Assembly (NCBI GenBank): GCA_963699235.1
Contig: OY969424.1
Location: 1,914,964 to 1,978,963 of the forward strand
Direction of reading: 5' to 3'
Origin: an uncultured Chloroflexia bacterium
Lineage (GTDB): Bacteria; Chloroflexota; Limnocylindria; QHBO01
Length of the DNA stretch: 64,000 nucleotides
Shown piece by piece: positions 1 through 64,000 of the stretch. The position numbers were made by a program, and so were the translations under genes. How positions within the stretch are numbered: the stretch's first letter is position 1; each line of letters starts with the position of its first letter. The notes beneath the pieces were generated by a model, which was given only the letters and a program-made list of their open reading frames with translations, ran no database searches and had not been told where the DNA came from.

Positions 1-226
1 CGCCGGCCGGCAGGCTGAGGAGCACGTGCCGAGGAGCGGAGAGCGCGTCGGCCAGGGCTTCAACCGATTCCACCGCGGTCAGCTGCCCGCCGTTTTCCGG
101 CTCGGCGGCGAGGTCGGTCGCGACCTGGGCCGTCCGGTTCCAGGCCACGACCTGGTGGTCGCCGCGCGCCAGACGGCGCGCCATCCCCGCCCCGATCCGA
201 CCGAGCCCCACGATTCCGACCTGCAT
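1..226 (-). CDS. gnd: 6-phosphogluconate dehydrogenase-like NAD(P)-binding protein, N-terminal part (gene runs off the window start)
   Basis: The reverse complement has ATG at 226..224, then MQVGIVGLGRIGAGMARRLARGDHQVVAWNRTAQ..., a Rossmann GxGxxG N-terminus typical of YqeC/Gnd-type enzymes. A GGAGA Shine-Dalgarno lies upstream. It is the last gene of the tkt-tal-pgi string. It is absent from the ORF track because no stop lies inside the window. Confidence 0.6.
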   Translation of the reverse strand, partial: MQVGIVGLGRIGAGMARRLARGDHQVVAWNRTAQVATDLAAEPENGGQLTAVESVEALADALSAPRHVLLSLPAG

Positions 227-257
227 TGGGCTGTCTCCTCTCGGTGCGGATGATGAC

Positions 258-1925
258 CTAGGCGACGGGGTTGCCCACGGCTTCTGCGACGAGCTCCCGG
301 ACGCGGGCCAATCCTTCAGCCGCGTCGGCCGCGTGCAGGCGCAGGATGCGGCGCCCGCGTTGCTGGAGCGCGGCGAGGTCGCCGGCGGCCTGGGCCGCGA
401 TGAGCGTCCCGAATGTCTCGGCCCGGCCGGGAATGGGCAGGTCGCGGTCGGGATCGGCGGTCAACATGAGGTAGACGCCGCTGTCCGGCCCGCCCTTGTG
501 CAGCTGTCCGGCCGAATGAAGGTACCGAGGACCGAGCCCAGCCGTCGTCGCCGCGCCGAGGGCGTCGCGAACGGTGATCCGCAGCTCGTCGAGCGCGCTC
601 CAGACCGGGCGCCCGGGCGGCAGGAAGGCAAGGATCGAGAAGTAGTCACCGTCGCCGAGCGAGGCGAGGAGGGATCGGACGGCGGCCGCCACCGTCGGCG
701 GGGTGTCCCCGAGTCGGGCCGGGTCGGCCGTCGCCGCCAACCCCGGTTCGGACACGAGTGGCATCGGGAGCCGGATCGCACCATCGCGCCGGAAGCCGTC
801 GAGGAGGGACTCGGTGGCCGCCTTGGCCGACGCCACGTCCGGCTGGTCAAAGGGGTCCACCCCCAGCACGATGCCCAGCGCCGCCGCCGCGACCTCCCAA
901 CGCACGAACTCGCCACCCACCGCTTCGGGCCGATCGAGCCGAATCTCCCCCACCGGGTGCCCGGCCGCACGCAGCGAGGCGGCGACCTCGGCCAGGCCGT
1001 CGCCCGGCTCCGACCCCAACGAGATCGTCACGAAGCACCGGTCGGCGCCGTAGCTCTCGACCGAGCCCAGCGGCTCGCCCACGATCGGCACCACTCCCCG
1101 CCCGTTCTTGCCCAGGCTCTCGGCGATGAGCTGCTCGATCCAGTCGCCCAGGGTCGAGAGTCGAGGCGCTGTCAGGATGGTCAGCTTGTCTCGGCCGGCG
1201 AGGGCCGCCTCACCGATGGTGGCGGCCAGGATGAGGGCCGGGTTCTCGGGAGCCGGGGCGCGGGTGGTCTCGGCCATGGTCCGAGCCTCGGTGAGCAGCG
1301 CTTCGACGTCCACGCCCCGAACGGCGGCCGGTACCAGCCCGAACACCGACAGCGCGGAGTAGCGGCCGCCGACGGTCGGCTCGCCCTCGACGATGGCGCG
1401 AAACTCCTGGGCCCGGGCCAGGTCGACGAGCGGCGTTCCCGGATCGGTGATGGCCACGAAGTCGAGGGCGGGTACGGCGTCGGCCATGGCGGCATGGAAG
1501 GCAAGGGTCTCGGTCGTCGTTCCCGACTTGGACGAGACGAACTGGACCGTCCGGGCGCCCGTCGCCCAGCCGCGGAAGCCACGGACGGCGTCGGGGTGGG
1601 TCGAGTCGCAGACGCGGAGGTCGGTCATCCCGTCGAACAGGCGTCCGCACAGCTCCGGAGCGAGGCTGGATCCTCCCATCCCGAGGACCGCCGCCCTCCG
1701 GTATCCATCATCGGTGATGGCCGCGGCGAGGTTGCGGATCTCGTCCAGCCGGGCGGACATCAGGTCGGGGAGATCGAGCCAGCCGAGCCACTCGCCGATA
1801 TCGGGCGGCGCGTGGCCGCTTTCCGCCCAGAGGCTGCCGTCCCGTGACCAGAGCCGCTCGGCGACGCGGTCTGCGGCCCACTGCTCGAGCCGCCGTTCGA
1901 CGGCGTCGCCGAGAGAATCGGTCAT
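258..1925 (-). CDS. pgi: glucose-6-phosphate isomerase (type found in transaldolase/PGI fusions)
   Basis: Last 555 codons of the 796-aa ORF. ATG at 1925..1923 (MTDSLGDAVERRLEQW...) overlaps the tal stop as ATGA. SIS-type motifs VLGMGGSSLAPE and FVSSKSGTTTET are present. The upstream part of the long ORF is an out-of-frame shadow of tal. Confidence 0.85.
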   Translation of the reverse strand: MTDSLGDAVERRLEQWAADRVAERLWSRDGSLWAESGHAPPDIGEWLGWLDLPDLMSARLDEIRNLAAAITDDGYRRAAVLGMGGSSLAPELCGRLFDGMTDLRVCDSTHPDAVRGFRGWATGARTVQFVSSKSGTTTETLAFHAAMADAVPALDFVAITDPGTPLVDLARAQEFRAIVEGEPTVGGRYSALSVFGLVPAAVRGVDVEALLTEARTMAETTRAPAPENPALILAATIGEAALAGRDKLTILTAPRLSTLGDWIEQLIAESLGKNGRGVVPIVGEPLGSVESYGADRCFVTISLGSEPGDGLAEVAASLRAAGHPVGEIRLDRPEAVGGEFVRWEVAAAALGIVLGVDPFDQPDVASAKAATESLLDGFRRDGAIRLPMPLVSEPGLAATADPARLGDTPPTVAAAVRSLLASLGDGDYFSILAFLPPGRPVWSALDELRITVRDALGAATTAGLGPRYLHSAGQLHKGGPDSGVYLMLTADPDRDLPIPGRAETFGTLIAAQAAGDLAALQQRGRRILRLHAADAAEGLARVRELVAEAVGNPVA

Positions 1926-3025
1926 GCCGTGGTGAGGGCCCGCCGCTTGTCCTCGATCGTCGCGAGGAGCTCGTCGAACGACTTCGAGAACGCCGCCACG
2001 CCCTCGACGATGAGCTCGTCGGTCACCTGGTGCATCGAGATGCCCACGGCTTCGACGGCGTCGATCGCTGCCCGCGCCGCCCCGAAGTCCGCGTCCAGCG
2101 TCCGTGCCAGCTGGCCATGGTCGAGCATGGCCGCGATCGTCTCGCGCGGCATGGTGTCCACGGTGTCCGGTCCGATCAGCGCCTCGGCGTACTTCACGTC
2201 GCGGTAGGTCGGATCCTTGGTCGAGGTGCTGGCCCACAGGCAGCGCTGGACCCTGGCGCCGGCGGATCGCAGGTCGGCGAACTCCTCCCCGCCGAAGATC
2301 TCGCCGTAGGCCTTGTATGCGAGCTGGGCGTTGGCCACCGCGGCCGTCCCGCGGGCCTGGGCGGCCGCATCGGTCCCGAGCTCGTCCAGCCGCTTGTCCA
2401 CCTTGGTGTCCACCCGGCTCACGAAGAAGCTCGCGACCGAGGCCATCCGCGACAGGTCTCCGCCCGCTTCCCGGAGCCGCCGCAGTCCGGAGATGTAGGC
2501 GCGCGCGACGTCGCGGTAGACGTCCACCGAGAACATCAGGGTGATGTTGACGTTGATCCCTTCCGCCGTCGCGGTCTCGATGGCCGGAAGGCCGGCGGGG
2601 GTGGCCGGGATCTTCACGAAGATGTTGGGACGCCCCACCGCGGCCCACAGCTCGCGAGCCCGGCGGAGGGTCGCCTCGCCATCGTCCGACAGCGCCGGCT
2701 CGACCTCGATCGAGGCCAGGCCATCGGCTCCGCCGGCGGAGTCATAGACCGGGCGGAGGAGGTCGGCGGCGTCCCGGATGTCGCCCACCGCGATCGCCTG
2801 GTAGATGGCCTGGCCGTCGGCTCCGTCCTCGTGCATGGACCGGATGAGCTCGTCGTAGTAGCCGGCGGCGACCGCCTTGGCGAAGATCGTCGGGTTGCTC
2901 GTCAGGCCGCGGATGCCCTCGTCGATCATCGCGGCCAGGGCGCCGGACTCGATGAGGTCGCGGTCGATGGAGTCCACCCAGGGGCTCTGGCCGAACTCGG
3001 TGTACAGCCGCTGCAGCGTGTTCAT
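1922..3025 (-). CDS. tal: transaldolase
   Basis: 367 aa: MNTLQRLYTEFGQSPWVDSIDRDLI..., GLTSNPTIFAKA, and the NIFVKIPAT active-site Lys region. Confidence 0.95.
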   Translation of the reverse strand: MNTLQRLYTEFGQSPWVDSIDRDLIESGALAAMIDEGIRGLTSNPTIFAKAVAAGYYDELIRSMHEDGADGQAIYQAIAVGDIRDAADLLRPVYDSAGGADGLASIEVEPALSDDGEATLRRARELWAAVGRPNIFVKIPATPAGLPAIETATAEGINVNITLMFSVDVYRDVARAYISGLRRLREAGGDLSRMASVASFFVSRVDTKVDKRLDELGTDAAAQARGTAAVANAQLAYKAYGEIFGGEEFADLRSAGARVQRCLWASTSTKDPTYRDVKYAEALIGPDTVDTMPRETIAAMLDHGQLARTLDADFGAARAAIDAVEAVGISMHQVTDELIVEGVAAFSKSFDELLATIEDKRRALTTA

Positions 3026-3039
3026 GAACCGATTCCTCC

Positions 3040-4914
3040 TCAGCCCGATACCGATGCGGGTGCGGCCTGGACGGCAACCAGCTCGCGTGCCGCCGATGCG
3101 ATGGCGGCGGCGTCGATGCCGGCCGCCGCGAGCTGCTGGGCAGGCGTGGCCGATCCCGGCATGGCGCGGACCGCCAGCCTGACGATCCGAGGCCGCTCGG
3201 GGGTGTCGGCGAACACCTCGAGCACCGCGTCACCGATGCCGCCCTCCGGCCAGTGGTCTTCGACCGTGACGAGTCGACCAGTCGCGGCGGCGGCTTCCCG
3301 GAGCGTCGCCTCGTCGATGGGCTTCACGCTGTAGAGGTCGATCACCCGGGCGCTGATCCCCTCCCCGGCGAGCCGATCCGCTGCCGCGAGGGCCTCGTGA
3401 AGGGTGATCCCGGCCCCGATCAGGGTCACGTGATCGGTGCCCGACGAGCGCACCACCCGCGACCCGCCGATGGGGAACGCCTCGCCCGGCGGATAGATGA
3501 CGTCGGTCTTCTCGCGCGTCGTCCGGAGGAACGAGATGCCCGGCTGGTCGACCATGGCCGCGACCAGGGCCGCCGTCTGGTTCGGGTCGGACGGATAGAG
3601 CACCGTGCTGCCGTGCACGGCCCGCATCATGGCCAGGTCCTCGAGGGCCATCTGGGACGGGCCGTCCTCCCCGATGGATACGCCGGCGTGGGAGCCAACC
3701 ACGCTGAACGTCGCCCGGCTCACGGCGGCCATCCGGATGAAGTCGTAGGCGCGGGTCAGGAAGGCGGCAAAGGTCGAGGCGAACGGCCGCCAGCCGCGGA
3801 CCTGCATCCCGATGGCCGAGGCGACAAGCTGCTGCTCGGCGATGTACATCTCGAAGTAGCGCTCCGGGTGCGCCTCCCGGAAAACCTCGGCGTAAGTCGA
3901 GTTGCTGACCTCGCCATCGAGCGCCACGACTTCCGCTCGGGCGCTGCCGACCGCCGCCAGGGCATCGCCGTAGGCGCGGCGGGTCGCCTCTTTCGTCCCC
4001 AGCTCGTAGGCCGGCAGCCGCACGACGCCCGGCTCCGGGGTCGCCGGCAGCTCGACGCTGGTGTCCGGCGCCGCGACGGCGACCCGGATGGAGCGCACGC
4101 CGCCGAGCTCCGCGATCGCGCCGTCCGGATCGGCCAGCGGCTTGCCGTGGAATCCGTTCTGGTTGGCGACGGCCGCCACCCCGCGTCCCTTCTCGGTCCG
4201 GGCCACGATCATCGTTGGCCGCAGCTCGGTCGCGACCGCATCGGTATAGGCCCGGTCGATCTGGTCCACGTCGTGACCGTCGATGGCGATGGCGTGCCAG
4301 CCCGCGGCCTGGGCCCGTCGGAGATAGGTCTCGAGGTCCCAGCCGTGCATCGTCTCCCCCGTCTGGCCGAGACGGTTGACATCGACGATGGCGGTGAGGT
4401 TGTCGAGTCCGGCATGGGCGGCGTGCTCCATGGCCTCGAACATCGAGCCTTCGGCCATCTCGCTGTCCCCGCACAGGACCCAGACCCGGTACGGGAGCCG
4501 ATCGAGCAGCTTGCCGGCCAGCGCCACGCCGACCCCGATCGGGAGGCCCTGGCCGAGCGATCCGGTGGCGACATCCACCCACGGGAGGACGGGCGTGGGG
4601 TGGCCCTCGATCCGGCTCCCCTGCTGGCGGAAGGTAAGCATCTCCGCCTCGTCGATGGCGCCGGCGGCGACGTACATCGCATACAGCAGCGGGCTGGCGT
4701 GGCCCTTGCTGAAGATCAGGTGGTCGTTGCGCGGATCATCGGGGTGATCGAAGTCGTAGCGCAGGTGGCCGGCCAGCAGAACCGCCATGAGGTCGGCACC
4801 CGACATCGACGAGGTCGGATGTCCGGAGCCTGCCGCGCTCGATGACCGGATGGAGTCGACCCGCAGCTGCTGCCCGAGCTCTGTCCAAAGATCCCGCTGG
4901 TCCTCGCCGCTCAC
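3040..4914 (-). CDS. tkt: transketolase
   Basis: 624 aa with GTG start. Contains SGHPTSSMS, IFSKGHASPLLYA, the ThDP region LCGDSEMAEGS, and pyrimidine-binding and C-terminal domains. Confidence 0.95.
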   Translation of the reverse strand: MSGEDQRDLWTELGQQLRVDSIRSSSAAGSGHPTSSMSGADLMAVLLAGHLRYDFDHPDDPRNDHLIFSKGHASPLLYAMYVAAGAIDEAEMLTFRQQGSRIEGHPTPVLPWVDVATGSLGQGLPIGVGVALAGKLLDRLPYRVWVLCGDSEMAEGSMFEAMEHAAHAGLDNLTAIVDVNRLGQTGETMHGWDLETYLRRAQAAGWHAIAIDGHDVDQIDRAYTDAVATELRPTMIVARTEKGRGVAAVANQNGFHGKPLADPDGAIAELGGVRSIRVAVAAPDTSVELPATPEPGVVRLPAYELGTKEATRRAYGDALAAVGSARAEVVALDGEVSNSTYAEVFREAHPERYFEMYIAEQQLVASAIGMQVRGWRPFASTFAAFLTRAYDFIRMAAVSRATFSVVGSHAGVSIGEDGPSQMALEDLAMMRAVHGSTVLYPSDPNQTAALVAAMVDQPGISFLRTTREKTDVIYPPGEAFPIGGSRVVRSSGTDHVTLIGAGITLHEALAAADRLAGEGISARVIDLYSVKPIDEATLREAAAATGRLVTVEDHWPEGGIGDAVLEVFADTPERPRIVRLAVRAMPGSATPAQQLAAAGIDAAAIASAARELVAVQAAPASVSG

Positions 4915-4981
4915 GATCGAATGATACCCATCGAGGTCATTCGGCCGATGGAGGCTGCCAGCGGCCGTATTGCAGAAACCT

Positions 4982-5010
4982 GAAGACGGCGCCCGGGGGG
5001 CGCCGTCTTC
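4982..5010 (-). terminator. stem-loop terminator candidate downstream of the zinc-ribbon gene
   Basis: Perfect 12-bp inverted repeat GAAGACGGCGCC-CGGGG-GGCGCCGTCTTC lies 41 nt after the stop at 5051. On the minus strand it is followed by AGGTTTCTG, a weak U-tract. Confidence 0.5.
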
Positions 5011-5050
5011 GCCGAATCAATCGCCGGCCGGAGCCGGCGTCATCGGTCTG

Positions 5051-5392
5051 CTAGCCGCGAACGAGGCGGAAGCAGTCGCTGCAGTACACCGGACGGGTGC
5101 CGGTTGGCTTGAAGGGCACCTGGGTGTCCTTGCCGCACCGTGCACAGACGGCGTCATGCATCTCGCGTGGGCCGCGGTCATAGCCACCGCCATAACCACC
5201 GCCTGAGCCGTAGCTGCTGCTGCTGCTGCTGCCACCGTAGCCACCCGACGCGCGGCGCTGGGCGCGGCACGAAGGGCATCGCTTCGGGGGGGATGTGAAG
5301 CCTTTCTCCGCGAAGAAGCTCTGCTCCGAGGCGGAAAAGACAAACTCGGTCCCGCAGTCAACACACGCGAGAACCTGATCGGAATAGGTCAC
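5051..5392 (-). CDS. double zinc-ribbon protein with Gly/Ser/Tyr-rich linker
   Basis: GTG start at 5392 lies 5 nt after GGAGG. Sequence reads VTYSDQVLACVDCGTEFVFSASEQSFFAEKGF..PKRCPSCR (first CxxC..CxxC ribbon), then a GGYGGSSSSSSYGSGGGYGGGY linker, then CARCGKDTQVPFKPTGTRPVYCSDCF (second ribbon). The longer 165-aa ORF version has a non-protein-like N-terminus. Confidence 0.7.
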   Translation of the reverse strand: MTYSDQVLACVDCGTEFVFSASEQSFFAEKGFTSPPKRCPSCRAQRRASGGYGGSSSSSSYGSGGGYGGGYDRGPREMHDAVCARCGKDTQVPFKPTGTRPVYCSDCFRLVRG

Positions 5393-5565
5393 CTGACCCT
5401 CCACTGTGAGAATTGGACATGATCCGGTTGTCGCTTGCTCGGTGGCAGGCCACGGGTCTTTCCTTGTTACCCCGTGAGCCAGCGAACAACCGTGGTGGAG
5501 GGGAGGGGAAAGGCTCTGGACGCCGGACGAGCGGTCCGGACCGTTCAAAAGTCTACCATCCGAAT

Positions 5566-5760
5566 ATGCGTTGGGCGATCGTCGTGATCGTCGGCGTCCT
5601 CGTGGCGCTGGCGGGATTGGTCTGGATCCTCCAGGGCCTGAACGTCATCGTATCGTCCAGCTTCATGACCGGCAGCCGCACCTGGGTCGTGCTCGGCGCG
5701 GTCACCGTCGTTGCCGGCGGGGCGATCAGCTGGTGGGGGTGGACTCGCCGCTCACGGTGA
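5566..5760 (+). CDS. small membrane protein (2 predicted TM helices)
   Basis: ATG at 5566 gives MRWAIVVIVGVLVALAGLVWILQG...TWVVLGAVTVVAGGAISWWGW (64 aa). No family recognised. Confidence 0.5.
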   Translation: MRWAIVVIVGVLVALAGLVWILQGLNVIVSSSFMTGSRTWVVLGAVTVVAGGAISWWGWTRRSR

Positions 5761-6424
5761 CTCCGGCCCGCTGGAGCTGGCGTCCGGCCCAGATGCAACC
5801 CCCGGCCAGGACCGCCAGCCAGGCAGCCAGCGCGGCGGAGAGCAGGACGTAGAGCCGGACGAACCCGACCAGCCGCTCGACGCCCCCGAACTCATCCACC
5901 CGACCGGCCAGGCTGCTCACCGACTCCTGCACCGTCCGCAGGTCGGCGGCCAGGGCCCCGATCGATGGCTCGAGGGCCTCGAGGTCCTCGGCCAGGGCCG
6001 CCGAGTGCCCGGCAAACGTCTCCAGGTCGGTGGCGATCGACTCGAGGTTCCGGGAGGCGCCCTCGAACGGTTGCTGGCCAAGGATCGATACGTTCAGCGA
6101 ATCGGCCAGGCTGGCGGTGGTGCTCGCCAGGCGGTCGAGCAGGTCCGCGGCGTCGGTCAGCGCCGCGCCCATGTTGCCCATCGAACCGGTCACTTCCTCG
6201 AGCGTGGCGGCGGTGCTGTCCATCAGCGCCGCGGTGTTGACCAGGGCGGCAGCGACCGCCTGGCGGTCCGCTTCGAGGCGATCGTCCAGGTCCTGCAGCG
6301 CAATGAGCCCGCCCAGCCAGGTTACGACCAGGATGATGGTCACCACCAGTCCGGCGATCCCGAAGGCGACCATGCCGTTTCCGAGCTTCCGCGCCGGCAG
6401 ACCGAGGACCTCCACCTCGCTCAT
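5726..6424 (-). CDS. membrane protein with long helical/coiled central region, TM helix at each end
   Basis: 232 aa. The start ATG overlaps the pncA stop (ATGA). N-terminal TM is MVAFGIAGLVVTIILVVTWLGGLI and C-terminal TM is LYVLLSAALAAWLAVLAGGCIW. The centre is rich in A/L/D/E. Confidence 0.65.
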   Translation of the reverse strand: MSEVEVLGLPARKLGNGMVAFGIAGLVVTIILVVTWLGGLIALQDLDDRLEADRQAVAAALVNTAALMDSTAATLEEVTGSMGNMGAALTDAADLLDRLASTTASLADSLNVSILGQQPFEGASRNLESIATDLETFAGHSAALAEDLEALEPSIGALAADLRTVQESVSSLAGRVDEFGGVERLVGFVRLYVLLSAALAAWLAVLAGGCIWAGRQLQRAGVTVSGESTPTS

Positions 6425-7023
6425 GCTCCTGGTTCCGTCGAGGATAGAAGGGCCCCGGCGTTGGACATCGCCTCCAACGCCCGCTCCCCGTCGCCGGGCT
6501 GCAGGTCCACGGCGGCGATGGCGTCGGTGAGCACCGTGACCACGAATCCCCGATCGATGGCGTCGATCACCGTCTCGCGCACGCAGTAGTCGGTGGCGAG
6601 GCCCCCGATCACGACCCGCTCGATTCCGCGGTCGCGGAGCATGTGCTCCAGCTCGGTGCCCTGCTCATGACCAGTATGGGGATCCCGGACCGAGAACCCC
6701 GAATAGCCATCACCACCATCCACCCCCTTCCGAACCGTCGGCCCGGCCACCAGCAGGCCCGGACAGAACTCGGCGCCCCACGTTTCCCCCACGCAGTGCA
6801 CCGGCCACACGCCGCCGTCCTTCGCGAAATGGGGCGTGGACGGAGGGTGCCAGTCCTGGGTGTAGATGATGCTGGCGTCCGCCGCCTGCGCGGCGCGGAT
6901 CTCCTCGTTCAGGCGCGGGACGATCGCGTTCCCGCCAGCGACGCTCAGGCTGCCGGTCGGGTCGGCGAAGTCGTTCTGGACATCGACAACGAGCAGCGCG
7001 GTCCGAGCGTCGTAGTCGGCCAC
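6421..7023 (-). CDS. pncA: nicotinamidase/pyrazinamidase (isochorismatase family)
   Basis: GTG at 7023 gives VADYDARTALLVVDVQNDF... with catalytic Asp (VVDVQNDF), IIYTQDWHP metal site and Cys (GLATDYCV). 200 aa. The upstream part of the 310-aa ORF overlaps the preceding gene and is not protein-like. Confidence 0.8.
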   Translation of the reverse strand: MADYDARTALLVVDVQNDFADPTGSLSVAGGNAIVPRLNEEIRAAQAADASIIYTQDWHPPSTPHFAKDGGVWPVHCVGETWGAEFCPGLLVAGPTVRKGVDGGDGYSGFSVRDPHTGHEQGTELEHMLRDRGIERVVIGGLATDYCVRETVIDAIDRGFVVTVLTDAIAAVDLQPGDGERALEAMSNAGALLSSTEPGA

Positions 7024-7040
7024 GCGGTGGTGGGTTCCGG

Positions 7041-8981
7041 TCAGTCGAGCAGGAGCCGAAGTCGGCGGATGGCCCGAGCAGTGGCGCCCCGCCGCGGGCG
7101 CGTGGTGCGGGCAGGCCGGATCGGCGCCTGCCGGGGGAGCACAGTGCTCGACGGTTCGGGATCGGCAGCCGGTGGCTCGGAAACCGGCGCCACGCCCCAG
7201 GCGACCTCGCTGTCCAGCGGCGTCGAAGGTGCCGGCGACGGTCCCGCTGGTGACTGCGGTGGGGAGGTTGTGGCCGTGGCAGTGGCAGAGGCAGTGGCAG
7301 AGGACTCCGGATCGGTCACAACCGTGACTGGTTCGGTCGACGACGACTCCCACGCGTCCATGTGTGGGATGGCGAACGGTGCGCGGGCCCGGGCACCGGC
7401 CTCCCAGAACGCCGGTTCACGAGGGATCTGGGGAGGCTCGGAGAAGGCCGCGGGACCGACGAGCAGTGCAACATCATCGGCTGCGGGCGGTTCGGCGGCG
7501 ATCTCGATCGGCGTCCGGATCGTGGGCTCCGGCGCCGGCTCGCCGATGGCGATGGCATCGGCGTACGAAACCGAGGCTGGTTCTGGCTCGTCGTCAATCC
7601 ACGGATCCACCACCGGGGCCGGTGGTGGTGTTACCTCAGGGGGCGCATCGATCTCCCCGTCCTGGGCAGCTGCGGCGACGAACTCGACCGCCGGCTCGGG
7701 CTCGGCCGGTGCGACGGGCTCGGCAGCGGCGACGGGGTCGGGTTCGTTGGTGGCCTCGGCCACGGATTCGGACATCTCGTCGACCGACGGTTCGTCAGCT
7801 TCCGCGGCCCGGATTTGAACCGCGAGCTCATCACGCGGAGCCTCGCCCGGTGCCGGCACGGCGGCGTCCGGAACGTCGGATTCAGGCGACAGGTCATCGG
7901 GCGCGGCTGCGACCACGAAGAGATCCTCCTCCGCGATCCAGTCCGGCTCCGGCGTGGCGGTGCTGTAGCGGGTACGCACGATCGGCGACGCATCCTCGCC
8001 ATCGTCGCCCTCTACCTCGAGAGCCTCGTCGGCAGGTCGCGACCGGTCGGTCGTGGTTTCGACATCGGGATCGACTTCCCGTCGATAGGCGGCCATGGCA
8101 TCCGCGATGTCCTGGGTGCCGGGCAGCGGTTCCTCGTCTCCGACGAGGGCCGTGGTGGGGTCCTCCGCCCGGGCCAGGGCTTCCGCGAACCCCGAGACCG
8201 CCTCTCGTGAGCGGCTCCGGGAGTGGGCCTTCGACGGCCTGGTGGATGACGACGGATCCTCGTCCGCGAGGTCGGACACGTCGCTGCCAGCATGACCGAC
8301 GGCATCGGTCAAACCATCTGCCTCGGCGCTCGAGCCAGGGTCGGGGTCCAGGTCTCCCCCGGCGTCCTGCAAACCCAGCGGTGCCTCGTCGATCGCCGGC
8401 TCATCCGGCACCGGTTCTTCCGCTGCCTCCGGAACGGCAGCAGCCTGCGGCTCGTCCACGGCCTGGAGCTCTTCCGTGGCTTCGGGCTCTTCCGTGGCTT
8501 CGGGCTCTTCCGCCCTCTCAGGTTCGGGCAGCGCCTCCGCGTTCCAGCCGGCCGGCGGCGCCTCGGTCCACGGCAGCCGATGGTCGATCCGGGCCTCGAG
8601 CAGGTCGACGCGGCCGCGCAGGGCCGCGACCTCGCCGCGCGACTCGCCGAGGGCCAGGAGGGCCTGACCGTAGCGCTCGGTGAGGTTGCGGAACTCGGTC
8701 AGGAGCTCCCGAAACGGGTACTGCTCGCCGTGGCTGTCGCCATTGCCGCCGTTGCCACCGTTCCCGCCGATGCCGCCCTGGGTGGCTCCCGGGGCGTGGC
8801 GAAACGCATCCTGGGCAGGCGCCGTTCCTGCGTCGGGCATGGGCGCTCCGCGCAGGATGACGCGCATATCGCCGCCAACCTCGGTTGACCCGGCAAGGAC
8901 GCCGCGAGCCAGAAGCTCCCAGACGCGCCCCTCCGGGATGCCGAGGACAGCCGCCGTCTCGTTGACCGAGTAGCTGTCCAT
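7041..8981 (-). CDS. HTH-domain protein with coiled coil and ~480-aa acidic Pro/Glu/Ala-rich low-complexity region
   Basis: 646 aa. The N-terminus MDSYSVNETAAVLGIPEGRVWELLARGVL looks like an excisionase/MerR-like HTH. It is followed by a GGNGGNGGNG tract, a coiled coil (FRELLTEFRNLTERYGQALLALGESRGEVAALRGRVDLLEARI), a long acidic region with EEPEAT repeats, and a basic C-terminal tail. Confidence 0.75.
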   Translation of the reverse strand: MDSYSVNETAAVLGIPEGRVWELLARGVLAGSTEVGGDMRVILRGAPMPDAGTAPAQDAFRHAPGATQGGIGGNGGNGGNGDSHGEQYPFRELLTEFRNLTERYGQALLALGESRGEVAALRGRVDLLEARIDHRLPWTEAPPAGWNAEALPEPERAEEPEATEEPEATEELQAVDEPQAAAVPEAAEEPVPDEPAIDEAPLGLQDAGGDLDPDPGSSAEADGLTDAVGHAGSDVSDLADEDPSSSTRPSKAHSRSRSREAVSGFAEALARAEDPTTALVGDEEPLPGTQDIADAMAAYRREVDPDVETTTDRSRPADEALEVEGDDGEDASPIVRTRYSTATPEPDWIAEEDLFVVAAAPDDLSPESDVPDAAVPAPGEAPRDELAVQIRAAEADEPSVDEMSESVAEATNEPDPVAAAEPVAPAEPEPAVEFVAAAAQDGEIDAPPEVTPPPAPVVDPWIDDEPEPASVSYADAIAIGEPAPEPTIRTPIEIAAEPPAADDVALLVGPAAFSEPPQIPREPAFWEAGARARAPFAIPHMDAWESSSTEPVTVVTDPESSATASATATATTSPPQSPAGPSPAPSTPLDSEVAWGVAPVSEPPAADPEPSSTVLPRQAPIRPARTTRPRRGATARAIRRLRLLLD

Positions 8982-9051
8982 CAGGGGGATCCGTAGCGTA
9001 CCGCGTCACGAACCGCCGTGGGGCGTCGCGGACGGATATCATCCGGCGCCG

Positions 9052-11157
9052 ATGGCCTCGCCCGTCCGAATTCCCACCCTCGACCGCACCGACCTGCCCA
9101 ATCCTCCGGGCCTGGACGGCCTCCGTGAGCTGGCCGAGAACCTGTGGTGGACGTGGCATCCCGAGGCTCAGCGCCTCTTCTCGCGAGTCGATCCGCAGGC
9201 ATGGGCCCGCTCGCGCAATCCGATCCGCCTGCTCCGCCAGACCGATGCCGAGCGATGGGCGGCGCTGGCCGCCGACAGCCGCTTCGCGGCCGACACCGCG
9301 ACCGTGGTCGACCGCCTGCACGACGACATCGCCAATGGCGAGGATGGCCTGGGCAGCGACCTCGGCGGGCCGATCGCCTACCTCTGTGCGGAGTTCGCGC
9401 TCCACGAATCCCTGCCCGTTTACTCGGGTGGTCTGGGCGTGCTCGCCGGCGACCTCCTCAAGGCGGCGTCCGATGCCCGGCTGCCGATGGTCGGGGTGGG
9501 CCCGTTCTACCACCGCGGCTACTTCCGCCAGCGGATCGACGCCGATGGCCGGCAGGAGCACCTCGAGCCGGATGTCGATCCGGGAGACCTGCCGCTTCGC
9601 CGGGCGGCGGGCCCGGATGGCGGGGTGCTCGAGGTCGCGGTGGACCTGCCGGGCCGCTCGGTCAGGCTCACGGTCTGGGTCGCCCAGGTCGGACGGGTGC
9701 CGCTCCTCCTGCTCGACGCGGACGTCGAAGGCAACCAGCCCGACGATCGACGGATCACCGATCAGCTGTACGTCGCGGAGCGACGCACACGGCTCACCCA
9801 GGAAGTTTTGCTGGGCGTCGGCGCGGCCCGTGCCCTCGACGCGCTGGCGATCAGGCCCGCGGTCTGGCACCTCAACGAGGGCCACTCCGCGCTCGTCGTC
9901 CTGGAGCGCGCCCGCTTGGCGTGCGCCGCCGACCCGTCCCTCGGCGGCGCGGCGGCCCTCTTCCACGCGGGACGGGACATGGTCATGACCCTCCACACCC
10001 CGGTCCCGGCCGGAAACGAGTGCTACGACCCGGACCTCGCCGACGAGCTGCTGGCCCCGGCGGCCGCCGCCATCGACCTGTCCCGGGAGCGACTCCACGA
10101 GCTGGGGAGCGGGCCGGAAGGGACCAACGGTGTCTTCGACCTCACGGCCTTCGGGCTGCGGCAGGCGGCCGGCATCAACGCCGTCAGCCAGCTCCACGGA
10201 CGGACAGCGACGGCCACCTGGCGCGAGGCAATCGGTCGCGAGGTGGGCTCCGTCACCAACGGTGTCCATCGGGCGACCTGGCAGGCCCAGCCGATTCAGG
10301 CGGCGCTCCGCGCGGGCGGCGAGGCCACGGTCGGCGATCGCGAGCTGTGGGATGCCCATACCGAACAGAAACGGCAGATGATCGAGTTTCTGGGCGGGCG
10401 ACTGACCCGGCAGGCGCTCCGCCACGGCGTCGCGCCGGAGGCGGTGGGTGACCTCGCCGGGGCCCTCGACCCGCATGCCCTGACCATCGGCTTCGCGCGG
10501 CGCTTCGCAACGTACAAGCGGGCGGACCTCATCCTCCACGACCTCGCCCGCCTCGACCATCTCCTGGCCGACCCCGACCGACCGGTCCAGCTGATCTTCG
10601 CGGGCAAGGCCCACCCGGCCGATGACGGCGGCCAGGCGACACTCGGACGAGTGGTGGACGCGTCACGCCGTGTGGGGACGGCGGGCCGGATCTTCTTCAT
10701 CGAGAACTACGACCTGCGCGTGGCCCACTTCCTGGTGGCCGGCGTGGACGTCTGGCTGAACACGCCGCGGCGACCGCTCGAGGCTTCGGGAACGTCGGGC
10801 ATGAAGGCGGCGCTCAACGCCGTCCCGTCGGTGAGCATCCTCGACGGGTGGTGGGACGAGGCGTTCGACGGCACGAATGGCTGGGCGGTGGGCCGTCCAT
10901 CGACCGAGGACGGCGCGTCCGACGACGAGGACGCCGAGTCGCTCTATCGCGTCCTCGAGACCGAGGTCATTCCCGCCTTCTTCGGCCGCAATGACGACGG
11001 CCTGCCGCGGGCCTGGGTCGAGCGCATGCAGGGGGCGCTCCGAACGGGGCTGAACGAATTCACCGCGGACCGCGTCCTGCGCGACTACGTGGAGCAGCTG
11101 TACCGGCCGGTCGCCGCTGTCGGCGAAGTGGCAGCCAGGTCAGCTCGGTCAGCCTAG
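9052..11157 (+). CDS. glgP: alpha-glucan (maltodextrin/glycogen) phosphorylase, GT35 short form
   Basis: 701 aa with NLWWTWHPEA, IAYLCAEFALHESLPVYSGGLGVLAGD, and the GTSGMKAALN pyridoxal-phosphate Lys region. Confidence 0.9.
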   Translation: MASPVRIPTLDRTDLPNPPGLDGLRELAENLWWTWHPEAQRLFSRVDPQAWARSRNPIRLLRQTDAERWAALAADSRFAADTATVVDRLHDDIANGEDGLGSDLGGPIAYLCAEFALHESLPVYSGGLGVLAGDLLKAASDARLPMVGVGPFYHRGYFRQRIDADGRQEHLEPDVDPGDLPLRRAAGPDGGVLEVAVDLPGRSVRLTVWVAQVGRVPLLLLDADVEGNQPDDRRITDQLYVAERRTRLTQEVLLGVGAARALDALAIRPAVWHLNEGHSALVVLERARLACAADPSLGGAAALFHAGRDMVMTLHTPVPAGNECYDPDLADELLAPAAAAIDLSRERLHELGSGPEGTNGVFDLTAFGLRQAAGINAVSQLHGRTATATWREAIGREVGSVTNGVHRATWQAQPIQAALRAGGEATVGDRELWDAHTEQKRQMIEFLGGRLTRQALRHGVAPEAVGDLAGALDPHALTIGFARRFATYKRADLILHDLARLDHLLADPDRPVQLIFAGKAHPADDGGQATLGRVVDASRRVGTAGRIFFIENYDLRVAHFLVAGVDVWLNTPRRPLEASGTSGMKAALNAVPSVSILDGWWDEAFDGTNGWAVGRPSTEDGASDDEDAESLYRVLETEVIPAFFGRNDDGLPRAWVERMQGALRTGLNEFTADRVLRDYVEQLYRPVAAVGEVAARSARSA

Positions 11158-12470
11158 GGGAGATACCAGCGCGGGTTGGTCCAGACGCCGTGGTCGTTGA
11201 CCGCGAAGTGAAGATGGCATCCCGTGGACATGCCGGTCGTTCCCTCGTAGCCGATGGTGTCGCCCAGCGAGACTCCCTGTCCCGGCCACACCACGATCTG
11301 GGCCTTCAGGTGCCAGTACCAGGTCAGGACGCCGCCACCATGGTCGATCACGACGCCATAGCCGGTATCCCACGGCCACAGCGGCTGGCCGGAGGCCACC
11401 ACCACCCCGGTGCCCGCGGCCTTGATCCGGGTTCCGCACCCATTGGCCAGGTCGATGCCGCCGTGGAAGTGGGGGTAGTACGTGCCATTGAAGGTGTAGG
11501 GCGGCTCGAGCACGAAGTTCGTCGGGCCCCATTCCTGGGTGACGGTGAAGTAGTCCTCGGGCCAGCGGAAGCCGCGACTGGAGACCTGGACGTTCGATTC
11601 GGCGAGGAGCCGGTTGACGAGCGCGTTGGCGGCCGCCGCCGCCTCCTTGGTGGCGGTGATCTGACGCTCGACATCGCCTTGCGCGGCGAGTGCCGCATTG
11701 AGCGCCGCGGCCTGCTGCTGGCGCTTCTGCTCGGCCTGCACGACGAGCTCGCCGAGCCGCTTTTTCAGGGATGCGAGGTCGGCCTGGCGAGCGGCCAGGA
11801 TGGCCGCCTCCTCCTCCTCCACCTCGCGGGCCGCGGCAAGCTCCGCTCGACCCGCACGAAGAACGCCACGGTTCTCCTCGAGGGTGGCCCGCAGCTCGCG
11901 GATCTCGTCCGCGATCGCCGCGTCCTGCTCGGAGATGGTGAGCAGGTAGCCGACCTGGGTCGCGACCACTTCGAACGAGTCCGCCGCCAGGAGCACCTCG
12001 AGCAGCGACGTCTGGCTTCGCTCGTACGCGTCGCGGTAGTGGTCCTCGAGCAGCGCCTCGCGGGCCTCGAGCTCGCGGTTCTGGCGTTCGACCTCGACGG
12101 CGAGGGCCACGAGCATCTCGTCGAGGGATGCGATCCGGGCCCGAATCGCATCGAGGCGCGCCATGACCTCGATGATCTGGTTCTCGACCTGGACCAGGAG
12201 GCCGGCGACTCGCTCGTACTCGGCGCTGACGCTGGCGAGCTCGGCCTCGGCCGCATCCAGCCGAGCGTCGAGCGTGGCCGACAGGGACTTCAGGCCCGCC
12301 AGCTCACGGCGCTGGGAAGCGAGGGACTCCTGCAGGTCGCGCTGGTTGGCCTGGGCCTCGGCCAGGGGATCCCCGCCCCGGGCATGGTCGGCCGGCGTCG
12401 ACCCGAACATGGTCGAACCGACCACCACCAGAGCGACAAATGTGGCGGCCAGAGATGGCCGTCGTCTCAT
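11154..12470 (-). CDS. M23 family metallopeptidase with N-terminal signal and coiled-coil region
   Basis: 438 aa. It has a signal-like N-terminus and ~270 aa of coiled coil. The C-terminal LytM domain carries HFHGGIDLA ... GYEGTTGMSTGCHLHFAV. Confidence 0.9.
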   Translation of the reverse strand: MRRRPSLAATFVALVVVGSTMFGSTPADHARGGDPLAEAQANQRDLQESLASQRRELAGLKSLSATLDARLDAAEAELASVSAEYERVAGLLVQVENQIIEVMARLDAIRARIASLDEMLVALAVEVERQNRELEAREALLEDHYRDAYERSQTSLLEVLLAADSFEVVATQVGYLLTISEQDAAIADEIRELRATLEENRGVLRAGRAELAAAREVEEEEAAILAARQADLASLKKRLGELVVQAEQKRQQQAAALNAALAAQGDVERQITATKEAAAAANALVNRLLAESNVQVSSRGFRWPEDYFTVTQEWGPTNFVLEPPYTFNGTYYPHFHGGIDLANGCGTRIKAAGTGVVVASGQPLWPWDTGYGVVIDHGGGVLTWYWHLKAQIVVWPGQGVSLGDTIGYEGTTGMSTGCHLHFAVNDHGVWTNPRWYLP

Positions 12471-12645
12471 GAGACGGAGTTGTCCAGAGGAATATTCATC
12501 GTCCCATCCAGCCCCCGCGGAAGAGATGCCCGAGGATGCTACCCCGGGTCGTCAACCGCTGACGACGCCGCGAATGTACTACACCGTAAGACACCAATCC
12601 GTACCGGAGCATACCGGACCGCCCGGCGCGGAGGGGTTCGACGGG

Positions 12646-13545
12646 CTACGACGCGGCCTCCGCTGCTGGTTTCCGGGCCCGGTGGCGGCGCATGGTGGCG
12701 GCCGCCACCTCGGCGCCGGCCAGCAGCGCGACGGCCAGGAAGTCAATGTAGATCAGGCTGACGAGGATGGCCCCGAAGGGACCGGCCGCGTTGCCGCTGT
12801 CGGCCACGAACAGCTGGACGTACCAGTCGAACAGGAGGCTCAGGCCGAGGAAGGCAAGGGCCGTCACCAGCGCCCCGAGCCACACCTCGCGGAAGCTCGG
12901 ATTCTGGGCGGGAACCGCCTTCAGGAGGGCGGCCATGACGCCGAAGACGACGAGCGTCGGCAGCAGGGTGATGAGGAGGCCGACTGTGGCGTCCACGACG
13001 GCGTACCCGGGAAGCCACCGGTCGATGAAGCCGAAGACAAGGCTGACCAGGCTCGACCAGACACCGGACAGCAGGATGAGGATCCCGGCCAGGCCCAGGA
13101 GGAGGAGGCTGCTCAGCGTGGTCCGGACGTAGGTCCGACGGCCCTCCTCGAAGGCGTTCACGATCCCCCGCTGCACGGCGGACACCCACGGCAAGAGGGC
13201 AAAGAGCAGCAGGCCGATGCCGACGACGGCCAGGACGAGCCGCGCATCCTCGAACGAGTCAAGGGCCGAGAACACGGTCGCCGGGTCCAGGCCGAAGGTG
13301 ACGGCGATGCTGGCGACGAAGGCCTCGAGCTCCGGCCCGTCGGCGACGAAGAGCGACGCGGCCACGAGGGCGACCATGGCGAACGGGAACAGGGACAGGA
13401 TGCTGTAGTACGCGATCGCCGCGGCGCGCGGCATCGACTCGTGGGCGTTGAACTTGCCGAAGGCGTCGAGCGCGATCCCGACGATCGAGTACCGATCGGC
13501 GATGGCGCTGATCCGTTCGGTGACGCGACCCACGATGGCGGTCAT
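12646..13545 (-). CDS. YihY/BrkB family membrane protein
   Basis: ATG at 13545 (alternative 13578). Contains RAAAIAYYSILSLFPF and a multi-TM body typical of the YihY/virulence factor BrkB family. Confidence 0.85.
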   Translation of the reverse strand: MTAIVGRVTERISAIADRYSIVGIALDAFGKFNAHESMPRAAAIAYYSILSLFPFAMVALVAASLFVADGPELEAFVASIAVTFGLDPATVFSALDSFEDARLVLAVVGIGLLLFALLPWVSAVQRGIVNAFEEGRRTYVRTTLSSLLLLGLAGILILLSGVWSSLVSLVFGFIDRWLPGYAVVDATVGLLITLLPTLVVFGVMAALLKAVPAQNPSFREVWLGALVTALAFLGLSLLFDWYVQLFVADSGNAAGPFGAILVSLIYIDFLAVALLAGAEVAAATMRRHRARKPAAEAAS

Positions 13546-13571
13546 TCCCACTCCCGTTACCCTTGAGTGCC

Positions 13572-14930
13572 ATGGCACCCAGCACGGCCATCACCCTCGA
13601 CATCGACGGCGAAGCCGTATCGGTCTCGAACCCGGACAAGGTGTTCTTTGCCGAGGCCGGGGTGACGAAGCTCGACCTCGTTCGATACTACCTGTCGGTC
13701 GCCGATGGAGCCCTCCGGGGCGTGCTCGACCGACCGATGGCCATGAAGCGATTCCCGAACGGAGCCGGCGGCGATTTCTTCTTCCAGAAGCGTGCCCCGG
13801 CCAACCTGCCGCCGTACGTGCGCACCGTCGAGCTCTCCTTCCCGTCTGGGCGAACGGCGGACGAGGTCGTCGTCTCGAACGCCGCGGCGCTGGCCTGGGT
13901 CGTCAACCTCGGATGCCTCGACCTCAACCCGCACCCGGTCCGGGCCGATGACCTCGACCACCCCGACGAGCTCCGCATCGACCTCGATCCGGGCCCGGGC
14001 GTGGAGTGGCCGGACGTCCGCGCGGTGGCGCTCGTCTGCCACGAGTTGTTTGCCGAGCTGGGATACGAGGCCTGGCCCAAGACGTCGGGCTCGCGGGGCA
14101 TCCACGTCTACATACGGATCGAGCCAAAGTGGGGGTACGGCGAGGTCCGACGGGCGGCCCTGGCCGTGGCCCGCGAGGTGGAGCGCCGAGCGCCGGCCCT
14201 CGCCACCAGCAAGTGGTGGAAGGAGGAGCGCCATGGGGTGTTCCTCGACTACAACCAGAATGCGAAGGACCGGACCGTGGCATCGGCATACTCCGTCCGC
14301 CCACTCCCCGACGCGCGGGTCTCGACCCCGCTGACCTGGGACGAGGTTCCCGACTGCGATGCCGCCGAGTTCACGGTGAAGACCGTGCCCGACCGATTCG
14401 CCCGGCTCGGCGACGTGGGCGCGGGCATCGACGAGCGGGCGTTCTCGCTCGAGCCGCTCCTCCAGCTGGTGGCCCGGCACGAGGCCGAGGGTCTGGGGGA
14501 CGCCCCCTGGCCGCCGAACTACGCCAAGCAGCCCGGGGAGCCGCCCCGCGTCCAGCCGTCGAAGGCCAGGACGAAGCCGGCCGATCCGAAGGTCCCCTCC
14601 CCCACTGGCCGGCGGCGCTCGACCGCTCCGCTGGTGGTCGTGGCCCAGGCCGCCACCAAGCCCGAGGTGGAGGAAGGGCTCAAACGGTGGAAGAAGCGGC
14701 ACCGCGCGGCGGCCAAACACATCGCCGTTGACGACGTCCTGTACGACGCGATGCGCGGCCGCTCGACGGTCTGGTGGCGGGTGCGGGTCAACCTCCGCCA
14801 CGTCCCCGAGAAGAACCGGCCTGAGGCGGAGCCGCCGGACCCCGACTACGACCCGTGGGCCGGTTTCGAGTGGCCGGACCGCTCCGGCCAGCCTGAACGC
14901 GCGCCGCGAAGGAAGACCGACGCGACCTGA
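13572..14930 (+). CDS. LigD-type polymerase/primase domain protein (stand-alone) with ~150-aa basic C-terminal extension
   Basis: Matches LigD Pol motifs: SNPDKVFFAEAGVTKLDLVRYY, FFFQKRAP, LGCLDLNPHP, PKTSGSRGIHVYI, FLDYNQNAKDRTVASAYSVRP. ATG at 13572; the ORF track uses TTG at 13563. Confidence 0.85.
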   Translation: MAPSTAITLDIDGEAVSVSNPDKVFFAEAGVTKLDLVRYYLSVADGALRGVLDRPMAMKRFPNGAGGDFFFQKRAPANLPPYVRTVELSFPSGRTADEVVVSNAAALAWVVNLGCLDLNPHPVRADDLDHPDELRIDLDPGPGVEWPDVRAVALVCHELFAELGYEAWPKTSGSRGIHVYIRIEPKWGYGEVRRAALAVAREVERRAPALATSKWWKEERHGVFLDYNQNAKDRTVASAYSVRPLPDARVSTPLTWDEVPDCDAAEFTVKTVPDRFARLGDVGAGIDERAFSLEPLLQLVARHEAEGLGDAPWPPNYAKQPGEPPRVQPSKARTKPADPKVPSPTGRRRSTAPLVVVAQAATKPEVEEGLKRWKKRHRAAAKHIAVDDVLYDAMRGRSTVWWRVRVNLRHVPEKNRPEAEPPDPDYDPWAGFEWPDRSGQPERAPRRKTDAT

Positions 14931-14942
14931 GACCGGAGCCGG

Positions 14943-15524
14943 CTAACCCCGCTCGAGCCGATCGCGGAGCCGGGCCTTCACGGCGGGCCACTCGTCGGCC
15001 AGGATCGAGTAGTAGACCGTGTCGCGGATGTAGCCGTCGGGCAGCCGCATGTGACGGCGGAGGACCCCTTCCCGGACCCCGCCCAGGCGCTCGATGGCCC
15101 GCTGCGAGCGCTCGTTGCGCCCATCGGTCTTGAGGGCCACCCGTCCCGCACCCAGCGTGTCGAAGGCATAGCTCAGCTGGAGGAGCTTCGCCTCGCTGTT
15201 GACCGCCGTCCGGTGCCGGGAGGGGGCGATCCAGGTCCAGCCGATCTCGACCCGGTCGTGCTCCGGGGCGATGTCGCCGAAGCGGGTCGAGCCGACCGCC
15301 CGGCCGCTCTCCCGCTCAACCGTGGCCCAGGCCACGAACTCCGGCTCGAGCGCCGCAGCCAGGTACGACGGCCATGTCGTTGGATCGGCGAGGTTCGAGC
15401 CCATGTAAGCCCAGATCTCGCGGTCCTCGGTCGCGGCGGCGACCAGGTCGTCGCGGTGCCGCTCCTCGAGAGGCTCGAGGCGGACGACCCGCCCCTCCAG
15501 GACGATGCGCTCCGGGCGGAGCAT
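14943..15524 (-). CDS. GNAT family N-acetyltransferase (RimJ/RimL-like)
   Basis: ATG at 15524 gives MLRPERIVLEGRVVRLEPLEERH... with IGWTWIAPSRHRTAVNSEAKLLQLSYAF and RNERSQRAIERLG. 193 aa. The rest of the 351-aa ORF is a shadow of the upstream gene. Confidence 0.85.
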   Translation of the reverse strand: MLRPERIVLEGRVVRLEPLEERHRDDLVAAATEDREIWAYMGSNLADPTTWPSYLAAALEPEFVAWATVERESGRAVGSTRFGDIAPEHDRVEIGWTWIAPSRHRTAVNSEAKLLQLSYAFDTLGAGRVALKTDGRNERSQRAIERLGGVREGVLRRHMRLPDGYIRDTVYYSILADEWPAVKARLRDRLERG

Positions 15525-15528
15525 CAGC

Positions 15529-17235
15529 TCAGGCGCCGGCCCCCGTGGTGACCGCGGCCTCGACCCAGCCGGGGATCTCGCGCCGGAGCGTCTCGAGCGG
15601 CAGCGAGCCGTGGCCGAGCACCTCGTCGTGGAAGGCCCGCAGGTCGAACCGCTCGCCGAGCCGCTCCCCGACGTCGGCCCGCGCGCGCTCGATCTCTCGC
15701 TGCCCCATCTTGTAGGACAGGGCCTGGCCGGGCCAGATCGTGTAACGGTCCACCTCGATCTCGGCGTCCACCATCGGGAGCGACCCACGCTCGTGCATGA
15801 ACTCGATCGCGCGCTCGCGGGTCCAGCCCATGACGTGGAGCCCGGAGTCCACCACCAGCCGGGCGGCGCGGAAGGACTGGGCGTCCAGCATCCCGAGTCG
15901 CTCGGCATCGGTCTGGTACAGGCCCATCTCGTCGGCCAGGCGCTCGGTGTACAGGCCCCAGCCCTCGACGTAGGCCGAGCCGGCCATCTTGGCTCCAAGG
16001 GTCCGGAAGCGGCCGAGGCCCTGGAGGTCCATCTCGATCGCGATCTGGAAGTGGTGCCCAGGGGTCGCCTCGTGGAAGGTGATGGCCGCGATCTTGTGTA
16101 GCTGCCGCTGGTCGGGCTGGTAGGTGTTCAGGTAGTACTGCCCCTGGCGCGAGCCGTCCAGGGTGGGCGGCATGTAGAACGCCGGCGCGGACTCGCGCTC
16201 GCGGTACTCCTCTACCGCCAGGACGGTGCAGTTGGCGGCCGGCAGCCGGCCGAAGTAGCGCGGGGCGGTGGCGTAGGCCCGATCGGTCTGCTCGCGCGCC
16301 AGCTCGATGATGTGCGCCGGGTCATCGGTCCGGTTGGCCGGGTCGTCGGCCAGGGCGGCCGCGAACGCGTGGCGGTCGGCGTGGCCCTGGCGGCGGGCGA
16401 TCTCGTCCTTCTCGGCCTCGATCTTCTCGAGGTCCTCCATCCCGAAGGCGTGGACCTCCTCCGGGGTGGCAGCGACGGTGGTCTGCATCCGGATCGCGAG
16501 CCCATAGGCCGCATGCCCGTCAGGCGTGTCACCCAGCCCGGGGGTCTGGGCCGCGTGCGGGGTGTAGGTGTCGGCCAGGTAGTCGCGGAGGCGCTGCAGG
16601 GCGGGATAGATGTCCTTCGCCACCGCGCCGCGGATGGCCTCGCGGCCGGACTCGTCGGCCACGTTGGCCAGGACGACGGCCGGGGCCACGTCGGCGGGGA
16701 CGGTCAGCATTCGATCGATCTGCTCGATCGCCTTCCGAACCGGAACCGCGGCGGACGTTCGTCCGTCGGCGATGCCTTCGTCCAGGGTGCCGATCTGCTG
16801 GTCGATGAGGGTCGGGAACGCCGCGAAGCGGGCCAGGAGGCGGTCGAGGCTCTCGGGGGTGTCCGCCCGCTGGTACTGGGCGATCTCCGACGGCCACGTC
16901 TGCGGCCCGGACATGTGGTTGACCGCCAGCTGGTAGAGCTTGCGGTCCTGCGCCTCGAGGAAGTTCCCGGCGATGAGGATCAGCAGGTCGCGGGTGATGA
17001 CCGATTCGACGTCGAGGTCGTCGGGGTTGATGGCCTGCGCCTTGGCCAGGGCGGCGGTCAGGGCAGCCCGCTCCGCGGCACGTCCCTCGGGGCCGAGGTC
17101 CGGCCAGCGCTCGTCGTAGCGGTCGTCGCCGTAGATGGTCGCGGTGATGGGATCGCGCTCGAGGACGCCCTCCCAGAATCGCTCGGCCAGGTCGTGGACA
17201 GCCGCGTTGGGGTCGTGGGACTCGTGGTGGGACAC
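15529..17235 (-). CDS. DUF885 family protein (metallopeptidase-like)
   Basis: 568 aa. GTG start is preceded by AAGGAGA. Contains HEATPGHHFQ and the family-typical length and layout. Confidence 0.9.
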   Translation of the reverse strand: MSHHESHDPNAAVHDLAERFWEGVLERDPITATIYGDDRYDERWPDLGPEGRAAERAALTAALAKAQAINPDDLDVESVITRDLLILIAGNFLEAQDRKLYQLAVNHMSGPQTWPSEIAQYQRADTPESLDRLLARFAAFPTLIDQQIGTLDEGIADGRTSAAVPVRKAIEQIDRMLTVPADVAPAVVLANVADESGREAIRGAVAKDIYPALQRLRDYLADTYTPHAAQTPGLGDTPDGHAAYGLAIRMQTTVAATPEEVHAFGMEDLEKIEAEKDEIARRQGHADRHAFAAALADDPANRTDDPAHIIELAREQTDRAYATAPRYFGRLPAANCTVLAVEEYRERESAPAFYMPPTLDGSRQGQYYLNTYQPDQRQLHKIAAITFHEATPGHHFQIAIEMDLQGLGRFRTLGAKMAGSAYVEGWGLYTERLADEMGLYQTDAERLGMLDAQSFRAARLVVDSGLHVMGWTRERAIEFMHERGSLPMVDAEIEVDRYTIWPGQALSYKMGQREIERARADVGERLGERFDLRAFHDEVLGHGSLPLETLRREIPGWVEAAVTTGAGA

Positions 17236-17298
17236 GAAACGAGTTCTCCTTGAGCAAGCTATGGGCGACGGGATGAATGCCCGGCGAGTGTAGCCCGG

Positions 17299-18385
17299 TC
17301 AGGCGGAGCCGAACAGGTCCGCGAGGAGGGCTGGCGCCGTCGCCTCCAGCTGGTCATAGCGGCATGAGTCCGGCTTTCGATCCGGCCGCCAGCGCAGGAA
17401 CTTCGTGGCGTGCCGGAACCGGTCGCCCTGGAGGTGGTCGTAGGCCACCTCGACCACGCGCTCGATCCGGAGCGGCTCCCACGACAGGTCCTTGCCGCGG
17501 TTCCAGCGGCTGGTCGCGCCCGGCATCCGCTGGCCCGCCCAGGCCGCCTCCGCCTCCTTCCACTCCTGCCAGGGGTGGTCCTTCAGCGCATCCGTGCGCA
17601 GCGGCGCCAGCTCCTCGACGAGCTCGCGGCGACGGGCTTCGGTAAACGAGCTGGTGACCCCGACGCTGCTGGAGCGTCCTGCCGTCGTCGTACAGGCCGA
17701 GCAGGAGCGAGCCGACCATCGTTCCCGGGCCGTTCTTGTGCCATCGGAACCCGGCGACGACGCAGTCCGCGGTGCGCTGGTGCTTGACCTTGATCATCTC
17801 CCGCTTGCCGGGCAGGTAGCGGAGGTCGCCGGGCTTGGCGATGACCCCGTCCAGGCCGGCGCCCTCGAACACCTCGAACCAGTGGCGCGCCGTGGCCGGG
17901 TCCAGGGACGCCGGCGTGAGGTGGACCGATGCCGGCGGCGCGGCCAGCCGCTGCTCGAGCGCGGCGCGCCGGTCAGAGAAGGGTCGGTCGCGCAGGTCCT
18001 TCGCGCCATCGGCCAGCAGGTCGAAGGCGACGTACGAGGACGGGCTCTGCTCGGCGAGCATGGCGACCCGGGACGCGGCCGGGTGGATGCGGAGCAGGAG
18101 GGCGTCGAAGTTCAGCTCCCCCTCGGTGGCGATCACGATCTCCCCGTCGAGGACGAAGCGGTCCTTCGGCTTCCCGATCGCGCGCAGGGGCTCCTCGAGC
18201 TCGGGGAAGTAGCGGTTCAGGGGCTTGAGGTCACGGCTCTGGATGTAGACCTCCGGCCCGTCCCGGAAGACAAGGGCGCGGAAGCCATCCCACTTCGGCT
18301 CGTAGCGCCATCCCTCGCCGCGCGGGATCTCTGGCTGGGGCTTGGCCAACATCGGCTCGATGGGGGGTTCGATCGGGAAGGCCAC
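17299..18385 (-). pseudogene. ATP-dependent DNA ligase (LigC / LigD-ligase type) with interrupted reading frame
   Basis: The N-terminal 240 aa (EPKWDGFR adenylation Lys motif, VLDGEIV, LDGVIAKP, MIKVKH) are in one frame up to ..LGLYDDGRTLQ. The conserved continuation (S)VGVTSSFTEARRRELVEEL...MPGATSRWNRGKDLSWEPL..FLRWRPDKP is in another frame (75-aa ORF 17299..17526). Total length is 1087 nt, 3n+1. The switch lies near 17662..17672. Confidence 0.8.
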
Positions 18386-18423
18386 GAGCCGATAGTAGCC
18401 GCGACTGGCCCCATACTCGACCG

Positions 18424-19938
18424 ATGGGCATCTCGATCCGATTCCTCGGCGCGGCCGGCGGCGTGACCGGCTCGCAGTTCCTCCTCACGGTCGGCGAGCG
18501 GCGGGTGCTCGTGGACTGCGGGCTGTTCCAGGGCGGGATGGAGGAGATCGCCCGCAACCGGATGGCGTTCTCGTACGACGCGGGGGACGTGGACGCGGTG
18601 CTCCTGACCCACGCCCACAACGACCACGTCGGGCGGCTACCGGCCCTCGTCCGGGCGGGCTACCGCGGACCGGTGTTCGCCACCGATGCCACCGCCGACC
18701 TGGCCGAGATCGTGCTGGCCGACAGCGCCCATCTCCAGGCCCGGGCCGCCGAGCGCTGGGCGCGGCGCCACCCGGAGGAGGCCGCGACGAAGACCGGCGA
18801 GTCGGAGGCGGTCGCGTCCGAGACGGAGATGGCCGCGGTCGCCGCCCGTGCGCCGCAGCCACCGGCGATGGAGACCACGACCCACGCCCCGCTGTTCGAC
18901 CTCGACGACGTGCGGCGGACGATCGAGCAGGTCCGCCCCGTCGCGTACGCCGCCACCACGCCGATCACCGACGGGATCGAGGCGACCTTCCACGACGCGG
19001 GCCACATCCTCGGCTCGTCGATCATCGAGCTGCGGGTCCGCGAGCCGGGCGGCACCGAGCGGGTGATCGTGTTCTCCGGCGACCTCGGCCGTCCGGACAC
19101 CCCAATCCTGCGCGACCCGACGCCGCTGACCGCGGCCGACGTGGTCATCGTCGAGTCCACCTACGGCGACCGGGAGCACCCCGCCCAGGAGCAGGCCATC
19201 GACGAGCTGGTCGCGGTCGTGACCGAGGTCGCCCGCAGCGGGGGCGTGCTCCTCATCCCCGCCTTCGCCATCGGTCGAACCCAGCACCTCGTCTGGCTCC
19301 TCGACGACCTCGTCCGGGACGGACGGATCCCGCGCCTGCCCCTGTTCATCGACTCGCCGATGGCCTGCGAGGCGAACGACGTCTACCTCCGCCACCCGGA
19401 GGGCTACGACGCCGAGACGCTCAGCCTCCTCCAGTCCGGCGACTCGCCGCTCATCTACCCCGGCCAGGCATGCACCACCAGCGTGGACGCCTCGAAGGCG
19501 ATCATCGGCAGCCCGCGGCCGTTCATCCTGGTGGCGGCGTCGGGGATGCTGACCGGCGGGCGGATCCTCCACCACCTCAAGGACCTGCTTCCCGATCCGC
19601 GGGCCACGCTCCTGTTCATCGGCTACCAGGGGGAGGGGACGCTCGGCCGCCACCTCCAGGACGGGGGCAAGGACGCCCGGATCGACGGCGCATCGTGGCC
19701 GGTCCGCTGCCAGGTCCGATCGATCACCGGCCTGTCCGCCCACGCCGACCAGACCGAGCTCGACGCCTGGATCGGGCACTTCGGCGCCATGGCCAAGACC
19801 GATGGACGCCCGCGCGCGATCTACGTCACCCACGGCGAGCCGGCGGCGGCCACTGCCTTCGCGGGGCGCATCAGCCACGACCTGGGCGTGTCGGCGGTCG
19901 TGCCCGCGCTGGGCGAGACGGTGGCCATCCCCGACTGA
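18424..19938 (+). CDS. beta-CASP family MBL-fold nuclease
   Basis: 504 aa with LVDCGLFQG, LLTHAHNDHVGRLP (HxHxDH), beta-CASP motifs and a C-terminal LSAHADQTEL. It diverges from the ligase gene across only 38 bp. Confidence 0.85.
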   Translation: MGISIRFLGAAGGVTGSQFLLTVGERRVLVDCGLFQGGMEEIARNRMAFSYDAGDVDAVLLTHAHNDHVGRLPALVRAGYRGPVFATDATADLAEIVLADSAHLQARAAERWARRHPEEAATKTGESEAVASETEMAAVAARAPQPPAMETTTHAPLFDLDDVRRTIEQVRPVAYAATTPITDGIEATFHDAGHILGSSIIELRVREPGGTERVIVFSGDLGRPDTPILRDPTPLTAADVVIVESTYGDREHPAQEQAIDELVAVVTEVARSGGVLLIPAFAIGRTQHLVWLLDDLVRDGRIPRLPLFIDSPMACEANDVYLRHPEGYDAETLSLLQSGDSPLIYPGQACTTSVDASKAIIGSPRPFILVAASGMLTGGRILHHLKDLLPDPRATLLFIGYQGEGTLGRHLQDGGKDARIDGASWPVRCQVRSITGLSAHADQTELDAWIGHFGAMAKTDGRPRAIYVTHGEPAAATAFAGRISHDLGVSAVVPALGETVAIPD

Positions 19939-19964
19939 CGCCGGTCGGGCTACCATCCGGGCTC

Positions 19965-20786
19965 ATGTCGCCCCGACCGTTCGTCAGCATCCTCACCGAC
20001 TTCGGCGTCCGCGATCCCTCGGGCGCCATCTGCGAGGGGGTCATCCTCGGCATCTGTCCGGACGCATCGGTCGTCCACATCAGCCACGAGGTGACGAAGT
20101 TCGCCATTCGCGACGGCGCCCTCATGCTGTGGTGCGCGGTTCCCTACTTCCCGATCGGCGCCCACATGGCGGTCGTGGACCCCGGTGTCGGCACCGCCCG
20201 GCGGCCGGTGGCCATCGAGACCAAGCGGGGTGACGTGCTCATCGGCCCCGACAACGGGCTCCTCATGCCGGCCGCCCAGCGGCTGGGTGGGGTGGTCGGC
20301 GCCCACGAGCTGACCAGCGAGGCGCACCGCCTGCACCCGGTGAGCACCAGCTTCCACGGGCGGGACATCTTCGCGCCCGCTGCCGCCCATCTCGCCGGAG
20401 GGCTGCCCGTGGCCGAGCTGGGGCCGGCCTTCGATCCGACGAGCCTGGTCAGGCTCGAGTTCTCGCCGGCGACCGCGATCGATGGCGGAGTCGCTACGAC
20501 GGTCGTCTACATCGACACCTTCGGCAACTGCAAGCTGGCCGGCATGCGGGACGACCTCGAGGGTGCCGTTGGACCGATGACGCCCGGGCGGGGCGTCCGG
20601 ATCGCGGTCGAAGGAGCGGGTGGACGGGCCATGGCCTGGGCCGACACCTTCGGCGACGTCGCGGTGGGCCAGCCCATCCTCTACGTGGACTCGTACGACC
20701 GGCTGACGATCGCCGTCAACCAGGGCAGCGCCGCCGCCGACCTGGGGCTGGCCCAGGACCAGCCGATCCAGATCCTGGTCGCGTGA
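19965..20786 (+). CDS. SAM hydrolase / SAM-dependent halogenase family protein (DUF62)
   Basis: ATG at 19965 gives MSPRPFVSILTDFGVRDPSGAICEGV..., with VVDPGVGTARRP, GPDNGLL, FHGRDIFAPAAAHL and YIDTFGN. 273 aa. Confidence 0.85.
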   Translation: MSPRPFVSILTDFGVRDPSGAICEGVILGICPDASVVHISHEVTKFAIRDGALMLWCAVPYFPIGAHMAVVDPGVGTARRPVAIETKRGDVLIGPDNGLLMPAAQRLGGVVGAHELTSEAHRLHPVSTSFHGRDIFAPAAAHLAGGLPVAELGPAFDPTSLVRLEFSPATAIDGGVATTVVYIDTFGNCKLAGMRDDLEGAVGPMTPGRGVRIAVEGAGGRAMAWADTFGDVAVGQPILYVDSYDRLTIAVNQGSAAADLGLAQDQPIQILVA

Positions 20787-20796
20787 CCCAGCCGGC

Positions 20797-22446
20797 GTGA
20801 CCGAGCCGGTCGCCGTCGTCGAGGGCCTCTCCTTTCGCTACCAGCGTCGGGCGGACCCGGCCCTGCGTGACGTCTCGCTCCAGGTCGCTCCGGGCGAGGT
20901 GCTGCTGGTGGCCGGTCCCTCGGGGTGCGGCAAGTCCACCCTCATCCGGGTCCTGAACGGCCTCATTCCGCACGCCTACAAGGGCGACCTGACCGGGACC
21001 GTTCGGATCGCCGGCCAGGACACCAGCGTCACTCCGCTCCGGTCTCTGGCGACCACGGTCGGGACGGTCCTCCAGGATCCGGCTCGCCAGCTGGTGGCCT
21101 CCACCGTGCCGGCGGAGCTCACCTTCGGCCCGGAGAACCTCGGGATCGAGCGGGACGAGATCGGTCGTCGGCTGGCTGAGGTCGCATCGGCCAGCGGGCT
21201 CGACCCACTCATGAGCCGGACGACGGACGAGCTGTCCGGGGGCGAAAGCCAGCAGGTCGCCATCGGGGGCGCCCTCATGCTCGCGCCCCGCATGCTCGTG
21301 CTCGACGAGCCGCTCGCCAACCTCGATCCCGCGGCCGCCCAGCGGCTGCTTGCGGTCATCCGCCGGCTCGCCGACGAGGGGACGGCGGTGGTCGTCGTCG
21401 AGCATCGGATCGAGGACGTGCTCGAGGCTCGGCCGGATCGGGCTCTCTACCTCGACGAAGGCGAGGTGCGCTACCTCGGGCCGATGGACGGCTTCCTGGC
21501 CACCGCCGATCCGACCACCGTGAAGCTGCCCTTCGATGCCTGGGTCAGCCGCGCGCGGGCCGCCGAATCCCGCCCCGCTCATCCCGAGGCGGACTCCAGC
21601 GAGCCTTCCGGTGATGCCGATGCCCCGCCCCGCCTCGAGTGGCGTGACGTGGACGCGGGCTATGACGACCGCCCGGTCCTCCACGCGATCACCGCCGGCC
21701 TGGGCCGTCGCCAGCGCGTGGCCGTGCTCGGCCCGAATGGATCCGGGAAGACGACGATGTTCAAGACCGCGATCGGGCTTCGTCCCCTGACCGGTGGTGA
21801 GGTGCGGGTGGACGGCGAATCCATCGCCGGCCGTGGCGTGGCGGAGCTGGCCGGCACGTTCGGGTACGTGTTCCAGAACCCGTCCCAGATGCTCTTTGCG
21901 GCGACGGTCCGCGACGAGCTCCTGTTCGGGCCGCGCAACGTCGGCCGCGAGGAGGCGACGCACGACGCGATCGTCGCCCAGGCCCTCGATCGGGTGGGCC
22001 TGGCTGACGAGGAATCGATCGAGTCTCGACCTCCGCGGACCCTCTCTCACGGCCAGCAGAAGCGGCTCGCCATCGCCGTCGCACTGACCCTCGAGCCCCG
22101 GACGTTGGTGCTTGACGAACCGTCCGCCGGGCAGGACTATCGGAGCGCTACGGCGTTCATGAGGGAGGTGGGTCGGATCGCCGGATTGGAGAGCGTCTAT
22201 TTCGTGACTCACGACGTGGACCTGGCGTTGACCCACGCTGATCGAATCCTCCTCCTGCGCGATGGCCGACTGGTGGCCGATGGCGCGCCGCTGGAGGTAA
22301 TAGCCGATCGGGAGCGCTGGAGGGCCTGCAACCTGCGCACGACGTCCCTGATGGAGGCGAACCTGCGCTGGGGCGACCGCTCTGGACGGTTCCTCGGCCC
22401 CGATACCCTCGCGGACCTCGTGGCGTCGGCTGCGACGCAAAGGTGA
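20797..22446 (+). CDS. ECF/ABC transporter ATP-binding protein with duplicated ATPase domains
   Basis: 549 aa. Two Walker A sites (GPSGCGKST; GPNGSGKTT), two signature motifs (LSGGESQ; LSHGQQK) and two Walker B sites (LVLDEP twice). Confidence 0.9.
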   Translation: MTEPVAVVEGLSFRYQRRADPALRDVSLQVAPGEVLLVAGPSGCGKSTLIRVLNGLIPHAYKGDLTGTVRIAGQDTSVTPLRSLATTVGTVLQDPARQLVASTVPAELTFGPENLGIERDEIGRRLAEVASASGLDPLMSRTTDELSGGESQQVAIGGALMLAPRMLVLDEPLANLDPAAAQRLLAVIRRLADEGTAVVVVEHRIEDVLEARPDRALYLDEGEVRYLGPMDGFLATADPTTVKLPFDAWVSRARAAESRPAHPEADSSEPSGDADAPPRLEWRDVDAGYDDRPVLHAITAGLGRRQRVAVLGPNGSGKTTMFKTAIGLRPLTGGEVRVDGESIAGRGVAELAGTFGYVFQNPSQMLFAATVRDELLFGPRNVGREEATHDAIVAQALDRVGLADEESIESRPPRTLSHGQQKRLAIAVALTLEPRTLVLDEPSAGQDYRSATAFMREVGRIAGLESVYFVTHDVDLALTHADRILLLRDGRLVADGAPLEVIADRERWRACNLRTTSLMEANLRWGDRSGRFLGPDTLADLVASAATQR

Positions 22447-22480
22447 CATCGGCACGCATCGGAGGAGGCTCGGACCGCGC

Positions 22481-23062
22481 ATGACAACCGTCGCTCAACC
22501 ACAGCCCACCGAGAGCCCGTGGTCGGTCACGACCCGGGTCATCGTCTACAGCGCCATTGGCGCGGCGCTGTACGCGGTGTTCAACTGGATCTCGTTTGCG
22601 ATCCAGATTCCCGGCGCCGAGAGCGTCAGTGTGCGCCCGCACTACGGGCTGCTGACCTTCTTCGGCTTCAGCTTTGGTCCCATCGTCGGCTTCCTGACCG
22701 GGTTCGTCGGGAACGTCGTCGGTGACCAGCTGACCGGCTGGGGGGCCTTCACGTCCTGGCACTGGAGCCTGGCCAACGGCGCCGCCGGCCTGATCGCCGG
22801 CCTGTTCCCGATCTGGATGGCCAGCCGAATGACCAGTGTTGGCAGCAAGGCGCTCATGGCGGCGGTGGCCGGCGTCATCGCGACGGTCGTCGGCTTCCTG
22901 TTCATCTTCTTGGGGCTCATCGTGACCCCCGAGATGGACTTCAACGCCATCCTGACCACCGAGTACATCCCGGTCGTCATCGCCAATGCCATCGCCGCGG
23001 CGATCGTGACACCCATCCTTGTTCTCGCCTGGGAGCCGATTTCGGCCCAGATGGGACGCTGA
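22481..23062 (+). CDS. ECF transporter S (substrate-capture) component, substrate unknown
   Basis: 193-aa polytopic membrane protein between the ECF ATPase and T-component genes. No substrate-specific signature recognised. Confidence 0.7.
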   Translation: MTTVAQPQPTESPWSVTTRVIVYSAIGAALYAVFNWISFAIQIPGAESVSVRPHYGLLTFFGFSFGPIVGFLTGFVGNVVGDQLTGWGAFTSWHWSLANGAAGLIAGLFPIWMASRMTSVGSKALMAAVAGVIATVVGFLFIFLGLIVTPEMDFNAILTTEYIPVVIANAIAAAIVTPILVLAWEPISAQMGR

Positions 23063-23083
23063 CCTAGCCCGCCCGCGAACCCG

Positions 23084-23926
23084 ATGCGGGCAGCCTTCGC
23101 GTACCTGGGTCGGGGATCCTGGCTCGCCCGCCGGGATCCCCGATCGATCCTTCTCGCGGCATTCCTGTTCGTGCTGGGCGCACCGCAGATCCGCGACTCA
23201 CGCCAGCTGTTGGTGGTCGTCGCGCTGGCGCTCGGCTACTACTTCCTGGCCGGCATCCCGTGGGCGGCGGTGCGCCGGCAGTGGATCTACCTCGTCATCG
23301 TCATCACCGCCGTCGCGACCATCAACGCCCTCATCACCGGCGGTCAGTCCGGCGACTTCCGTGGCAGCGACACCCATGTCCTGGCCACCCTGCCGCCATT
23401 CGGGACCGAGATCACGGCCGAGGGCATCAGCCTGATCGTGACCCAGCTCCTGCGGTTCATCGCCATCGCCGCGGTAGGCTTCCCGGTCGCCTACGCCATT
23501 GCGCCCGGCGATCTAGGCCCGGCCCTGCGCCAGCTCCACCTCGGCGACCGGATGCCGGTCATGGTCGACCTCACCGTCCGATTCATCCCGACCCTGTCCA
23601 CCGAGTTCGGCGAGACCATCGATGCTCAGCGCGTTCGGGGATTCGACCCGCTCCAGCGTGGTGGCGGACCGATGACCCGCCTGCGCCGCCTCGCCCCGGT
23701 CTTCGTGCCGGTGACCGTCGGCTCGCTGACCGGCGCCGAGGACACGATCGACGCCATGGACCTCCGCGCCTTCGGCACGGGGAAGCGGACCTGGTTCCGC
23801 AAGCTCCGCATGGACGGCCGGTCGTGGCTGGTGGTCGCCGCCTTCCTCGCCTTCCTGGTCATCGCCACCGCCCTCAACGTGACCGGAAACTCCGAGCATT
23901 TCCTCCTGCCCTTCCTCGTCCGCTGA
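23084..23926 (+). CDS. ECF transporter transmembrane (T) component, CbiQ/EcfT family
   Basis: 280-aa membrane protein with the family-typical Arg-containing coupling helices (RFIPTLSTEFGETIDAQRVRG; DAMDLRAFG). Confidence 0.85.
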   Translation: MRAAFAYLGRGSWLARRDPRSILLAAFLFVLGAPQIRDSRQLLVVVALALGYYFLAGIPWAAVRRQWIYLVIVITAVATINALITGGQSGDFRGSDTHVLATLPPFGTEITAEGISLIVTQLLRFIAIAAVGFPVAYAIAPGDLGPALRQLHLGDRMPVMVDLTVRFIPTLSTEFGETIDAQRVRGFDPLQRGGGPMTRLRRLAPVFVPVTVGSLTGAEDTIDAMDLRAFGTGKRTWFRKLRMDGRSWLVVAAFLAFLVIATALNVTGNSEHFLLPFLVR

Positions 23927-24177
23927 CGACCCTTCGGAGCGGACCCACGCTCAGCGTCGTGGACAGGGCGTGGATAACTCGGCCACCAACCCGCGAAACT
24001 CGTGGATAAGGCGCTTGGCGAACCACGGATCGTCTCGTATTGTTCTGGTTGTCCCGGAGGAGCCGGACGAGTCGGGAGATTGCATCAAGCGGCCCGCCAG
24101 GTTCCTCCGGGGCGTTTTTGCGTCCAGGACGGTTTCGGGCTACAGTCTCGCTTTAGATCTCAAAGCGAGTCCCAACC

Positions 24178-24588
24178 ATGACCTCGACCTCCCCCACCGC
24201 CCACCTCGATGCCGACGTGCAGCGCGCGCTTTCGCGCCCGCACCGGATCGACATCACAACCACCGGCCGCACGTCCGGCCAGCCACGCCGCATCGAGCTC
24301 GTCTTCCACGTCATCGACGGCCGCATCGTCATCAGCGGCATGCCGGGCCGTCGAGACTGGTACGCCAACCTGGTCGCCAACCCGCACATGACCTTCCACC
24401 TGACCGGTCCGATCAAGGCCGATCTGCCCGCGGTCGCCCGTCCGATCACCGAGCCCGAGGAGCGGCGACGGGTGATGGAGGCGGTGACGCGCAACTGGCA
24501 GGCCGAGGATCGGTTCGAGACCTTCTACCGGCACAGCCCCTTGATCGAGGTCACCTTCCCCGAGACCGCCATCGACGGGGCGGCCTGA
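24178..24588 (+). CDS. deazaflavin (F420H2)-dependent nitroreductase family protein (Ddn-like)
   Basis: 136 aa with TTTGRTSGQPRRIELVFHVIDGRIVISG and WYANLVANP, typical of the small split-barrel F420H2-dependent reductases. Confidence 0.8.
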   Translation: MTSTSPTAHLDADVQRALSRPHRIDITTTGRTSGQPRRIELVFHVIDGRIVISGMPGRRDWYANLVANPHMTFHLTGPIKADLPAVARPITEPEERRRVMEAVTRNWQAEDRFETFYRHSPLIEVTFPETAIDGAA

Positions 24589-24634
24589 CCAGGCCCCCCG
24601 GTCGACCTCCCGGTCGACCTCCTGCCCGATTCGG

Positions 24635-26026
24635 TCAGTTCAGCGGATCGCCGTCACCGGCCTGGAACAGCCCCAGCGCGCCACGTCCCACGAAGTTGAA
24701 GGCGTGGGTGACCATCGGGTAGAGCCCGTCCTCGGGCATGACCATCTCGACGATGGCGCCCTGGGCCGGCGACAGGTCAACCGCCTGCGACCCGTAGTTG
24801 CCCTCGTTGCCGGGCACCAGCCGCACGCCCTCCTTGGTGACTCCGCTGAAGATGGTGCCCACCACGTGGAAGCTGCTGTCGATGCTCGGGCCGGCATTCA
24901 GGACGAAGATCCGGACCCGATCACCGGTCTCGACCGCGATCGGGTTGTCCACGTACTGGTTGGCGACGCCGTTGAACACGACGTAGTCGGGAGCGGGAGC
25001 GGGCGCGGCCGCCTTGGTCAGGCTCGCCGGCTCGCCCTGGGGCCCGAGATACCACTCGCTCTGGACGACCGCCACCTCGGCGTCAACCGGCGGCAGGCCC
25101 TCGGTCGGCTCGACGATCACCATCCCGTACATGCCGTTGGCAATGTGGTGGAGCGCCGGTGACGTCCCGCAGTGGTACATCCACACCCCGGCGTAGTCGG
25201 CGGTCCACTCGTAGACCTTTTCCTCGCCGGGGTTGATCGTCGTCATCTCGTCGTTCCACGCCACCTGCGATGCGTGGAAGTCGATCGAGTGGCCGACCTG
25301 GTTGGTGTCGGGGTTGATGAGGTGGACCCGGATCGTGTCGCCGACCCGGACCCGGATCACTGGGCCGGGCACCGTCCCGTTGTCGGGGGTGGTGCCAAAG
25401 GTCCAGACCGCCTGGACGAAGCCACCCTCGTCACCCTGGGCCACGGTCATCATCTTCTCCTGGATGTAGAGCTCGATGTCGTGGACCTCCCCGTCGAGGC
25501 GGGCCGGTGCCTCGGGCGGGAAGAGGACGTAGTCGGCAGCGTCCGGGTCGGGCTCGACATCGGTCGTGGGAGCCGGGCCGCCGTGGTCATCGCCACCGCC
25601 GGCCGAGGGACCCTCGCCGGCGACGGTGACCGTGCCGGTCATGCCGCCATCGGCGTGCCCGGGGACCGAGCACAGAAACGTGGTCCCGCCCTCGGGGATC
25701 GTCACCTCGAACTCGATCATCTCGCCCGGGTCGGCAGCCTGCGCGGTGCCGCCCTCGAACGTGATGTCGTGGAGGATGGCCCCGTCGTTCATGAAGTGGA
25801 CCGTGTATCGACCCGGCTCCGCCACGTCGACCGTCGAAGGCTCGAAGCCCAGGTCGAAGGCATTGATCGTGATCTCACCCAGGATCTCGCCCTCCCCCGC
25901 CGGAGCCGATGCGCCCGGGCTTGCCGCGGGGTCGCCGCCGCCCGCACTGGCGGTCAGGACGGCAAAGATGAGGGATAGCAGGATGACGCTGGTGACGGCG
26001 GCGCCGTAGACGAAGAGACGGCCCAT
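24635..26026 (-). CDS. nirK: copper-containing nitrite reductase with N-terminal fused cupredoxin domain
   Basis: ATG at 26026 follows AGGAG. It has a signal/TM (LFVYGAAVTSVILLSLIFAVL) and a plastocyanin-like domain (YTVHFMNDGAILHDITF ... FLCSVPGHADGGMTG). The NirK core carries HSIDFH and WMYHCGTSPALHHIANGMYG (T1/T2 Cu ligands). 463 aa. Confidence 0.85.
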   Translation of the reverse strand: MGRLFVYGAAVTSVILLSLIFAVLTASAGGGDPAASPGASAPAGEGEILGEITINAFDLGFEPSTVDVAEPGRYTVHFMNDGAILHDITFEGGTAQAADPGEMIEFEVTIPEGGTTFLCSVPGHADGGMTGTVTVAGEGPSAGGGDDHGGPAPTTDVEPDPDAADYVLFPPEAPARLDGEVHDIELYIQEKMMTVAQGDEGGFVQAVWTFGTTPDNGTVPGPVIRVRVGDTIRVHLINPDTNQVGHSIDFHASQVAWNDEMTTINPGEEKVYEWTADYAGVWMYHCGTSPALHHIANGMYGMVIVEPTEGLPPVDAEVAVVQSEWYLGPQGEPASLTKAAAPAPAPDYVVFNGVANQYVDNPIAVETGDRVRIFVLNAGPSIDSSFHVVGTIFSGVTKEGVRLVPGNEGNYGSQAVDLSPAQGAIVEMVMPEDGLYPMVTHAFNFVGRGALGLFQAGDGDPLN

Positions 26027-26042
26027 GCTGTGTTGCTCCTTC

Positions 26043-26579
26043 TCAGATAAGAGGTGATGGATCGGGTTTGGATGGTTCGGGCGCGGATTCCGAATGGGCC
26101 GCTGGGCGCAGTGTGGCCCCGTCGAGCTCTCGCAGGAGCCAGTCGACGGTGTAGCGCGCCGCGCGGTGGAGGAGGGCTCGGTCAGCGACGAAGCCCAGGG
26201 GACCGCCGGGCGGGACGTAGCGACCGATGATCGCGATCTCGCCCGGGCGGGCCCTGAGCCACCCCGAGAACACGGGGAACAGCGGGGCAAGGCTGGCGGA
26301 CCGCCAGCTGATCTCGACCTTGAGGGACTCGGACCCGCTGCGCGTCACGGGGCCGATGTCCACGTAGGCCGACTTGTGGATCACCGCCCGGGAGCCGCGC
26401 GACGGCGCGCCAAGTCGGAGGTCGGTGGCGTAGCGCCGCATACCGTGGGGTGCTCCCTCGGCGCTGACGCCGAGCCAGGCATCAGGCCCGCCCGCCGCGA
26501 GACGCTGCCCGATGACATCGATCGCGATATCGGTGTGGAGGCTTGCCCGGAGGTGGGTGGGGCCGGTGGAGGTGGCCAT
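26043..26579 (-). CDS. hypothetical protein, immediately upstream of nirK
   Basis: ATG at 26579 gives 178 aa (MATSTGPTHLRASLHTDIAIDV...LKVEISWRSASLAPLFPVFSGWLRARPGEIAIIGRYVPPGG...). The composition is protein-like, the stop lies 16 nt before the nirK start, and no family is recognised. Confidence 0.55.
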   Translation of the reverse strand: MATSTGPTHLRASLHTDIAIDVIGQRLAAGGPDAWLGVSAEGAPHGMRRYATDLRLGAPSRGSRAVIHKSAYVDIGPVTRSGSESLKVEISWRSASLAPLFPVFSGWLRARPGEIAIIGRYVPPGGPLGFVADRALLHRAARYTVDWLLRELDGATLRPAAHSESAPEPSKPDPSPLI

Positions 26580-26826
26580 GTGCTGGATCACGCCGCGAGG
26601 TCGCTCGGCGCCCAGTGGAACCAGAGGGCGGCGGCAAGGACGGCGACGTCCACGACCAGCGCTCCGATCGTGCTGGTGGTGGGAAAGGCGAGCGGGAACA
26701 TGAGAGGGACACAGGCTGACGTCCGGCCGCCCGTGGAGGCAGGTGCGAAGGTCCCGAATCGACGGGCCGTTCGGCTGTAGTCCGCGGGAGCCGGGAGGTC
26801 CCACGCTGTGTGCACTGGAGGCTTCG

Positions 26827-27234
26827 ATGGTCAACCTGGTGCTCGCGGCATTCCTGGCGGCGCATGGCCTGGTCCACGGGATGTTCCTCGTGCCTCGGCC
26901 GCCGGCCAGCGCGGATGCGCCCACGTGGCCGTTCGACATGACCGATTCGTGGCTGGTCCGCCACGCCGGCTTGACCGTCCGCGCCGTTCGCGGCCTGGGA
27001 GCCGGATTGGCGATCGTGACCATCGTCGGGTTCGGCCTGTCCGCGCTCGCGACCGTGGGGTGGCTCGTGCCGGCCGACCTGTGGGCGCCGCTCGTCCTGG
27101 GCTCGGCGGCCGCCTCCGCGCTCCTGCTCGGTCTCTGCTTCAACCCACGCCTGGTCCTCGGATTCGCGATCGATGGTGCCCTGGTCTGGGCCGCGGTTGT
27201 CCTGAGCTGGTCTCCCGCGGTGGACACGGCATGA
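26827..27234 (+). CDS. membrane protein (4 predicted TM helices)
   Basis: ATG at 26827 follows GGAGG. Sequence is MVNLVLAAFLAAHGLVHGMFLV... (135 aa). Its stop overlaps the next ORF start (ATGA). Confidence 0.6.
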   Translation: MVNLVLAAFLAAHGLVHGMFLVPRPPASADAPTWPFDMTDSWLVRHAGLTVRAVRGLGAGLAIVTIVGFGLSALATVGWLVPADLWAPLVLGSAAASALLLGLCFNPRLVLGFAIDGALVWAAVVLSWSPAVDTA

Positions 27235-27464
27235 AAGCTGGTTTCGTGTTGGGTCGGCTACCCGGCGGCGACACCCGACGCCCCACGAGCCGGGGCGGCC
27301 CGGCCTGGATCGTGTGCTGCGGCCGGACGCTCGAGGTCCACGAGGACCAGGCCCACTGCCCCCGGGAGGGCGTCGTCAGCCTGCACGAATGCCTGGACTG
27401 CCATCTCCTGGTCACGATCGCGCGGGAGCGAGACCCACGGTACGCATGCTCGACCGATGATTGA
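27231..27464 (+). CDS. small Cys/His-rich protein (77 aa), unknown function
   Basis: Sequence is MKAGFVLGRLPGGDTRRPTSRGGPAWIVCCGRTLEVHEDQAHCPREGVVSLHECLDCHLLVTIARERDPRYACSTDD. It overlaps both neighbours (ATGA upstream; 8-nt overlap with the kinase start). Whether it is coding is inferred only from the coupling and the Cys pattern. Confidence 0.45.
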   Translation: MKAGFVLGRLPGGDTRRPTSRGGPAWIVCCGRTLEVHEDQAHCPREGVVSLHECLDCHLLVTIARERDPRYACSTDD

Positions 27465-28635
27465 GCCCCACCTGCGGCAAGATGGGCCGATGGGGAGCGA
27501 TCGGTCGATTCGGGAGCGCGACGCGCTCGATGCCGCGGTGCGAAGCATCGCCGGCGAGCTGGATCTCGACCGCGTGCTCCAGCTCATCGTGGACCGCGTC
27601 CGCGAGCTGGCCGGCGGCGAGTACGCGGCCATCGGCATCATCGGGGCCGAGGGCACCCTCGAGAACTTCGTGACCAGCGGCATCTCCAACGCCGCCCGCC
27701 ACCGGATCGGCGCGCTGCCGAAGGGCCGTGGCCTGCTCGGACTCATCATCCGCGAGGCTGAATCGGTCCGGATCGCGGACATCGCCGCCGATCCCCGCCG
27801 GAGCGGGTTCCCCGACCACCACCCGCCGATGCGCAGCTTCCTGGGCGTCCCCGTCCAGCTGCGGGATCGGGCCATCGGGAACTTCTACCTCACCAACAAG
27901 CGGGGGGCGCCGGAGTTCAGCGTCGAGGACCAGGAGCTCGTCGAGCGGTTCGCGATGCACGCGGCCATCGCCATCGACAACGCCCGGCTCCACGAGCAGG
28001 TCCGCCGCCTCGCCGTGGTCGAGGAGCGGGATCGCATCGGCCGCGACCTCCACGACGGCGTGATCCAGCGCCTCTACGCCGTGACCCTGTCGCTGGACGA
28101 TGTTCCGGAGCTCATGGACGAGGCCCCGGCCGATGCCCGTGACCGCGTCGAGCATTCGATCGAGGCCATCCAGTCAGCCATCGGCGACATCCGCGAGTTC
28201 ATCTACGACCTGCGGCCGGTCCTCCTCTCGGTCGCGGACCTCCGCGCCGCGATGGGGGCGTTGGCCGACGAGGTCAGCCTTAGCGGCGCCACGATCGACG
28301 TCGAGGTGGAGGGTGATTCGATGCTGCAACCGGAGCTCGCCACCGAGCTGCTGGCCATCGCCCGTGAGGCGCTGAGCAATGTCGGGCGGCACGCGGCGAC
28401 CGACCGTGCCACTGTTCGGCTGGTGGTGGGCGATCGCGCGGTCCGGCTCACGGTCTCCGACGCGGGCGTCGGGTTCGACCCGGGTGCCCCGCGCGACGCA
28501 GGAAACCACGGCCTGAGCAACATGCGGGAACGGGCCGAGGCCCGCGACGGCCGGCTGGTCGTGACCTCTACGCCAGGGACGGGGACGACGGTGGTCGCCG
28601 AGATCCCCCGCCACGCGGCGGGGGGCGGACGATGA
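27457..28635 (+). CDS. GAF-domain sensor histidine kinase (HisKA_3 / NarL-partner class)
   Basis: 392 aa. It has a GAF domain (LDRVLQLIVDRVRELAGGEYAAIGII...FLGVPV), an H-box (ERDRIGRDLHDGVIQRLYAV) and an ATPase with N and G boxes (EALSNVGRHA; DAGVGF; GLSNMRERA). Confidence 0.9.
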   Translation: MIEPHLRQDGPMGSDRSIRERDALDAAVRSIAGELDLDRVLQLIVDRVRELAGGEYAAIGIIGAEGTLENFVTSGISNAARHRIGALPKGRGLLGLIIREAESVRIADIAADPRRSGFPDHHPPMRSFLGVPVQLRDRAIGNFYLTNKRGAPEFSVEDQELVERFAMHAAIAIDNARLHEQVRRLAVVEERDRIGRDLHDGVIQRLYAVTLSLDDVPELMDEAPADARDRVEHSIEAIQSAIGDIREFIYDLRPVLLSVADLRAAMGALADEVSLSGATIDVEVEGDSMLQPELATELLAIAREALSNVGRHAATDRATVRLVVGDRAVRLTVSDAGVGFDPGAPRDAGNHGLSNMRERAEARDGRLVVTSTPGTGTTVVAEIPRHAAGGGR

Positions 28636-29309
28636 CCTCTGCGGACCGGCCGGAGTCACCCATCCGGCTGCTCCTCGTGGACGACCACGAGGTCGTCCGG
28701 CAGGGCCTGCGGGCGCTGCTCGAGCGTCGCCCGGCGTTCCAGGTGGTCGCGGAGGCGGGAACGGTGGCCGAGGCCGTCGCGGCGGCCAGCCGATTCCGGC
28801 CAGAGCTGGTCCTGATGGACGTGCGCCTGCCCGACGGAAGCGGGATCGAGGCCTGCCGCACCATCCGCGGTGAGCTGCCGGAGACGCGGGTCGTGATGCT
28901 GACCAGCTACCCGGACGAGGAGGCCGTCCTGGCCGCCATCCTGGCCGGCGCCAGCGGCTATCTCCTGAAGGAGATCCGGGGTCGAGACCTCGTCGCGGCG
29001 CTGGAGAGGGTCGGCCGCGGGGACTCGCTGCTCGACCCCGCGGTGACCGAGCGCGTCCTGGAGCGCGTCCGGCGGCTCGCAGCGGGCGACGCCCACGACG
29101 AGCTGTCAGAGCTCACCTCGCAGGAGCGGAAGATTCTGATGCTGGTGGCCGAGGGCAAGACGAACCGGGAGATCGCGGCCGAGGTGTTCCTCTCGGACAA
29201 GACAGTCAAGAACTACGTCTCGTCCATCCTCTCCAAGCTCGATCTCCAGCGGCGAGCGCAGGCCGCGGCCTTTGTCGCCAAGCACCACCTCCGCGAGGAC
29301 GGAACCTAG
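28632..29309 (+). CDS. NarL/LuxR family response regulator
   Basis: 225 aa. It has a receiver domain (LLLVDDHEVVRQGL, LVLMDVRLPDGSG) and a LuxR HTH (LTSQERKILMLVAEGKTNREIAAEVFLSDKTVKNYVSSILSKL). The start overlaps the kinase stop (ATGA). Confidence 0.95.
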   Translation: MTSADRPESPIRLLLVDDHEVVRQGLRALLERRPAFQVVAEAGTVAEAVAAASRFRPELVLMDVRLPDGSGIEACRTIRGELPETRVVMLTSYPDEEAVLAAILAGASGYLLKEIRGRDLVAALERVGRGDSLLDPAVTERVLERVRRLAAGDAHDELSELTSQERKILMLVAEGKTNREIAAEVFLSDKTVKNYVSSILSKLDLQRRAQAAAFVAKHHLREDGT

Positions 29310-29327
29310 CGAGTCCTTCGGCCGCCG

Positions 29328-29702
29328 TTACGCGGTCGCAGGGCGATCCCGACCGATCCTCCCAAGGTGGGTGTCCTGGAAGCTGGTCGGCAGCTTGAGG
29401 CCGTAGCCGAGAGCCCGGTCGAAGCCGACGTGGGCGGCCAGGATGGCTGCCACTGCAATCGGCCACGGCTCTCTGATGATGATCGCGAGGAAGGCGAACG
29501 CCACCGCTATGGCCCAGTTGTGGACGAGGTTGTACGTGACCGCGCCGACGCGCGGCCCCGCCAGGTAGCCGATCGCCGACAGGTCCGGGGCCAGCAGGGC
29601 TGGAATGAGGAGCAACGGTGGGCCGCCGAGGATCAGAAAGGCCGCGATGCCCAGAATGCCGATCGCCGCCGACTCGATGCGGAGGATCCAGGCCACGCTC
29701 AT
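29328..29702 (-). CDS. DUF4260-like small membrane protein
   Basis: ATG at 29702 gives MSVAWILRIESAAIGILGIAAFLILGG...YNLVHNWAIAV...HVGFDRALGYGLK (124 aa). Confidence 0.65.
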   Translation of the reverse strand: MSVAWILRIESAAIGILGIAAFLILGGPPLLLIPALLAPDLSAIGYLAGPRVGAVTYNLVHNWAIAVAFAFLAIIIREPWPIAVAAILAAHVGFDRALGYGLKLPTSFQDTHLGRIGRDRPATA

Positions 29703-29718
29703 CGGGGTCGTGCCGCCG

Positions 29719-30813
29719 TCATTCCCACTTGAACAGTCTGACCGCGATGACGAACGAGATGACGCCCCAGATCGCCAGGCCGATGATGTCGGGCCCAATG
29801 ACATCGAGCCCGGCCCCGTCGTTGATGACGGCGCGGAGGGCGTTGTTGAGGTAGGTGAGCGGGAGGAAGCGGGTCACCTGCTGGAGGAACTCGGGCATCG
29901 CTTCCCGCGGGAAGAACGACCCGGACAGGAACATCATCGGCAGGCTGATGAGGTTGGCGACGGGTGCCGCCTGGTTCTCGTTCTTCGCCCAGCCCGCGAT
30001 CCCGTAGCCCATGGCGAGGAAGACGACCCCGCCCAGCACGCTCAGGCCGATGACCGCGGCCAGGCTGCCCACCAGCTGGACGCCGAACCAGAGGCCCACC
30101 CCGAGGAGAATCAGCACCTGGATGACGCTGATGATCAGCCGCGAGCCGACCTGGGCCGAGAGGAAGTAGCCGGGCGACGTGGGGGTCGCGAACAGCCGGC
30201 GCAGGGTCCCGGTTGTCTTGAGCTGGACGAAGCCGAAGGCCACGCTGAAGATGCCCAGCTGCATGATGGTCAGGCCCAGGATCCCCGGCACCAGGAAGTC
30301 GATGTAGCCCAGGTCGCGGCCGGCCACCTCCTCCACCACGACCAGCGGCTCGGGTGATCCCCCGCCTGCGACCACGATCGCCTGGGCGACCGCCGCGTTC
30401 ACGATGAGAAGCGCGGTCTGCCCTTCCTCGGCGGTGGCGGCATTGGTGTACGCGGTCAGAGGCTGGTAACCGGGGGCACCGGGCGCCACGAGCTCCCAGC
30501 CCTCGGGGAAGACGAGGACCAGGGACCGATCGCCCTCTTCGAGGGCGGCCAGCTCGTCGTCGAGGCTGCCCTCGCTGACCGTCAGGATCGGCACCTGCTC
30601 GAAGGAGTCGATCATGGCCGCGCTCGAGGTTGTCTCGGCCTCGTCCACGATCGCGAGGTCCAGCTCCGCCGCGGCGCCGAAGTTCAGGACCCCGAAGATC
30701 AGCATGATCACGAGCGGGAGGAAGAAGCTGAAGAAGACCGCCGTCCGGTCCCGGATGAACATCTTCCCGGACGCCACGAAGAGGTGCCAGAAGATCTCGA
30801 ACCGTCCGGCCAT
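29719..30813 (-). CDS. ABC-2 type transporter permease
   Basis: 364 aa. One N-terminal TM, a large extracytoplasmic loop, then 5 TM helices (ABC-2 layout). It follows the ATPase gene after 3 nt. Confidence 0.9.
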   Translation of the reverse strand: MAGRFEIFWHLFVASGKMFIRDRTAVFFSFFLPLVIMLIFGVLNFGAAAELDLAIVDEAETTSSAAMIDSFEQVPILTVSEGSLDDELAALEEGDRSLVLVFPEGWELVAPGAPGYQPLTAYTNAATAEEGQTALLIVNAAVAQAIVVAGGGSPEPLVVVEEVAGRDLGYIDFLVPGILGLTIMQLGIFSVAFGFVQLKTTGTLRRLFATPTSPGYFLSAQVGSRLIISVIQVLILLGVGLWFGVQLVGSLAAVIGLSVLGGVVFLAMGYGIAGWAKNENQAAPVANLISLPMMFLSGSFFPREAMPEFLQQVTRFLPLTYLNNALRAVINDGAGLDVIGPDIIGLAIWGVISFVIAVRLFKWE

Positions 30814-30816
30814 CGG

Positions 30817-31614
30817 TCAGTCCTCGCGCAGGTCGTGGCCGGTGAGGTCGATGAACACGTCCTCGAGGTTGGCCAGGCGCTCGGTTCGCTCTTTGGTGAA
30901 GCCGCGGCCCAGCAGCGACCCGACGAGCGCGTCCGGACTGTCGAGGGCGACGATCTTCCCGCCGTCCATGATCGCGACCCGGTCGCAGAGGGTCTCCGCC
31001 TCCTCCATGTAGTGGGTGGTGAGGACGACGGTGTGGCCCCGCTCCCGGATCTGGGCGATGAGCCCCCAGAGGTGGCGGCGAGCCTGGGGATCGAGCCCGG
31101 TGGTGGGCTCGTCGAGGAAGAGGACCCGGGGGTCGTTGACCAGGGCGGAGGCGATGCTGAACCGCTGCTTCTGGCCGCCGGACAGGGCCCGCACCCGGCT
31201 CTTCGCCTTCTCGGTCAGCCCGACCTCGGCCAGGAGGGCGGCCGCATCGGCCTCCACGTGGTAGAGGTGGCCGAAGAGGACGAGCAGCTCGGTGAGGTTG
31301 AGCTCGTCGAAGAACGACGAGGACTGGAGCTGGATGCCGATCCGGGCCTTCACCGCCTGCGGGTTGGCCCCGACGTCGAGGCCGTCCACCGTGGCCGATC
31401 CGCCGTCGATCGGGCGCATGCCCTCGATCATCTCCAGGGTCGTGGTCTTGCCCGCGCCGTTCGGCCCGAGGATGCCGAAGACCTCGCCTTCACGGACCTC
31501 GAAGCTCACCCCGTCCACCGCCTGGAGCGAGCCGTACGCCTTGCGCAGGTCGCGGGCGACGATGATCGGGGCGCCGGTCGCGCGCGGGGCCGGCGTCGGG
31601 GCGCTGGTGGTCAC
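30817..31614 (-). CDS. ABC transporter ATP-binding protein
   Basis: 265 aa with Walker A GPNGAGKTT, signature LSGGQKQR and Walker B LFLDEPTTGLD. Confidence 0.95.
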   Translation of the reverse strand: MTTSAPTPAPRATGAPIIVARDLRKAYGSLQAVDGVSFEVREGEVFGILGPNGAGKTTTLEMIEGMRPIDGGSATVDGLDVGANPQAVKARIGIQLQSSSFFDELNLTELLVLFGHLYHVEADAAALLAEVGLTEKAKSRVRALSGGQKQRFSIASALVNDPRVLFLDEPTTGLDPQARRHLWGLIAQIRERGHTVVLTTHYMEEAETLCDRVAIMDGGKIVALDSPDALVGSLLGRGFTKERTERLANLEDVFIDLTGHDLRED

Positions 31615-31636
31615 GACGCCGATGGTACCCGCCGGT

Positions 31637-33037
31637 TCAGACGTGGCGCCAGACGCGCCAGATGGCGCCGGTGTCCGTCAGCGGGTCTCCGTGGACCAGG
31701 AAGAAGCGCGCCGGCCCGCCCTCACGGATGACGCCCGCGTCCGGAATGCCGAGCGCCTCCCCGCCCCGCCAGGTGACGGCGGCCAGGGCGTCCACCGGCG
31801 GGATGCCGGCACTCACCAGGGCTTGGAACTCCCAGCCGATGTGGTTGGCCCGGGTTGACCCGCCACCTGAGTCGGAACCGGCGGCGATCGTCACCCCGGC
31901 CGCCCGGGCGGTGCGAACCGCGGCCTCGGCGCCCGCCAGCTGGCCCTCCAGGCGGCGGATCGAGGAGGGCGCCGCGTAGAACGGGACTGTGGTGGTGGCC
32001 GCGAAGCTGAGCCACGACCGAAAGACGCTCAGCGTCGATACCAGGATCGTGCCGGTGTCGCGCATCCGCCGGGCGGTGTAGGCATCGAGCTCGGTCCCGT
32101 GCTCGATGGTGTCCACGCCGGCTTCCACCCCGGTCTGGATGTCGCGGATGCGCCCGGCATGGGCCGCGACTCGCGCCCCCCGGGCGTGGACGGCGTCTAC
32201 TACCCGCTTCGTCTCGGCGATCGACCACGGGGTGGCGTTGAGGTCGGGGCCTTCGAGGTACAGCTTCACGAGGTCCGCCCCGGCGTCCAGCTGGCCGAGG
32301 GCGACGGCCAGCAGCTCGTCGGCGTTGGCGGCCTCGGCGCTGATCCGGTCGGTCATCACGCCGGCGCGGGTGACCCAGCTGCCCGCGGCCCGGATCTCGG
32401 GGAACCCGGCCCGTCCCCGCAGCCGGTCGCGGACGCCGAGGGACGCGGCACGGACCCGGCCGTCCACCGGGTCGGTGACGATCGGCGCGCCGAGGTCCCG
32501 GACCCAGCGGACACCGGCACGCCACGCCAGCGCGGCGTTCGCCTCTCCGGTCGCCGCCAGCGTGGCCGGTGGGTCGCTGAAGCGAGCGATCCAGTTCACG
32601 CCGCCGGCACCGGTCAGGTGAGCGTGGGCATCGACCATGCCCGGCACGATCGTGGCGCCGGCGGCGTCCACCACCGTCGCGCCGCTCACCGGCTCCTCGC
32701 CTCCGACGGGCCGGATCCAGACCACCGTCCCGTCGCGGACCAGCACGCTGAGGTTCCTTCGAAGTGAGGCCGATCGGCCGTCAGCCATCGCCGCGCCGCG
32801 GAAGATGACGGGCGCCGATGGGGCGGGTGTGGGCACGGGCGTCGGGGAAGGAGCGGGTGACGGGGTCTCCGCAAGAGTTGGGCTCGGCTCGGGAGTGAAG
32901 GAGATCGCCGGCCGCGGCGTCGGACTGGCCGTCGGCAGGAGGGTTTCGGCACAGGCCGCCAGAAAGGCCGCGGGCGTGAGGGCGCCCAGCTGCAGGATCC
33001 GCCGGCGCGAGATGCGCGCCGGGTCCGGCCCGGTCAC
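31637..33037 (-). CDS. amidohydrolase family protein with Tat-like signal and lipobox
   Basis: GTG at 33037 overlaps the GT4 stop (GTGA). The N-terminus ISRRRILQLGALTPAAFLAAC is followed by a Pro/Thr-rich linker and a metal-dependent hydrolase core (GMVDAHAHL ... HAGR ... IEHG ... AGSDSG). 466 aa. Confidence 0.8.
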   Translation of the reverse strand: MTGPDPARISRRRILQLGALTPAAFLAACAETLLPTASPTPRPAISFTPEPSPTLAETPSPAPSPTPVPTPAPSAPVIFRGAAMADGRSASLRRNLSVLVRDGTVVWIRPVGGEEPVSGATVVDAAGATIVPGMVDAHAHLTGAGGVNWIARFSDPPATLAATGEANAALAWRAGVRWVRDLGAPIVTDPVDGRVRAASLGVRDRLRGRAGFPEIRAAGSWVTRAGVMTDRISAEAANADELLAVALGQLDAGADLVKLYLEGPDLNATPWSIAETKRVVDAVHARGARVAAHAGRIRDIQTGVEAGVDTIEHGTELDAYTARRMRDTGTILVSTLSVFRSWLSFAATTTVPFYAAPSSIRRLEGQLAGAEAAVRTARAAGVTIAAGSDSGGGSTRANHIGWEFQALVSAGIPPVDALAAVTWRGGEALGIPDAGVIREGGPARFFLVHGDPLTDTGAIWRVWRHV

Positions 33038-34233
33038 CCCACGACGGCCTCGTACACCGCCAGCGTCCGGGTGGCCACGCTCGCCCAGCCGAACTGCTCC
33101 TCGGCGCGTTCCCGACCGGCCTCTCCCATCGCCGCGCGCCGCGCCGGGTCCGCGACCAGGCCGTTGATGGCGGCCGCCAGGTCGAGCGCGACCTGGTCGG
33201 GATCGACGGCTCCGCCGTTCGCGTCCGCAATGTCGACCAGGAGGCCCGTGCGGCCGTGGTCCACCACCTCGGGGATTCCCCCGACGCGCGTCGCGACGAC
33301 TGGCACCCCGCAGGCCATGGCCTCCAGGTTGGTGATCCCGAACGGCTCGTAGGCCGAGGGGCAGACGAAGACTGCGGCGTGGGTGTACAGCTGGCGAACG
33401 GTCCGCCGATCGAGCATCTCCGGGATCCAGTGAATGGCCCGGGTGGGGGCCACCGTCCGCGCCGCCGTGAGGCCCGCCTCGACCTCGGCCGCGATCTCTT
33501 CGGTGTCTGGCTGGCCGGCTGCCAGCACGACCGCGATCCTCGGATCGAGGTGCGGGATGGCATCCACCAGGGTCGTGATCCCCTTCTGTCGCGTCACCCG
33601 GCCGACGAACAGGACATACGGCGAGCCTCGGTCGATCCCGAAGCGGCGGAGCGCGTCCCAGCCGGTGTCCGGCGCAAAGGCTGCGATGTCGATCCCGTTG
33701 TGGACGACGTGGATCCGCGAGGGATCGACCTCGAAATGCTCGAGGACGTCGCGGCGGGTCGCGTCGCTGACGGCGATCACCGCGTCGGCGCCCTCCAGGG
33801 CCTGCCGCTCGACCCAGGCCGAGGCGTCGTAGCCGCTGCCCAACTGCTCGCGCTTCCACGGCCGCAGCGGCTCGAGCGAGTGGACGGTGACCACCAGCGG
33901 GAGACCGTAGGCCTGACCGATGACCAGGCCGCCGAGGTGGGTGTACCAGGTGTGGCAGTGGACGAGGTCGGCGGCCGGCTGGTCCGCCGCCATCGCCAGG
34001 TTTCGGCTGAACGCGGCGAGGACCGGGCGCAGGAGCTCCGGCGCGCCGGCGACGTCGAGCGCGGCGGGGTAGCCGTGGACCCGCCAGCCTGGCTCGTCGT
34101 GTGCGTGGTCGCCGAAGGTCCGGATGTCGAGATCGGCCTGTCCGCGCAGCGCGTTCGCCAGCTCCCCGACGTGGACGCCAGCGCCGCCGTAGACCGACGG
34201 AGGGAACTCGTTGGTCAGCATCAGGACCCGCAC
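33034..34233 (-). CDS. GT4 glycosyltransferase of the actinobacterial GlgA/GlgM (alpha-maltose-1-phosphate / glycogen synthase) type
   Basis: 399 aa. It looks collinear with mycobacterial GlgM as recalled: [76 protein letters not shown]. Confidence 0.85.
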
Positions 34234-34281
34234 CGGGGCAGCCTACCCCGGACCACCCACCGCCGCCCCGATGGGACGCCG

Positions 34282-34314
34282 TTGACGCTCCACGGATACT
34301 CCCCCATAGTATCC
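34282..34314 (+). promoter_or_regulatory. candidate copA promoter with overlapping dyad operator
   Basis: TTGACG (34282..34287), a 17-nt spacer, then CATAGT. A 7-bp dyad GGATACT-CCCCCAT-AGTATCC (34294..34314) covers the -10 region. It lies 24 nt upstream of the copA ATG. Confidence 0.35.
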
Positions 34315-34337
34315 ATCGAGTTCGAGCCGCCACCCCG

Positions 34338-36667
34338 ATGACCCAGCATTCCCCCTCGCCAGCCACCACCGCGCCCGCGCGCCTCGAGATCGTCCTGCCT
34401 GTCGAAGGCATGACCTGCGCGAGCTGCGTGAACCGGATCGAGCGGTTCCTCCATCGCGCCGACGGGGTCGAGTCCGCCACCGTCAACCTCGCCACCGAGC
34501 AGGCAGCGGTGGTCTACGACCCGGCGCGTATCGATCGTACGGCGATCGTCGGTGCCATCGCCGCGGCCGGCTACGACGTCCGCACCGGAGCAGCCGATGC
34601 CCTGGCCCGCGCGCCCGCCGTCCCCGCCAACAACGACATCGAGGTTGCGCGCGCCGCAGAACGGCGAGCCCTGCTCCGTGACGGGGTAGCCGCCACCGGC
34701 ATCGGTCTGTTGATGATGCTGGCCACCTTCTGGCCCGGGGGGCTGCCCCTGACGTTGGAGCAGCTCAACCTCGCCCTCCTGGTACCGGCCACGGTCGTCC
34801 AGCTCGTGCTCGGGCGTCGGTTCACCGGGCGCGCCGTGCGCGGCCTGCGCCACGGGGACCTGACCATGGACACCCTCGTAGCGATGGGCACTTGGGCCGC
34901 CTACCTGTACTCGGTGGCGATCACGCTGGCCCCGGCGGCGGCGACGAGGGCCGGGCTGCCGCTCGAGACGTTCTTCGAGACCGCGGCCATCATCATCGGC
35001 TTCGTCCTCATCGGGCGCTGGCTGGAGGCCCGCGCCAAGAACGAGGCGTCCGGGGCGATCCGGGCCCTCCTCCGCCGTCTCCCGCCGACCGCCCGGGTGA
35101 TCCGCGATGGGGCCGAGGTGGCGGTGCCACTCGACGCGGTTCGGGTAGGTGACGTGGTCCGGGTCCGACCCGGGGAGCGGATCGCGGTCGATGGGCTCGT
35201 GGTGCACGGGTCGAGCGCGGTCGACGAGTCGATGCTGAGCGGCGAGTCGGTGCCGGTGGAGAAGGAACCGGAGGACCGGGTGACCGGCGCCACCCTGAAC
35301 CTGCAGGGGACGCTCACGGTCCGTACCGACCGGGTGGGATCCGACACGACCCTGGCCCAGATCGCTCGCCTGGTCGAGCAGGCCCAGGGATCGAAGGCAC
35401 CCATCCAGCACGTCGTGGACCGGGTCGTGGCCTGGTTCGTGCCCGTCGTGGCGCTCGTCGCGGCGGCCACGTTTGCGGCCTGGATGCTGCTCGGGCCCGA
35501 GCCTCGGCTGCCCCTGGCCCTCGCCAGTGCGATCGGGGTGCTCATCATCGCGTGCCCGTGTGCCATGGGCCTGGCGACACCGACAGCCCTCATCGTGAGC
35601 GCGGGCCGAGGGGCCGAGGCAGGGATCCTCCTCCGCGACGGCGCCGCCGTGGAGCGCGCCGCGACCGTCACCGACGTCGTCTTCGACAAGACCGGGACCC
35701 TGACGCGCGGCCGGCCGGAGGTGACGGCGGTGCTCCCCACCGACAGCGGTCCGGACGGGACCGAGCGCCTCGTGCGCGATGCCGCCGCCGCCGAGCGCGG
35801 GAGCGAGCACCCGTACGCCTCGGCCATCGTCCGCTGGGCGGGCGCCGGGGGTATCGACGTCGAGCCGGTGACCGTCAGCGGGTTCACCGCAACCGCCGGG
35901 GGCGGGGTGAAGGCCGCGGTCGATGGGCAGCAGCTGGTGGTGGGCAGCGAGCCGTTCCTCGCCGAATCGGGCATCCCCGGACCGCTGCCCGCCGATCTCG
36001 CCCGCGTCGCGGAGGAGGCTGCCGACGACGGGCAAACCGGGGTCTGGGTCGCGCGCGACGGCGAGGTGGCTGGCCTCATCCTCCTGGCCGATGGCCTGAA
36101 GCCATCGGCCATCGCGGCCGTCGCTCGGGTGAAACGCATCGGTCTCCAACCGTGGATGCTCAGTGGCGACCGGGAGGGGGTCGCGGGTGCGGTGGCCGCC
36201 CAGATCGGCATCCCACCCGAGCGGGTCCGTGCCGAGGTGGGACCGGACGGCAAGGCCGAGGTCGTCTCCACCCTCCAGGCCGGGGGGCGGACGGTGGCGA
36301 TGGTGGGCGACGGGCTGAACGACGGTCCGGCCCTGGCGCAGGCCGACCTCGGCATCGCGATCGGGACCGGGGCCGACGTCGCGATCGAGGCCAGCGACAT
36401 GACCCTGATCGGGGACGACCTGCGGGCGGTGGCCACCGGCGTCGCCCTGGCCCGGGCCACGATGCGGATCATCCGCCAGAACCTGGTCTGGGCCTTCGGC
36501 TACAACGTCGTCCTCATCCCGGTCGCGGCGGGCATCCTGTACCCGTTCACCGGGTGGACTCTGAGCCCGGCGCTCGCGGCGGGGGCGATGGCGCTCTCGA
36601 GCGTGAGTGTCGTGACCAACTCCCTGCGCCTGCGCCGCTTCCGAGCACGCCCGACGCGGGCCTCTGA
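34338..36667 (+). CDS. copA: copper-translocating P1B-type ATPase (3-prime end undefined: no in-frame stop)
   Basis: Contains HMA domain GMTCASC, the CPC motif ([11 protein letters not shown]), DKTGTLT and [11 protein letters not shown]; the last TM helix ends ..[12 protein letters not shown] near 36641. The frame then stays open through the YHS gene and into the esterase ORF (track ORF 34101..37949). The end given here is the nearest stop (TGA 36665..36667), which is out of frame. Confidence 0.85.
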
Positions 36668-36690
36668 CGAAACAGGCAGGAGGACAGCCG

Positions 36691-36885
36691 ATGTCGATGG
36701 TGACCGAATCCGAGCCCCGCGACCCGGTCTGCGGCATGGTGGTGGACCCCCTCCGGGCCGAGGCGAACGGGCTGGTCGAGGAGCACGCCGGTGTCCGCTA
36801 CATCTTCTGCGGCCGGGGGTGCCTCCTCGACTTCCGGGACGACCCGGACCACTACCTCGACCCCGGCTACGTCCCGCACATGTAG
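36691..36885 (+). CDS. YHS/TRASH-domain metal-binding protein
   Basis: 64 aa. AGGAGG lies 7 nt before the ATG. Contains [10 protein letters not shown]...[23 protein letters not shown], the YHS-domain consensus. Confidence 0.8.
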
Positions 36886-36896
36886 GCTGCGTCCCG

Positions 36897-37949
36897 ATGG
36901 ACGCCGAGCAGCGCGTGGGACCGCCGTGGGGCCACGACTGGGCGGGCCGCTTCCACGAGCACGTGCTCGACTCCGAGGTCCTGGTCGGGAACCCGTTGGG
37001 CGACCCGACCCGCCGCCCGGTCTACGTCTACACCCCGCCCGCCTATGAGACCGAGCCGGATCGCCGGTTCGCGACCGTCGTCGTCATCCAGGGGCTCACC
37101 GGCCAGGTGGACATGTGGCGCAACCGGAAAGCCTTCAAGCGCACCGTGCCCGAGACGGTGGACCTGGCCTTCGCGACACCGGGCCAGGAGCCCGCGCTGG
37201 TCGTCTACGTGGACTGCTGGACGAGCCTGGGCGGCAGCCAGTTCCTCGACTCGCCCGGGACGGGCCGGTACCTCACCTACCTGTGTGACGAGGTCATCCC
37301 ATGGGTGGATGCGACGTACCGGACGCTCCCCGACGCCGCCCATCGAGCGGTGGCCGGCAAGTCGTCCGGCGGCTACGGGGCCATGGTCCTGCCCATGCTC
37401 CGCCCCGACCGATTCGGGGCGCTGGCGACCCATGCCGGTGATGCCCTGTTCGAGGCCAGCTACCTGCCCGACATCCGGGGTGCGGTGCGCGCCCTGCGAG
37501 ATCGGTACGACGGCTCGTACGACCAGTTCTGGTCCACGTTCCGGTCCCGGACCGGGCCGGTCCCGAGCTCTGACCACGACCTGCTGAACATGTGGTGCAT
37601 GGCGGCCTGTTACTCGACCGATCCCGACGGAACCGTCCGCCTGCCGTTCGAGACGACCACCGGCCGGCTCATCCCCGAGGTCTGGGATCGGTGGCTGGCC
37701 CTCGACCCGGTGCGGATGGTCGCCGGACACGCGGAGGCGCTCCGCGGCCTGCACGGGATCTGGATCGACGCCGGCACGAGCGACGAGTTCTACCTCGACC
37801 TGGGAGCGGTGGCGTTCCGCGACGAGCTGACGGCGATCGGCGTCTCCGAGCCGGTCGTCCACTTCGAGCTGGTGGAAGGCACCCACTCGGATCTCGAGCA
37901 CCTCTACCCGACCGCCATCGCCTGGCTGGCGGAGCGCCTGGCAGGGTAG
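36897..37949 (+). CDS. esterase family protein (enterochelin-esterase-like alpha/beta hydrolase)
   Basis: ATG at 36897 gives 350 aa with [12 protein letters not shown], the nucleophile elbow [10 protein letters not shown], and [11 protein letters not shown]. Confidence 0.8.
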
Positions 37950-37952
37950 GGG

Positions 37953-39650
37953 CTAGGCGGCCACCACCCGGTCGCGTCCACCACGCTTCGCCATCGAGAG
38001 GGCCACGTCCGCCGTCCGCAGGAGGGCCTCGGCCGTGGGCTCGGCATCGTCCAGCGCGGCACAGCCGGCCGACACGGTCAGGCGCAGTGGTGCGCCGTCC
38101 TCGGCGGGGATCGTGCGGGACGCGAGCCGGGCACGGATCTCCTCGGCCACCGAGACGGCCTGGTCCCGGTCGGCGCCGTCGAGGACGATGATGAACTCCT
38201 CCCCGCCGTACCGCGCCGCGAGATCGGTCTGGCGCAGCCGCTCGCGGAGGGCGTGGGCGAACACGCGGAGCGCCTGGTCACCGACCTGCACGCCGTGCAG
38301 CTTGTTGAACGTCCCGAAGTGGTCGAGATCGAAGAGGATGGCCGACACCGGGCGGCGCTCGGACTCGGGCATGGCGTTCCGTGCCGAGAGCAGACGGGCC
38401 AGCGCCTCATCGAAGTAGCGCCGGTTGTGGAGGCTGGTGAGCCCGTCACGGACGGCGAGATCGGCGAGGGCCTGCCGGTCGTGGGCGAGGGCCAGCGAAG
38501 CGGCGATCTTGCCGGCCATGGTCGCGACCAGGTCCCGGTCGGTGCGATCCAACGGGACCTGATCCATGGACTCGATGTTCAGCACCCCGAGGAGGACGCC
38601 GTCGAGGGTCATGGGAGCGGCGATCTCGCTCACGACCCGCCGGTCACCGGCGACATAGTCGGGATCAGCAGCCACGTCCTGGACGAGCTGGATCTCACCG
38701 GTCCGCGCGGCTCGGCCCACGACCCCGGTCCGTGGATCGAAGCCCGACACGTCGAACGAGTAGCCGCGCTGGGCGCCCAGCTTCAGCCCGTCGCCTTCGG
38801 CAATGAAGATCACCGCCTGGGCGTAGCCGAACTTCTGGACCATGACGTCGGCGACCTGGTGGAGCAGCTCGGACGTCGCACCGGCGGTGACGAGGAGCCG
38901 GCTCACGGCCTCGAGACCGGCGATCTGGCGGGACCGGCGGCGCTCGGACAGCGCGGCCGATCGGAACTGGGCGTTGATCTCCTCCATCCGGGCGACGAGG
39001 CGCCGCGTCCCGATGGCGAGCAGGGTCGAGATGCCCACCAGCGCCACGCCACGCGGGGTCAGCTCAGCCACGGCCAGCGGATTGAGAACGGCGCTCGGGT
39101 CGAAGAGCTTCGCCAGCTCGGGGACAAGGTAGATGATCGCCGCGGTGACACCGATCACGACCGCCTGGGCCGTGCCGAGGGCCGCCGCGGCCACCACGAC
39201 CGGCAGGTAGAGGGCGAACAGCGGCCGGGCCGGTCCACCCACCGTGTTGACCAGTGCCCAGACGTACAGGAGCGCGATGGCCAGCCGGAGGAAGGACCAT
39301 CCCTGCGGGGTCAGGACCCGGTAACGGCCCGGTATCAGCCCGACAGCGGCCTGGAGGCCGATGAACAGGATGCTGATCAGGATCGCAGAGGCCGTGTCGT
39401 CGGCGAAGAAGCTGACCGACGAGACCGCGATCGCGATAGGGGCCAGGAGAGCGGTGTAGATCGTGAACTGGTCGCGCGCCATACGGCGGACCCATTTCAG
39501 GCGTCCCGGACGCAGCCGTTCGCCGGCTCGCCGGACGCGCGAAGTCCGCCGAGGGTCGGACAGACCGGCCACCGGCAGCTCGTTGACCCCCCGGTTCACC
39601 AGCTGGGACATCCGGGCCAAACCGTACCGAACCGCCCAGCAGCGCACCAT
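37953..39650 (-). CDS. membrane-anchored GAF-GGDEF diguanylate cyclase
   Basis: 565 aa (alternative starts at 39611 and 39482). About 5 TM helices, a GAF domain, and a GGDEF domain with A-site RYGGEEF and I-site RQTD at canonical spacing. Confidence 0.9.
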   Translation of the reverse strand: MVRCWAVRYGLARMSQLVNRGVNELPVAGLSDPRRTSRVRRAGERLRPGRLKWVRRMARDQFTIYTALLAPIAIAVSSVSFFADDTASAILISILFIGLQAAVGLIPGRYRVLTPQGWSFLRLAIALLYVWALVNTVGGPARPLFALYLPVVVAAAALGTAQAVVIGVTAAIIYLVPELAKLFDPSAVLNPLAVAELTPRGVALVGISTLLAIGTRRLVARMEEINAQFRSAALSERRRSRQIAGLEAVSRLLVTAGATSELLHQVADVMVQKFGYAQAVIFIAEGDGLKLGAQRGYSFDVSGFDPRTGVVGRAARTGEIQLVQDVAADPDYVAGDRRVVSEIAAPMTLDGVLLGVLNIESMDQVPLDRTDRDLVATMAGKIAASLALAHDRQALADLAVRDGLTSLHNRRYFDEALARLLSARNAMPESERRPVSAILFDLDHFGTFNKLHGVQVGDQALRVFAHALRERLRQTDLAARYGGEEFIIVLDGADRDQAVSVAEEIRARLASRTIPAEDGAPLRLTVSAGCAALDDAEPTAEALLRTADVALSMAKRGGRDRVVAA

Positions 39651-39715
39651 GAACCGGAAGTACCGCCGGCCGACGACCTTGGGGCGGCCGCGCTCGATCG
39701 ACTAGGCTTGCGTTC

Positions 39716-40993
39716 GTGAGCTTCGTCGCCGGTTCGGACCGCCGCGACCGCTGGACCCTGAAGTTCGTCGACCCAGATCTCGAGGCGTCATTCCGCGAGG
39801 ACACGCTCGAGCCGTTCCGAGGCCGAATCCGGCTCGCAATGTTCGTGAACATCCCGATCTGGGTGGTGGTCGCCCTCCTCGGACCCCCTGTCGTCGGCGT
39901 TGCCGATCCGATCCCGGTGTACGTCATCTGCGGGGCCATGGTCGGGGTGCTGCTGATCGGTGGCCTGCTGACCTGGGTGATCCACGGACGACTGGGGCTC
40001 GAGCTGCTCGGGCTGGTGGCGAACGTCATCGCCGCGATCGCGGTCGTCACCCTGGCGACGGCGACCGGAACGTTCGACCGCTTCGCGGCGGTCGGGCTCC
40101 TGTTCAGCACGATCATCGCCCTGAACGTCTTCCGCCTCGCGTTCCCGATGGCCGTCGTGCTGGTGGTCGCATCGGTCGTCACCTTCACGACGGTGGCGCT
40201 GACCGCCGGCACGGCCGTGGTGTTCCAGGTATTCATCCTGGCGTCGGCCGTGGCGCTCGGCTGCCTGGGGACCTACCTGGTCGAGGACGGGGAGCGCCGC
40301 CTGTTCTTCCAGCAGCGGCTCATCGCGGATCTCCATCGCCGGGTGGAGACCCTGTTCCAGCAGTACCTCTCCCCCGACGTCGCCAGGAGCCTGCTCGAGG
40401 CGCCGGAACGGGCCGACCTCGGCGGCGAGACCACCGAGGTCACGATTCTGTTCGCGGACCTCAAGGACTTCACACCGTTCTCGGAGCGCCGATCACCGCA
40501 CGAGGTGGTGGCGATGCTGAACTCGGTCTTCGGATCGGCCGTCCCGATCATCTTCGGCGAGGGCGGCACGATCGTTCAGTTCGTCGGCGACGCGCTGATG
40601 GCCATCTTCAACGCGCCGATACGCCAGCCCGATCATGCCTACCGCGCCGCCCGGGCAGCGCTTCGCCTGCAGTCGGTGCCGCCGGTCGCCGAGCAGCCGC
40701 GCTTCCGGGTTGGGTTGAACACCGGACCGGCCCTGGTCGGGAACATCGGCAGCCCCGAGCTGCGCAACTTCACCGCCATCGGCGACACGACCAACGTCGC
40801 CAGCCGCCTGCAGACCTTCGCCGAGCCCGGGTCGGTGGTGATCAGCGAACGGACGTACCGTCTCATCGAGCCCGCGGCGGAGGTCCGTGAGCTCGGCGCC
40901 GAGCAGCTGAAGGGTCGCTCCGACCGCACAGCGGTGTACGAGCTTCTCGGGCTCCGGGAGGCGCCGATTGCCCTGGAGGCGCGCGCGGGATGA
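39716..40993 (+). CDS. membrane-anchored class III adenylate/guanylate cyclase
   Basis: 425 aa with GTG start. Six TM helices followed by a cyclase domain (VTILFADLKDFTPFSE, FVGDALMAIFNAP, RVGLNTGPALVGNIG, TAIGDTTNVASRL). Confidence 0.9.
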   Translation: MSFVAGSDRRDRWTLKFVDPDLEASFREDTLEPFRGRIRLAMFVNIPIWVVVALLGPPVVGVADPIPVYVICGAMVGVLLIGGLLTWVIHGRLGLELLGLVANVIAAIAVVTLATATGTFDRFAAVGLLFSTIIALNVFRLAFPMAVVLVVASVVTFTTVALTAGTAVVFQVFILASAVALGCLGTYLVEDGERRLFFQQRLIADLHRRVETLFQQYLSPDVARSLLEAPERADLGGETTEVTILFADLKDFTPFSERRSPHEVVAMLNSVFGSAVPIIFGEGGTIVQFVGDALMAIFNAPIRQPDHAYRAARAALRLQSVPPVAEQPRFRVGLNTGPALVGNIGSPELRNFTAIGDTTNVASRLQTFAEPGSVVISERTYRLIEPAAEVRELGAEQLKGRSDRTAVYELLGLREAPIALEARAG

Positions 40994-42006
40994 AGGTTGC
41001 CCATGTCCGCGAGCGCAACGCCCCGCATGGAGCCCCGTGGCGGCTGGCGGCGGCGCGAGACCCGAATGGCGACCGGTGGCTCGACCTCGAGGCCGCCCGA
41101 GCGGCGATGCTGACCGAGGATTCCCGATTGGCGCACAACGAGTCCCTGTTTCGCCAGCCGGTGACCACCCTGGACGACCACCTTGGGCGTGGGATGCGGG
41201 TGGCTACCCTCGGTGTCCTGGTGGACGGCTTTGCCCGAGACGACGACGACGCCATTTCGGCAGCCGCGGACCTGGTCTTCGGGCCGCCGATCCTCAAGCC
41301 ACCGACCCTACGCGACTTCTATGCCTTCGAGCAGCACGTCGGCACGATGTGGAAGCGGCGCGGGCATGACATCCCGGAGGCCTGGTTCCGGTTGCCGATC
41401 TTCTACTTCGGCAACACATCCGAGATCCGTGGCCCCGGGGACGATGTCTGGGCGCCGGACGGCTCGGTCGAGCTGGACTACGAGCTCGAGGTCGGCGCGC
41501 TCATCGACACGCCTGCCGTGGACCTGGCTCCCGATCGCGCCGAGGAGGCAATCGGCGGCTACTTCGTCCTGAACGACTGGTCGGCGCGCGACCTCCAGCG
41601 GGACGAGACCACGGTCCGCCTTGGCCCGGCCAAGGGCAAGGACTTCGCCACCAGCATCGGTCCATGGCTGGTCACCCCCGATGAGCTGGCCGACGCGCGG
41701 TCGGGGACCGGCTACGACCTCGCGATGACGGCCGACATCAACGGCACGGAGATCAGCCGCGGAATTTGGTCGGCTGCCCACTTCTCGTTCGGGGACATGG
41801 TGGCCCGGGCCTCGGCCGATGTGCGGCTGCGACCGGGCGACCTCCTCGGCAGCGGGACGGTGGGGACCGGCTGCCTGCTCGAGGTCCGGGAGGAGCGGTT
41901 CGGGCGCTGGCTCGAGCCGGGGGACGAGGTCGTGCTCCGGATCGACCGTCTTGGAGAGCTGCGAACGCCGGTCGTGAGCCGGCCCCACGGAAGGAAGGCA
42001 TCGTGA
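40990..42006 (+). CDS. fumarylacetoacetate hydrolase (FAH) family protein
   Basis: 338 aa. The start overlaps the cyclase stop (ATGA). Contains DYELEVGALI, NDWSARDLQ, GPAKGKDFATSIGPW and GDLLGSGT. Confidence 0.9.
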   Translation: MKVAHVRERNAPHGAPWRLAAARDPNGDRWLDLEAARAAMLTEDSRLAHNESLFRQPVTTLDDHLGRGMRVATLGVLVDGFARDDDDAISAAADLVFGPPILKPPTLRDFYAFEQHVGTMWKRRGHDIPEAWFRLPIFYFGNTSEIRGPGDDVWAPDGSVELDYELEVGALIDTPAVDLAPDRAEEAIGGYFVLNDWSARDLQRDETTVRLGPAKGKDFATSIGPWLVTPDELADARSGTGYDLAMTADINGTEISRGIWSAAHFSFGDMVARASADVRLRPGDLLGSGTVGTGCLLEVREERFGRWLEPGDEVVLRIDRLGELRTPVVSRPHGRKAS

Positions 42007-42498
42007 CCGACCACATGGACGTCCTCGCCCGGCTCGCCGTCGCCGAGGGGCGGCTGGCCAGCCTCGCCGAGGATCCGCCCCCGGGACTGACCGATCCCGA
42101 CCCGGCCACCGGTGAACAGTGGGACGCCGGCCAGGCGTGGGCCCACGTCGCGGAGTTCGTCCCCTACTGGCAGGGAGAGCTGCAGGACGTGGTGGCCGCG
42201 TCCGCCCGAGGTGGCGAACCAGTCCCGTTCGGCCGGACGACCGCCGACCCGGGGCGGGTGGGCGCTATCGAGCAGGGGGCGCCACGAGCCGCCGGCTGCG
42301 CAGATGACGCGGCTGGCCCGCGCCCTCGCCCACCTGCGCAGCTACCTCGTCGCGCTGGACGAGCGCGCCTGGTCAGCCGTGGGGGTGCACGGCCGGCTGG
42401 GCGAGATGACCGTGGCCCAGATCGTGGACCGATTCGTGGTCGGCCATCTTGAGGAGCACGCCGAGCAGCTGGAGAAGCTCAGGACCGAGCCGCGCTGA
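42003..42498 (+). pseudogene. DinB-like (four-helix-bundle, metal-dependent) protein with frameshift
   Basis: GTG at 42003 overlaps the FAH stop (GTGA). The N-terminal half (..WDAGQAWAHVAEFVPYWQGEL..GRVGAIEQG) is in one frame. The C-terminal half (RHEPPAAQMTRLARALAHLRSYLVALDERAW...VGHLEEHAEQLEKL) is in the next frame. The junction is at a G5 run near 42274..42280, and total length is 3n+1. Confidence 0.6.
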
Positions 42499-42502
42499 TC
42501 GG

Positions 42503-43582
42503 TCAGGTGGACGATGCGCAGAGGCGGGCCGTCATCTCGATCGCCTCGAGGGCGTCCTCTCGCGTCCGACGCCCAAGCCCACAGGACGATGCGACATCGG
42601 CCGTCTGCCCGAGCAGCTCATCCACGCGAGTCATGAGCGTTCGATGCTCGTCCGCGGTCCGCTTTTCGTGGACGAAGCCGGCGATGAACCGCGTCCCTCC
42701 CGGAAGGACGAGGTTCCTGAGCGGCTCGTAGAACTCGACCTCCAGGGGCGGTGGATCGGCGGCGGCGGCGAGCGGGGCATGAATGAAATCGAGCGGGCGA
42801 CCGGCCGGCCAGCGCTTCACGATATCGTTCGACATGCGGACGATGGGCCCGACGTGCGGCAGCCGTCCCATCGCGCGGTGGTTGAAGTCGCCGAGACACA
42901 GGTGGATTCCCCACCGCGATCCCTCCGGCGACTCCCGGGCGAGGCGGGCCACGCCGCCCGCGAGATAGCCGGACGCGAGTCCGTGGAGGACACCGGGAAT
43001 CCGGGTCAGGGCGACAAGCTCGACGGGGATCTCGACCTGGAACACGACGTCATCACCGGCCTCCGCGTGGATGGCAGTGATGTCCCGGAGGGTGGCATCG
43101 CGAAAGGCATCACGAACTCGGATCCCGGCGATCGGGCTGCCGAAGGCCGACACGGCGAGATCGAGTTCGCCGGGGATGCCGACCTGGAACCGGGGCTTGA
43201 CCCCATTGCCCGGCACGTGGAACGCGTCCCGTTGGCGAACGAACTCGGGCCACGAGGCGCGGAACGCGCTCAGGTAGCCGAAGTCGAAGGAATCCCCCGT
43301 GAGCTGGTGGCCCGAGCGGACCTTGAAGCTCGGCGTCCGGTCGTAGTCGGTGTAGTCAAAGTCCTCCGGTTTCCCCTTCTTGCCCTCGAGATCGGGGTTG
43401 TTCCAAAACGACTGGATCAGGGGCTGAATCCAGTCCTTCCGGCTGCCCGTTTCGCCGTCGGGGACGGTGCGCAGGTGCGTGCCCAGCTTGTTCGCGAAGA
43501 TACCGATCGCTTCTGCGGTGTCGGAGAAGGGCGTGCTGCCCACGAGGTGGGCAGCACGGTTGGTGGCAGTGGCGGGCGACAT
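42503..43582 (-). CDS. core-MetE-like (cobalamin-independent methionine synthase C-terminal-domain-like) protein, paralog 2
   Basis: 359 aa with LVGSTPF, PDGETGSRKDWI, a Zn-ligand-like IHLCLGDFNH and SSCGLGRR. AGGAGGA lies before the ATG. It is about the same length as, and collinear with, the upstream paralog. Confidence 0.6.
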   Translation of the reverse strand: MSPATATNRAAHLVGSTPFSDTAEAIGIFANKLGTHLRTVPDGETGSRKDWIQPLIQSFWNNPDLEGKKGKPEDFDYTDYDRTPSFKVRSGHQLTGDSFDFGYLSAFRASWPEFVRQRDAFHVPGNGVKPRFQVGIPGELDLAVSAFGSPIAGIRVRDAFRDATLRDITAIHAEAGDDVVFQVEIPVELVALTRIPGVLHGLASGYLAGGVARLARESPEGSRWGIHLCLGDFNHRAMGRLPHVGPIVRMSNDIVKRWPAGRPLDFIHAPLAAAADPPPLEVEFYEPLRNLVLPGGTRFIAGFVHEKRTADEHRTLMTRVDELLGQTADVASSCGLGRRTREDALEAIEMTARLCASST

Positions 43583-43625
43583 TCCTCGTCCTCCTATCGG
43601 CCCCGCGGGGCGCCGCCCCCGCAGC

Positions 43626-44714
43626 TCAGGCCGGGGTGAGCACGCGGCGGGGCGCCGCCAGCTTGGCGTGGAGGTCGAGCAGGCCCGGAATCTCCTCCGT
43701 CTGGGCGCGGGCCATCCCGCACTCGGTGCAGACGCCCCACTCCTGTTCCTCGCCGGAGTTGGGCCGCCAGGAGGCGGCGTGCTCGTCGATGAGGGCGATC
43801 TGGGCGGCGCTGGTTCCCTCGGGCTGGTCCGCCACGTGGTACGGCACGATCCCGAAGTAGACCTCGGTCCCGTCCTTGATCCGCAGCTCGGCCAGCGGGG
43901 CGAAGTACTCCGGTCGCGTCTCGTTTTGCGGAACGGTGATCGCGAACCAGTTGACGGTGCGCCGCGCGTTCGCGTTGACGTGGCCGATGAGCTCGACCTG
44001 GAGGGCCAGGCTCTCGGGCTCCTTGAAGTGGACGTGCTGGTAGTCGCCGTAGCAGAGGTGCAGGCCGGCCGGGATCTCCGGCGGCACGGCGTCGACCAGC
44101 TCGCCCAGGACGCGGCCGGCCTCGGCGGGGGTCAGGTCCGGGAATCCCGGGAAGGAGCCGGTCAGCGCGCCGAACTCGACGGCGACGTCCCATTGGACGG
44201 CGATGTCGTCGTGGGGGATCTCGGCCAGCAGGCGATTGAGGTCACGGAGCATGGCGCCCGTGTACGCCGGCAGGACGGCCGGCACCTGATCCGGTACGAA
44301 CCAGCCCGCGGCGGTGGCGAACGGCGTCGGGTACTGGACCTGGAAACGGACGTTCTCTGGGATGGTGCCGTCCTTGCGGAGGGCGGTGAAGATGCTGTAG
44401 CTCGCCAGGTAGGCATCGGCGTAGCCGGGGTTGAAGGTCCGGAAGAACTCGTCGAGGACGGACTCGTCGGTGATCTTCAGCTTCGGCAGGCCTTCGTAGC
44501 CCCGGGTTGGATCGAATGTTCCGACGGTCTCGACGCCCGGCAGCGCGCTCAGGCGGTTGACCTGGAAGAAGATCCAGTTGTTCCGCTCGCCGGTCTCGCC
44601 GTCCGGGATGCGCTTGACGCGGTCGCCAATCCGGGTCGCGATCTCGCGCATCGCGGTCTCGGCATCGGCGACGGCCAATCCGCCGTTCAGGTGTGCGCCA
44701 ACGGGGTTCGTCAT
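43626..44714 (-). CDS. core-MetE-like (cobalamin-independent methionine synthase C-terminal-domain-like) protein, paralog 1
   Basis: 362 aa with PDGETGERNNWI, LHLCYGDYQH (resembles the MetE HxCY Zn site) and CTECGMA (resembles the MetE C-terminal Cys site). It is preceded by a SAM-riboswitch-like leader. Confidence 0.6.
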   Translation of the reverse strand: MTNPVGAHLNGGLAVADAETAMREIATRIGDRVKRIPDGETGERNNWIFFQVNRLSALPGVETVGTFDPTRGYEGLPKLKITDESVLDEFFRTFNPGYADAYLASYSIFTALRKDGTIPENVRFQVQYPTPFATAAGWFVPDQVPAVLPAYTGAMLRDLNRLLAEIPHDDIAVQWDVAVEFGALTGSFPGFPDLTPAEAGRVLGELVDAVPPEIPAGLHLCYGDYQHVHFKEPESLALQVELIGHVNANARRTVNWFAITVPQNETRPEYFAPLAELRIKDGTEVYFGIVPYHVADQPEGTSAAQIALIDEHAASWRPNSGEEQEWGVCTECGMARAQTEEIPGLLDLHAKLAAPRRVLTPA

Positions 44715-44721
44715 GACGGTA

Positions 44722-44810
44722 CTCCCATCGTTCCTCGCAGGGGCACCGCTCCCATTGGGTCGGTTGCCGGGCCGTCAACGAGCGAGGTCTCTCGGGCCAC
44801 TCTGGATAGG
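44722..44810 (-). promoter_or_regulatory. SAM riboswitch candidate (SAM-I / SAM-IV clan), translational type
   Basis: The minus-strand RNA reads CCUAUC-CAGAGUGG-CCCGAGAGACC...GACGGCCC-GGCAACC-GACCCAAUGGGAGC-GGUGCC-CCUGCGAGGAAC-GAUGGG-AG, then 7 nt, then AUG. It contains the clan-conserved AUCnAGAGnGG junction, a GAGnGAC kink-turn-like element, the GGCAACC/GGUGCC P3 stem and a P1 pairing (CCUAUC/GAUGGG). The 3-prime strand of P1 overlaps the GGGAG Shine-Dalgarno. Confidence 0.6.
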
Positions 44811-44882
44811 CATCGCGCGTGCGCGACCGCCCCATGGTACCCGCTGGCCACGGATGGCGTGGCGACTACAATCGGGCGGTCG

Positions 44883-44958
44883 GCGGGAGTAGCTCAGTTG
44901 GCAGAGCGTCAGCCTTCCAAGCTGAATGTCGCGGGTTCGATCCCCGTCTCCCGCTCCA
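44883..44958 (+). tRNA. tRNA-Gly (anticodon UCC), CCA encoded
   Basis: GCGGGAG acceptor stem pairs with CTCCCGC. D arm is GCTC-AGTTGGCA-GAGC. Anticodon stem TCAGC/GCTGA carries loop CTTCCAA. T arm is GCGGG-TTCGATC-CCCGT, followed by discriminator T and CCA. Confidence 0.9.
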
Positions 44959-44974
44959 CCCCTACGATCATGCG

Positions 44975-46120
44975 GTGACCCGCCTGCGCGCCGCCGTGAT
45001 CGGGACCGGGTTCGTCGGTCCGCACCACGTCGATGCCATCCGGCGAACCGGGTACGCGGACGTTGCGGTCCTGGTCGGGTCGAACCCGGATCGGACCGCC
45101 CGGCGCGCCGCTGACCTCGGGGTTGACCAGTGGTCCACCGATACCGATGCGGTCCTGGCCGACGCGACGATCGACGTCGTCCACGTCTGCACGCCCAACG
45201 ACACCCATGTCTCGCTCGGGCGGGCGGTGCTCGAGGCCGGCAAGCACCTCGTCCTGGAGAAGCCGATCGCTGTGGATCGAGAAGGCGCCGAGGCGCTCGT
45301 CGACGCGGCGGCCAAATCGGACCGACACGCGATGGTGGCGCTCACCTACCGCGGCTACCCGATGGTCCAGCAGGCCCGGTCGATGGTCGCCGAGGGACAC
45401 ATCGGCGAGATCCGGCTCGTCCGCGGGGCGTACATCCAGGACTGGCTTGCGGACGCGGCCGACTACAACTGGCGGGTGGATCCAGAGGTTGGCGGTCGGT
45501 CCCGGGCCATCGCCGATATCGGGACGCATTGGTTCGACACCGCCGAGTTCGTGACTGGCCTCCGGGTGGACGCGGTGCAGGCCGACCTGGCGACCTTCAT
45601 CCCGACCCGTTCCCGGAGCCTCGATGGGGGCGCCGCCTTCAGCACGGCGCGCGGCCCGGCCGAGGACGTGGCGGTGGCCTCCGAGGATGCCGCCACGATG
45701 CTGCTGCGATTCGGCGGCGGGGTCCGCGGAGCCTGCGTCGTGAGCCAGGTTTCGACCGGCAACAAGAACGCGTTCTCGCTCCACGTCGACGGCTCTCTCG
45801 GGTCGCTGACCTGGGAGCAGGAGCTGCCCGAGCGGCTCACTGTGCGCGAGCGCGGCGAGGAGCGCGTCTACGTCCGTGACCCCGGCTCGCAGCAGGCGAG
45901 CGCCGGCGTCCCGTGGCTCCCGGCCGGCCACCCGGAAGGATGGGGCGAGGCGCTCCGCGACCTCCTGCGGCCGTTCTACGCGGCTGTCGCCAGTGGGAGC
46001 CCGCCGCTCGGAGAGCGAGCGCCCTATCCGACTCTCGCCGTCGGCGCGAGGAGCATCGCCTTCGTCGAGGCCGCGCTGGATTCCGCGTCCTCCGGCACGT
46101 GGGCAAATCTGGCGGGGTAG
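44975..46120 (+). CDS. Gfo/Idh/MocA family oxidoreductase
   Basis: GTG at 44975 gives VTRLRAAVIGTGFVGPHHVDAI... with LVLEKPIA. 381 aa. The longer ORF version would run through the tRNA gene. Confidence 0.9.
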   Translation: MTRLRAAVIGTGFVGPHHVDAIRRTGYADVAVLVGSNPDRTARRAADLGVDQWSTDTDAVLADATIDVVHVCTPNDTHVSLGRAVLEAGKHLVLEKPIAVDREGAEALVDAAAKSDRHAMVALTYRGYPMVQQARSMVAEGHIGEIRLVRGAYIQDWLADAADYNWRVDPEVGGRSRAIADIGTHWFDTAEFVTGLRVDAVQADLATFIPTRSRSLDGGAAFSTARGPAEDVAVASEDAATMLLRFGGGVRGACVVSQVSTGNKNAFSLHVDGSLGSLTWEQELPERLTVRERGEERVYVRDPGSQQASAGVPWLPAGHPEGWGEALRDLLRPFYAAVASGSPPLGERAPYPTLAVGARSIAFVEAALDSASSGTWANLAG

Positions 46121-46154
46121 GCTCGATCGGGCTCGTCAGCAGGAGAGGTGGAGC

Positions 46155-46538
46155 ATGGATTCGTGGGCGAAGGGATTCGAGGCAATCACGCTGTTCGTGG
46201 AAGACCTGCCGGCGGCCCGGCAGTTCTACCAGGACGTCTTCGGCCTTCCAGTCTTCTTCGAGGACGACAGCTCGGCCGTGTTCAAGTTCGGGGAGACGCT
46301 CGTCAACCTGCTCGCGGTCGAGGCGGCGCCGGAGCTCATCGAGCCCGCGACGGTGGCGCCGCGGGAAGCGGGTAGCCGAACGGTGTTCACCCTGGCGGTG
46401 AACGACGTCGATGCGATGTGCGCGCAGCTCGCCACACGCGGTGTCACGCTGCTGAACGGGCCGATCGACCGGCCATGGGGGCCACGGACCGCGAGCTTCC
46501 GCGATCCGGCCGGGCAGATCTGGGAGATCGCGAAATAG
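46155..46538 (+). CDS. VOC (glyoxalase/bleomycin-resistance fold) family protein
   Basis: ATG at 46155 follows AGGAGAGG. 127 aa: FEAITLFVEDLPAARQFYQDVFG ... RTASFRDPAGQIWEI. Confidence 0.85.
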   Translation: MDSWAKGFEAITLFVEDLPAARQFYQDVFGLPVFFEDDSSAVFKFGETLVNLLAVEAAPELIEPATVAPREAGSRTVFTLAVNDVDAMCAQLATRGVTLLNGPIDRPWGPRTASFRDPAGQIWEIAK

Positions 46539-46828
46539 CCCCCGCCGAGGTCGTTGTCGCCTGTGATGCCGAGGGAGACGGCTTCCGCTGCGCGGTGACC
46601 GTCGGGAACGATCCGGCCGCCTCGACCCACCATGTTCGGGTCGCGGCCGACGACCTGGAACGGCTGGCCGGGCCGAAGGTCACGGTCGAGCGCCTGGTCG
46701 AGGAGTCGTTCGCGTTCCTCCTGGAACGGGAGTCCCGGGAGTCGATCCTGCGCGAGTTCGACCTCCCGCTCATCGGCCGCTACTTCCCGGAGTACGAGTC
46801 CGAGATCCGCAGGCGCCTCGACGGCTGA
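46475..46828 (+). CDS. conserved-looking small hypothetical protein (start uncertain)
   Basis: The C-terminal ~95 aa are protein-like (VVVACDAEGDGFRCAVTVGNDPAASTHHVRVAADDLERL...LVEESFAFLLERESRESILREFDLPLIGRYFPEYESEI). The only in-frame ATG (46475) overlaps the VOC gene by 64 nt, so a non-ATG start near 46540 is possible. Confidence 0.5.
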   Translation: MGATDRELPRSGRADLGDREIAPAEVVVACDAEGDGFRCAVTVGNDPAASTHHVRVAADDLERLAGPKVTVERLVEESFAFLLERESRESILREFDLPLIGRYFPEYESEIRRRLDG

Positions 46829-46871
46829 CGGGCGGCGGCTGACCACCAGCTGCCGACGCGTCCGAGGACCG

Positions 46872-47243
46872 CTACCCCTCCTCGTCTTCGGAGTCGTCGG
46901 GCTCGCCGATCTCGAAGTCGATGCAGACGAAGGGCTCGTCGCCTTCGACCCAGGCTCGGTGGCCGGGCCCGATCCAGAGGTGATCACTGGGGCCGGCGAC
47001 GACCTCCTCACCCTCATCGGTCAAGTACCGGATCCGGCCCGATATGACGTACTCGCGGTGGACGATCTGGCAGCTCTCCCAGCCGTCGGTGTGGGGCTTG
47101 ACCCATTCGTCCCAGCTCCAGCCCGGCTGGAGGACGGAACGCGAAACCATCGAGTCGCCCGCAAGGGTGTAGCCGGACGCCCCGGCATCGCCGTCGGTGA
47201 ACGCCTCGTCGGGCTGGTCGAGATTCTTGACGATGATGGCCAT
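46872..47243 (-). CDS. cupin domain protein
   Basis: ATG at 47243 gives MAIIVKNLDQPDEAF... with a beta-barrel-type pattern (HREYVISGRIRYLTDEGEEVVAGPSDHLWIGPGHRAWVEGDEPFVCIDF). 123 aa. Confidence 0.8.
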   Translation of the reverse strand: MAIIVKNLDQPDEAFTDGDAGASGYTLAGDSMVSRSVLQPGWSWDEWVKPHTDGWESCQIVHREYVISGRIRYLTDEGEEVVAGPSDHLWIGPGHRAWVEGDEPFVCIDFEIGEPDDSEDEEG

Positions 47244-47868
47244 GACGGGCTCCGGAGCAGGGAACCGATTCTGCGCCAGAAACGACGCAGGGGCCTCGCG
47301 AACCCCTTTCGGAGTCGCTTGGCCCCTATCGGCTCGCCTATCGGTGCGGGTGTTACCCCGAACAAACGGACGCGCCCGCGTCGCGCCCGACTCCCGATCT
47401 GAACACCGAGCCCACCGTCCAAGCGGGACGACGAACCTGGCGCCCGAACCGTTGTCGGACTTCTTTGGCGACGCCTGACTTGAAATGCCGCCTGGCGACG
47501 TGCCCGCCGCCAAACCAGAACTGTAGGCCAGTCCAGTCGAGTTCGAGCGTCACCCGAAAGTGACATCCCGCCGGTTCCCGACTGTAGCCAGCTCGCCCGC
47601 GACATTGTCACCGAGTCATCCCGGCCGTCCCTGACACGGTATTTCGACCGTGCCCGGGGCCAACCGGGCGGTGGCAGTGAGCCGCTTGCGCGCTGGAGCG
47701 GGCGCTTAACTCCGCTTCCTACGCTACCAGCACCCGGCGAAGACACCGTTGCCAACGTAAACGCCAACTCCAGTGTCTCCGTACCACCCGGTCGCGGCAA
47801 GCCGCGGGATCAGGTGGCTGACGGAATATACGCCATTCGGCGGCGGGTGACGAGCGTTTTCTGCAGCC

Positions 47869-48579
47869 TCACTTCGGGGCCAGCGACGCGAGCAGCCGAA
47901 GCATCGGCGTCGCGGTGGCGAAGGCCTCCGCGAGGACCTCCGGGAGGTCCGGTGAGAGGGCCTCGGCGTCGCTCAGCCGCCGGCCGAACAGGACGTCCTT
48001 GAGCTTCAGGAGCTCCGCGTCGGGGTGGTCGGCGGGGTACGCGGGCGGGACCCGCTTGAGCCGATCCTCGCCCTCGAGCTCGCCGAATGCCGCCTGGAAC
48101 GGAGCCGCGTCGGTGACCGCATGCAGGCGCTTGGGCTCATCCACCACCAGCCGCCGCCAGGCGTCCAGGTGGGCACGGTCGGCATGCCACATCCCGCCGC
48201 CCAGGTAGGCCTCGTCCGGCGAGAACGAGAAGTAACCACCCGGCCGGTGGACCGATTCGGTCCGGCTGCGCGGGGCTGTGACCGCCGCGCCGGGCTCGTC
48301 CCACGGGAAGCTGGCGCTGACGTAGGTCTTGTACGGCGCCTTGTCCTTCGAGAAGCGGACGTCGCGGTAGAGGCGGAACGGCGAGCCTGCGTCCGCCCGC
48401 AGCGGGATCTTCCGCCGGCGGAACCGTTCGCCGAGGTCGACGCAGAGCGCCTCCAGCGGCTCCTTGAGCAACTGCTCGAACTCCTGCTTGCGCGGCTGGA
48501 ACCAGCCACGGTCGTTGTTGGCCGAGAGCTCGAGCAGGAAGTGGATTGCCTCCGGCGTGAATCCGGTGAACGCGGGCAT
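47869..48579 (-). CDS. DUF2461 family protein
   Basis: 236 aa with FTPEAIHFLLELSANNDRGWF, FRLYRDVRFSKDKAPYKT and GGYFSFSPDEAYLGGGMW. Confidence 0.9.
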   Translation of the reverse strand: MPAFTGFTPEAIHFLLELSANNDRGWFQPRKQEFEQLLKEPLEALCVDLGERFRRRKIPLRADAGSPFRLYRDVRFSKDKAPYKTYVSASFPWDEPGAAVTAPRSRTESVHRPGGYFSFSPDEAYLGGGMWHADRAHLDAWRRLVVDEPKRLHAVTDAAPFQAAFGELEGEDRLKRVPPAYPADHPDAELLKLKDVLFGRRLSDAEALSPDLPEVLAEAFATATPMLRLLASLAPK

Positions 48580-48582
48580 CGG

Positions 48583-49068
48583 TCAGTAGTGGATCCGGTT
48601 CGGGATGGCGGCGAACTCGCGCCAGACCTCGACCATCTCGTCTCGGAGAAGCTCGCGGGCGGGGACGGCCCGATCCGGGCCAGGCTGGGTCACGGCCTCG
48701 TAGATCGACTCGTCGTCGAAGGCGCCGTACTCGAGCGCGTCGCGGATGGTGGAGGAGTAGTAGATCGATTCGACCCGCGCCCACCACGCCGCGGCGTAGC
48801 ACATCGGGCACGGCTCACCGGTGGTGTACACCGTGCAGCCGGCCAGGAGGTAGGTGCCGAGCCGGGCACACGCATCCCGAATGGCCACGACCTCCGCGTG
48901 GGCGGTCGGGTCGTTGGAGATGGGCACCTGGTTCACTCCTTCGCCGACCACCACGCCATCACGGACGATGACGCACGCGAACGGGCTCCCGGTACGGTCC
49001 ACCAGGGCGCTGTGCCGGGCGAGGCCGATGGCCTGCCGCATGAAGGCGTCGTGATCGGTCTCGGTCAT
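48583..49068 (-). CDS. nucleoside/guanine deaminase (CDA superfamily)
   Basis: ATG at 49068 gives 161 aa with the Zn motifs HAEVVAI and PCPMC. Confidence 0.9.
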   Translation of the reverse strand: MTETDHDAFMRQAIGLARHSALVDRTGSPFACVIVRDGVVVGEGVNQVPISNDPTAHAEVVAIRDACARLGTYLLAGCTVYTTGEPCPMCYAAAWWARVESIYYSSTIRDALEYGAFDDESIYEAVTQPGPDRAVPARELLRDEMVEVWREFAAIPNRIHY

Positions 49069-49148
49069 GGCTGCTCCAGCTGCTCGGCGGAATCTACTCC
49101 CTGACGGGCCGCCGGTGCGGGTCCTCGAATCGGTCACACTGGACCTCG

Positions 49149-50072
49149 ATGCGCCCCTTCAGGTTCGGGCTCACGGCTGGCTGGGTCGGCAACGGGGAGG
49201 CATGGCTCGCCCTCGCCCGACGGGCGGAGGAGCTGGGCTACGACGTCCTCCTCGTCCCGGACCACCTGACCGGCCAGCTGTCCCCCGTGCCCGCCCTGGC
49301 CGCTGCCGCGGCGGTGACCAGCCGGCTGCGTATCGGCTCCTACGTGTTCGCCAACGACTTCCGCCACCCCCTGCTCCTGGCCCGGGAGGCCGCCACCCTC
49401 GACGCGTTGTCCGGTGGCCGGCACGAGTTCGGGATCGGCGCAGGCTGGCGGGTCAGTGACTACCGGCAGCTCGGCGTCCCGTACGACGCGGCCGGGCGCC
49501 GCATCGACCGGATGGAGGAGGCGCTCGGCGTCATCCACCGGCTGTTCGCGGGGGAGACCGTGACCCACGAAGGCGGTCACTACCACCTGCGCGGTGCCCG
49601 TCTCATGCCCCGACCCCTCCAGCGTCCGCGGCCGCCGATCATGGTGGGCGGTGGCGGACCGCGCATGCTCGGGATCGCCGCGCGCGAGGCGGACATCGTG
49701 GGCTTCGTCCCCCAGTTCAGCGCCGCCGGTCGGCCGATCGTCCGGCAGCTGACCGAGAGCGCGCTGGCCGAGAAGGTGGCCCTCGTGCGCTCGGCAGCCG
49801 GAGATCAGTTCGAGCATCTCGAGCTCAACCTCTTCATCGCCCTGGCCGGGATGATCGGCAGCGGCACGGGCCCGCTGTCGTCTGTGGCGGCCGCCGGCCT
49901 CGCGGCGGGTGCGGGTGTCATCCGTTCCCCGTACGCGCTCCATGGCACCCGCGCCCGGCTTCGAGAGATCCTCCAGCGCCGCCGCGATCGGCTGGGGATC
50001 AGCTACTACTCGTTCCCCCAGCCGGCGATGGAGTCCATGGCATCCCTCGTCGAGGATCTCGCCGGGCGCTAG
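49149..50072 (+). CDS. LLM-class F420-dependent oxidoreductase
   Basis: 307 aa: MRPFRFGLTAG..., LLVPDHL, FGIGAGW, a luciferase-like monooxygenase fold of the probable F420-dependent subgroup. Confidence 0.85.
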   Translation: MRPFRFGLTAGWVGNGEAWLALARRAEELGYDVLLVPDHLTGQLSPVPALAAAAAVTSRLRIGSYVFANDFRHPLLLAREAATLDALSGGRHEFGIGAGWRVSDYRQLGVPYDAAGRRIDRMEEALGVIHRLFAGETVTHEGGHYHLRGARLMPRPLQRPRPPIMVGGGGPRMLGIAAREADIVGFVPQFSAAGRPIVRQLTESALAEKVALVRSAAGDQFEHLELNLFIALAGMIGSGTGPLSSVAAAGLAAGAGVIRSPYALHGTRARLREILQRRRDRLGISYYSFPQPAMESMASLVEDLAGR

Positions 50073-50085
50073 TCGAGGCGGGTGT

Positions 50086-53000
50086 TCAGCGGTACAGGTC
50101 CTGCCAGTCGATCTCCCAATCGGGGCGAGAGGAATCGGTGACGATCCGGTCGACCACGGGCATCTCGACCACGGGCACCTCGGAGGAGTACCACCGCGCA
50201 TCCGCGACGGCTGCGACCCGGGCCGGCCGGTGGCCGGATCCCTGCCTGAGGTGGATGACGTACATCATCAGAAGGCCGGCAACGGTCGTGACCAGGCTCG
50301 CGAGGAACAGTGGTGTGGTCCCGAGCTCCTCGGTCAGGGCGGTGTCCGGCACCCCGTCGCCATCGGGGGCATCACCCACCTCGCCGATCGCGAACTCGCT
50401 GAAGGCGGTCAGTCCGGCGGCCGTGGCCGTCGTCGGAGTCGATGGAGCGGCCGCCGGGTAGGTCCAGCCCGCGTTCCACTTGGCGACGACGAATGCCGAC
50501 GAATCCGCGCCCGGGTCGACATCGGCCGGAGCCCAGGTGAACTGCGCGTCGGCGGTGTCGAACACGACCCCGCCGCTCACGAGGCTCCACCAGCGGTTGA
50601 CGTCGGCGGACGGGTTCAGGATCGAGCTCGCGATGTCCGGGTGTTCGCCAGCGGTCGTGGTCACCGTGACCGTGCCGTCGAGGGTGACCATCCCGAAGGT
50701 CACCGAGACCGGGGCGTACGTCGTGGCGTCGCCGATCTCATAGGTCACGACCACACCCGGTCCCGACACCACCGGCTTCTCCAGCGCGCCGTCCACGTGA
50801 CCGGACGTTCGCGAGACGACACCCGCCAGGTCCATGGTCAGGACCCAGGGACGGGATCGGAGGATCCCATCCGACAGGTCGAGGCCCAGGCCGATCCGCA
50901 TCGGTCCGTTCAACGCCGCGCCGTTGGGGTTGGCCAGGCTGAGGTTGGCAAGGTCGGTGAGGCTGGCGGGGATCACGATGTTGGCGCCCGTCCCGAACAC
51001 CTCCAGCGACGACGCCGGGTTGCCCGTCAGGTTGGTCGGGCTGCCGGCGATCGGGTTGGCGATCGCGAGCAGCTGGCCGCCGAAGTCGGTCGGGCCGCCG
51101 AGGGTCAGGGTTCCTGTGACCCGGACCCCGGTGTTCAGGGTGGCTCCCGCCGGATTGCTCACCGTCAGGTCGAACAGACCGATGACGGCGGCTGCGCCGC
51201 CGAGCGTCTGCGGCGCCGTCCCGTCGAGGACCAGGGCTCCGGGGCCGGGGGAGAACGCACCGTCTATTGTCACGTCGCCGGCGACCGCGGCGACCCATCC
51301 CGCCGCGTCCAGGGTGCCACCGGAGACCCACAGGTCGCCGTTGACGTCGAGGTCGTCGAGGAGCGTCGCCGTCCCGCCGGTGACTCGGACGTCGGAGAAG
51401 GCCATGCCCGCGGCGTTGATGGTCGTACCGGTGTCGAACACGACCAGCGACGTTCCGGCATCCACCGTCCCGTCCAGCCAGGTCCAGGACGAGGTGAGGA
51501 GCCGAATCGTCCCCGCCAGGAACAGCGTGCCGGAGGGCTTGTCGATGACGACGTTGGCCACGTCGCCGGTGGTCGTGGTCGCGCTTCCGGTGAACGTTTG
51601 CGTACCCGTTCCCGCGATGAGGAGGGTGCCGGTCTCGCCGTCGAATGTGTCGAGCAGCGTGATGTCGCCCAGTGCCGCCATCGTCCCGCCCTCGAGGTCG
51701 CCGTTGATCAACGTCAGGGGACCGCTCACGCTGACGGTGTCGCCGACGGCGACCACCACGGCCCCTGAGCGCAGCTCGACGGCGTCGAGGGTGTGGGTGC
51801 CCGAGATGGTCAGGTTGCCGGTGAAGACGACCGTGCTGCCGGCCGTGACCAGGCCACCACTGAGGTAGGTCCAGTTCCGGCCGGTGCGGAGGGTGCCGGT
51901 CAGGGTCAGGCTGGCGGCGGGCTTATCGAAGGTGACGTTGGGCAGGCTGCCGGTGGTCGAGTTGTGGAAGCCAGTGAAGGTCTGCGGGCCGGGGCCGTTG
52001 ACCAGGACCGTCGCCGTCCCGCCGCCGGTGAACCCGACCCGGGCGACGAGGTCGCCCTCGACGGCCAGGGTGCCGGTGTTGAGGGCCCCACTGAACAGCT
52101 CGAGGCTGCCGGCCGCGGTCAGGGTCGTACCGGCGGCCAGTGTCACCGTGCCCCGGACCTCGACGTTGTGCAGGCTGTGCGAACCGGTGATCGTGCCGCC
52201 GGTGAACACGACCGTGCTGCCGGTCGTGACCAGGCCACCGGGGGCCGCGGTGTAGGTCCAGTTGCGGCCGGTGCGGAGGGTGTCGGTGATGGTCAGCACG
52301 CCGGAGGGCTTGCTGATCTCGATGTTGGGCAGGCTGCCGGCGACGGTGGTGTGGTCACCGTCAAAGACCTGGACACCGGGGCCGTTGAACAGGAGAAGGG
52401 CGGTCCCGCCGCCGGTGAAGCCGATACGGGCGTGGACGTCGCCCTGGGCAGCCAACGTGCCGGTGGCAGCCACCTGGTTGAGCGTCCCGCTGAACAGCTC
52501 GGTGGCACCGGCCGCGGTCAGGGTCGTGCCGGCAGCCAGCGTGACCGTGCCCCGCACCTGGACCGCGTCGAGGGTGTGCGAACCGGTGATCGTGCCGCCG
52601 GTGAAGACGAGGGTGTGGCCCGTCACGGTGAGACCGCCCGCTGCGGTATAGGTCCAGTTGCGGCCGGTGCGGAGCGTGTCGGTCAGCGTCAGGGTCCCGC
52701 TTGGCTTGTTGATCTCGACGTTCGGCAGGCTGCCGGCGACGGTGGTGTGGTCGCCGTCGAACGTCTGGGCCCCGGAGCCGTTCAACAGGAAAAGGGCGGT
52801 GCCGCCGCCGGTGAAGCCGATCCGGGCGTGGACGTCGCCCTGGGCGGCCAGGGTGCCGGTGGCAGCCACCTGGTTGAGGGTCCCGCTGAACAGCTCGGTG
52901 GTGCCGGTCGCGGTCAGGGTCGTACCGGCGGCCAGTGTCACCGTGCCCCGGATCTCGACGTTGTTCAGGGTCTGCGAGCCGGTGACCGTGCCCCCGGCGA

Positions 53001-55110
53001 AGACCATCGTGTGGCCGGTGGTGGTGAACGTGCCGGGGACCGCGGTGTAGGTCCAGTTGTGGGAGGTGCGGAGGGTGCCGGCCAGGGTCAGGTTGCCGGC
53101 CGGCTTGTTGATGACCACGTTCGGCATGTCGCCGCTGCCGACCGCGTGGCTGGCAGTGATCGTCTGGTTGCCGGCCCCGTTCAGGAGGAGCGTGCCCGAG
53201 CTGCTGGTCGCCGTGAAGCCGGCCGCCACGGTGACGTCGCCCTGAGCGGCGAGGGTGCCGGTCGCGACCGCGCCGGTGACCAGGGCCACGGATCCGGTGG
53301 CGGTGACCGTCGTCCCGGCCGCGATGGTGATCGTGCCGCCCCGGATCTCGACGTTGTTCAGGGTCTGCGAGCCGGTGACCGTGCCCCCGGCGAAGACCAT
53401 CGTGTGGCCGGTGGTGGTGAACGTGCCGGGGACCGCGGTGTAGGTCCAGTTGTGGGAGGTGCGGAGGGTGCCGGCCAGGGTCAGGTTGCCGGCCGGCTTG
53501 TTGATGACCACGTTCGGCATGTCGCCGCTGCCGACCGCGTGGCTGGCAGTGATCGTCTGGTTGCCGGCCCCGTTCAGGAGGAGCGTGCCCGAGCTGCTGG
53601 TCGCCGTGAAGCCGGCCGCCACGGTGACGTCGCCCTGAGCGGCGAGGGTGCCGGTCGCGACCGCGCCGGTGACCAGGGCCACGGATCCGGTGGCGGTGAC
53701 CGTCGTCCCGGCCGCGATGGTGATCGTGCCGCCCCGGATCTCGACGTTGTTCAGGGTCTGCGAGCCGGTGACCGTGCCCCCGGCGAAGACCATCGTGTGG
53801 CCGGTGGTGGTGAACGTGCCGGGGACCGCGGTGTAGGTCCAGTTGTGGGAGGTGCGGAGGGTGCCGGCCAGGGTCAGGTTGCCGGCCGGCTTGTTGATGA
53901 CCACGTTCGGCATGTCGCCGCTGCCGACCGCGTGGCTGGCAGTGATCGTCTGGTTGCCGGCCCCGTTCAGGAGGAGCGTGCCCGAGCTGCTGGTCGCCGT
54001 GAAGCCGGCCGCCACGGTGACGTCGCCCTGAGCGGCGAGGGTGCCGGTCGCGACCGCGCCGGTGACCAGGGCCACGGATCCGGTGGCGGTGACCGTCGTC
54101 CCGGCCGCGATGGTGATCGTGCCGCCCCGGATCTCGACGTTGTTCAGGGTCTGCGAGCCGGTGACCGTGCCCCCGGCGAAGACCATCGTGTGGCCGGTGG
54201 TGGTGAACGTGCCGGGGACCGCGGTGTAGGTCCAGTTGTGGGAGGTGCGGAGGGTGCCGGCCAGGGTCAGGTTGCCGGCCGGCTTGTTGATGACCACGTT
54301 CGGCATGTCGCCGCTGCCGACCGCGTGGCTGGCAGTGATCGTCTGGTTGCCGGCCCCGTTCAGGAGGAGCGTGCCCGAGCTGCTGGTCGCCGTGAAGCCG
54401 GCCGCCACGGTGACGTCGCCCTGAGCGGCGAGGGTGCCGGTCGCGACCGCGCCGCCCGTGAGGCTCAGCGTCCCGACGATGTCCAGCGTGTCTCCCGCCG
54501 CGACCGTCTTGGTGCCGGACAGGAAGGCAACGTTGTTCAGGGTGAGGCTCGTCGGGACATCGATCGTGGCGTTGCTGGTGGAGAAGGTCACGGTTCCCAG
54601 GTTGTGGGCGAACGAGCCGCCGGAGACGGTGAACGCCCCGTTCACGGTCAGGGTGGCGGCGGTGCTCGTGAACGAGCCGCCGCTGAGGGTGAACTGGTCG
54701 CTGACCGTGATGGCCGCCGTGCCACCGACAAAGGTGCCGCCGGCCTGGATGAAGTCGGCCACGCCCCCGGTCACGGTCAGCGTCGTGCCGAGCGCCTGGG
54801 TGACCACGCCGGCGTAGGTGGCCGCGATGGTCACGCCCTGGACGGTCGCGTTCACATTGATGGTGACCGGCTCGGCGCTGGTCGCGTCGAACACGACGGT
54901 GTCGCCTGCGACAGGGGCGACATCGCCCACCCAGTTCAGCGGATCGGTCCAGTTCTGGGTCGCCAGTGAACCGCCGTCCCACGTCCGTGTCGCGCCGGCG
55001 ACGGGCGCGGGAACGCCCACCACGACCAGGATCGTGACAACGATCAAGGTCGGAGTGAAGAGCAGGCGAGTGGCGCCGATGGCGGTGCGCAGGGATGCAG
55101 CGAGGCTCAA
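50086..55110 (-). CDS. giant repeat-containing cell-surface protein (beta-helix-like modules, N-terminal signal, C-terminal TM anchor)
   Basis: Continuous 1674-aa ORF with TTG start. It has a signal-like N-terminus, 8 tandem ~131-aa modules, a C-terminal TM helix and a charged tail. The Gly/Thr/Val/Ala-rich beta-strand periodicity is coding-like; the overlapping 1058-aa and 957-aa ORFs are Arg/Gly/Pro-rich shadows. Confidence 0.85.
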   Translation of the reverse strand: MSLAASLRTAIGATRLLFTPTLIVVTILVVVGVPAPVAGATRTWDGGSLATQNWTDPLNWVGDVAPVAGDTVVFDATSAEPVTINVNATVQGVTIAATYAGVVTQALGTTLTVTGGVADFIQAGGTFVGGTAAITVSDQFTLSGGSFTSTAATLTVNGAFTVSGGSFAHNLGTVTFSTSNATIDVPTSLTLNNVAFLSGTKTVAAGDTLDIVGTLSLTGGAVATGTLAAQGDVTVAAGFTATSSSGTLLLNGAGNQTITASHAVGSGDMPNVVINKPAGNLTLAGTLRTSHNWTYTAVPGTFTTTGHTMVFAGGTVTGSQTLNNVEIRGGTITIAAGTTVTATGSVALVTGAVATGTLAAQGDVTVAAGFTATSSSGTLLLNGAGNQTITASHAVGSGDMPNVVINKPAGNLTLAGTLRTSHNWTYTAVPGTFTTTGHTMVFAGGTVTGSQTLNNVEIRGGTITIAAGTTVTATGSVALVTGAVATGTLAAQGDVTVAAGFTATSSSGTLLLNGAGNQTITASHAVGSGDMPNVVINKPAGNLTLAGTLRTSHNWTYTAVPGTFTTTGHTMVFAGGTVTGSQTLNNVEIRGGTITIAAGTTVTATGSVALVTGAVATGTLAAQGDVTVAAGFTATSSSGTLLLNGAGNQTITASHAVGSGDMPNVVINKPAGNLTLAGTLRTSHNWTYTAVPGTFTTTGHTMVFAGGTVTGSQTLNNVEIRGTVTLAAGTTLTATGTTELFSGTLNQVAATGTLAAQGDVHARIGFTGGGTALFLLNGSGAQTFDGDHTTVAGSLPNVEINKPSGTLTLTDTLRTGRNWTYTAAGGLTVTGHTLVFTGGTITGSHTLDAVQVRGTVTLAAGTTLTAAGATELFSGTLNQVAATGTLAAQGDVHARIGFTGGGTALLLFNGPGVQVFDGDHTTVAGSLPNIEISKPSGVLTITDTLRTGRNWTYTAAPGGLVTTGSTVVFTGGTITGSHSLHNVEVRGTVTLAAGTTLTAAGSLELFSGALNTGTLAVEGDLVARVGFTGGGTATVLVNGPGPQTFTGFHNSTTGSLPNVTFDKPAASLTLTGTLRTGRNWTYLSGGLVTAGSTVVFTGNLTISGTHTLDAVELRSGAVVVAVGDTVSVSGPLTLINGDLEGGTMAALGDITLLDTFDGETGTLLIAGTGTQTFTGSATTTTGDVANVVIDKPSGTLFLAGTIRLLTSSWTWLDGTVDAGTSLVVFDTGTTINAAGMAFSDVRVTGGTATLLDDLDVNGDLWVSGGTLDAAGWVAAVAGDVTIDGAFSPGPGALVLDGTAPQTLGGAAAVIGLFDLTVSNPAGATLNTGVRVTGTLTLGGPTDFGGQLLAIANPIAGSPTNLTGNPASSLEVFGTGANIVIPASLTDLANLSLANPNGAALNGPMRIGLGLDLSDGILRSRPWVLTMDLAGVVSRTSGHVDGALEKPVVSGPGVVVTYEIGDATTYAPVSVTFGMVTLDGTVTVTTTAGEHPDIASSILNPSADVNRWWSLVSGGVVFDTADAQFTWAPADVDPGADSSAFVVAKWNAGWTYPAAAPSTPTTATAAGLTAFSEFAIGEVGDAPDGDGVPDTALTEELGTTPLFLASLVTTVAGLLMMYVIHLRQGSGHRPARVAAVADARWYSSEVPVVEMPVVDRIVTDSSRPDWEIDWQDLYR
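51298..54460 (-). repeat. full module array of the giant ORF (8 units of 130-132 codons; 4 identical, 4 diverged)
   Basis: Protein-level units start at about aa 223, 354, 485, 616 (type A), 750, 882 (type B), 1012 (C) and 1142 (D). All share GTLAAQGDV-like, NV.I.KP.G.LTL and NWTY motifs. The boundaries are approximate. Confidence 0.75.
52945..54454 (-). repeat. perfect tandem repeat, 393-bp unit x 3.84 copies, inside the giant ORF
   Basis: Line-by-line comparison shows identical sequence at a 393-nt period, for example starts at 53057, 53450, 53843 and 54236. Identity begins at 52945 and ends at 54454. 393 nt equals 131 codons, so the frame is kept. Confidence 0.95.
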
Positions 55111-55306
55111 TCGACGCGGCGCTTGGATGACTATGGATCCACTCCAAATGGCCCCCGAGGGCGGATCCTCCTCCTTCGTCTCCGTGACGCGAGCCCTGCG
55201 TAGGCGACGACGATCCTGTAAACGAGGATATCAAACGCCGTTCGGCGCGATGTCGGAATCACCACTTCAGCGGCCGGATTCCGGTACCCCCTCGATGAAC
55301 CGCGCG

Positions 55307-56488
55307 CTAGGCGATGACTCGCTGACGGCGTAGTACTTTCAGGTCATCCGCCTCGTAGCCGACCAGCGTGAGCACCTCGTCGGTGTGCTCACCGAGGCGT
55401 GGCGGCGGCCGGTGAATCGGAAGCCGCTCCCCGTCGAGCAGGATGGGGGACGCCGGCAGCGCCACGCTATCGAGTTCCGTTACCCACCCCGGGTCGATCT
55501 CCCGCATGGCACGGACCGCCTCACCAACCCCGTGCACTGGACCGCCAGGGATGTCGGCGGCGACCATCGCCTCCACCAGCTCGTCCCGGGCCCAGGTCGC
55601 AATCCTCGACTCCAGCTCGGCGAGCACCTCGCCCCGCCGAACGACCCGCTCCGGGTTCGTCGCCCACTCCGGGCGAGGCGCCACGCCCAGCAGGGCGCAG
55701 AGCCGCTCGAACTGCGCGTCGTTGCCGACGGCGACCACCACGTGCCCATCGCGCGCCTCGAACACCTGGTAGGGAACGATGTCCGGATGGCCCGTCCCCC
55801 ACCGCAGCGGCTCAGCGCCGGTGGCGAGGTGGTTGCCGAGGACGTTGGTCAGCCCCGCAGTCGCCGCCTCCACCAGGCTCACCGTGGCGGAGGTCGGGAC
55901 CCCGCCACGCTCCCGCGCGGCAAGACCGGCCAGGGCCGCCACGGCGGCTTCGAGGCCGGCGAGGAGGTCCAGGAGCCCGATGCCCATCTTGATCGGTCCG
56001 CCACCCGGCTCACCGGTGACCGCCATCTGGCCGCTCCACGCCTGGGCCACGAGGTCGTAGGCCGGCCGCTCGGCGAGCGGGCCGTCCCCCGGGAAGCCGC
56101 GCACGATGGAGACGACGAGGTGCGGGTGCCGCTCCCGGAGCCGGACCGGATCGAGGCCGAGTCGCGTCGCCACCGAGGGCAGGTAGTTGTGGATCAACAG
56201 GTCGGCCCGAGCAGCCAGCCGATCGAGCACCTCGCGGCCGGCATCGGTCTTCAGGTCCACCACGATGCTGCGCTTGTTACGGTTCACCGCCGCGAAGTAG
56301 GCGCTCCGCCCATCCGCCGGGTCACCCCAGAACGGCGGGCCCCAGCCTCGGGTCTCATCGCCCAGCGGCGGCTCGAGCTTCCAGACGTCGGCGCCGAGGT
56401 CGGCGAGGAGCATCGTGGCGTGGGGTCCGGCGAAGACCCGCGAGCAGTCGAGGATGGTGACGCCCGCCAGCGGCAGGCGCTCGGTCAC
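55307..56488 (-). CDS. CaiB/BaiF family (class III) CoA-transferase
   Basis: GTG at 56488 overlaps the MMPL stop (GTGA). Sequence is VTERLPLAGVTILDCSRVFAGPHATMLLADLGADVWKLEPP... with AVNRNKRS and a catalytic-Asp-region-like GLLDLLAG. 393 aa. Confidence 0.85.
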   Translation of the reverse strand: MTERLPLAGVTILDCSRVFAGPHATMLLADLGADVWKLEPPLGDETRGWGPPFWGDPADGRSAYFAAVNRNKRSIVVDLKTDAGREVLDRLAARADLLIHNYLPSVATRLGLDPVRLRERHPHLVVSIVRGFPGDGPLAERPAYDLVAQAWSGQMAVTGEPGGGPIKMGIGLLDLLAGLEAAVAALAGLAARERGGVPTSATVSLVEAATAGLTNVLGNHLATGAEPLRWGTGHPDIVPYQVFEARDGHVVVAVGNDAQFERLCALLGVAPRPEWATNPERVVRRGEVLAELESRIATWARDELVEAMVAADIPGGPVHGVGEAVRAMREIDPGWVTELDSVALPASPILLDGERLPIHRPPPRLGEHTDEVLTLVGYEADDLKVLRRQRVIA

Positions 56489-58830
56489 GGCTGGGAGGCC
56501 GTGGAGGCGCTGGATGACGTCGGAGCCGGAGTCGTCGAGGCGGGGCCCTCGTACAGCCCGAGGCGGGCGACCGCCCGCTGGACCCAGGCCGGGGCCCACC
56601 AGTTCAGCCGGCCCATGACCCGCATGAAGGCGGGCACCAGCACCCCACGAACGACAGTGGCGTCGATGAGCACCGCCAGCGCCATCGAGAAGCCGATCGC
56701 CTTCAGGAACAGGACGTCGGAGAGGGCGAAGGCGGAGAAGACGACGACCATGATCAACGCCGCGCCGGTGATGATCCCGCCGGTGATCCCGATCCCCTCC
56801 GCCACCGATCGGGTGTTGTCCCCGGTCGCCACCCATCGCTCGCGGATGCGGGACAGGAGGAGGACCTCGTAGTCCATCGACAGCCCGAACAGGATCGCGA
56901 ACATCAGGATCGGCAGCCAGGCCGCCAGCGACCCGGTGGCCTCGAAGCCGAGGAGACCCGAGAGGTTGCCCTCCTGGAAGATCCAGACCAGGGCGCCGAA
57001 GCTGGCGGTGATCGAGACCAGGCTCATGAGGACGGCCTTGACCGGCAGGAAGACCGATCCAAAGGTGAGGAACAGGACGATCAGGGTGACGGCGAAAACG
57101 ATCGCCACCGCGACCGGGATGCTCGACCGGAAGCTGGTCATGAAGTCGGCCGATCGGGCGGCGAGGCCGGCCACCCCGACCGTCGAGCCGGGCGGATCGG
57201 GCACGGAACGGACCTCTTCGACCAATCCACGTCCGGCCTCCGAGTCCGGGAGCAGCGCCGAGAAGACCGTGACCCGGGTCGTGTCGCCTGCCACCGTCTG
57301 GGACACCCAGTCGGCGAGGCCCGGCGGCCACTGGTCCAGGGGCAGGGAGAGGGCGGCGAGGTACTGGTCGGCGGGCAGGCCGGGCGGGGGGTCGAGCACG
57401 CTTTCGATCGACTCCACGCCCTCGAGGACGCTGATCTCGTCGACGTAGGCCTCGAGGTCCGCGATCCGGTCGGGGGTCAGCCCTCCATCCTCGAGGTTGG
57501 CCACGCCGCTGTAGGTGACCGCGGCCAGCATCGGGTCGGAGTCACCGCCGGGGAACTCGTCGCGGAGGACGATGAAGCCCTCCTTGGCCGGGGTATCGGG
57601 CAGGTCCTCGAGGTTGCCCCCGGTGGACAGCTCGATGCGGAGGAACGGCGTCCCGGCCAGCAGCAGGAGGGCCAGGATCGGTCCACCGATGAGCAACGGG
57701 TGGCGCATGACCCGGGCCGCCACGCGCGACCAGAATCCGTGGCCGTGCCGCCGCTCGGCCTCGACCGGATCGTCCTCGACGGAGCGGAGGAAGCGCGGCA
57801 TGGGGACCTTCAGCCGGTTCACCCGGTGGCCGAGCATGCCGAGCAGGGCCGGGAGGACGGTGAGCCCATAGACCATGGTGGCGAGGACGACGACCACGCC
57901 CCCTATGCCCATCGAGCGCAATGCGTCGGCCTCGAACACCACCAGCGCCGCCATGCCGATCGCCACCGCCATGCCGGACACGGCCACCGCCTTGCCGACC
58001 GTCGCCATCGTGCGCTCGACTGCCTTGTCAACCGGGTGATGGAGCAGCTCCTCGCGGAACCGGCTGACGAGGAACAGCGAGTAGTCGATGGCCAGCGCCA
58101 GCCCGATCATGGTGGCGAGGTTGGTGACGAAGATCGACATCTCGACCTCGTTGGCCATCAGGCCGATGATCGCGAAGGTGCTGACCAGCGACAGCCCGGC
58201 GATGAGCAGCGGCAGCCCGGCCCCAACCAGGGTGCCGAACACGACCAGCAGGATGAGGCCGGCCACCGGCAGGCTGATCAGCTCAGCCTGCTGGAGGTCC
58301 TCCTCGATGACGGCGTTGAACTCGTCGTACACGACGGGCACGCCGGTGATCCACATCTCATCCACGCTCGCCGGCTGCTCGACCAGGTCGACCAGTCGCT
58401 GCGAGTCCTCGACCGCCTCGTCGTCCGGGGAGTTCAGGCGGACGAGGGCGAACGTCATCGTCCCGTCGGTCGAGAGGAACCGGGCGTCGCCGGTGTCGGC
58501 GTAGGTGATGATCTCGTCCACGGCGGGGTCATCCGCCAACGGGGCCACGGCGTCGGCCAGGATCTCCTGGAAGTCATCCGACGCGGCATCGCCGTCCGGA
58601 TCGGCCAGGACCACGAACATTGCGGTGGCCTGCTCGCCGAAGCGGTCGGCGAGCAGCTCCTCGGTGACCATCGACTCCGAGCCTTCGATCTGCCACCCGC
58701 CCTGCGAGAGATCGCCCCCCGCCTGGCTGACCCAAACGGACAGGCCGATGACCGCGATCAGGCCGATGGGCGGGATCCAGCGACGGAAGCGGTAATCGAA
58801 GCGGCCGAGGGCGGAAAACACGGCCGCCAC
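56485..58830 (-). CDS. MMPL family (RND superfamily) transporter
   Basis: 781 aa. It shows the two 6-TM bundles with large periplasmic loops typical of MMPL. Confidence 0.9.
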   Translation of the reverse strand: MAAVFSALGRFDYRFRRWIPPIGLIAVIGLSVWVSQAGGDLSQGGWQIEGSESMVTEELLADRFGEQATAMFVVLADPDGDAASDDFQEILADAVAPLADDPAVDEIITYADTGDARFLSTDGTMTFALVRLNSPDDEAVEDSQRLVDLVEQPASVDEMWITGVPVVYDEFNAVIEEDLQQAELISLPVAGLILLVVFGTLVGAGLPLLIAGLSLVSTFAIIGLMANEVEMSIFVTNLATMIGLALAIDYSLFLVSRFREELLHHPVDKAVERTMATVGKAVAVSGMAVAIGMAALVVFEADALRSMGIGGVVVVLATMVYGLTVLPALLGMLGHRVNRLKVPMPRFLRSVEDDPVEAERRHGHGFWSRVAARVMRHPLLIGGPILALLLLAGTPFLRIELSTGGNLEDLPDTPAKEGFIVLRDEFPGGDSDPMLAAVTYSGVANLEDGGLTPDRIADLEAYVDEISVLEGVESIESVLDPPPGLPADQYLAALSLPLDQWPPGLADWVSQTVAGDTTRVTVFSALLPDSEAGRGLVEEVRSVPDPPGSTVGVAGLAARSADFMTSFRSSIPVAVAIVFAVTLIVLFLTFGSVFLPVKAVLMSLVSITASFGALVWIFQEGNLSGLLGFEATGSLAAWLPILMFAILFGLSMDYEVLLLSRIRERWVATGDNTRSVAEGIGITGGIITGAALIMVVVFSAFALSDVLFLKAIGFSMALAVLIDATVVRGVLVPAFMRVMGRLNWWAPAWVQRAVARLGLYEGPASTTPAPTSSSASTASQP

Positions 58831-58862
58831 TCTAGCCGACCTTCCCGCAGGACGCCCCGGCT

Positions 58863-60242
58863 ATGATCGGGCGCGATGCATCGGCCCGACCCGTCGTGAC
58901 GGCCCTGGCCCCGGCCACCTGGTGGCGCGGCCTCGGCGGCCTCACCCGTTCGGGCAGCCCGGTCGAGGGGCTGTCGTGGGCCCTCTACGACTTCGCGAAC
59001 ACGATCTACAGCTACGCGATCGTGTCCTACGCGATGGGCCTTTGGGTGATCGGTGATGATCGGCTCGGCGAAGGACCAGGGCAGCTGTGGTTTGGGATCG
59101 CCTTTGCCATCAGCATGGGCGTCAACGCCGCCGTCTCGCCAATCCTCGGCGCCGCCAGTGATCGCCTGGGCAGGCGGATCCCCTTCCTCCTCTTCTTCAC
59201 GATCATGTGCGTAGTTGGCACCATCGCCATCGGCTTGATCCCCGAAGGTGGCGTCGAGCTCGCGTTCCTGGGTCTCGCCCTGTTCGCTCTGACCAACTTC
59301 GCCTTTCAATCGGCGCTCATTTACTACGATGCCACGCTGCCGATCGTGTCGCGGATTGGGGCATTGGGAAAAATGTCGGGCCTTGGCGTAGCCGTCGGCT
59401 ATCTCGGGACAATATTCATCGCCACCCTCATCCTCATCCTGGGGACCGGTGCTAGCAGCGCAACGTTTGTGCTCGCGGCCCTGATGTTCGCGGCGTTCAG
59501 CATCCCGATGTTCGCCTTCGTCCACGATCGACCCGGTCCAAGCGGACGAGTGACGGCGGGCGACGTCCTGGGGTCGTGGGGGCAGCTGGCCACGACGCTG
59601 CGCCACGCCCGGGCAGTTCCCGGCCTTCTGAGATTCCTGGTGGGCCGCTTTTTCTACACGGATCCTGTCAACACGGTCATTGTCGTCATGGCGGTGTTCG
59701 CCACCCAGGCCATCGGTTTTACGCAGGCGGAAGCCAACATCGCGCTCCTCAGCCTGACCGTTGCGGCAGTCATCGCCAGCTTCCTCTGGGGTCGACTGGT
59801 CGAATCGATCGGGCCCAAGCGAACGCTCATGATGGTCCTCGGCACCTGGGTCCTTGGGCTGTTCATCGGCGGGATCTACCTGAGTGTGCCCACGTTCCTG
59901 CTCGCGGGCGTGCTGCTGGGAGCCGCCCTGGGCGGCGTGTGGACATCGGATCGGGTATTCATGCTTCGGCTTTCGCCGCCGGCGAACGTCGGCGAGTTCT
60001 TCGGTCTTTACGGCCTGGTCGGAAAGGCGAGCGCGATCACGGGTCCACTCCTCTACGGAGCGGTCGTGAGCCTCCTCTTACCGAGCCTTGGAACTGTTGC
60101 GTACCAGGTCGCAATCTTCTCCCTGCTCGGGCTGATGGTCGTCGGCGTCGTCCTTCTGCGCGGCGTACCCGAGCCACCGCGAGAAGCCGAGATGGCCATG
60201 ATGGCGGCGCTTGGCGGGGATCCCCCCTCGAACGCAGCATGA
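58863..60242 (+). CDS. MFS transporter, UMF1/Atg22-like family
   Basis: 459 aa with LSWALYDFANTIYSYAIVSY and ~12 TM helices. Confidence 0.85.
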   Translation: MIGRDASARPVVTALAPATWWRGLGGLTRSGSPVEGLSWALYDFANTIYSYAIVSYAMGLWVIGDDRLGEGPGQLWFGIAFAISMGVNAAVSPILGAASDRLGRRIPFLLFFTIMCVVGTIAIGLIPEGGVELAFLGLALFALTNFAFQSALIYYDATLPIVSRIGALGKMSGLGVAVGYLGTIFIATLILILGTGASSATFVLAALMFAAFSIPMFAFVHDRPGPSGRVTAGDVLGSWGQLATTLRHARAVPGLLRFLVGRFFYTDPVNTVIVVMAVFATQAIGFTQAEANIALLSLTVAAVIASFLWGRLVESIGPKRTLMMVLGTWVLGLFIGGIYLSVPTFLLAGVLLGAALGGVWTSDRVFMLRLSPPANVGEFFGLYGLVGKASAITGPLLYGAVVSLLLPSLGTVAYQVAIFSLLGLMVVGVVLLRGVPEPPREAEMAMMAALGGDPPSNAA

Positions 60243-61006
60243 CCTTGATCGTGGCCCACCGGGGGGCGTCACGGGCGATCCCGGAGAACACGATGGAGGC
60301 GTTCCAGGCCGCGGTCGAGGCTGGCGCCGACGCGATCGAGCTCGACGTCCACCTCACCGCCGACGGGGAGCTGGCCGTCATCCACGACCCCACCCTCGAT
60401 CGGACGACCGATCGCACGACGACGGTGGCCACCGCGACCATGGCGGACATTCGCGAGGCGGACGCCGGATGGGCCTTTCTCGGAGCCGACAGCTCGTACC
60501 CGTTCCGCGGCACCGGGATGGCCGTCCCGACCCTGCCCGAGGTGCTCGCCTGGCTGCCGGCGGGAACCGGGCTGGCGGTCGAGATCAAGGCCTCGGCCGC
60601 GGCGGACGGAGTGGTGGCTGCCCTGGCCGGAACGAGCGTCCGCGAGGCCGGCCAGGTGACGGTCATGAGCTTCCTCGAGGTTGGGATCGAGCGCGTCCGC
60701 GAGCTGGCGCCAGACCTCCCCACCGGGCTCCTCCTCGTCCCGGGGGACAACTTTGAGCGTGGGCTGAAGTGGGTCGTCGAGCACGGGCACGCGGCGGTCA
60801 TGCCGTACGACATCGACCTCGGCAAGGACCCGTCTGCCAACGTGGCGCAGGCGACGTCATGGGGAGCGCGGGTGGGGTGCTACGTCGTGAACGAACCCGA
60901 GCGCATGCAGCAGCTGGCCGCAGCGGGCCTGTGGGGATTCGTGACCGACGTCCCCGACGTGGCCCGGGAAGTGCTCGGCCCTCGCCCCGCCGCGGGCGCG
61001 GAGTAG
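60239..61006 (+). CDS. glycerophosphodiester phosphodiesterase
   Basis: ATG at 60239 overlaps the MFS stop (ATGA). Sequence is MTLIVAHRGASRAIPENTMEAFQAAVEAGADAIELDVHLTADGELAVIHD. 255 aa. Confidence 0.9.
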   Translation: MTLIVAHRGASRAIPENTMEAFQAAVEAGADAIELDVHLTADGELAVIHDPTLDRTTDRTTTVATATMADIREADAGWAFLGADSSYPFRGTGMAVPTLPEVLAWLPAGTGLAVEIKASAAADGVVAALAGTSVREAGQVTVMSFLEVGIERVRELAPDLPTGLLLVPGDNFERGLKWVVEHGHAAVMPYDIDLGKDPSANVAQATSWGARVGCYVVNEPERMQQLAAAGLWGFVTDVPDVAREVLGPRPAAGAE

Positions 61007-61007
61007 G

Positions 61008-61409
61008 TCAGCCGGCGGCAGCCCCGGTCAGCTCTCCGAGCGCAGCCTTGGCGGCGGCGCCGTCGCTGACCGCGAATAGGACGCCGACCTTGCCGTCCTC
61101 CATCCCGATCGGGAAGAAGGCCTCGATGTTCACCCCCGCCTCGCCGAGACGGCGTGCGGCGTCGGCGAGCGTCCCCGGTCGGTTCTCGAGCCAGGCCGCG
61201 GCCACGTCCGCTTCGCGGAAGGTGACTCCGGACTCCTGAAGGGCGGCACGTGCCCCATCGTCGTCGTTGACCTGGATCGCGATGGCTCCGCCCTCCCCCC
61301 AGGTCGTCGCCCCGCCGGCGGTGACGTTGACTCCGCGCTGGGCAATGCCGTCGAGGACCCGGGCGAGCTGGCCGGGCTTGTTCTCGGCACTGATGATGAA
61401 TGCGTGCAT
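61008..61409 (-). CDS. ACT domain-containing protein
   Basis: ATG at 61409 follows AAGGAGA. Two ACT-like halves: MHAFIISAENKPGQLARVLDGIAQRGVNV and AAAWLENRPGTLADAARRLGEAGVNI. 133 aa. Confidence 0.8.
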   Translation of the reverse strand: MHAFIISAENKPGQLARVLDGIAQRGVNVTAGGATTWGEGGAIAIQVNDDDGARAALQESGVTFREADVAAAWLENRPGTLADAARRLGEAGVNIEAFFPIGMEDGKVGVLFAVSDGAAAKAALGELTGAAAG

Positions 61410-61550
61410 GCAATCTCCTTCGTCGCGCTGCATCGTTGAGTGGAGACGAGCGTACACCCACCTGTGCGTCCAGCGACGACAACCGCGTGACCGGCCACTG
61501 ATCACGAAAGGCCGGACCCCGGGGTCGGTGGTGACGGTACCCTCCCCTCG

Positions 61551-62450
61551 ATGACCTACAGCATCGTCTCCCGCGACCCTGCCACGGGGCGGTTTGGGAT
61601 CGCGGTGCAATCCCACTACCTCGGGGTCGGGCCGGTCGTGCCCTGGCTGGAGCCCGGAGTCGGGGCCGTCGCGACCCAGGCCCGGGTTGACATCAGCTTC
61701 GGGCCGATCGGACTCGAGCTGCTGCGGAACGGCCGCTCGGCGGAGAAGGTGTTGGCCGCCCTCCTGGCCAGCGACGAGACGCCGGAGGTTCGACAGGTGG
61801 GCGTCGTGGACACCGAGGGCCGGGCGGCCGCCTTCACCGGGTCGGAGACCATCCCCGCGGCTGGTCACTTCGTCGGCGAGGGCTTCACCGTCCAGGGCAA
61901 CCTCCTCGAACGGGACACCTGCTGGCCCGCCATGGCCCGTGCGTACGAGGCGGCGTTGGCGGAAGAGCTGCCCTTCAGCGAGCGGCTGCTCCGCACGCTC
62001 GAGGCCGCGGAGGCCGAGGGCGGGGACGTCCGCGGTCGTCAGAGCAGCGCGATCGTTATCGTCGAGGGCACGCTTCAGCCGAACTCGTGGAGGGGCCGCG
62101 TCCTCGACGCCCGGGTCGACGACCACCCGGACCCGGTGCCCGAGCTGCGGCGGATCGTGAACCTGTACGAGGCGTATGCCCTCTTCGATCCGGACGCGAC
62201 CGCGGAGCTCGGCGAGTCGCTCGACGAGGCGGCCGCATACGCCGAGGCCCGGCGCCGCGCGCCGGAGGCCATCGAGCTCGTGTTCTGGATGGGAATCGAG
62301 CACGCCAAGCGCGGGGAGCTCGACGAGGCCAAACGCGAGCTGGCCATCGCGTTCGCCGCCGATTCACGCTGGCGGACCACCCTCCAGCACCTCGGGGACG
62401 CCAGCCGCGAAGGGATGACCCCGAAGCTCGTCGGGGAGCTGCTCGGCTAG
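61551..62450 (+). CDS. DUF1028 family (Ntn-hydrolase-like) protein
   Basis: 299 aa. MTYSIVSRDPATGRFGIAVQSH (Thr2 after Met), GAVATQA, GRQSSAIVIV, plus a C-terminal helical extension. Confidence 0.85.
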   Translation: MTYSIVSRDPATGRFGIAVQSHYLGVGPVVPWLEPGVGAVATQARVDISFGPIGLELLRNGRSAEKVLAALLASDETPEVRQVGVVDTEGRAAAFTGSETIPAAGHFVGEGFTVQGNLLERDTCWPAMARAYEAALAEELPFSERLLRTLEAAEAEGGDVRGRQSSAIVIVEGTLQPNSWRGRVLDARVDDHPDPVPELRRIVNLYEAYALFDPDATAELGESLDEAAAYAEARRRAPEAIELVFWMGIEHAKRGELDEAKRELAIAFAADSRWRTTLQHLGDASREGMTPKLVGELLG

Positions 62451-62452
62451 GC

Positions 62453-63463
62453 CTACCAGTTGGTCGCGGTGGCGGCCACGTGCTCGCCGATGGACTCCAG
62501 CCAGCGCTCGGCGTCGATCGCGGCCTTGCAGCCGTCACCGGCGGCGGTCACCGCCTGGCGGTAGCGATGGTCGTGAACGTCGCCGGCCACGAAGACCCCT
62601 TCGATGTTGCTGCTCGTCTCTCCCGGCCCTCGCCCCGCGATCTCGCAGTAGCCCCGGGCGTCGAGGTCGAGCTGGCCCACGAACAGGTCGGTGTTCGGCT
62701 TGTAGCCGATGGCGATGAACAGGCCCTGGGCATCGAGCATCTCCTCGGACCCGTCCGCGGTGTCGCGCAGGCGGAGCTGGTCGACCGTGGTGTCGCCCAT
62801 GACCTCGGCCACCTCCCGGTTCCAGCGGATGTCGATCTTGGGGTGCTCGCGGGCGCGGTCCTGCATGATCTTCGAGCCGCGGAACTCGTCGCGGCGGACG
62901 AGCATCGTCACCTTGTTCGCGAACTTGGTGAGGAACAGGGCTTCCTCGAGGGCGGTGTCTCCACCACCCACCACCGCCACGTCACGGTCGCGGAAGAAGA
63001 ACCCGTCACAGGTCGCGCAGGCCGAGACGCCGCGTCCGCGGAACGTTTCCTCGCTGTCGAGCCCGAGCCATAGGGCGCTGGCCCCGGTGGCCACGATGAC
63101 CGCGTCGGCGAGGTACAGGTCGTCGCGAACCCACAGCTTGAACGGGCGTTCGGAGAAGTCCACCTTGGTGACGTCCTCCTCCAGCATGTGAGCGCCGAAG
63201 CGCTCCGCCTGGCGCCGGAAGAGGTCCATCAGCTCCGGACCGAGGATGCCGTCGGGGAAGCCGGGGTAGTTCTCGACGTCGGAGGTGATCATCAGCTGCC
63301 CGAGCGGGGCGTTGCCGGCGAACACGAGCGGCGCGAGGTTGGCGCGGGCCGCATAGAGCGCCGCGGTCAGCCCGGCCGGGCCGGAGCCGATGATGGCGAG
63401 CTTGGGATGGGAGAGGTCCACGGGCGGCGTCTGGCCGTTGGTGGGGGCAGTGCTGGCGGTCAT
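62453..63463 (-). CDS. trxB: thioredoxin-disulfide reductase
   Basis: ATG at 63463 gives 336 aa with FAD site IIGSGPAG, redox-active CATC (SACATCDG), NADPH site VVGGGDTA and GVFVAGD. Confidence 0.95.
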
Positions 63464-63598
63464 ATCCTCGGGTCGCAGTCTAGCCCGCGCCACGTGCGCG
63501 GAACCGTCGTCAGCGTATCAGTAGTTGCGCAAGTACGCAAGTGCTTTCGGGCTCGAGGAGCGATGCCCGACGCGTGCGTCGGTACACTCATCGGACCG

Positions 63599-64000
<402 letters not shown>

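Follow-up and report, generated by a model that had tools for sequence, protein, structure and literature searches.

The described systems closest to the element reported here are the riboswitches of the SAM-I (RF00162), SAM-IV (RF00634; cryo-EM, PMC6890682) and SAM-I/IV (RF01725) families. Members of the RF00162 alignment vary chiefly through deletion of P4; the alignment holds an Actinomycetota group with a very short or absent P4 and accepts natural P4-less members (PMC12714719). An aptamer can still work when P4 is missing, and aptamers designed to lack it show a response to SAM (PMC12714719), while affinity for SAM is reported to drop as P4 shortens (Heppell 2011, as cited in PMC12714719). 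Some described SAM-I riboswitches have their ribosome-binding site within the 3' strand of P1 (PMC2258182). SAM-I/IV riboswitches have no P2 internal loop and no PK-1, and carry a 3' hairpin and PK-2 (PMC2864571, PMC6890682).

The window, by which we mean the whole stretch of DNA analysed, is 64 kb of a 2.09-Mb single-contig genome of Candidatus Limnocylindria (Chloroflexota). Going by sequence, we consider it very probable that the leader of one gene in it, which we call P0001, is a functional SAM-I-type riboswitch that is reduced to a three-way junction of P1, P2 and P3 and that would work as a direct translational OFF switch on P0001. Loss of P4 in SAM-I and a Shine-Dalgarno sequence hidden in P1 are already known. 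What is new for the P4-less form is the lineage, Limnocylindria, and the class of target gene.

The window aptamer is like SAM-I in its ligand core, its P1-P2-P3 topology, its predicted kink-turn-type P2 loop, PK-1 and the Met/SAM gene context. It would also share the OFF logic, and it has the ribosome-binding site in P1 as in PMC2258182. Unlike the SAM-I four-way junction with P4, it has a 12-nt linker that joins P3 to P1. It differs from known P4-less SAM-I riboswitches in its host, in a hairpin (P0) 5' of P1 and in the unannotated MetE-fold genes that it would control. P4-less SAM-I elements were also read by eye in sampled Actinomycetota (L140, L142, L157, L158), some of them with a Shine-Dalgarno sequence in or next to P1.

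Family assignment and anatomy

The minus-strand leader of ORF 43626..44714 has the sequence UGCCUAUCCAGAGUGGCCCGAGAGACCUCGCUCGUUGACGGCCCGGCAACCGACCCAAUGGGAGCGGUGCCCCUGCGAGGAACGAUGGGAG-UACCGUC-AUG and contains the clan motifs AUCCAGAGUGG and CGAGAGACC. The features of the locus, from 5' to 3', are as follows.

44834..44839, minus strand: candidate -10 box TACCAT, kept amid diverging flanks in L132 and L134 (orthologous leaders)
44812..44827, minus strand: P0 hairpin of 6 bp, GUCGCG/CGCGAU with loop CACG; it stops 1 nt short of the P1 5' strand
44722..44812, minus strand: SAM-I-type aptamer without P4, 91 nt (RF00162 45.6 bits; R2 91.7 bits)
44805..44810, minus strand: P1 5' strand CCUAUC, pairs with 44724..44729
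44769..44800, minus strand: P2, with P2a GGCC/GGCC, internal loop CGA opposite GUUGAC and P2b GAG/CUC (SAM-I alignment without non-canonical flags)
44783..44787, minus strand: PK-1 5' strand CCUCG in the P2 loop, pairs with CGAGG at 44733..44737
44742..44768, minus strand: P3 GGCAACC..GGUGCC and a three-pair distal stem CCC-AAU-GGG (sequence, SAM-I alignment)
44730..44741, minus strand: J3/1 linker CCUGCGAGGAAC, 12 nt, in place of J3/4-P4-J4/1; carries the PK-1 3' strand CGAGG (44733..44737)
44724..44729, minus strand: P1 3' strand GAUGGG (sequence, SAM-I model alignment, covariation)
44722..44726, minus strand: Shine-Dalgarno sequence GGGAG, three of its G's within P1, 7 nt to the AUG (44714..44712)
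43626..44714, minus strand: P0001, 362 aa, MetE-like TIM-barrel fold (fold match; no Pfam or NCBIfam family)
43580..43614, minus strand: relic of a second riboswitch before P0002, with P3 3' strand, linker, P1 3' strand, tail and Shine-Dalgarno sequence
42503..43582, minus strand: P0002, 359 aa, paralogue of P0001 (27% identity); its orthologues L023, L106 and L107 have their own P4-less SAM aptamers

Two Rfam matches in the window lie over the gathering score (cmscan): tRNA-Gly(UCC) at 44883..44958 on the plus strand and SAM-I at 44722..44812 on the minus strand. The SAM-I match covers model positions 1-108, and its E-value is 3.4e-7 when the 64-kb window is searched and 2.6e-9 when the genome is searched. 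Its 45.6 bits exceed the gathering score of 44.4 by 1.2 bits only, and a lineage-specific covariance model, R2, gives the same aptamer 91.7 bits. Searches with RF00162 and with the lineage covariance models found no other SAM-I match in the 2.09-Mb genome. In the RF00162 alignment, the 17 consensus positions of P4 are reduced to 1 nt. The ligand-core motifs AUC..AGAG, GCAACC, GGUGC and GAU are intact, and the ligand-pocket sequences in P1, J1/2 and P3 are invariant among 36 members from the lineage. Judged by these matches, the element is a genuine riboswitch of the SAM-I clan in a P4-less form.

The first-pass annotation had placed this leader in the SAM-I/SAM-IV clan and had proposed to run the covariance models of the clan on it. 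The SAM-I model passes its curated threshold, which bears out the clan and narrows it to SAM-I; the SAM-IV and SAM-I/IV side of the proposal did not hold up. With SAM-IV the window aptamer shares a junction without P4 and PK-1, and most Limnocylindria relatives have a pairing between P3 loop and 3' tail that resembles PK-2. With SAM-I/IV it shares the clan, the ligand core and the missing P4 inside the junction. However, SAM-IV scores 25.2 bits at this site, far below its gathering score of 38, and reaches 19-21 bits on the relatives with the PK-2-like pairing, while SAM-I/IV has no match in the genome at E <= 10. The window aptamer also has no P5 hairpin, no other hairpin 3' of P1 and no PK-2, its P3 loop is 3 nt long, and it has a P2 internal loop (of SAM-I type) and PK-1, both of which are missing in SAM-I/IV (PMC2864571, PMC6890682). 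Membership in SAM-IV or SAM-I/IV instead of SAM-I is therefore very improbable, and family membership in SAM-I is established.

A sequence reading confirmed the anatomy that had been proposed. The listed motifs, including GGCAACC...GGUGCC and CCC-AAU-GGG, are all on the minus strand at the positions given for them, P1 has 6 bp with one G-U pair (CCUAUC/GAUGGG), and there is no internal P4 between P3 and P1. The GGGAG overlaps the P1 3' strand as described. The absence of a downstream hairpin was also noted correctly, since the start codon comes only 9 nt after the aptamer and leaves no room for one. Two features had been overlooked, PK-1 (CCUCG/CGAGG) and the P0 hairpin. The P2 loop, CGA opposite GUUGAC, aligns to the loop of the model and fits the 3-nt bulge and tandem G-A of the SAM-I kink-turn, as far as geometry can be predicted from sequence. 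The P3 loop is AAU, UAU or AUU among orthologues with the stem retained; in relatives P3 is longer and has CCUC in its loop.

Single-sequence folding of the aptamer is no better than that of shuffles (z = 0.37). An alternative minimum-energy fold has -41.2 kcal/mol vs -31.8 kcal/mol for the nested consensus, in which PK-1 and the ligand are not counted.

Standard annotation barely detects the P4-less Limnocylindria form. Five of 11 relatives that we aligned score below the RF00162 cut-off (38.7-41.7 bits), and L069 and L026, which are clear members before P0001 homologues, are missed by Rfam at the gathering threshold.

Covariation and selection among relatives

Five families of the class were sampled by Rfam and model searches of related genomes, and three of them have the P4-less architecture. 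Family f2 of the class has ordinary SAM-I with P4 (59-87 bits). A search of the class with R2 gave 22 strong matches of at least 66.9 bits, and P4-containing SAM-I matches reached at most 49.6 bits. In the phylum-wide and Actinomycetota searches the model acted mostly as a sequence profile, and matches were judged by eye. Aptamers of the lineage precede metK (L115, L118), P0001-type genes and P0002-type genes.

We looked at covariation in 22 hand-checked P4-less aptamers and in a second set of 36 distinct sequences from the same class. In the 22 aptamers, 90.6% of cells are paired vs 32-42% in slid registers, and 15 pairs have compensatory changes vs 5.4 in shuffles. In the 36 aptamers, 86.8% of cells are paired vs 35-43% in slid registers, a figure that understates pairing in P2a and distal P3, where the variable parts are loosely aligned; there are 60 compensatory cells vs 22 in shuffles. 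Because the compared aptamers share ancestry, the shuffle statistics treat them as more independent than they are. P1 has two pairs with compensatory changes among relatives (CG to GC and UA to CG), and the P2a pairs covary as well; the P1 and P2 covariation rests on few diverged lineages. P3 is also among the helices with compensatory changes in the lineage set.

PK-1 is paired in 97-99% of cells, and three of its five pairs are changed on both sides (CUGG/CCAG, CUCG/CGAG, UCAG/CUGA). It occurs in three versions: CCUGG/CCAGG, CCUCG/CGAGG and UCAGC/GCUGA. A covarying structure is established by these comparisons.

Four orthologous short-form leaders are available, those of the window, L015/L025, L134 and L132. 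In each orthologue comparison 2 of ~89 aptamer positions differ (98% identity), against 69-70% identity at the gene's third codon positions between the same orthologues. This difference indicates strong purifying selection, and hence an element that is in use. The aptamer changes are either in the P3 loop or replace a U-A pair of PK-1 by U-G.

We considered whether the window copy could be a decaying relic that no longer senses SAM, has lost P4, distal P3 and the PK-2-like pairing, and leaves P0001 constitutive. It has lost ~11 nt of P3 and ~8 nt of tail compared with the sister copy L023, an undoubted relic lies 1.1 kb downstream in the same genome, and P4 shortening reportedly lowers affinity (Heppell 2011, as cited in PMC12714719). 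The conservation of the aptamer speaks against decay, as do the few changes and where they fall, the compensatory changes that maintain P0 and the ligand-core bases, which are all intact. We think decay is improbable and keep to a functional riboswitch.

Probable translational control, P0 and the loop-tail pairing

Family membership and gene context suggest that the element binds SAM and switches translation off, by the following route. PK-1, between P2 loop and linker, would hold the three-way junction of P1, P2 and P3 together, with P0 preceding it, and SAM would occupy the conserved pocket between P1 and P3. Binding would stabilise the weak 6-bp P1, whose 3' strand holds G's of GGGAG. With the Shine-Dalgarno sequence, whose position is established, held in P1, the 30S subunit would be excluded and translation of P0001 would be off. 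At low SAM, P1 would open and the ribosome would outcompete it. P0002 would probably be affected through a shared transcript. The nearest-neighbour energy of P1 is -5.8 kcal/mol and that of the Shine-Dalgarno sequence with an assumed anti-Shine-Dalgarno CCUCC is -5.7 kcal/mol; values so nearly equal would suit a switch in which the ligand tips the balance.

We found no terminator at the leader, where the gap between aptamer and AUG is only 9 nt. Together with a Shine-Dalgarno sequence inside the helix that the ligand would stabilise, this leads to the reading of a direct translational OFF switch. The aptamer could instead be functional with control mainly on the transcript, through Rho-dependent termination, mRNA decay after translation stops or P0-dependent stability. 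Such control would fit with P0, which lies where the mRNA is predicted to begin (5'-terminal hairpins commonly protect from decay), and with P0002, which has its own exposed Shine-Dalgarno sequence, so that regulating both genes together would take an effect on the transcript. However, the missing terminator counts against it, the Shine-Dalgarno sequence inside P1 suffices for direct control, and effects on the transcript would come on top of occlusion, not instead of it. We give control mainly on the transcript very little chance.

P0 is the other feature that sets these aptamers apart. A P0 of at least 5 bp that ends within 3 nt of P1 is present in 33 of 35 P4-less Limnocylindria aptamers, compared with 46% in shuffles (mean z -1.6), and in only one of 11 P4-containing SAM-I leaders of the same class. 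In the P4-less leaders it has 5-7 bp and ends 0-2 nt before P1, and its sequences are mutually unrelated between leaders. In the orthologues L132 and L134, P0 is preserved despite changed bases, which are compensatory. It was not consistently found in the Actinomycetota P4-less examples, and it is not part of the SAM-I model. We infer that P0 may stack on P1, or it may merely protect the mRNA 5' end. We found no earlier description of a covarying P0 that adjoins P1 in nearly all aptamers of a lineage.

The candidate -10 box TACCAT could possibly set the transcription start near the first base of P0, and TAnnnT boxes are found at equal distance in the leaders of relatives. A promoter scan of the minus strand gave no full sigma-70 consensus. 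The distance from the aptamer to the tRNA-Gly(UCC) gene, which is transcribed divergently, is 70 nt, and a promoter-like TGGCCA-16-TACAAT lies before this gene at 44845..44872 on the plus strand. The synteny of the tRNA gene is preserved in L015 and L134, not in L132.

The long-form relatives (L016-L024, L026-L114; for example L111:1501-1598 and L019:1501-1602) nearly all have a P3 loop CCUC(A) and, after P1, a tail with the complementary Shine-Dalgarno sequence GAGG. Loop and tail pair as UCCCAC/GUGGGA in L111, CCUCGA/UCGAGG in L019, CUCAACA/UGUUGAG in L017 and UCCUC/GAGGA in L106 and L113, and some of these differences are compensatory. The mean loop-tail helix is 4.5 for each aptamer's own strands vs 4.2 for mismatched loop-tail pairs, a modest support; the difference is small because both partners are conserved. 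The pairing is like PK-2 of SAM-IV, yet these relatives lack a P5 hairpin. We found no earlier description of this pairing between a CCUC P3 loop and the Shine-Dalgarno sequence.

In the window copy both strands of the PK-2-like pairing are gone, since P3 is cut to CCC-AAU-GGG and the tail is shortened. The GGAG that follows P1 in sister copies is the Shine-Dalgarno sequence in the window copy. A pairing of the window P3 loop with codons 5-6 (CCAA/UUGG; CCUA/UAGG in L015) looked compensatory and was dropped when we found it absent in L132.

One might go further and see the Limnocylindria P4-less aptamers as a separate SAM-clan architecture between SAM-I and SAM-IV, with P0, PK-1 and mostly the PK-2-like pairing and without P4 or P5. 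We put this forward tentatively, as a possibility that we do not favour. In the same tentative scheme P0 would replace the helix that stacks on P1 in other families, and the window copy would be a minimal derivative without PK-2. If true, P0 and PK-1 would be the only additions that the SAM-I core needs in order to work as a bare three-way junction.

Full SAM-I, the P4-less form with P0 and the PK-2-like pairing, the P4-less form with P0 only and a truncated relic make up a natural series that could show which peripheral elements the SAM-I core requires. The lineage-specific P0 and the PK-2-like pairing of the relatives are leads.

Probable target genes and the relic of a second riboswitch

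The first-pass annotation had called the gene behind the leader core-MetE-like. The resemblance to MetE holds at the level of the fold, while PF01717, the family that contains core-MetE, is unmatched even at E = 10. Even with permissive thresholds, neither P0001 nor P0002 matches a Pfam or NCBIfam model; for P0001, a search of Pfam, including PF01717 as the MetE catalytic domain, gave nothing at E <= 10, and its sequence profile gave only spurious repeat-protein matches in the PDB. The homologues of P0001 number more than 1,800; they come mostly from Actinomycetota and Chloroflexota, and almost every one is annotated "hypothetical".

The AlphaFold model of P0001 (pLDDT 85.6) matches structures of MetE, the cobalamin-independent methionine synthase, in Foldseek with E-values of 1e-7 to 1e-5 (1ypx, E = 1.4e-7), and its TM-score with Thermotoga MetE is ~0.6. 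H219-x-C221 and C332 are invariant and resemble the MetE zinc site. P0001 is like MetE and MesA-D/core-MetE (PMC7857596, PMC7005905) in its TIM-barrel, in its His-x-Cys and C-terminal Cys and, with ~360 aa, in the length of the core enzymes, but it matches neither PF01717 nor any NCBIfam model.

Neither PF01717 (MetE) nor PF02574 (the MetH/BHMT homocysteine domain) has a match in the genome, whose completeness estimate is 89%, and this makes P0001 and P0002 plausible methionine synthases. The riboswitch before P0001, together with metK under aptamers of relatives, supports a role of the P0001 family in methionine synthesis. The two paralogues are candidates for a kind of methionine synthase not described so far. 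The switch is a functional lead to this MetE-fold family, which can be tested as a further type of methionine synthase.

Among P0001 homologues the aptamer is confined to Chloroflexota (15 of 80 loci). Sixteen homologue loci without the aptamer motif, mostly labelled Actinomycetota, have no Rfam riboswitch.

P0002 is probably co-transcribed with P0001, and we infer that the two would be regulated together. We tried the idea of an obligatory pair like that of split MetE and rejected it, as a paralogue is found in the flank of 0 of 80 homologous loci. The adjacency of P0001 and P0002 is not conserved, so they are not a split-MetE pair of the kind described (PMC7857596, PMC7005905).

The spacer between P0001 and P0002 is 43 nt and houses the relic. 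The relic, GGCGCCCCGCGGGGCCGAUAGGAGGACGAGGAAUG, matches in alignment the final third of the L023 riboswitch, which is complete and stands before a P0002 orthologue in the same genus. Its P1 3' strand is GAUAGGAG and the Shine-Dalgarno sequence in its tail is GAGGA. In orthologous contigs P0001 is directly followed by a DinB_2-like gene, which here follows P0002. The relic and the orthologous gene order together indicate that P0002 moved behind P0001 and lost its own sensor. We found no earlier description of a truncated second riboswitch before a downstream paralogue. A G+C-rich hairpin at 43605..43622 precedes the relic.

Several other leaders of the lineage have features of their own. In family f4 (L014, L115, L116 and L118, with genomes of 1.1-1.4 Mb) a P4-less aptamer with P0 lies before metK, and the metK leader of ~100 nt has two further hairpins, an expression platform unlike that of the window. 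Other proteins are encoded behind lineage aptamers in L017, L024, L114; L018, L020; and L016, L111, and they may be further unrecognised members of the SAM regulon. One recurring family among them has the start ..FDGYPYLV(T/V)RI.. and another has ..CHEPWHFLRR... Downstream of the aptamer in L047:1317-1520 come GGAGGAGAUG and, ~100 nt ahead of the P0001 homologue, a short open frame that could be a leader peptide or a different start.

Follow-up and report, generated by a model that had tools for sequence, protein, structure and literature searches.

A large open reading frame of an uncultured Limnocylindria bacterium probably encodes a repeat-built fibrillar surface protein

The window analyzed here, a stretch of 64,000 nucleotides from an uncultured Chloroflexota bacterium, carries one very large and repetitive open reading frame (ORF) on its minus strand, which raises the question of whether this ORF is a gene and, if so, what kind of protein it encodes. 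A preceding sequence-only reading had taken it for a real 1674-aa gene. We found frame-specific codon bias with a GC3 of 0.93, similar to that of genuine genes elsewhere in the window, and the long antisense ORFs were high-GC shadow frames. Since the codon bias coincides with more than 60 homologs sharing the full architecture and with a single-copy occurrence in the same syntenic slot in approximately 12-13 species-level Limnocylindria genomes, we conclude that the ORF is a genuine coding gene. It could be argued that the frame is non-functional, either a chance product of a high-GC genome, where long spurious ORFs arise, or an artefact of assembly, which is prone to error at identical repeats, and the non-canonical and uncertain start codon would fit such a view. 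The probability of this is close to nil: in addition to the codon bias, intact homologs with region-specific conservation occurred in dozens of genomes, identical units were also present in the syntenic ortholog from an independent assembly, and structure predictions were confident. This alternative is effectively refuted, and only the copy number of the identical units could still be an assembly issue. The 196-bp upstream spacer and the housekeeping-type surroundings described earlier were both borne out, the neighbors being unrelated enzymes and transporters. Given a conserved leader and a convergent downstream gene, it is plausible that the gene is monocistronic. The window also encodes a PcsB-like peptidoglycan hydrolase, which implies a murein wall. 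Coordinates of all features are listed in the table.

The start position is uncertain, as the aligned codon was TTG in this gene and in one ortholog (L056) and CTG in three other orthologs. An upstream ATG, used in the gene call of an ortholog, aligned with AAG here; we discounted it as a conserved start, given that an in-frame TAA comes after it at two of the loci (L003 and L004). The leader of approximately 130 nt was found at five orthologous loci and was 86% identical to the ortholog spacer, compared with 77-82% for the flanking genes. Its consensus fold had 42 pairs, 6 of them compensatory. The leader matched no known Rfam family, a covariance-model search returned no instance outside the five seed loci, and scans for sigma-70 promoters and terminators were uninformative.

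The N-terminus had been described as a signal or anchor. The hydrophobic stretch at aa 16-40 was confirmed and, together with aa 1601-1621, forms the two strongest hydrophobic segments of the protein, the N-terminal one being the stronger. An anchoring role did not hold up, because homologs have an A-x-A-type site two residues before RTWDGG, this motif being immediately preceded by VDA|AT, VEA|AT or VRG|AV. Thus, the N-terminus has the appearance of a signal peptide of the cleavable type. Tat export was also considered and rejected, since the upstream RR sits 15 aa before the h-region and 5' of the start codon.

Table. Features of the locus, with positions given in the window and residues in the predicted protein
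Feature	Residues	Position	Strand	Remarks
ORF	1674 aa	50086..55110	(-)	TTG start
Conserved 5' leader, ~130 nt		55104..55235	(-)	3' end overlaps start codon
Predicted signal peptide	1-40	54991..55110	(-)	n-region R8 and R15, h-region LLFTPTLIVVTILVVVGV, c-region PAPVAG(A)
N-terminal cap	41-224	54439..54990	(-)	opens with invariant TWDGG..W..NW..P..D..F
Eight tandem ~131-aa beta-solenoid super-repeat modules (predicted)	225-1270	51301..54438	(-)	module HMM, TRF
Identical block, 3.84 copies of a 393-bp unit	220-722	52945..54454	(-)	TRF
Predicted solenoid continuation past the repeats	1271-1385	50956..51300	(-)	pLDDT >90
Predicted membrane-proximal beta-sandwich domain	1386-1580	50371..50955	(-)	long-strand all-beta, pLDDT ~85-97
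Acidic linker	1581-1600	50311..50370	(-)	contains VPDTA, aa 1587-1591 (50338-50352)
Single C-terminal TM helix (predicted)	1601-1621	50248..50310	(-)	LFLASLVTTVAGLLMMYVIHL; hydrophobicity; helix predicted in model 1
Predicted cytoplasmic tail, 53 aa	1622-1674	50089..50247	(-)	ends in RPDWEIDWQDLYR; end motif 50089-50118

The cap that follows the signal peptide was better conserved with the ortholog than the protein as a whole (79% and 65% identity, respectively). Its TW.GG..NW..NW opening, pointed out earlier, was present and invariant across 25 family members, the invariant columns being W44, G46, W54, N59, W60, P66 and D70. The proposed resemblance of this opening to PATR proteins failed in profile searches: Pfam PF12951 gave no match even at E up to 10, and there was no NCBIfam match. 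The sole weak Pfam match on the opening was to Amnionless (PF14828, E 0.04). In the second AlphaFold model (pLDDT 93.8, pTM 0.89), strands of the cap recurred every 6-7 aa or so, with approximately 20 aa per coil. In the predicted rod, the cap would be the distal tip, and Pfam and NCBIfam searches detected no known adhesive or ligand-binding domain in it or in the C-terminal domain.

All eight modules counted in the sequence-only reading were recovered as near-full matches with a module HMM, and confident models had approximately 16 strands per module. That reading had also counted four identical modules of its type A; the identical block is in fact 3.84 units of 393 bp at 100% identity (TRF score 3020, matches 100%, indels 0), and module 4 was 92% identical to modules 1-3 in the register used for analysis. 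Comparison of module number between orthologs, which had been suggested as a check, gave 8 modules here and 7 in the syntenic ortholog, a difference seen between species-level relatives with 77-82% DNA identity; a metagenome scan with the C-terminal protein region found no closer relative. Across the family, the module HMM detected approximately 3-13 modules per protein. The ortholog array had its own unit of 384 bp, present in 3.1 copies at 100% identity. Distal modules were 100% identical within each genome and only 65-68% identical between the two genomes, which argues that the arrays were amplified independently in each lineage. The proximal modules were positional orthologs (78% and 85% identity). 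The 3.84-copy block could allow the array to grow or shrink: its 393-bp units, being 100% identical, may recombine homologously and so change module number, which in turn would set the length of the rod.

The region of approximately 330 aa after the repeats, previously regarded as non-repeat, resolved into approximately 115 aa of further solenoid, a beta-sandwich domain of approximately 195 aa and a 20-aa acidic linker. The solenoid part consisted of short strands that recurred every 6-7 aa, with approximately 19 aa per coil; it was 65% identical to the ortholog and conserved in 67 homologs. The beta-sandwich domain was conserved in 62-66 homologs with invariant motifs EIGD..Y.P, GEHP, NRWW and FSEFA.GE, and had no Pfam match. 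A weak local fold match to the FIIND of NLRP1/CARD8 (E 0.024) and a weak profile match to titin Ig/Fn3 were observed. The titin matches were judged to reflect compositional or generic beta-sandwich similarity. Juxtamembrane autoproteolysis, an idea prompted by the FIIND match, was rejected, since the conserved [FL]S[ED]F motif falls within the final strand instead of at a ZU5-UPA junction, and its Phe varies.

The lone TM helix near the C-terminus, proposed earlier, was supported by hydrophobicity and helix prediction, and its flanks (acidic before, basic RQGSGHRPAR after) follow the positive-inside rule. The charged tail, earlier put at about 55 aa, had 53 aa and is predicted to be cytoplasmic. 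An LPXTG element had been reported as absent, but VPDTA in the acidic linker aligned with LPDTA/LPNTA in relatives; the pentapeptides at this position were LPDTA, LPDTS, LPNTA, LPNTT, LADTT and VPDTS, and the ending [LVM]P[DNS]T[AGST]-TM-Arg-rich was kept in relatives regardless of the upstream domain. LPDTA, LPDTS and LPNTA are experimentally established class D sortase signals (PMC3222306). No match of this protein to curated LPXTG/CTERM anchor models was found, and relatives scored below the cut-offs (13.8 bits for TIGR01167 with a cut-off of 15.9, and 14.2 bits for PF00746 with a cut-off of 20). Most relatives have a short Arg-rich tail, in contrast to the protein studied here, whose extreme C-terminus is not a short positively charged one: the tail is longer and net acidic. 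Its last 13 aa were identical in the ortholog, and the end motif W-[EQ]-x-x-W-Q-[DE]-x-[FY]-R was shared by 8 distinct members of the family and found on no other gene. A search with the tail peptide in a set of 5.8 billion proteins found nothing, and of 51 matches to the DNA pattern of the motif in metagenomes, 49 were chance occurrences in tiny ORFs. Pfam scans detected no sortase in the window, and a search with the TLxTC signature and SrtA phmmer over 1.42 Mb detected none within 10 kb of any family gene.

These features suggest that the anchor may derive from a cell-wall sorting signal of the LPDTA type, comprising motif, TM helix and basic residues, and that in the sub-clade to which this protein belongs the motif would have become VPDTA and the signal would have been extended by the conserved cytoplasmic tail. 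Judging from the C-terminal sequence, we see about an even chance that the protein is retained as a type I membrane protein. Cleavage and wall linkage by a sortase, leaving a remnant of TM helix and tail, is possible but rather doubtful. It seems quite unlikely that one Limnocylindria sub-clade converted an ancestral sortase-type signal to a permanent transmembrane link with a conserved tail. If such a link exists, the tail could dock a cytoplasmic partner and the rod could serve as a mechanical or signaling connection across the envelope. Alternatively, the tail could persist after cleavage as a conserved "C-peptide" reporting surface-protein processing to the cell. A role of this kind is known from the sorting signals of streptococcal adhesins. 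In combination with the conserved, structured 5' leader, such a tail would imply that the locus is a core envelope organelle under regulation, in a soil lineage that is both abundant and uncultured.

The module family comprised 228-590 robust clusters, mostly from Ca. Limnocylindria and otherwise from several phyla, without annotation. A count of 944 clusters at E 1e-3 was inflated, since P0240 (68 "stretches") proved to be a spurious accumulation on an unrelated Cys-containing repeat. In remoter homologs, the same modules were fused to T9SS sorting domains (25 of 120 listed) or to DUF11 repeats with an LPxT-TM-Arg-rich end after them (39 of 120 listed). One family member (P0116) combined the module with TPS and PATR domains. 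Some homologs carry the JGI label "fibronectin-binding autotransporter adhesin".

AlphaFold models were confident and all-beta, with pLDDT 85.7 and pTM 0.74 for the first model and the values given above for the second. The high pTM across three modules and the C-terminal domains argues for rigid stacking. DSSP patterns showed a strand periodicity of approximately 6-7 aa and 19-20 aa per coil. Foldseek searches of PDB gave no significant match (best E 0.012 and 0.12 for the two models, TM <=0.3), and those of viral predicted structures gave no significant analog (best E 7.9e-4, TM <=0.33); the weak neighbors were nearly all beta-helices or beta-solenoids. The whole protein matched nothing in Pfam or NCBIfam at curated cut-offs, and weak matches to Bactofilin, FapA, GspD-N0 and Amnionless, being below these cut-offs, were not taken as memberships. 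A PDB sequence search with the protein found no match. The family profile weakly matched a PDB "coat protein" at E 0.0016, which was judged to be compositional or generic similarity. Placement of the modules in a well-characterized family had been named as an outcome that would refute the earlier reading, and neither profile nor fold searches produced it.

With these data, we think that the gene probably encodes a Sec-exported, C-terminally anchored beta-solenoid rod of approximately 154 kDa, a fibrillar surface protein of the Periscope type that is acidic, Cys-free and Thr-rich. Export and a surface location are suggested by the signal-peptide features and by the T9SS and LPxT-type signals of homologs. 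After cleavage of the signal peptide, the conserved TWDGG cap would form the distal tip, and cap, eight 131-aa super-repeats (approximately 5 solenoid turns each) and post-repeat turns would stack into a continuous rod, estimated at roughly 25-30 nm; both the term beta-solenoid and this length are drawn from DSSP patterns and from the type of weak fold neighbors. The beta-sandwich domain would adjoin the wall or membrane, and the conserved tip may be carried across the wall and past it, where it could serve adhesion or the spacing or shielding of the surface. We infer this adhesin or spacer function from the architecture alone.

Adhesins are often encoded by accessory genes, and a single-copy core gene with a fixed syntenic position is less usual for them. 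Such behavior in approximately 12-13 species-level genomes would suit a main structural envelope protein, that is, an abundant, membrane-anchored S-layer-like or stalk layer. Long 5' leaders with hairpins are typical of S-layer mRNAs, and the conserved leader with its predicted hairpins, the acidic, Cys-free and Thr-rich composition and a C-terminal TM helix as anchor all agree with this possibility. We nevertheless regard it as unlikely. The S-layer protein RsaA appeared among the weak fold neighbors, but non-significantly (E 0.04-0.2, TM 0.16); the Pfam scan detected no SLH or other S-layer anchoring domain, in line with the absence of an S-layer-homology element claimed earlier; lattice-forming proteins rarely have variable identical repeats or rod geometry; and many orthologs carry additional DUF11 repeats and ends of the sortase type, in the manner of wall-anchored fibrils.

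Two further readings would assign the rod a more specific activity. Interchangeable, partly identical modules of variable number are incompatible with a unique active-site groove, which makes a surface beta-helical lyase, hydrolase or depolymerase acting on environmental or cell-wall polysaccharide very unlikely, even though PL6 lyases, a xylogalacturonan hydrolase, alginate lyases/epimerases and many tailspike depolymerases were among the weak neighbors. All these matches were non-significant (E >=0.01, TM <=0.3), Pfam showed no match to Beta_helix, Pectate_lyase or glycoside-hydrolase families, and the ectodomain has few charged residues. Still less probable is a Thr-array binder of ice, mineral or crystal surfaces, like beta-helical antifreeze and ice-adhesin proteins. 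The best PDB neighbor of the cap-plus-module model was the Ca2+-dependent beta-helical antifreeze domain of the Marinomonas ice adhesin (3p4g), Thr accounts for 17.6% of residues, and T-x-T motifs were enriched (86 observed versus approximately 52 expected from composition). However, beta-rich repeat proteins are commonly enriched in T-x-T, the 3p4g match was non-significant (E 0.12, TM 0.27), the Pfam scan detected neither RTX nor Ca-binding repeats, and the family was found in temperate-soil MAGs.

The fibrillar-rod reading can be compared with several known systems. Type V/TPS passengers and PATR proteins (Ag43, Hap, Hbp, EtpA, HMW1, FHA) also have a long surface beta-helix, like the rod predicted here, and the W-rich opening and LTL.G...(N)WTYT-like strands recall PATR, although PF12951 is not matched. 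In contrast to these systems, no beta-barrel translocator or TPS domain was present. The C-terminus consists of beta-sandwich, TM helix and disordered tail with no autotransporter Pfam match, as the lack of a barrel noted earlier would predict. Archaeal S-layer glycoproteins (e.g., those of Haloferax) have a C-terminal TM anchor or sorting signal. The protein described here is likewise acidic, Thr-rich and predicted to be Sec-exported, with one C-terminal TM helix after a short conserved motif, but it is bacterial, its predicted solenoid rod has variable repeats, and no PGF-CTERM-type match was found. The serine-rich repeat protein (SRRP) of Limosilactobacillus reuteri is a sortase-anchored fibrillar adhesin and, as is proposed here, a monoderm-type surface protein with a C-terminal anchor; its binding region (PDB 5nxk) was a non-significant fold neighbor (E 1.6, TM 0.22). 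The SRRP solenoid is right-handed and forms a single binding region between Ser-rich repeats, whereas here the solenoid would be the repeated stalk itself.

Ca. Limnocylindria (formerly Ellin6529) is a widespread soil and freshwater lineage of Chloroflexota. To our knowledge, it lacks well-studied representatives in culture, and there is no prior knowledge of its cell surface, for which the gene described here would provide a very large, conserved and syntenically fixed protein. B. subtilis YhcR/YfkN and B. anthracis BasH/BasI are class D sortase substrates with LPDTS, LPDTA and LPNTA (PMC3222306). The same pentapeptides occurred in relatives of our protein, ahead of a TM helix and an Arg-rich tail, and suggest that Chloroflexota use class D-like sortase anchoring; the nucleotidase ectodomains of the Bacillus proteins are unrelated, and our protein has VPDTA and the 53-aa tail. 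Fibrillar adhesins have been defined by a stalk of repeated domains, a recognized adhesive domain and an anchor (Monzon, Lafita, Bateman 2021, PMC8286594), of which a stalk and an anchor-like C-terminus were found here, with no known adhesive domain in Pfam or NCBIfam.

The closest comparison is with Periscope Proteins, a class (Whelan et al. 2021; review PMC9704523) with examples such as SasG, Rib and Sgo0707. As in this class, a single chain with an N-terminal export signal, a repeat stalk and a C-terminal tether is predicted, and the repeats are near-identical at the coding level (393 bp x 3.84 at 100%). The rod expected of the class is predicted here from an all-beta, solenoid-like periodicity and from beta-helix neighbors without a significant match, and length variation, which is strain-level in Periscope Proteins, was 8 versus 7 modules between different species. 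A beta-helical stalk has been accepted in the class for the PATR repeats of Salmonella ShdA (PMC9704523). Differences from the known examples include the repeat itself, a new 131-aa solenoid super-repeat without a Pfam model, the lack of a functional head domain recognized by Pfam or NCBIfam, a tether formed by a TM helix and a conserved cytoplasmic tail instead of LPXTG, and the host, which is an uncultured soil Chloroflexota and not a pathogen. Giant repetitive surface proteins without assigned function are common, and the protein, itself uncharacterized, belongs to a familiar type of bacterial surface protein and does not overturn current understanding. Its solenoid repeat family could nevertheless become a new domain model, and the Periscope concept of recombination-tuned stalk length may be extended from pathogens to environmental monoderm-type bacteria.

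Because the G+C content of the window is ~70%, long open frames occur on every strand. We found that the 1674-aa frame, described by the sequence-only reading as a single minus-strand ORF and beginning with TTG, had a third-position G+C of 0.93 and a second-position G+C of 0.58, resembling the Pfam-supported genes of the window. It is a genuine gene, and the long antisense frames are its shadows. No exact copy of the protein occurred in the protein collection searched. The top match, the ortholog P0002 (65% identity across 83% of the query), is encoded at locus L001 on a 1.36-Mb contig of an "uncultured Chloroflexia" MAG, with the gene order of the window: MFS-MMPL-DUF1003-CoA-transferase, then the gene, then convergent LLM oxidoreductase-deaminase-DUF2461. 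MMPL, CoA-transferase, LLM, deaminase and DUF2461 genes flanked family members repeatedly (8-13 loci); the surface-protein gene is a vertically inherited resident and not part of an island. Elsewhere in the window, a single 1282-aa ORF contained HMA, P-type ATPase, HAD-hydrolase and putative esterase (aa 971-1242) domains; the orthologous L001 contig has one gene each for the ATPase, a YHS-domain protein and the esterase. A gene fusion, loss of a stop codon or an error in sequencing could each account for this ORF.

When species-representative genomes were scanned, the family proved to be mainly in Ca. Limnocylindria and other Chloroflexota, with additional members in Dormibacterota and remoter ones in Bacteroidota, Omnitrophota, Planctomycetota and Patescibacteria. 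When a profile of six distinct modules was searched against 1.84 billion representative proteins, 944 clusters were found at E <=1e-3, 590 at <=1e-10 and 228 at <=1e-30, with a maximum of 17 full-length copies per protein. One candidate, P0240, was rejected as a spurious accumulation of many ~8-bit matches on an unrelated repeat, and the two stricter counts are therefore more trustworthy than 944. P0240 itself is an unrelated giant protein of 5486 aa in which a Cys-containing repeat of 52 aa (…NDGCTADQILNLTVTPKPSTVTTTETICSGESYTWLANGTVYTTDQAGVTIS…) recurs ~68 times in near-identical form. Neither Pfam nor NCBIfam offered a model covering the module, the cap or the C-terminal domain, so that the profile-HMM search proposed earlier placed the modules in no family of either database. 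Among the 120 homologs listed, 39 had added DUF11 repeats and 25 ended in a T9SS sorting domain; delivery of these modules to the surface therefore takes different routes in different phyla.

The anatomy proposed for the protein was right, except for the "4 identical" modules and a few interpretive points; overall, the sequence-only observation holds and its interpretation is borne out in part. A module HMM recovered eight near-full copies, as claimed. The identical block does exist, but it comprises 3.84 units: modules 1-3 are identical, module 4 is 92% identical, and the identical DNA stops at aa 722. Tandem Repeats Finder also reported 396-bp units at 75-81% identity. Modules 5 and 6 were 84% identical to each other, module 7 was 47-61% and module 8 36-41% identical to the others. 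Comparison of module number across orthologs, also proposed in that reading, gave seven modules in P0002 versus eight here and ~3 to 13 family-wide. The ortholog has modules of 138 aa and 128 aa, and its array contains two sorts of homogenised unit, one of 414 bp (~138 aa) and one of 384 bp (128 aa) present in 3.1 copies at 100% identity; therefore unit length, besides copy number, differs between lineages. The two modules nearest the membrane correspond by position as orthologs (78% and 85% identity). The more distal ones were 100% identical inside each genome and only 65-68% identical between the two, the signature of independent recent amplification or recombinational homogenisation in each lineage. 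Cap identity to the ortholog was 79%, versus 65% protein-wide.

AlphaFold2 models built with family alignments were confident and all-beta, both for aa 41-355 (pLDDT 93.8, pTM 0.89) and for aa 884-1674 (pLDDT 85.7, pTM 0.74; all residues up to ~aa 1580 well predicted), with ~16 strands per module. Short predicted strands in both the cap and the post-repeat stretch had a spacing of 6-7 residues, overlaid by a second periodicity of 19-20 residues, as in a solenoid with three strands per turn. Since pTM stayed high across three modules and two further domains, the modules would probably stack as one rigid body; ~54 turns x 0.48 nm would give a solenoid of ~26 nm, or ~30 nm with the C-terminal domain. 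Foldseek found no significant analog in the PDB (best E 0.012 and 0.12, TM <=0.3) and only borderline matches among predicted viral structures (E 7.9e-4). Nearly all candidates were right-handed beta-helices or solenoids (tailspikes, Ag43, Hbp, EspP, Hap, EtpA; also HxuA, HMW1, PL6 lyases, MpAFP, adenovirus LH3, L. reuteri SRRP and RsaA). Since the candidates are beta-helical yet the matches are below significance, the earlier description of the modules as beta-helix-like is supported qualitatively rather than statistically. The beta-sandwich domain belonged to no Pfam family; it resembled, locally and weakly, the NLRP1/CARD8 FIIND (ZU5-UPA) fold (7crw_A, E 0.024, prob 0.99, 146 columns), and its profile had weak similarity to titin Ig/Fn3 domains.

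Hydrophobicity was strongest in two segments, aa 16-40 and aa 1601-1621. In homologs, the h-region is followed by VDA|AT, VEA|AT or VRG|AV immediately before the invariant RTWDGG, and the query has VAG|AT at the putative cleavage site. This pattern suggests a cleaved Sec signal peptide, so that of the proposed N-terminal "signal/anchor" the signal would stand and the anchor would not. In the opening motif, W44, G46, W54, N59, W60, P66 and D70 were unchanged in 25 members. At the other end, in most Chloroflexota members, a linker of acidic or Pro/Thr type leads to a pentapeptide, which 6-20 residues separate from a TM helix followed by an Arg-rich tail. The pentapeptide is mostly [LVM]P[DNS]T[AGST], with LPDTA commonest and LADTT also found; the query has VPDTA and locus L011 VPDTS. 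This ending occurred alike after a beta-sandwich or a DUF11 repeat; because it is independent of the preceding domain, the pentapeptide is part of a tripartite signal, an LPXTG-like element overlooked in the sequence-only reading. In B. subtilis, the class D sortase YhcS anchors YfkN and YhcR, whose signals are LPDTA and LPDTS, and the B. anthracis class D motif is LPNTA (PMC3222306); relatives thus carry the same pentapeptides as class D substrates, although the query itself has VPDTA. Relatives scored below the cut-offs of the curated anchor models (TIGR01167, 13.8 against 15.9 bits; PF00746, 14.2 against 20 bits), the query gave no score, and no sortase gene was found in the window or in the 1.42 Mb of sequence searched around family genes. 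The window also contains a PcsB-like ORF (coiled coil plus M23 peptidase), a cell-division-type peptidoglycan hydrolase, which implies a murein wall in the Limnocylindria-type host and bears on the possibility of sortase-type wall anchoring. The query TM helix conforms to the positive-inside rule. Anchoring would be either by this helix itself or by sortase-mediated wall linkage leaving a TM-tail remnant.

After the TM helix, the query has a feature unique to a small sub-family: ~45 more residues, ending RPDWEIDWQDLYR. The end motif was present in eight distinct sequences (window, P0002, P0010, P0021, L006, L027, L082 and L114), in all eight preceded by [LV]P[DN]TA and a TM helix. When proteins were searched with the tail, nothing outside the family matched, and of 51 hits to a degenerate DNA pattern of the motif across the metagenome collection, the real ones were just the two from family members. 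The tail is thus a conserved family-specific feature, shared by the sub-family and absent from other genes searched.

The separate 196-bp upstream region was confirmed; it is 86% identical to that of the ortholog, versus 77-82% for flanking genes. Here a ~130-nt leader, shared by five orthologous loci, has the consensus TTTGATATCCT..AGGATCG..CGCAGGG..GGAGGAGGATCC..CCCC/GGGG..GGAGTGGATCCATA..CATCC..[T/C]TGAGCC and three predicted hairpins, in which a GGAUCC:GGAUCC stem encloses a CCCC:GGGG stem. Compensatory pairs numbered 6 of 42, from five loci, a sample too small for a covariation test; an Rfam search gave no match. The start codon is not conserved: at the aligned position the window and L056 have TTG, and L001, L003 and L004 have CTG. 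An upstream ATG (MEEDP...), the start in the ortholog's gene call, was rejected as a conserved start because the window has AAG there and, in L003 and L004, an in-frame TAA comes after it. In L003 this ATG could open a tiny uORF (MEEDPRPPGG*).

Coordinates of the gene, its elements and other features
Feature	Location	Strand	Remark
Gene	window 50086-55110	-	1674 aa
393-bp unit array	window 52945-54454		3.8 copies, 100% identity (Tandem Repeats Finder)
Ortholog array	L001 10735-12994
Beta-sandwich domain, ~195 aa before linker	window 50371-50955, aa 1386-1580	-	AlphaFold2 model
End motif W-[EQ]-x-x-W-Q-[DE]-x-[FY]-R-stop (-COOH)	window 50089-50118, aa 1665-1674	-	predicted cytoplasmic tail
Leader, ~130 nt	window 55104-55235	-	five closest orthologous loci only
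Leader copy	L001 9942-10073
Leader copy	L003 1706-1845
Leader copy	L004 8513-8653
Leader copy	L056 4496-4634
Aligned start codon	window 55108-55110
Upstream ATG position	window 55175-55177
1282-aa ORF	window 34101-37949	+
PcsB-like ORF	window 11154-12470	-

The best-supported reading, which we regard as reasonably probable, is a Sec-exported, C-terminally anchored solenoid rod that would project its conserved cap ~25-30 nm from the membrane and whose length would be adjusted by recombination among identical 393-bp units. It is from architecture only that we infer a function in adhesion or surface spacing; no adhesive domain was recognisable in the protein. An S-layer-like core envelope protein is favoured by the composition, by the conserved leader and by the way the gene behaves as a core gene, but we consider this reading unlikely. 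The beta-helical folds among the structural candidates bring to mind a beta-helical enzyme, a very improbable reading, and a Thr-array protein binding ice or minerals appears more doubtful still. That the frame is a non-gene or an assembly artefact is hardly credible.

Periscope Proteins are defined as rods of a single chain, attached to the surface, in which highly identical tandem repeats expand and contract; the N-terminal end is typically the functional one and the C-terminal end a wall tether, and beta-helical PATR arrays (ShdA) are an accepted example (PMC9704523). The protein described here is probably a previously unannotated variable-length fibrillar or Periscope surface protein with a predicted beta-solenoid stalk; two details are modestly new, namely a predicted cytoplasmic tail that is specific to the family and extends a sortase-type signal, and the conserved leader. 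Its identical repeats and variable module number match the Periscope definition, although the variation seen here is between orthologs and across the family rather than among close strains.

Follow-up and report, generated by a model that had tools for sequence, protein, structure and literature searches.

A mismatch-free 393-bp tandem array in a gene for a predicted cell-surface beta-solenoid protein of an uncultured Chloroflexota bacterium

Letter-perfect large repeats in surface-protein genes are a hallmark of variable-length stalk proteins, and work on these has, to our knowledge, dealt almost exclusively with pathogens and commensals. Among such proteins, the Periscope Proteins include SasG, Rib/alpha C, Sgo_0707, Esp and CdrA, as well as the beta-helical PATR repeats of Salmonella ShdA (PMC8201768, PMC9704523). 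A Periscope Protein is defined as a monomeric cell-surface protein of one chain that bears a signal for export and an anchor on its cell-proximal side, and its tandem repeats are individually foldable domains that are near-identical down to the DNA (PMC9704523). The repeats form an anisotropic rod that sets the projection distance, a functional domain lies at the distal end, and the repeat number differs between closely related strains (PMC9704523). Homologous recombination has been proposed as the mechanism (PMC8201768, PMC9704523).

The gene described here lies in a 64,000-nt stretch of DNA (the window) from an uncultured high-GC Limnocylindria-like Chloroflexota bacterium, and its relatives are found in uncultured Limnocylindria and other Chloroflexota. 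It is encoded on the minus strand, starts with TTG at 55110, which is the first available start, and ends with the stop codon at 50086-50088 (Table 1). The GC3 of this frame is 0.93, and that of the flanking genes is 0.90-0.94. A plus-strand ORF (51793-54969, 1058 aa) was rejected as the true gene and is regarded as a shadow ORF, since its GC3 is 0.58 and the minus-strand product has homologues. Promoter and terminator scans around the gene gave nothing beyond shuffled expectation.

The predicted protein starts with a signal peptide and ends with the motif VPDTA, a membrane helix and a tail; in between lie eight modules of about 130 aa and a conserved C-terminal domain of 345 aa. The N-terminal hydropathy peak covers aa 10-42, and the sequence TRTWDGG directly after the signal segment is conserved at the mature N-terminus of homologues. 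The module HMM gives a partial match at aa 124-223, ahead of the full modules. Scanning the whole protein against Pfam and NCBIfam returned nothing over the cut-off, only weak Bactofilin/FapA/Amnionless-type solenoid noise (the N-terminal Amnionless-type match has E 0.04). The C-terminal domain has no Pfam match at E <= 1 and belongs to no Pfam family. It is found in 1974 representative proteins at E <= 1e-30, and its alignment (A1) has a mean column identity of 63%.

Table 1. Features of the repeat-protein gene in the window (positions of the window; aa numbers of the 1674-aa product).
Feature	Position	Strand	Basis
Whole gene, 1674 aa; predicted secreted, C-terminally anchored beta-solenoid repeat protein	50086-55110	-	ORF, GC3, homologues, synteny
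Predicted signal peptide / N-terminal hydrophobic segment, aa 1-40 (...PAPVAGA/TRTWDGG)	54991-55110	-	Hydropathy; cleavage site putative
N-terminal cell-distal beta-solenoid region (predicted), aa 41-218, with partial module	54457-54990	-	AlphaFold pLDDT 94.8, module HMM
Perfect array (M1-M3 and head of M4)	52945-54454	-	Lag-393 comparison, Tandem Repeats Finder; register from module HMM
Full 393-bp units of the array	54062-54454, 53669-54061, 53276-53668	-	Period-393 run
Partial fourth unit, 331 bp	52945-53275	-	Period-393 run
Tail of M4, M5-type	52861-52944	-	Sequence comparison with M5 and M6 tails
M5 (52465-52860) and M6 (52078-52464)	52078-52860	-	Older duplicate pair
M7 (51691-52077) and M8 (51415-51690)	51415-52077	-	Positional orthologues of the last two P0002 modules
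C-terminal domain, 345 aa (aa 1233-1577), solenoid end and beta-sandwich (predicted)	50380-51414	-	Alignment, AlphaFold pLDDT 95.2
VPDTA, putative LPXTG-like sorting motif, aa 1587-1591	50338-50352	-	Read from sequence
C-terminal membrane helix, aa 1598-1621 (50248-50319), and 53-aa tail	50089-50319	-	Hydropathy peak 2.23

Sortase substrates carry a C-terminal motif, a hydrophobic helix and a positively charged tail, and they are cleaved by a genome-encoded sortase. In the window protein, the tail after the membrane helix starts with R, and its 53 aa are unusually long for a sortase substrate. In 23 of 66 homologues, the pattern [LVM][PA][DN]T[AGST] precedes a hydrophobic helix and a tail rich in Arg. 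A search of the 64-kb window with a TLxTC regular expression returned no sortase-like ORF.

AlphaFold modelled 579 aa, the N-terminal part and three modules, with a pLDDT of 94.8 and a pTM of 0.87. The model is all-beta, with about 15 short strands per module, and forms one continuous solenoid-like body across the module boundaries. The N-terminal part and the three modules are modelled as a single rigid all-beta solenoid-like rod, in which each module would contribute about five coils and about 2.4 nm of rod length. This predicted continuity argues against independently folding globular modules. A PDB sequence search with the protein gave no match at E <= 0.1. The best structural neighbours of the rod model are the beta-helix adhesins EtpA, Ag43 and Hap, all as weak matches (E 0.015 at best, TM about 0.2). 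The fold search with the C-terminal domain gave weak ZU5/FIIND/GAIN-like and tapirin-like matches, which are too weak for assigning a function. No distal ligand-binding domain was recognised: the N-terminal 180 residues are modelled as further solenoid and give no Pfam match over the cut-off. Binding could lie on the face of the solenoid.

The window protein resembles the Periscope Proteins in several respects. It is a single chain with a predicted export signal at the N-terminus and a predicted C-terminal anchor that includes the LPXTG-like motif, its stalk is predicted to be a rigid rod, and part of this stalk is tandemly repeated with complete DNA identity (393 bp x 3.84, 100%). The repeat number varies among relatives and is reliably visible only by long reads, and in both cases homologous recombination is the proposed driver. 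In contrast to the linker-joined autonomous globular domains of Periscope Proteins, the unit in the window would be a slice of about five coils from a continuous beta-solenoid. The window protein also differs in lacking a recognised N-terminal ligand-binding domain, and its bearer is an uncultured soil/sediment Chloroflexota bacterium with no host or immune context.

Autotransporter and two-partner secretion (TPS) adhesins have a C-terminal beta-barrel translocator, or an N-terminal TPS domain and a partner transporter. The window protein shares with such adhesins (Ag43, Hap, Hbp, EtpA, FHA) the elongated beta-helix surface fibre, as predicted from the weak structural match, but it is predicted to be anchored by a single C-terminal membrane helix with a sorting motif. 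No Pfam or NCBIfam match at E <= 1 was found in the window protein for a beta-barrel translocator or TPS domain, and no Pfam match for PATR, Pertactin or Haemagglutinin; no partner transporter is encoded among the neighbours. The gene is therefore not placed among the autotransporter or TPS adhesins.

The repeat itself is exact. Tandem Repeats Finder reports the period-393 run with 3.8 copies, 100% matches, 0% indels and a score of 3020, and self-comparison at a lag of 393 gives 0 mismatches over 1510 bp. The array extends over 3 x 393 + 331 bp, or 3.84 copies, with no further base matching at either edge, and the DNA identity falls to about 50% immediately beyond both edges. No other large tandem repeat of comparable size is present in the 64-kb window. 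The unit equals 131 codons and is in frame, and the array occupies aa 219/220-722 of the minus-strand ORF. The preliminary description, made from the sequence of the window, had reported a mismatch-free tandem of this period, length and copy number, a frame-keeping unit and clearly diverged adjoining modules; all of this agrees with the repeat analysis, the position of the array within the ORF and the module comparison below.

When the eight modules were compared with the array unit, the DNA identity was 100% for M1, M2 and M3, 93% for M4, 70.6% for M5, 68% for M6, 65% for M7 and 53% for M8. Other module pairs are 52-83% identical, and together with the identity of about 50% outside the edges this excludes chance as the source of the identical array copies. 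M5 and M6 share 83% DNA and 84% amino acid identity, with a dN/dS of 0.31. M7 and M8 are not homogenised with their neighbours and have 78% and 86% amino acid identity to the last two modules of the homologue P0002. Layers of different age are visible within the gene, at 100%, 93% and 83% identity.

Selection at the protein level might keep the modules identical if each of them needed its exact sequence, and the modules do form a regular, confidently predicted structure. However, the array copies show 0 differences at 1117 compared sites, synonymous ones included (95% upper bound on divergence, 0.27%), and synonymous positions are beyond the reach of protein-level selection. Moreover, the non-array modules of the same rod have only 41-84% protein identity, and the orthologues use different sequences. 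Because the synonymous sites are identical, this explanation is rejected as hardly credible.

The fourth module locates one edge of the array. Its 84-nt tail is identical to the M5 tail at 76 of 84 positions, and to the M6 tail at only 28 of 84. Since the tail is of the M5 type, M4 is a chimera with an A-type head and a B-type tail, and the array edge is a recombination junction.

The array could also be a product of assembly or polishing, either with a true unit number that differs or with slightly different units made uniform by the assembler or the consensus. The preliminary description had warned that assemblers miscount such loci, and the relatives bear this out: of 13 long-read loci, 10 have a perfect array in the module region, as against 0 of 9 short-read loci. 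According to a frame walk, 3 of the 9 short-read contigs end inside the modules. The long-read assemblies of the relatives were made from Nanopore reads with Flye and one round of Medaka (PMC12313526). The excess of perfect arrays in these assemblies is what an artefact would give, and the long-read relatives do show indel errors, visible as frame breaks, out-of-frame tails rich in Arg, and repeats whose periods are 760, 761 and 763. In addition, the copy number in the window is known from the assembled sequence alone. On the other hand, typical long reads exceed the 1.5 kb of the array, and those that span it would fix its number and register. The inter-copy indels that the same pipelines leave elsewhere (periods 760-763) indicate that identity is not forced. 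A perfect array of 381 bp x 2.28 is also present in a JGI short-read contig, and the breaks of short-read contigs inside modules fit real repeats that short reads cannot resolve. The 1674-codon frame of the window gene is intact. Taken together, an artefact is improbable as the source of the array. A miscounted copy number, as opposed to a non-existent array, is quite possible.

The search for homologues returned 166 proteins, the best of which come from Limnocylindria/Chloroflexota MAGs. Close relatives are missing: no protein with more than 65% identity was present among 5.8 billion clusters, an exact 44-mer of the unit was absent from JGI metagenome contigs, and the GTDB species representatives that gave matches do not include the window. 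A literature search on Limnocylindria surface proteins returned nothing relevant. The window gene is syntenic with the loci L001, L062 and L063, and the window flanks are 81-82% identical to L001, the nearest syntenic genome (about 18-19% divergence, against an upper bound of 0.27% between the array copies). The called neighbours in the syntenic loci encode MMPL, DUF1003, CoA-transferase, luciferase-like oxidoreductase, dCMP deaminase and DUF2461 proteins, and tblastx found the same order in the window. No reverse transcriptase, invertase/recombinase or secretion genes are among these called neighbours.

The relatives have perfect arrays of their own. The positional orthologue L001/L012 carries two arrays of 100% identity, 414 bp x 2.87 and 384 bp x 3.11, which overlap by 123 bp; L002/L009 carries 387 bp x 5.01; and L008 carries 402 bp x 4.46 and 387 bp x 3.42. 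In the syntenic orthologues, the perfect arrays have different periods and lie in different modules than in the window gene. Across the relatives, the array boundaries fall at many different module positions, and the number of modules reaches up to 13. Relatives with arrays include the Microflora Danica bins MFD05454.bin.2.164, MFD04944.bin.1.320 and MFD02242.bin.1.231, for which reads are public. At the protein level, perfect arrays with periods of 123-138 aa were found in 22 of the 66 top homologues, and in none of the distant Bacteroidota or Planctomycetota homologues in the same comparison. Several relatives have just one copy of the first, most distal module type. Some apparent length variants were discarded: P0058 versus P0012 and P0053 versus P0019 (90% clusters) were N-terminally truncated gene calls, and P0130, P0019 and P0132 differ only at frameshifted ends.

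The relationships among modules depend on their position in the rod. For the last module, the nearest relative was in another protein in 52 of 66 cases, and of 200 modules at least 4 from the C-terminal end, 120 had their nearest relative within the same protein. As judged from these sequence comparisons, the membrane-proximal modules are positional orthologues and the distal modules resemble their own neighbours. The identity of adjacent modules is bimodal: 32 pairs reach >= 99%, 6 lie at 90-99%, and a second maximum falls at 60-80%. The loci L062 and L063 (11,148 bp), from the assemblies GCA_040881155.1 and GCA_040879065.1, have 33 differences, all of them in 5007-5351, and are otherwise identical; the L062 version of this segment equals the module 1161 bp upstream. 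The difference is best read as a 345-bp gene-conversion tract inside one module, though in principle the assemblies could have introduced it. The homologue alleles L060 and L061, about 99% identical, are set apart by exactly one 381-bp unit of a perfect array; both come from short-read assemblies, in which repeat collapse is likely.

These patterns match concerted evolution by unequal crossing-over and gene conversion, in which modules within a protein are closer than orthologous ones. The spike at 100% identity, the mosaic modules and the conversion tract separating near-identical genomes belong to the same picture. Nothing essential sets the window locus apart from this process, which it exemplifies cleanly within one bacterial gene. 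The initial proposals of a recent expansion or homogenisation by unequal recombination or gene conversion, and of a surface protein, are both supported: the former by the identical synonymous sites, the chimeric M4, the independent arrays of the orthologues and the L062/L063 tract, the latter by the predicted signal peptide, the solenoid-like model, the LPXTG-like motif and the C-terminal membrane helix.

The gene also resembles simple-sequence contingency loci, as a surface-protein gene with a repeat-mediated, frame-aware and presumably locally raised mutation rate. In contrast to the units of 1-9 bp in these loci, its unit is 393 bp, a change in copy number affects length and not the expression state, and the likely mechanism is homologous exchange and not polymerase slippage. 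With a 131-codon in-frame unit and no short repeat at its 5' end, the gene is not a member of this class. The preliminary description had suggested that changes in unit number could serve as a contingency mechanism through length; for the window locus, length switching at the population level is a candidate role, and the sole one-unit difference between near-identical alleles is that of L060 and L061. A dedicated diversification or phase-variation system acting on the gene, such as a diversity-generating retroelement, a site-specific invertase or short-repeat slippage, is likewise extremely unlikely. The called neighbours in syntenic loci include no reverse transcriptase or recombinase, a 393-bp in-frame unit cannot turn the gene on or off, and there are no short tandem repeats at the gene start. 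Because these components are missing, such a switch is rejected.

We consider it probable that the array is the youngest layer left by recurrent recombination among the modules of a Periscope-like cell-surface beta-solenoid stalk. The protein would be exported via its signal peptide and, presumably through sortase anchoring, retained on the cell by the LPXTG-like motif together with the C-terminal helix, and its N-terminus would be projected away from the cell on the continuous rod. The DNA identity among neighbouring modules may suffice for misaligned homologous pairing. Unequal exchange would then gain or lose whole 393-bp units, and gene conversion would overwrite one module with another; the frame would always be kept. 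The most distal module type would have been amplified to four copies very recently in the window lineage, and a later exchange with a B-type module would have produced the chimeric fourth copy. This exchange would explain why there are 3.84 copies instead of a whole number. The outcome would be a stepwise change of rod length, as in Periscope Proteins, and an adaptive use of the length variation may be supposed.

The same array could arise by real recombination and yet reflect mere instability of a repetitive gene in a cell that is indifferent to rod length. The dN/dS between diverged modules (0.31-1.05) indicates weak constraint, the module number varies widely among relatives without an evident pattern, no ligand-binding tip domain was recognised, and no dedicated machinery is nearby. 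However, many lineages keep the modular stalk, and no array in a well-assembled locus breaks the frame. The trough at 90-99% in adjacent-module identity suggests homogenisation or quick removal over drift, and in characterised Periscope Proteins the length changes alter surface interactions (PMC8201768, PMC9704523). These counter-points do not discriminate strongly for the window gene, and neutral change is an explanation that we regard as unlikely but serious.

As a probable product of recurrent module recombination, the window gene is a new example of a known theme of variable-length surface proteins and reveals no new mechanism. A large unannotated family in uncultured soil/sediment Chloroflexota bears this signature too, and most of the long-read genomes have independent arrays. 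Bacteria outside host-associated niches thus seem to vary surface length as a general strategy, or at the least to share a general instability. For metagenomics the family is a warning: only long-read assemblies contain such genes intact, and any single assembly gives no more than a provisional copy number. More tentatively, and at somewhat less than an even chance, the Chloroflexota fibre family may consist of 'accordion solenoids', seamless rods that gain and lose, in fixed steps, slices of about five coils in place of folded domains, and whose mixed lengths within populations are tuned by phage, predator or attachment pressure. If so, the Periscope idea would extend past host-associated bacteria and beads-on-a-string architectures, and short-read MAG catalogues would systematically misrepresent such genes.

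The 53-aa tail of the window protein ends with RPDWEIDWQDLYR, a tail motif common to the homologues P0002, P0010 and P0021. Some homologues carry the JGI label 'fibronectin-binding autotransporter adhesin'.

The perfect array at 52945–54454 lies within the repeat gene. Tandem Repeats Finder gave a period of 393 bp, 3.8 copies, 100% matches and no indels, and direct comparison at a lag of 393 found no mismatch over the 1510 bp. The perfect run ends sharply, and one further base at either end already breaks the match. The stretch 51817–53126 is a 396-bp-period array with matches of only 75–81% in Tandem Repeats Finder, so the perfect units beside diverged ones noted in the preliminary description are real. 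No other large tandem repeat was found in the 64-kb window. In the protein, the array covers aa 219/220–722, which corresponds to modules M1–M3 and the first 331 bp of M4 (M1 is the most distal module and M8 precedes the C-terminal domain). The DNA identity to the unit is 100% for M1–M3, 93% for M4, 70.6% for M5, 68% for M6, 65% for M7 and 53% for M8, and M5 and M6 are 83% alike, indicating several ages of duplication layer within the gene. The copies differ at 0 of 1117 compared sites. The upper bound (95%) of their divergence is 0.27%, which is under 2% of the ~18–19% divergence between the window and the nearest syntenic relative.

Layout of the repeat gene and its product
Feature	Window position	Strand	Protein position	Remarks
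Repeat gene	50086–55110	minus		1674 aa from first available start, TTG
N-terminal hydrophobic segment			aa 10–42	ends ...PAPVAGA, then conserved TRTWDGG motif
Module region				eight modules of ~130 aa, rich in Thr/Gly/Ala/Val; divided by module HMM
Module starts, M1–M8			aa 224, 355, 486, 617, 751, 883, 1012, 1141	module HMM
Conserved C-terminal domain	50380–51414	minus	aa 1233–1577	345 aa
C-terminal end	50089–50352	minus		VPDTA motif, hydrophobic/membrane helix aa 1598–1621, 53-aa tail

The minus frame has a codon-position GC3 of 0.93, like the flanking genes (0.90–0.94), and is therefore the coding strand. A plus-strand ORF of 1058 aa (51793–54969), antisense through the repeats, was rejected as a shadow ORF of the high-GC strand (GC3 0.58, GC1 0.95). 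The repeats also produce a local GC-skew peak (0.134) and AT-skew trough (−0.169) at 52–54 kb. Upstream of the TTG, 30 codons are open in frame (55111–55200, minus strand) and are similar to the annotated N-terminus of the orthologue P0002 (EEDP.PGA.WSGSIVIQA.RR). These codons contain no ATG, GTG or TTG; translation may begin elsewhere than at the TTG at 55110, or a conserved leader may precede it.

Had a 393-bp segment simply been duplicated, a whole number of periods would be expected. The tail of M4, 84 nt beyond the array end, is identical to the M5 tail at 76 of 84 positions, and M4 is therefore a chimera with the head of an array module (A-type) and the tail of an M5-like module (B-type). 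The 3.84 copies and the chimeric junction would be the expected leftover of exchange between an A copy and a neighbouring B-type module.

The best homologues of the repeat protein (57–65% identity) are hypothetical proteins from Candidatus Limnocylindria, Dormibacterota-labelled and 'uncultured Chloroflexia' MAGs. The window is collinear over ~35–64 kb with the locus L001 (MFD05454.bin.2.164, 1.36-Mb contig), in the order MMPL, DUF1003, CoA-transferase III, repeat protein, luciferase-like oxidoreductase, dCMP deaminase and DUF2461. The same gene order was found in the loci L062 and L063, so the repeat genes are positional orthologues. DNA identity between the window and L001 is 71–73% in the repeat gene (65% for the protein) versus 81–82% in the flanks, which indicates that the gene evolves faster than its neighbours.

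Most decisively, perfect arrays also occur outside the window. Of the top 66 homologous proteins, 22 contain perfect tandem modules (periods of 123–138 aa), and none of the more distant Bacteroidota/Planctomycetota homologues do. In the DNA, L001 has arrays of 414 bp × 2.87 and 384 bp × 3.11 (each 100%), L002 has one of 387 bp × 5.01, and L008 has two (402 bp × 4.46 and 387 bp × 3.42). The L001 arrays overlap by 123 bp, so an identical segment is common to both unit types. In L001, amplification involved the first module type and also the module orthologous to M7, which is single-copy in the window; only the first module type is amplified in the window, with a period of 131 codons versus 138 in L001. 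These amplifications are independent events, later than the split of the two lineages. Array boundaries fall at many different positions within the module. In the branch containing DUF11/CLIPPER (L014–L024), long identical direct repeats with periods of 762–768 bp lie at ~9100–10500, downstream of the C-terminal domain, so a second, membrane-proximal part of those proteins behaves likewise.

Module relationships were analysed by a tree-free nearest-neighbour search with 397 modules from 67 proteins, in which the module number reaches 13. Of 66 modules that come last before the C-terminal domain, 52 had their closest relative in another protein; of 200 modules at least four positions from this end, 120 had it within their own protein. 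The distal stalk evolves in concert on a conserved proximal base. The identity of adjacent modules is bimodal, with 32 pairs at ≥99%, only 6 at 90–99% and a broad hump at 60–80%. This fits either upkeep of homogenised arrays or their quick loss with few left diverging, and is suggestive only, as the pairs are not independent.

Allele pairs were drawn from members of 90%-identity clusters. L062 (GCA_040881155.1) and L063 (GCA_040879065.1), NCBI MAGs of one population, match throughout 11,148 bp apart from 33 differences, which all fall at 5007–5351 within one module; in this stretch L062 equals the module 1161 bp upstream. This stretch is apparently a gene-conversion tract of ~300–345 bp between near-clonal genomes. 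L060 (JGI) and L061 (ENA) are ~99% identical, and a perfect array of 381-bp units is longer in L060 by exactly one unit (2.28 versus 1.28 copies). Both are short-read assemblies, and the missing unit may have collapsed in the L061 assembly. Other seeming length variants in the clusters were dropped, as their gene calls were truncated or frameshifted.

Protein-level selection was ruled out as the cause of the identity because synonymous sites are identical too. The dN/dS between diverged modules is 0.31–1.05, indicating weak constraint, as for a spacer-like stalk. Misaligned homologous exchange and gene conversion among the modules are the probable mechanism, as indicated by the chimeric M4, the segment shared by the L001 arrays and the L062 tract. 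The recent origin and recombination suggested by the preliminary description are supported by these traces and by the absence of differences between copies. For Periscope Proteins, a class of surface proteins with repeat stalks of variable length, homologous exchange between repeats has likewise been proposed (PMC9704523).

Chloroflexota loci were retrieved by means of the C-terminal domain. Their module regions carry perfect arrays in 10 of 13 long-read loci versus 0 of 9 short-read loci, and 3 of the short-read contigs end within modules. The long-read loci are Microflora Danica MAGs, assembled from Nanopore reads with Flye (--meta --nano-hq) and one Medaka round (PMC12313526). The favoured explanation is that short-read assemblers fail to represent the arrays, which bears out the suspected assembly risk. 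The same pattern would be expected if the long-read pipelines had created the arrays, but the arrays are far shorter than typical long reads, the window frame is unbroken over 1674 codons, and the short-read JGI contig (L060) also has a perfect array. Moreover, copies at other loci assembled by these pipelines still differ by indels (periods 760, 761 and 763), so the pipelines do not force identity. Creation by the pipelines is therefore less favoured than short-read failure, and the exact copy number in the window is provisional. Residual indel errors in GC-rich repeats are suggested in many homologue genes from Nanopore assemblies by broken reading frames, Arg/Pro-rich C-termini that are out of frame, and repeat periods not divisible by three (760, 761, 763, 386, 388); examples are the loci L017, L018, L020, L021, L024 and L051 and the proteins P0007, P0017, P0019, P0022 and P0026, among others.

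No Pfam or NCBIfam family scored above cut-offs for the repeat protein, with weak matches only to Bactofilin, FapA (solenoid-type) and Amnionless-like N-terminal families, and no PDB chain matched by sequence. An AlphaFold2 model of the rod (aa 38–616, alignment of 37 sequences) had a mean pLDDT of 94.8 and a pTM of 0.87. It contains short strands only, ~15 per module, and no low-confidence linker where modules meet. Its Foldseek neighbours are weak (best E 0.015, TM ~0.2), and the top-scoring ones are mostly beta-helical surface proteins (EtpA, antigen 43, Hap, Hbp, IgA1 protease, MpAFP antifreeze helix). We read the model as modules that would stack into one continuous beta-solenoid rod. Assuming three strands per coil, each module would form about five coils, ~2.4 nm.

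The C-terminal domain, modelled by AlphaFold with a pLDDT of 95.2, has no Pfam match, and its fold matches are all weak (ZU5/FIIND of NLRP1 and CARD8, GAIN, tapirin C-terminal domain). It is very widespread: a profile search matched 1974 representative proteins at E ≤ 1e-30, rising to 11,031 with the threshold at E ≤ 1e-3. Giant proteins of up to 6.7 kaa are common among them, and some proteins are matched in several stretches. The domain closes with the conserved motif [ML]T[SA][FL]S[ED]FA[VI]G. A C-terminal [LVM][PA][DN]T[AGST] motif, hydrophobic helix and Arg-rich tail occur in 23 of 66 homologues, a putative LPXTG-type sorting-signal layout. No sortase-like TLxTC ORF was found within the 64-kb window, so anchoring by sortase is only a lead. 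The predicted N-terminal signal-like segment, LPXTG-like motif, C-terminal helix and solenoid-like model support the surface location proposed earlier. The 53-aa tail is unusually long and ends RPDWEIDWQDLYR. The homologues P0002, P0010 (GPQWEIFWQEFFR) and P0021 (KAEWQTCWQEHFR) share its terminal W-x-x-x-W-Q-[DE]-x-[FY]-R motif, and most other homologues have a short Arg-rich tail only.

Periscope Proteins are the closest described class. They are single-chain surface proteins with an N-terminal signal and a C-terminal wall anchor, and the tandem repeats of their stalk are highly identical and differ in number from strain to strain. Long reads allowed the class to be recognised, and it includes a beta-helical case, the ShdA PATR repeats (4–6 copies) (PMC8201768, PMC9704523). 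The repeat gene has the same architecture and DNA signature, although variation between strains belongs to the Periscope definition and the window gene is known here from one genome. In contrast to their autonomous domains, the unit here appears in the model as a slice of a continuous solenoid; the protein has no recognisable distinct tip domain, and the organism is an uncultured environmental Chloroflexota. The repeat protein is neither an autotransporter nor a two-partner-secretion adhesin, and the gene falls outside contingency loci as strictly defined by simple-sequence repeats; a contingency function of the array is plausible. The phenomenon is family-wide, with independent perfect arrays in most long-read genomes of the clade, and would not surprise a specialist. 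Its possible value is as an environmental, solenoid-based example and as evidence that short-read MAGs misrepresent such genes.

No recombinase, reverse transcriptase or secretion component was found among the called neighbour genes. A SAM riboswitch (RF00162) at 44722–44812 (minus strand; 45.6 bits, just over the gathering score of 44.4) adjoins a tRNA-Gly(TCC) gene at 44883–44958 (plus strand). In L060, a DDE transposase gene (DDE_5/DDE_Tnp_1; 1193–2446) lies ~360 bp upstream of the homologue with the 381-bp × 2.28 array.
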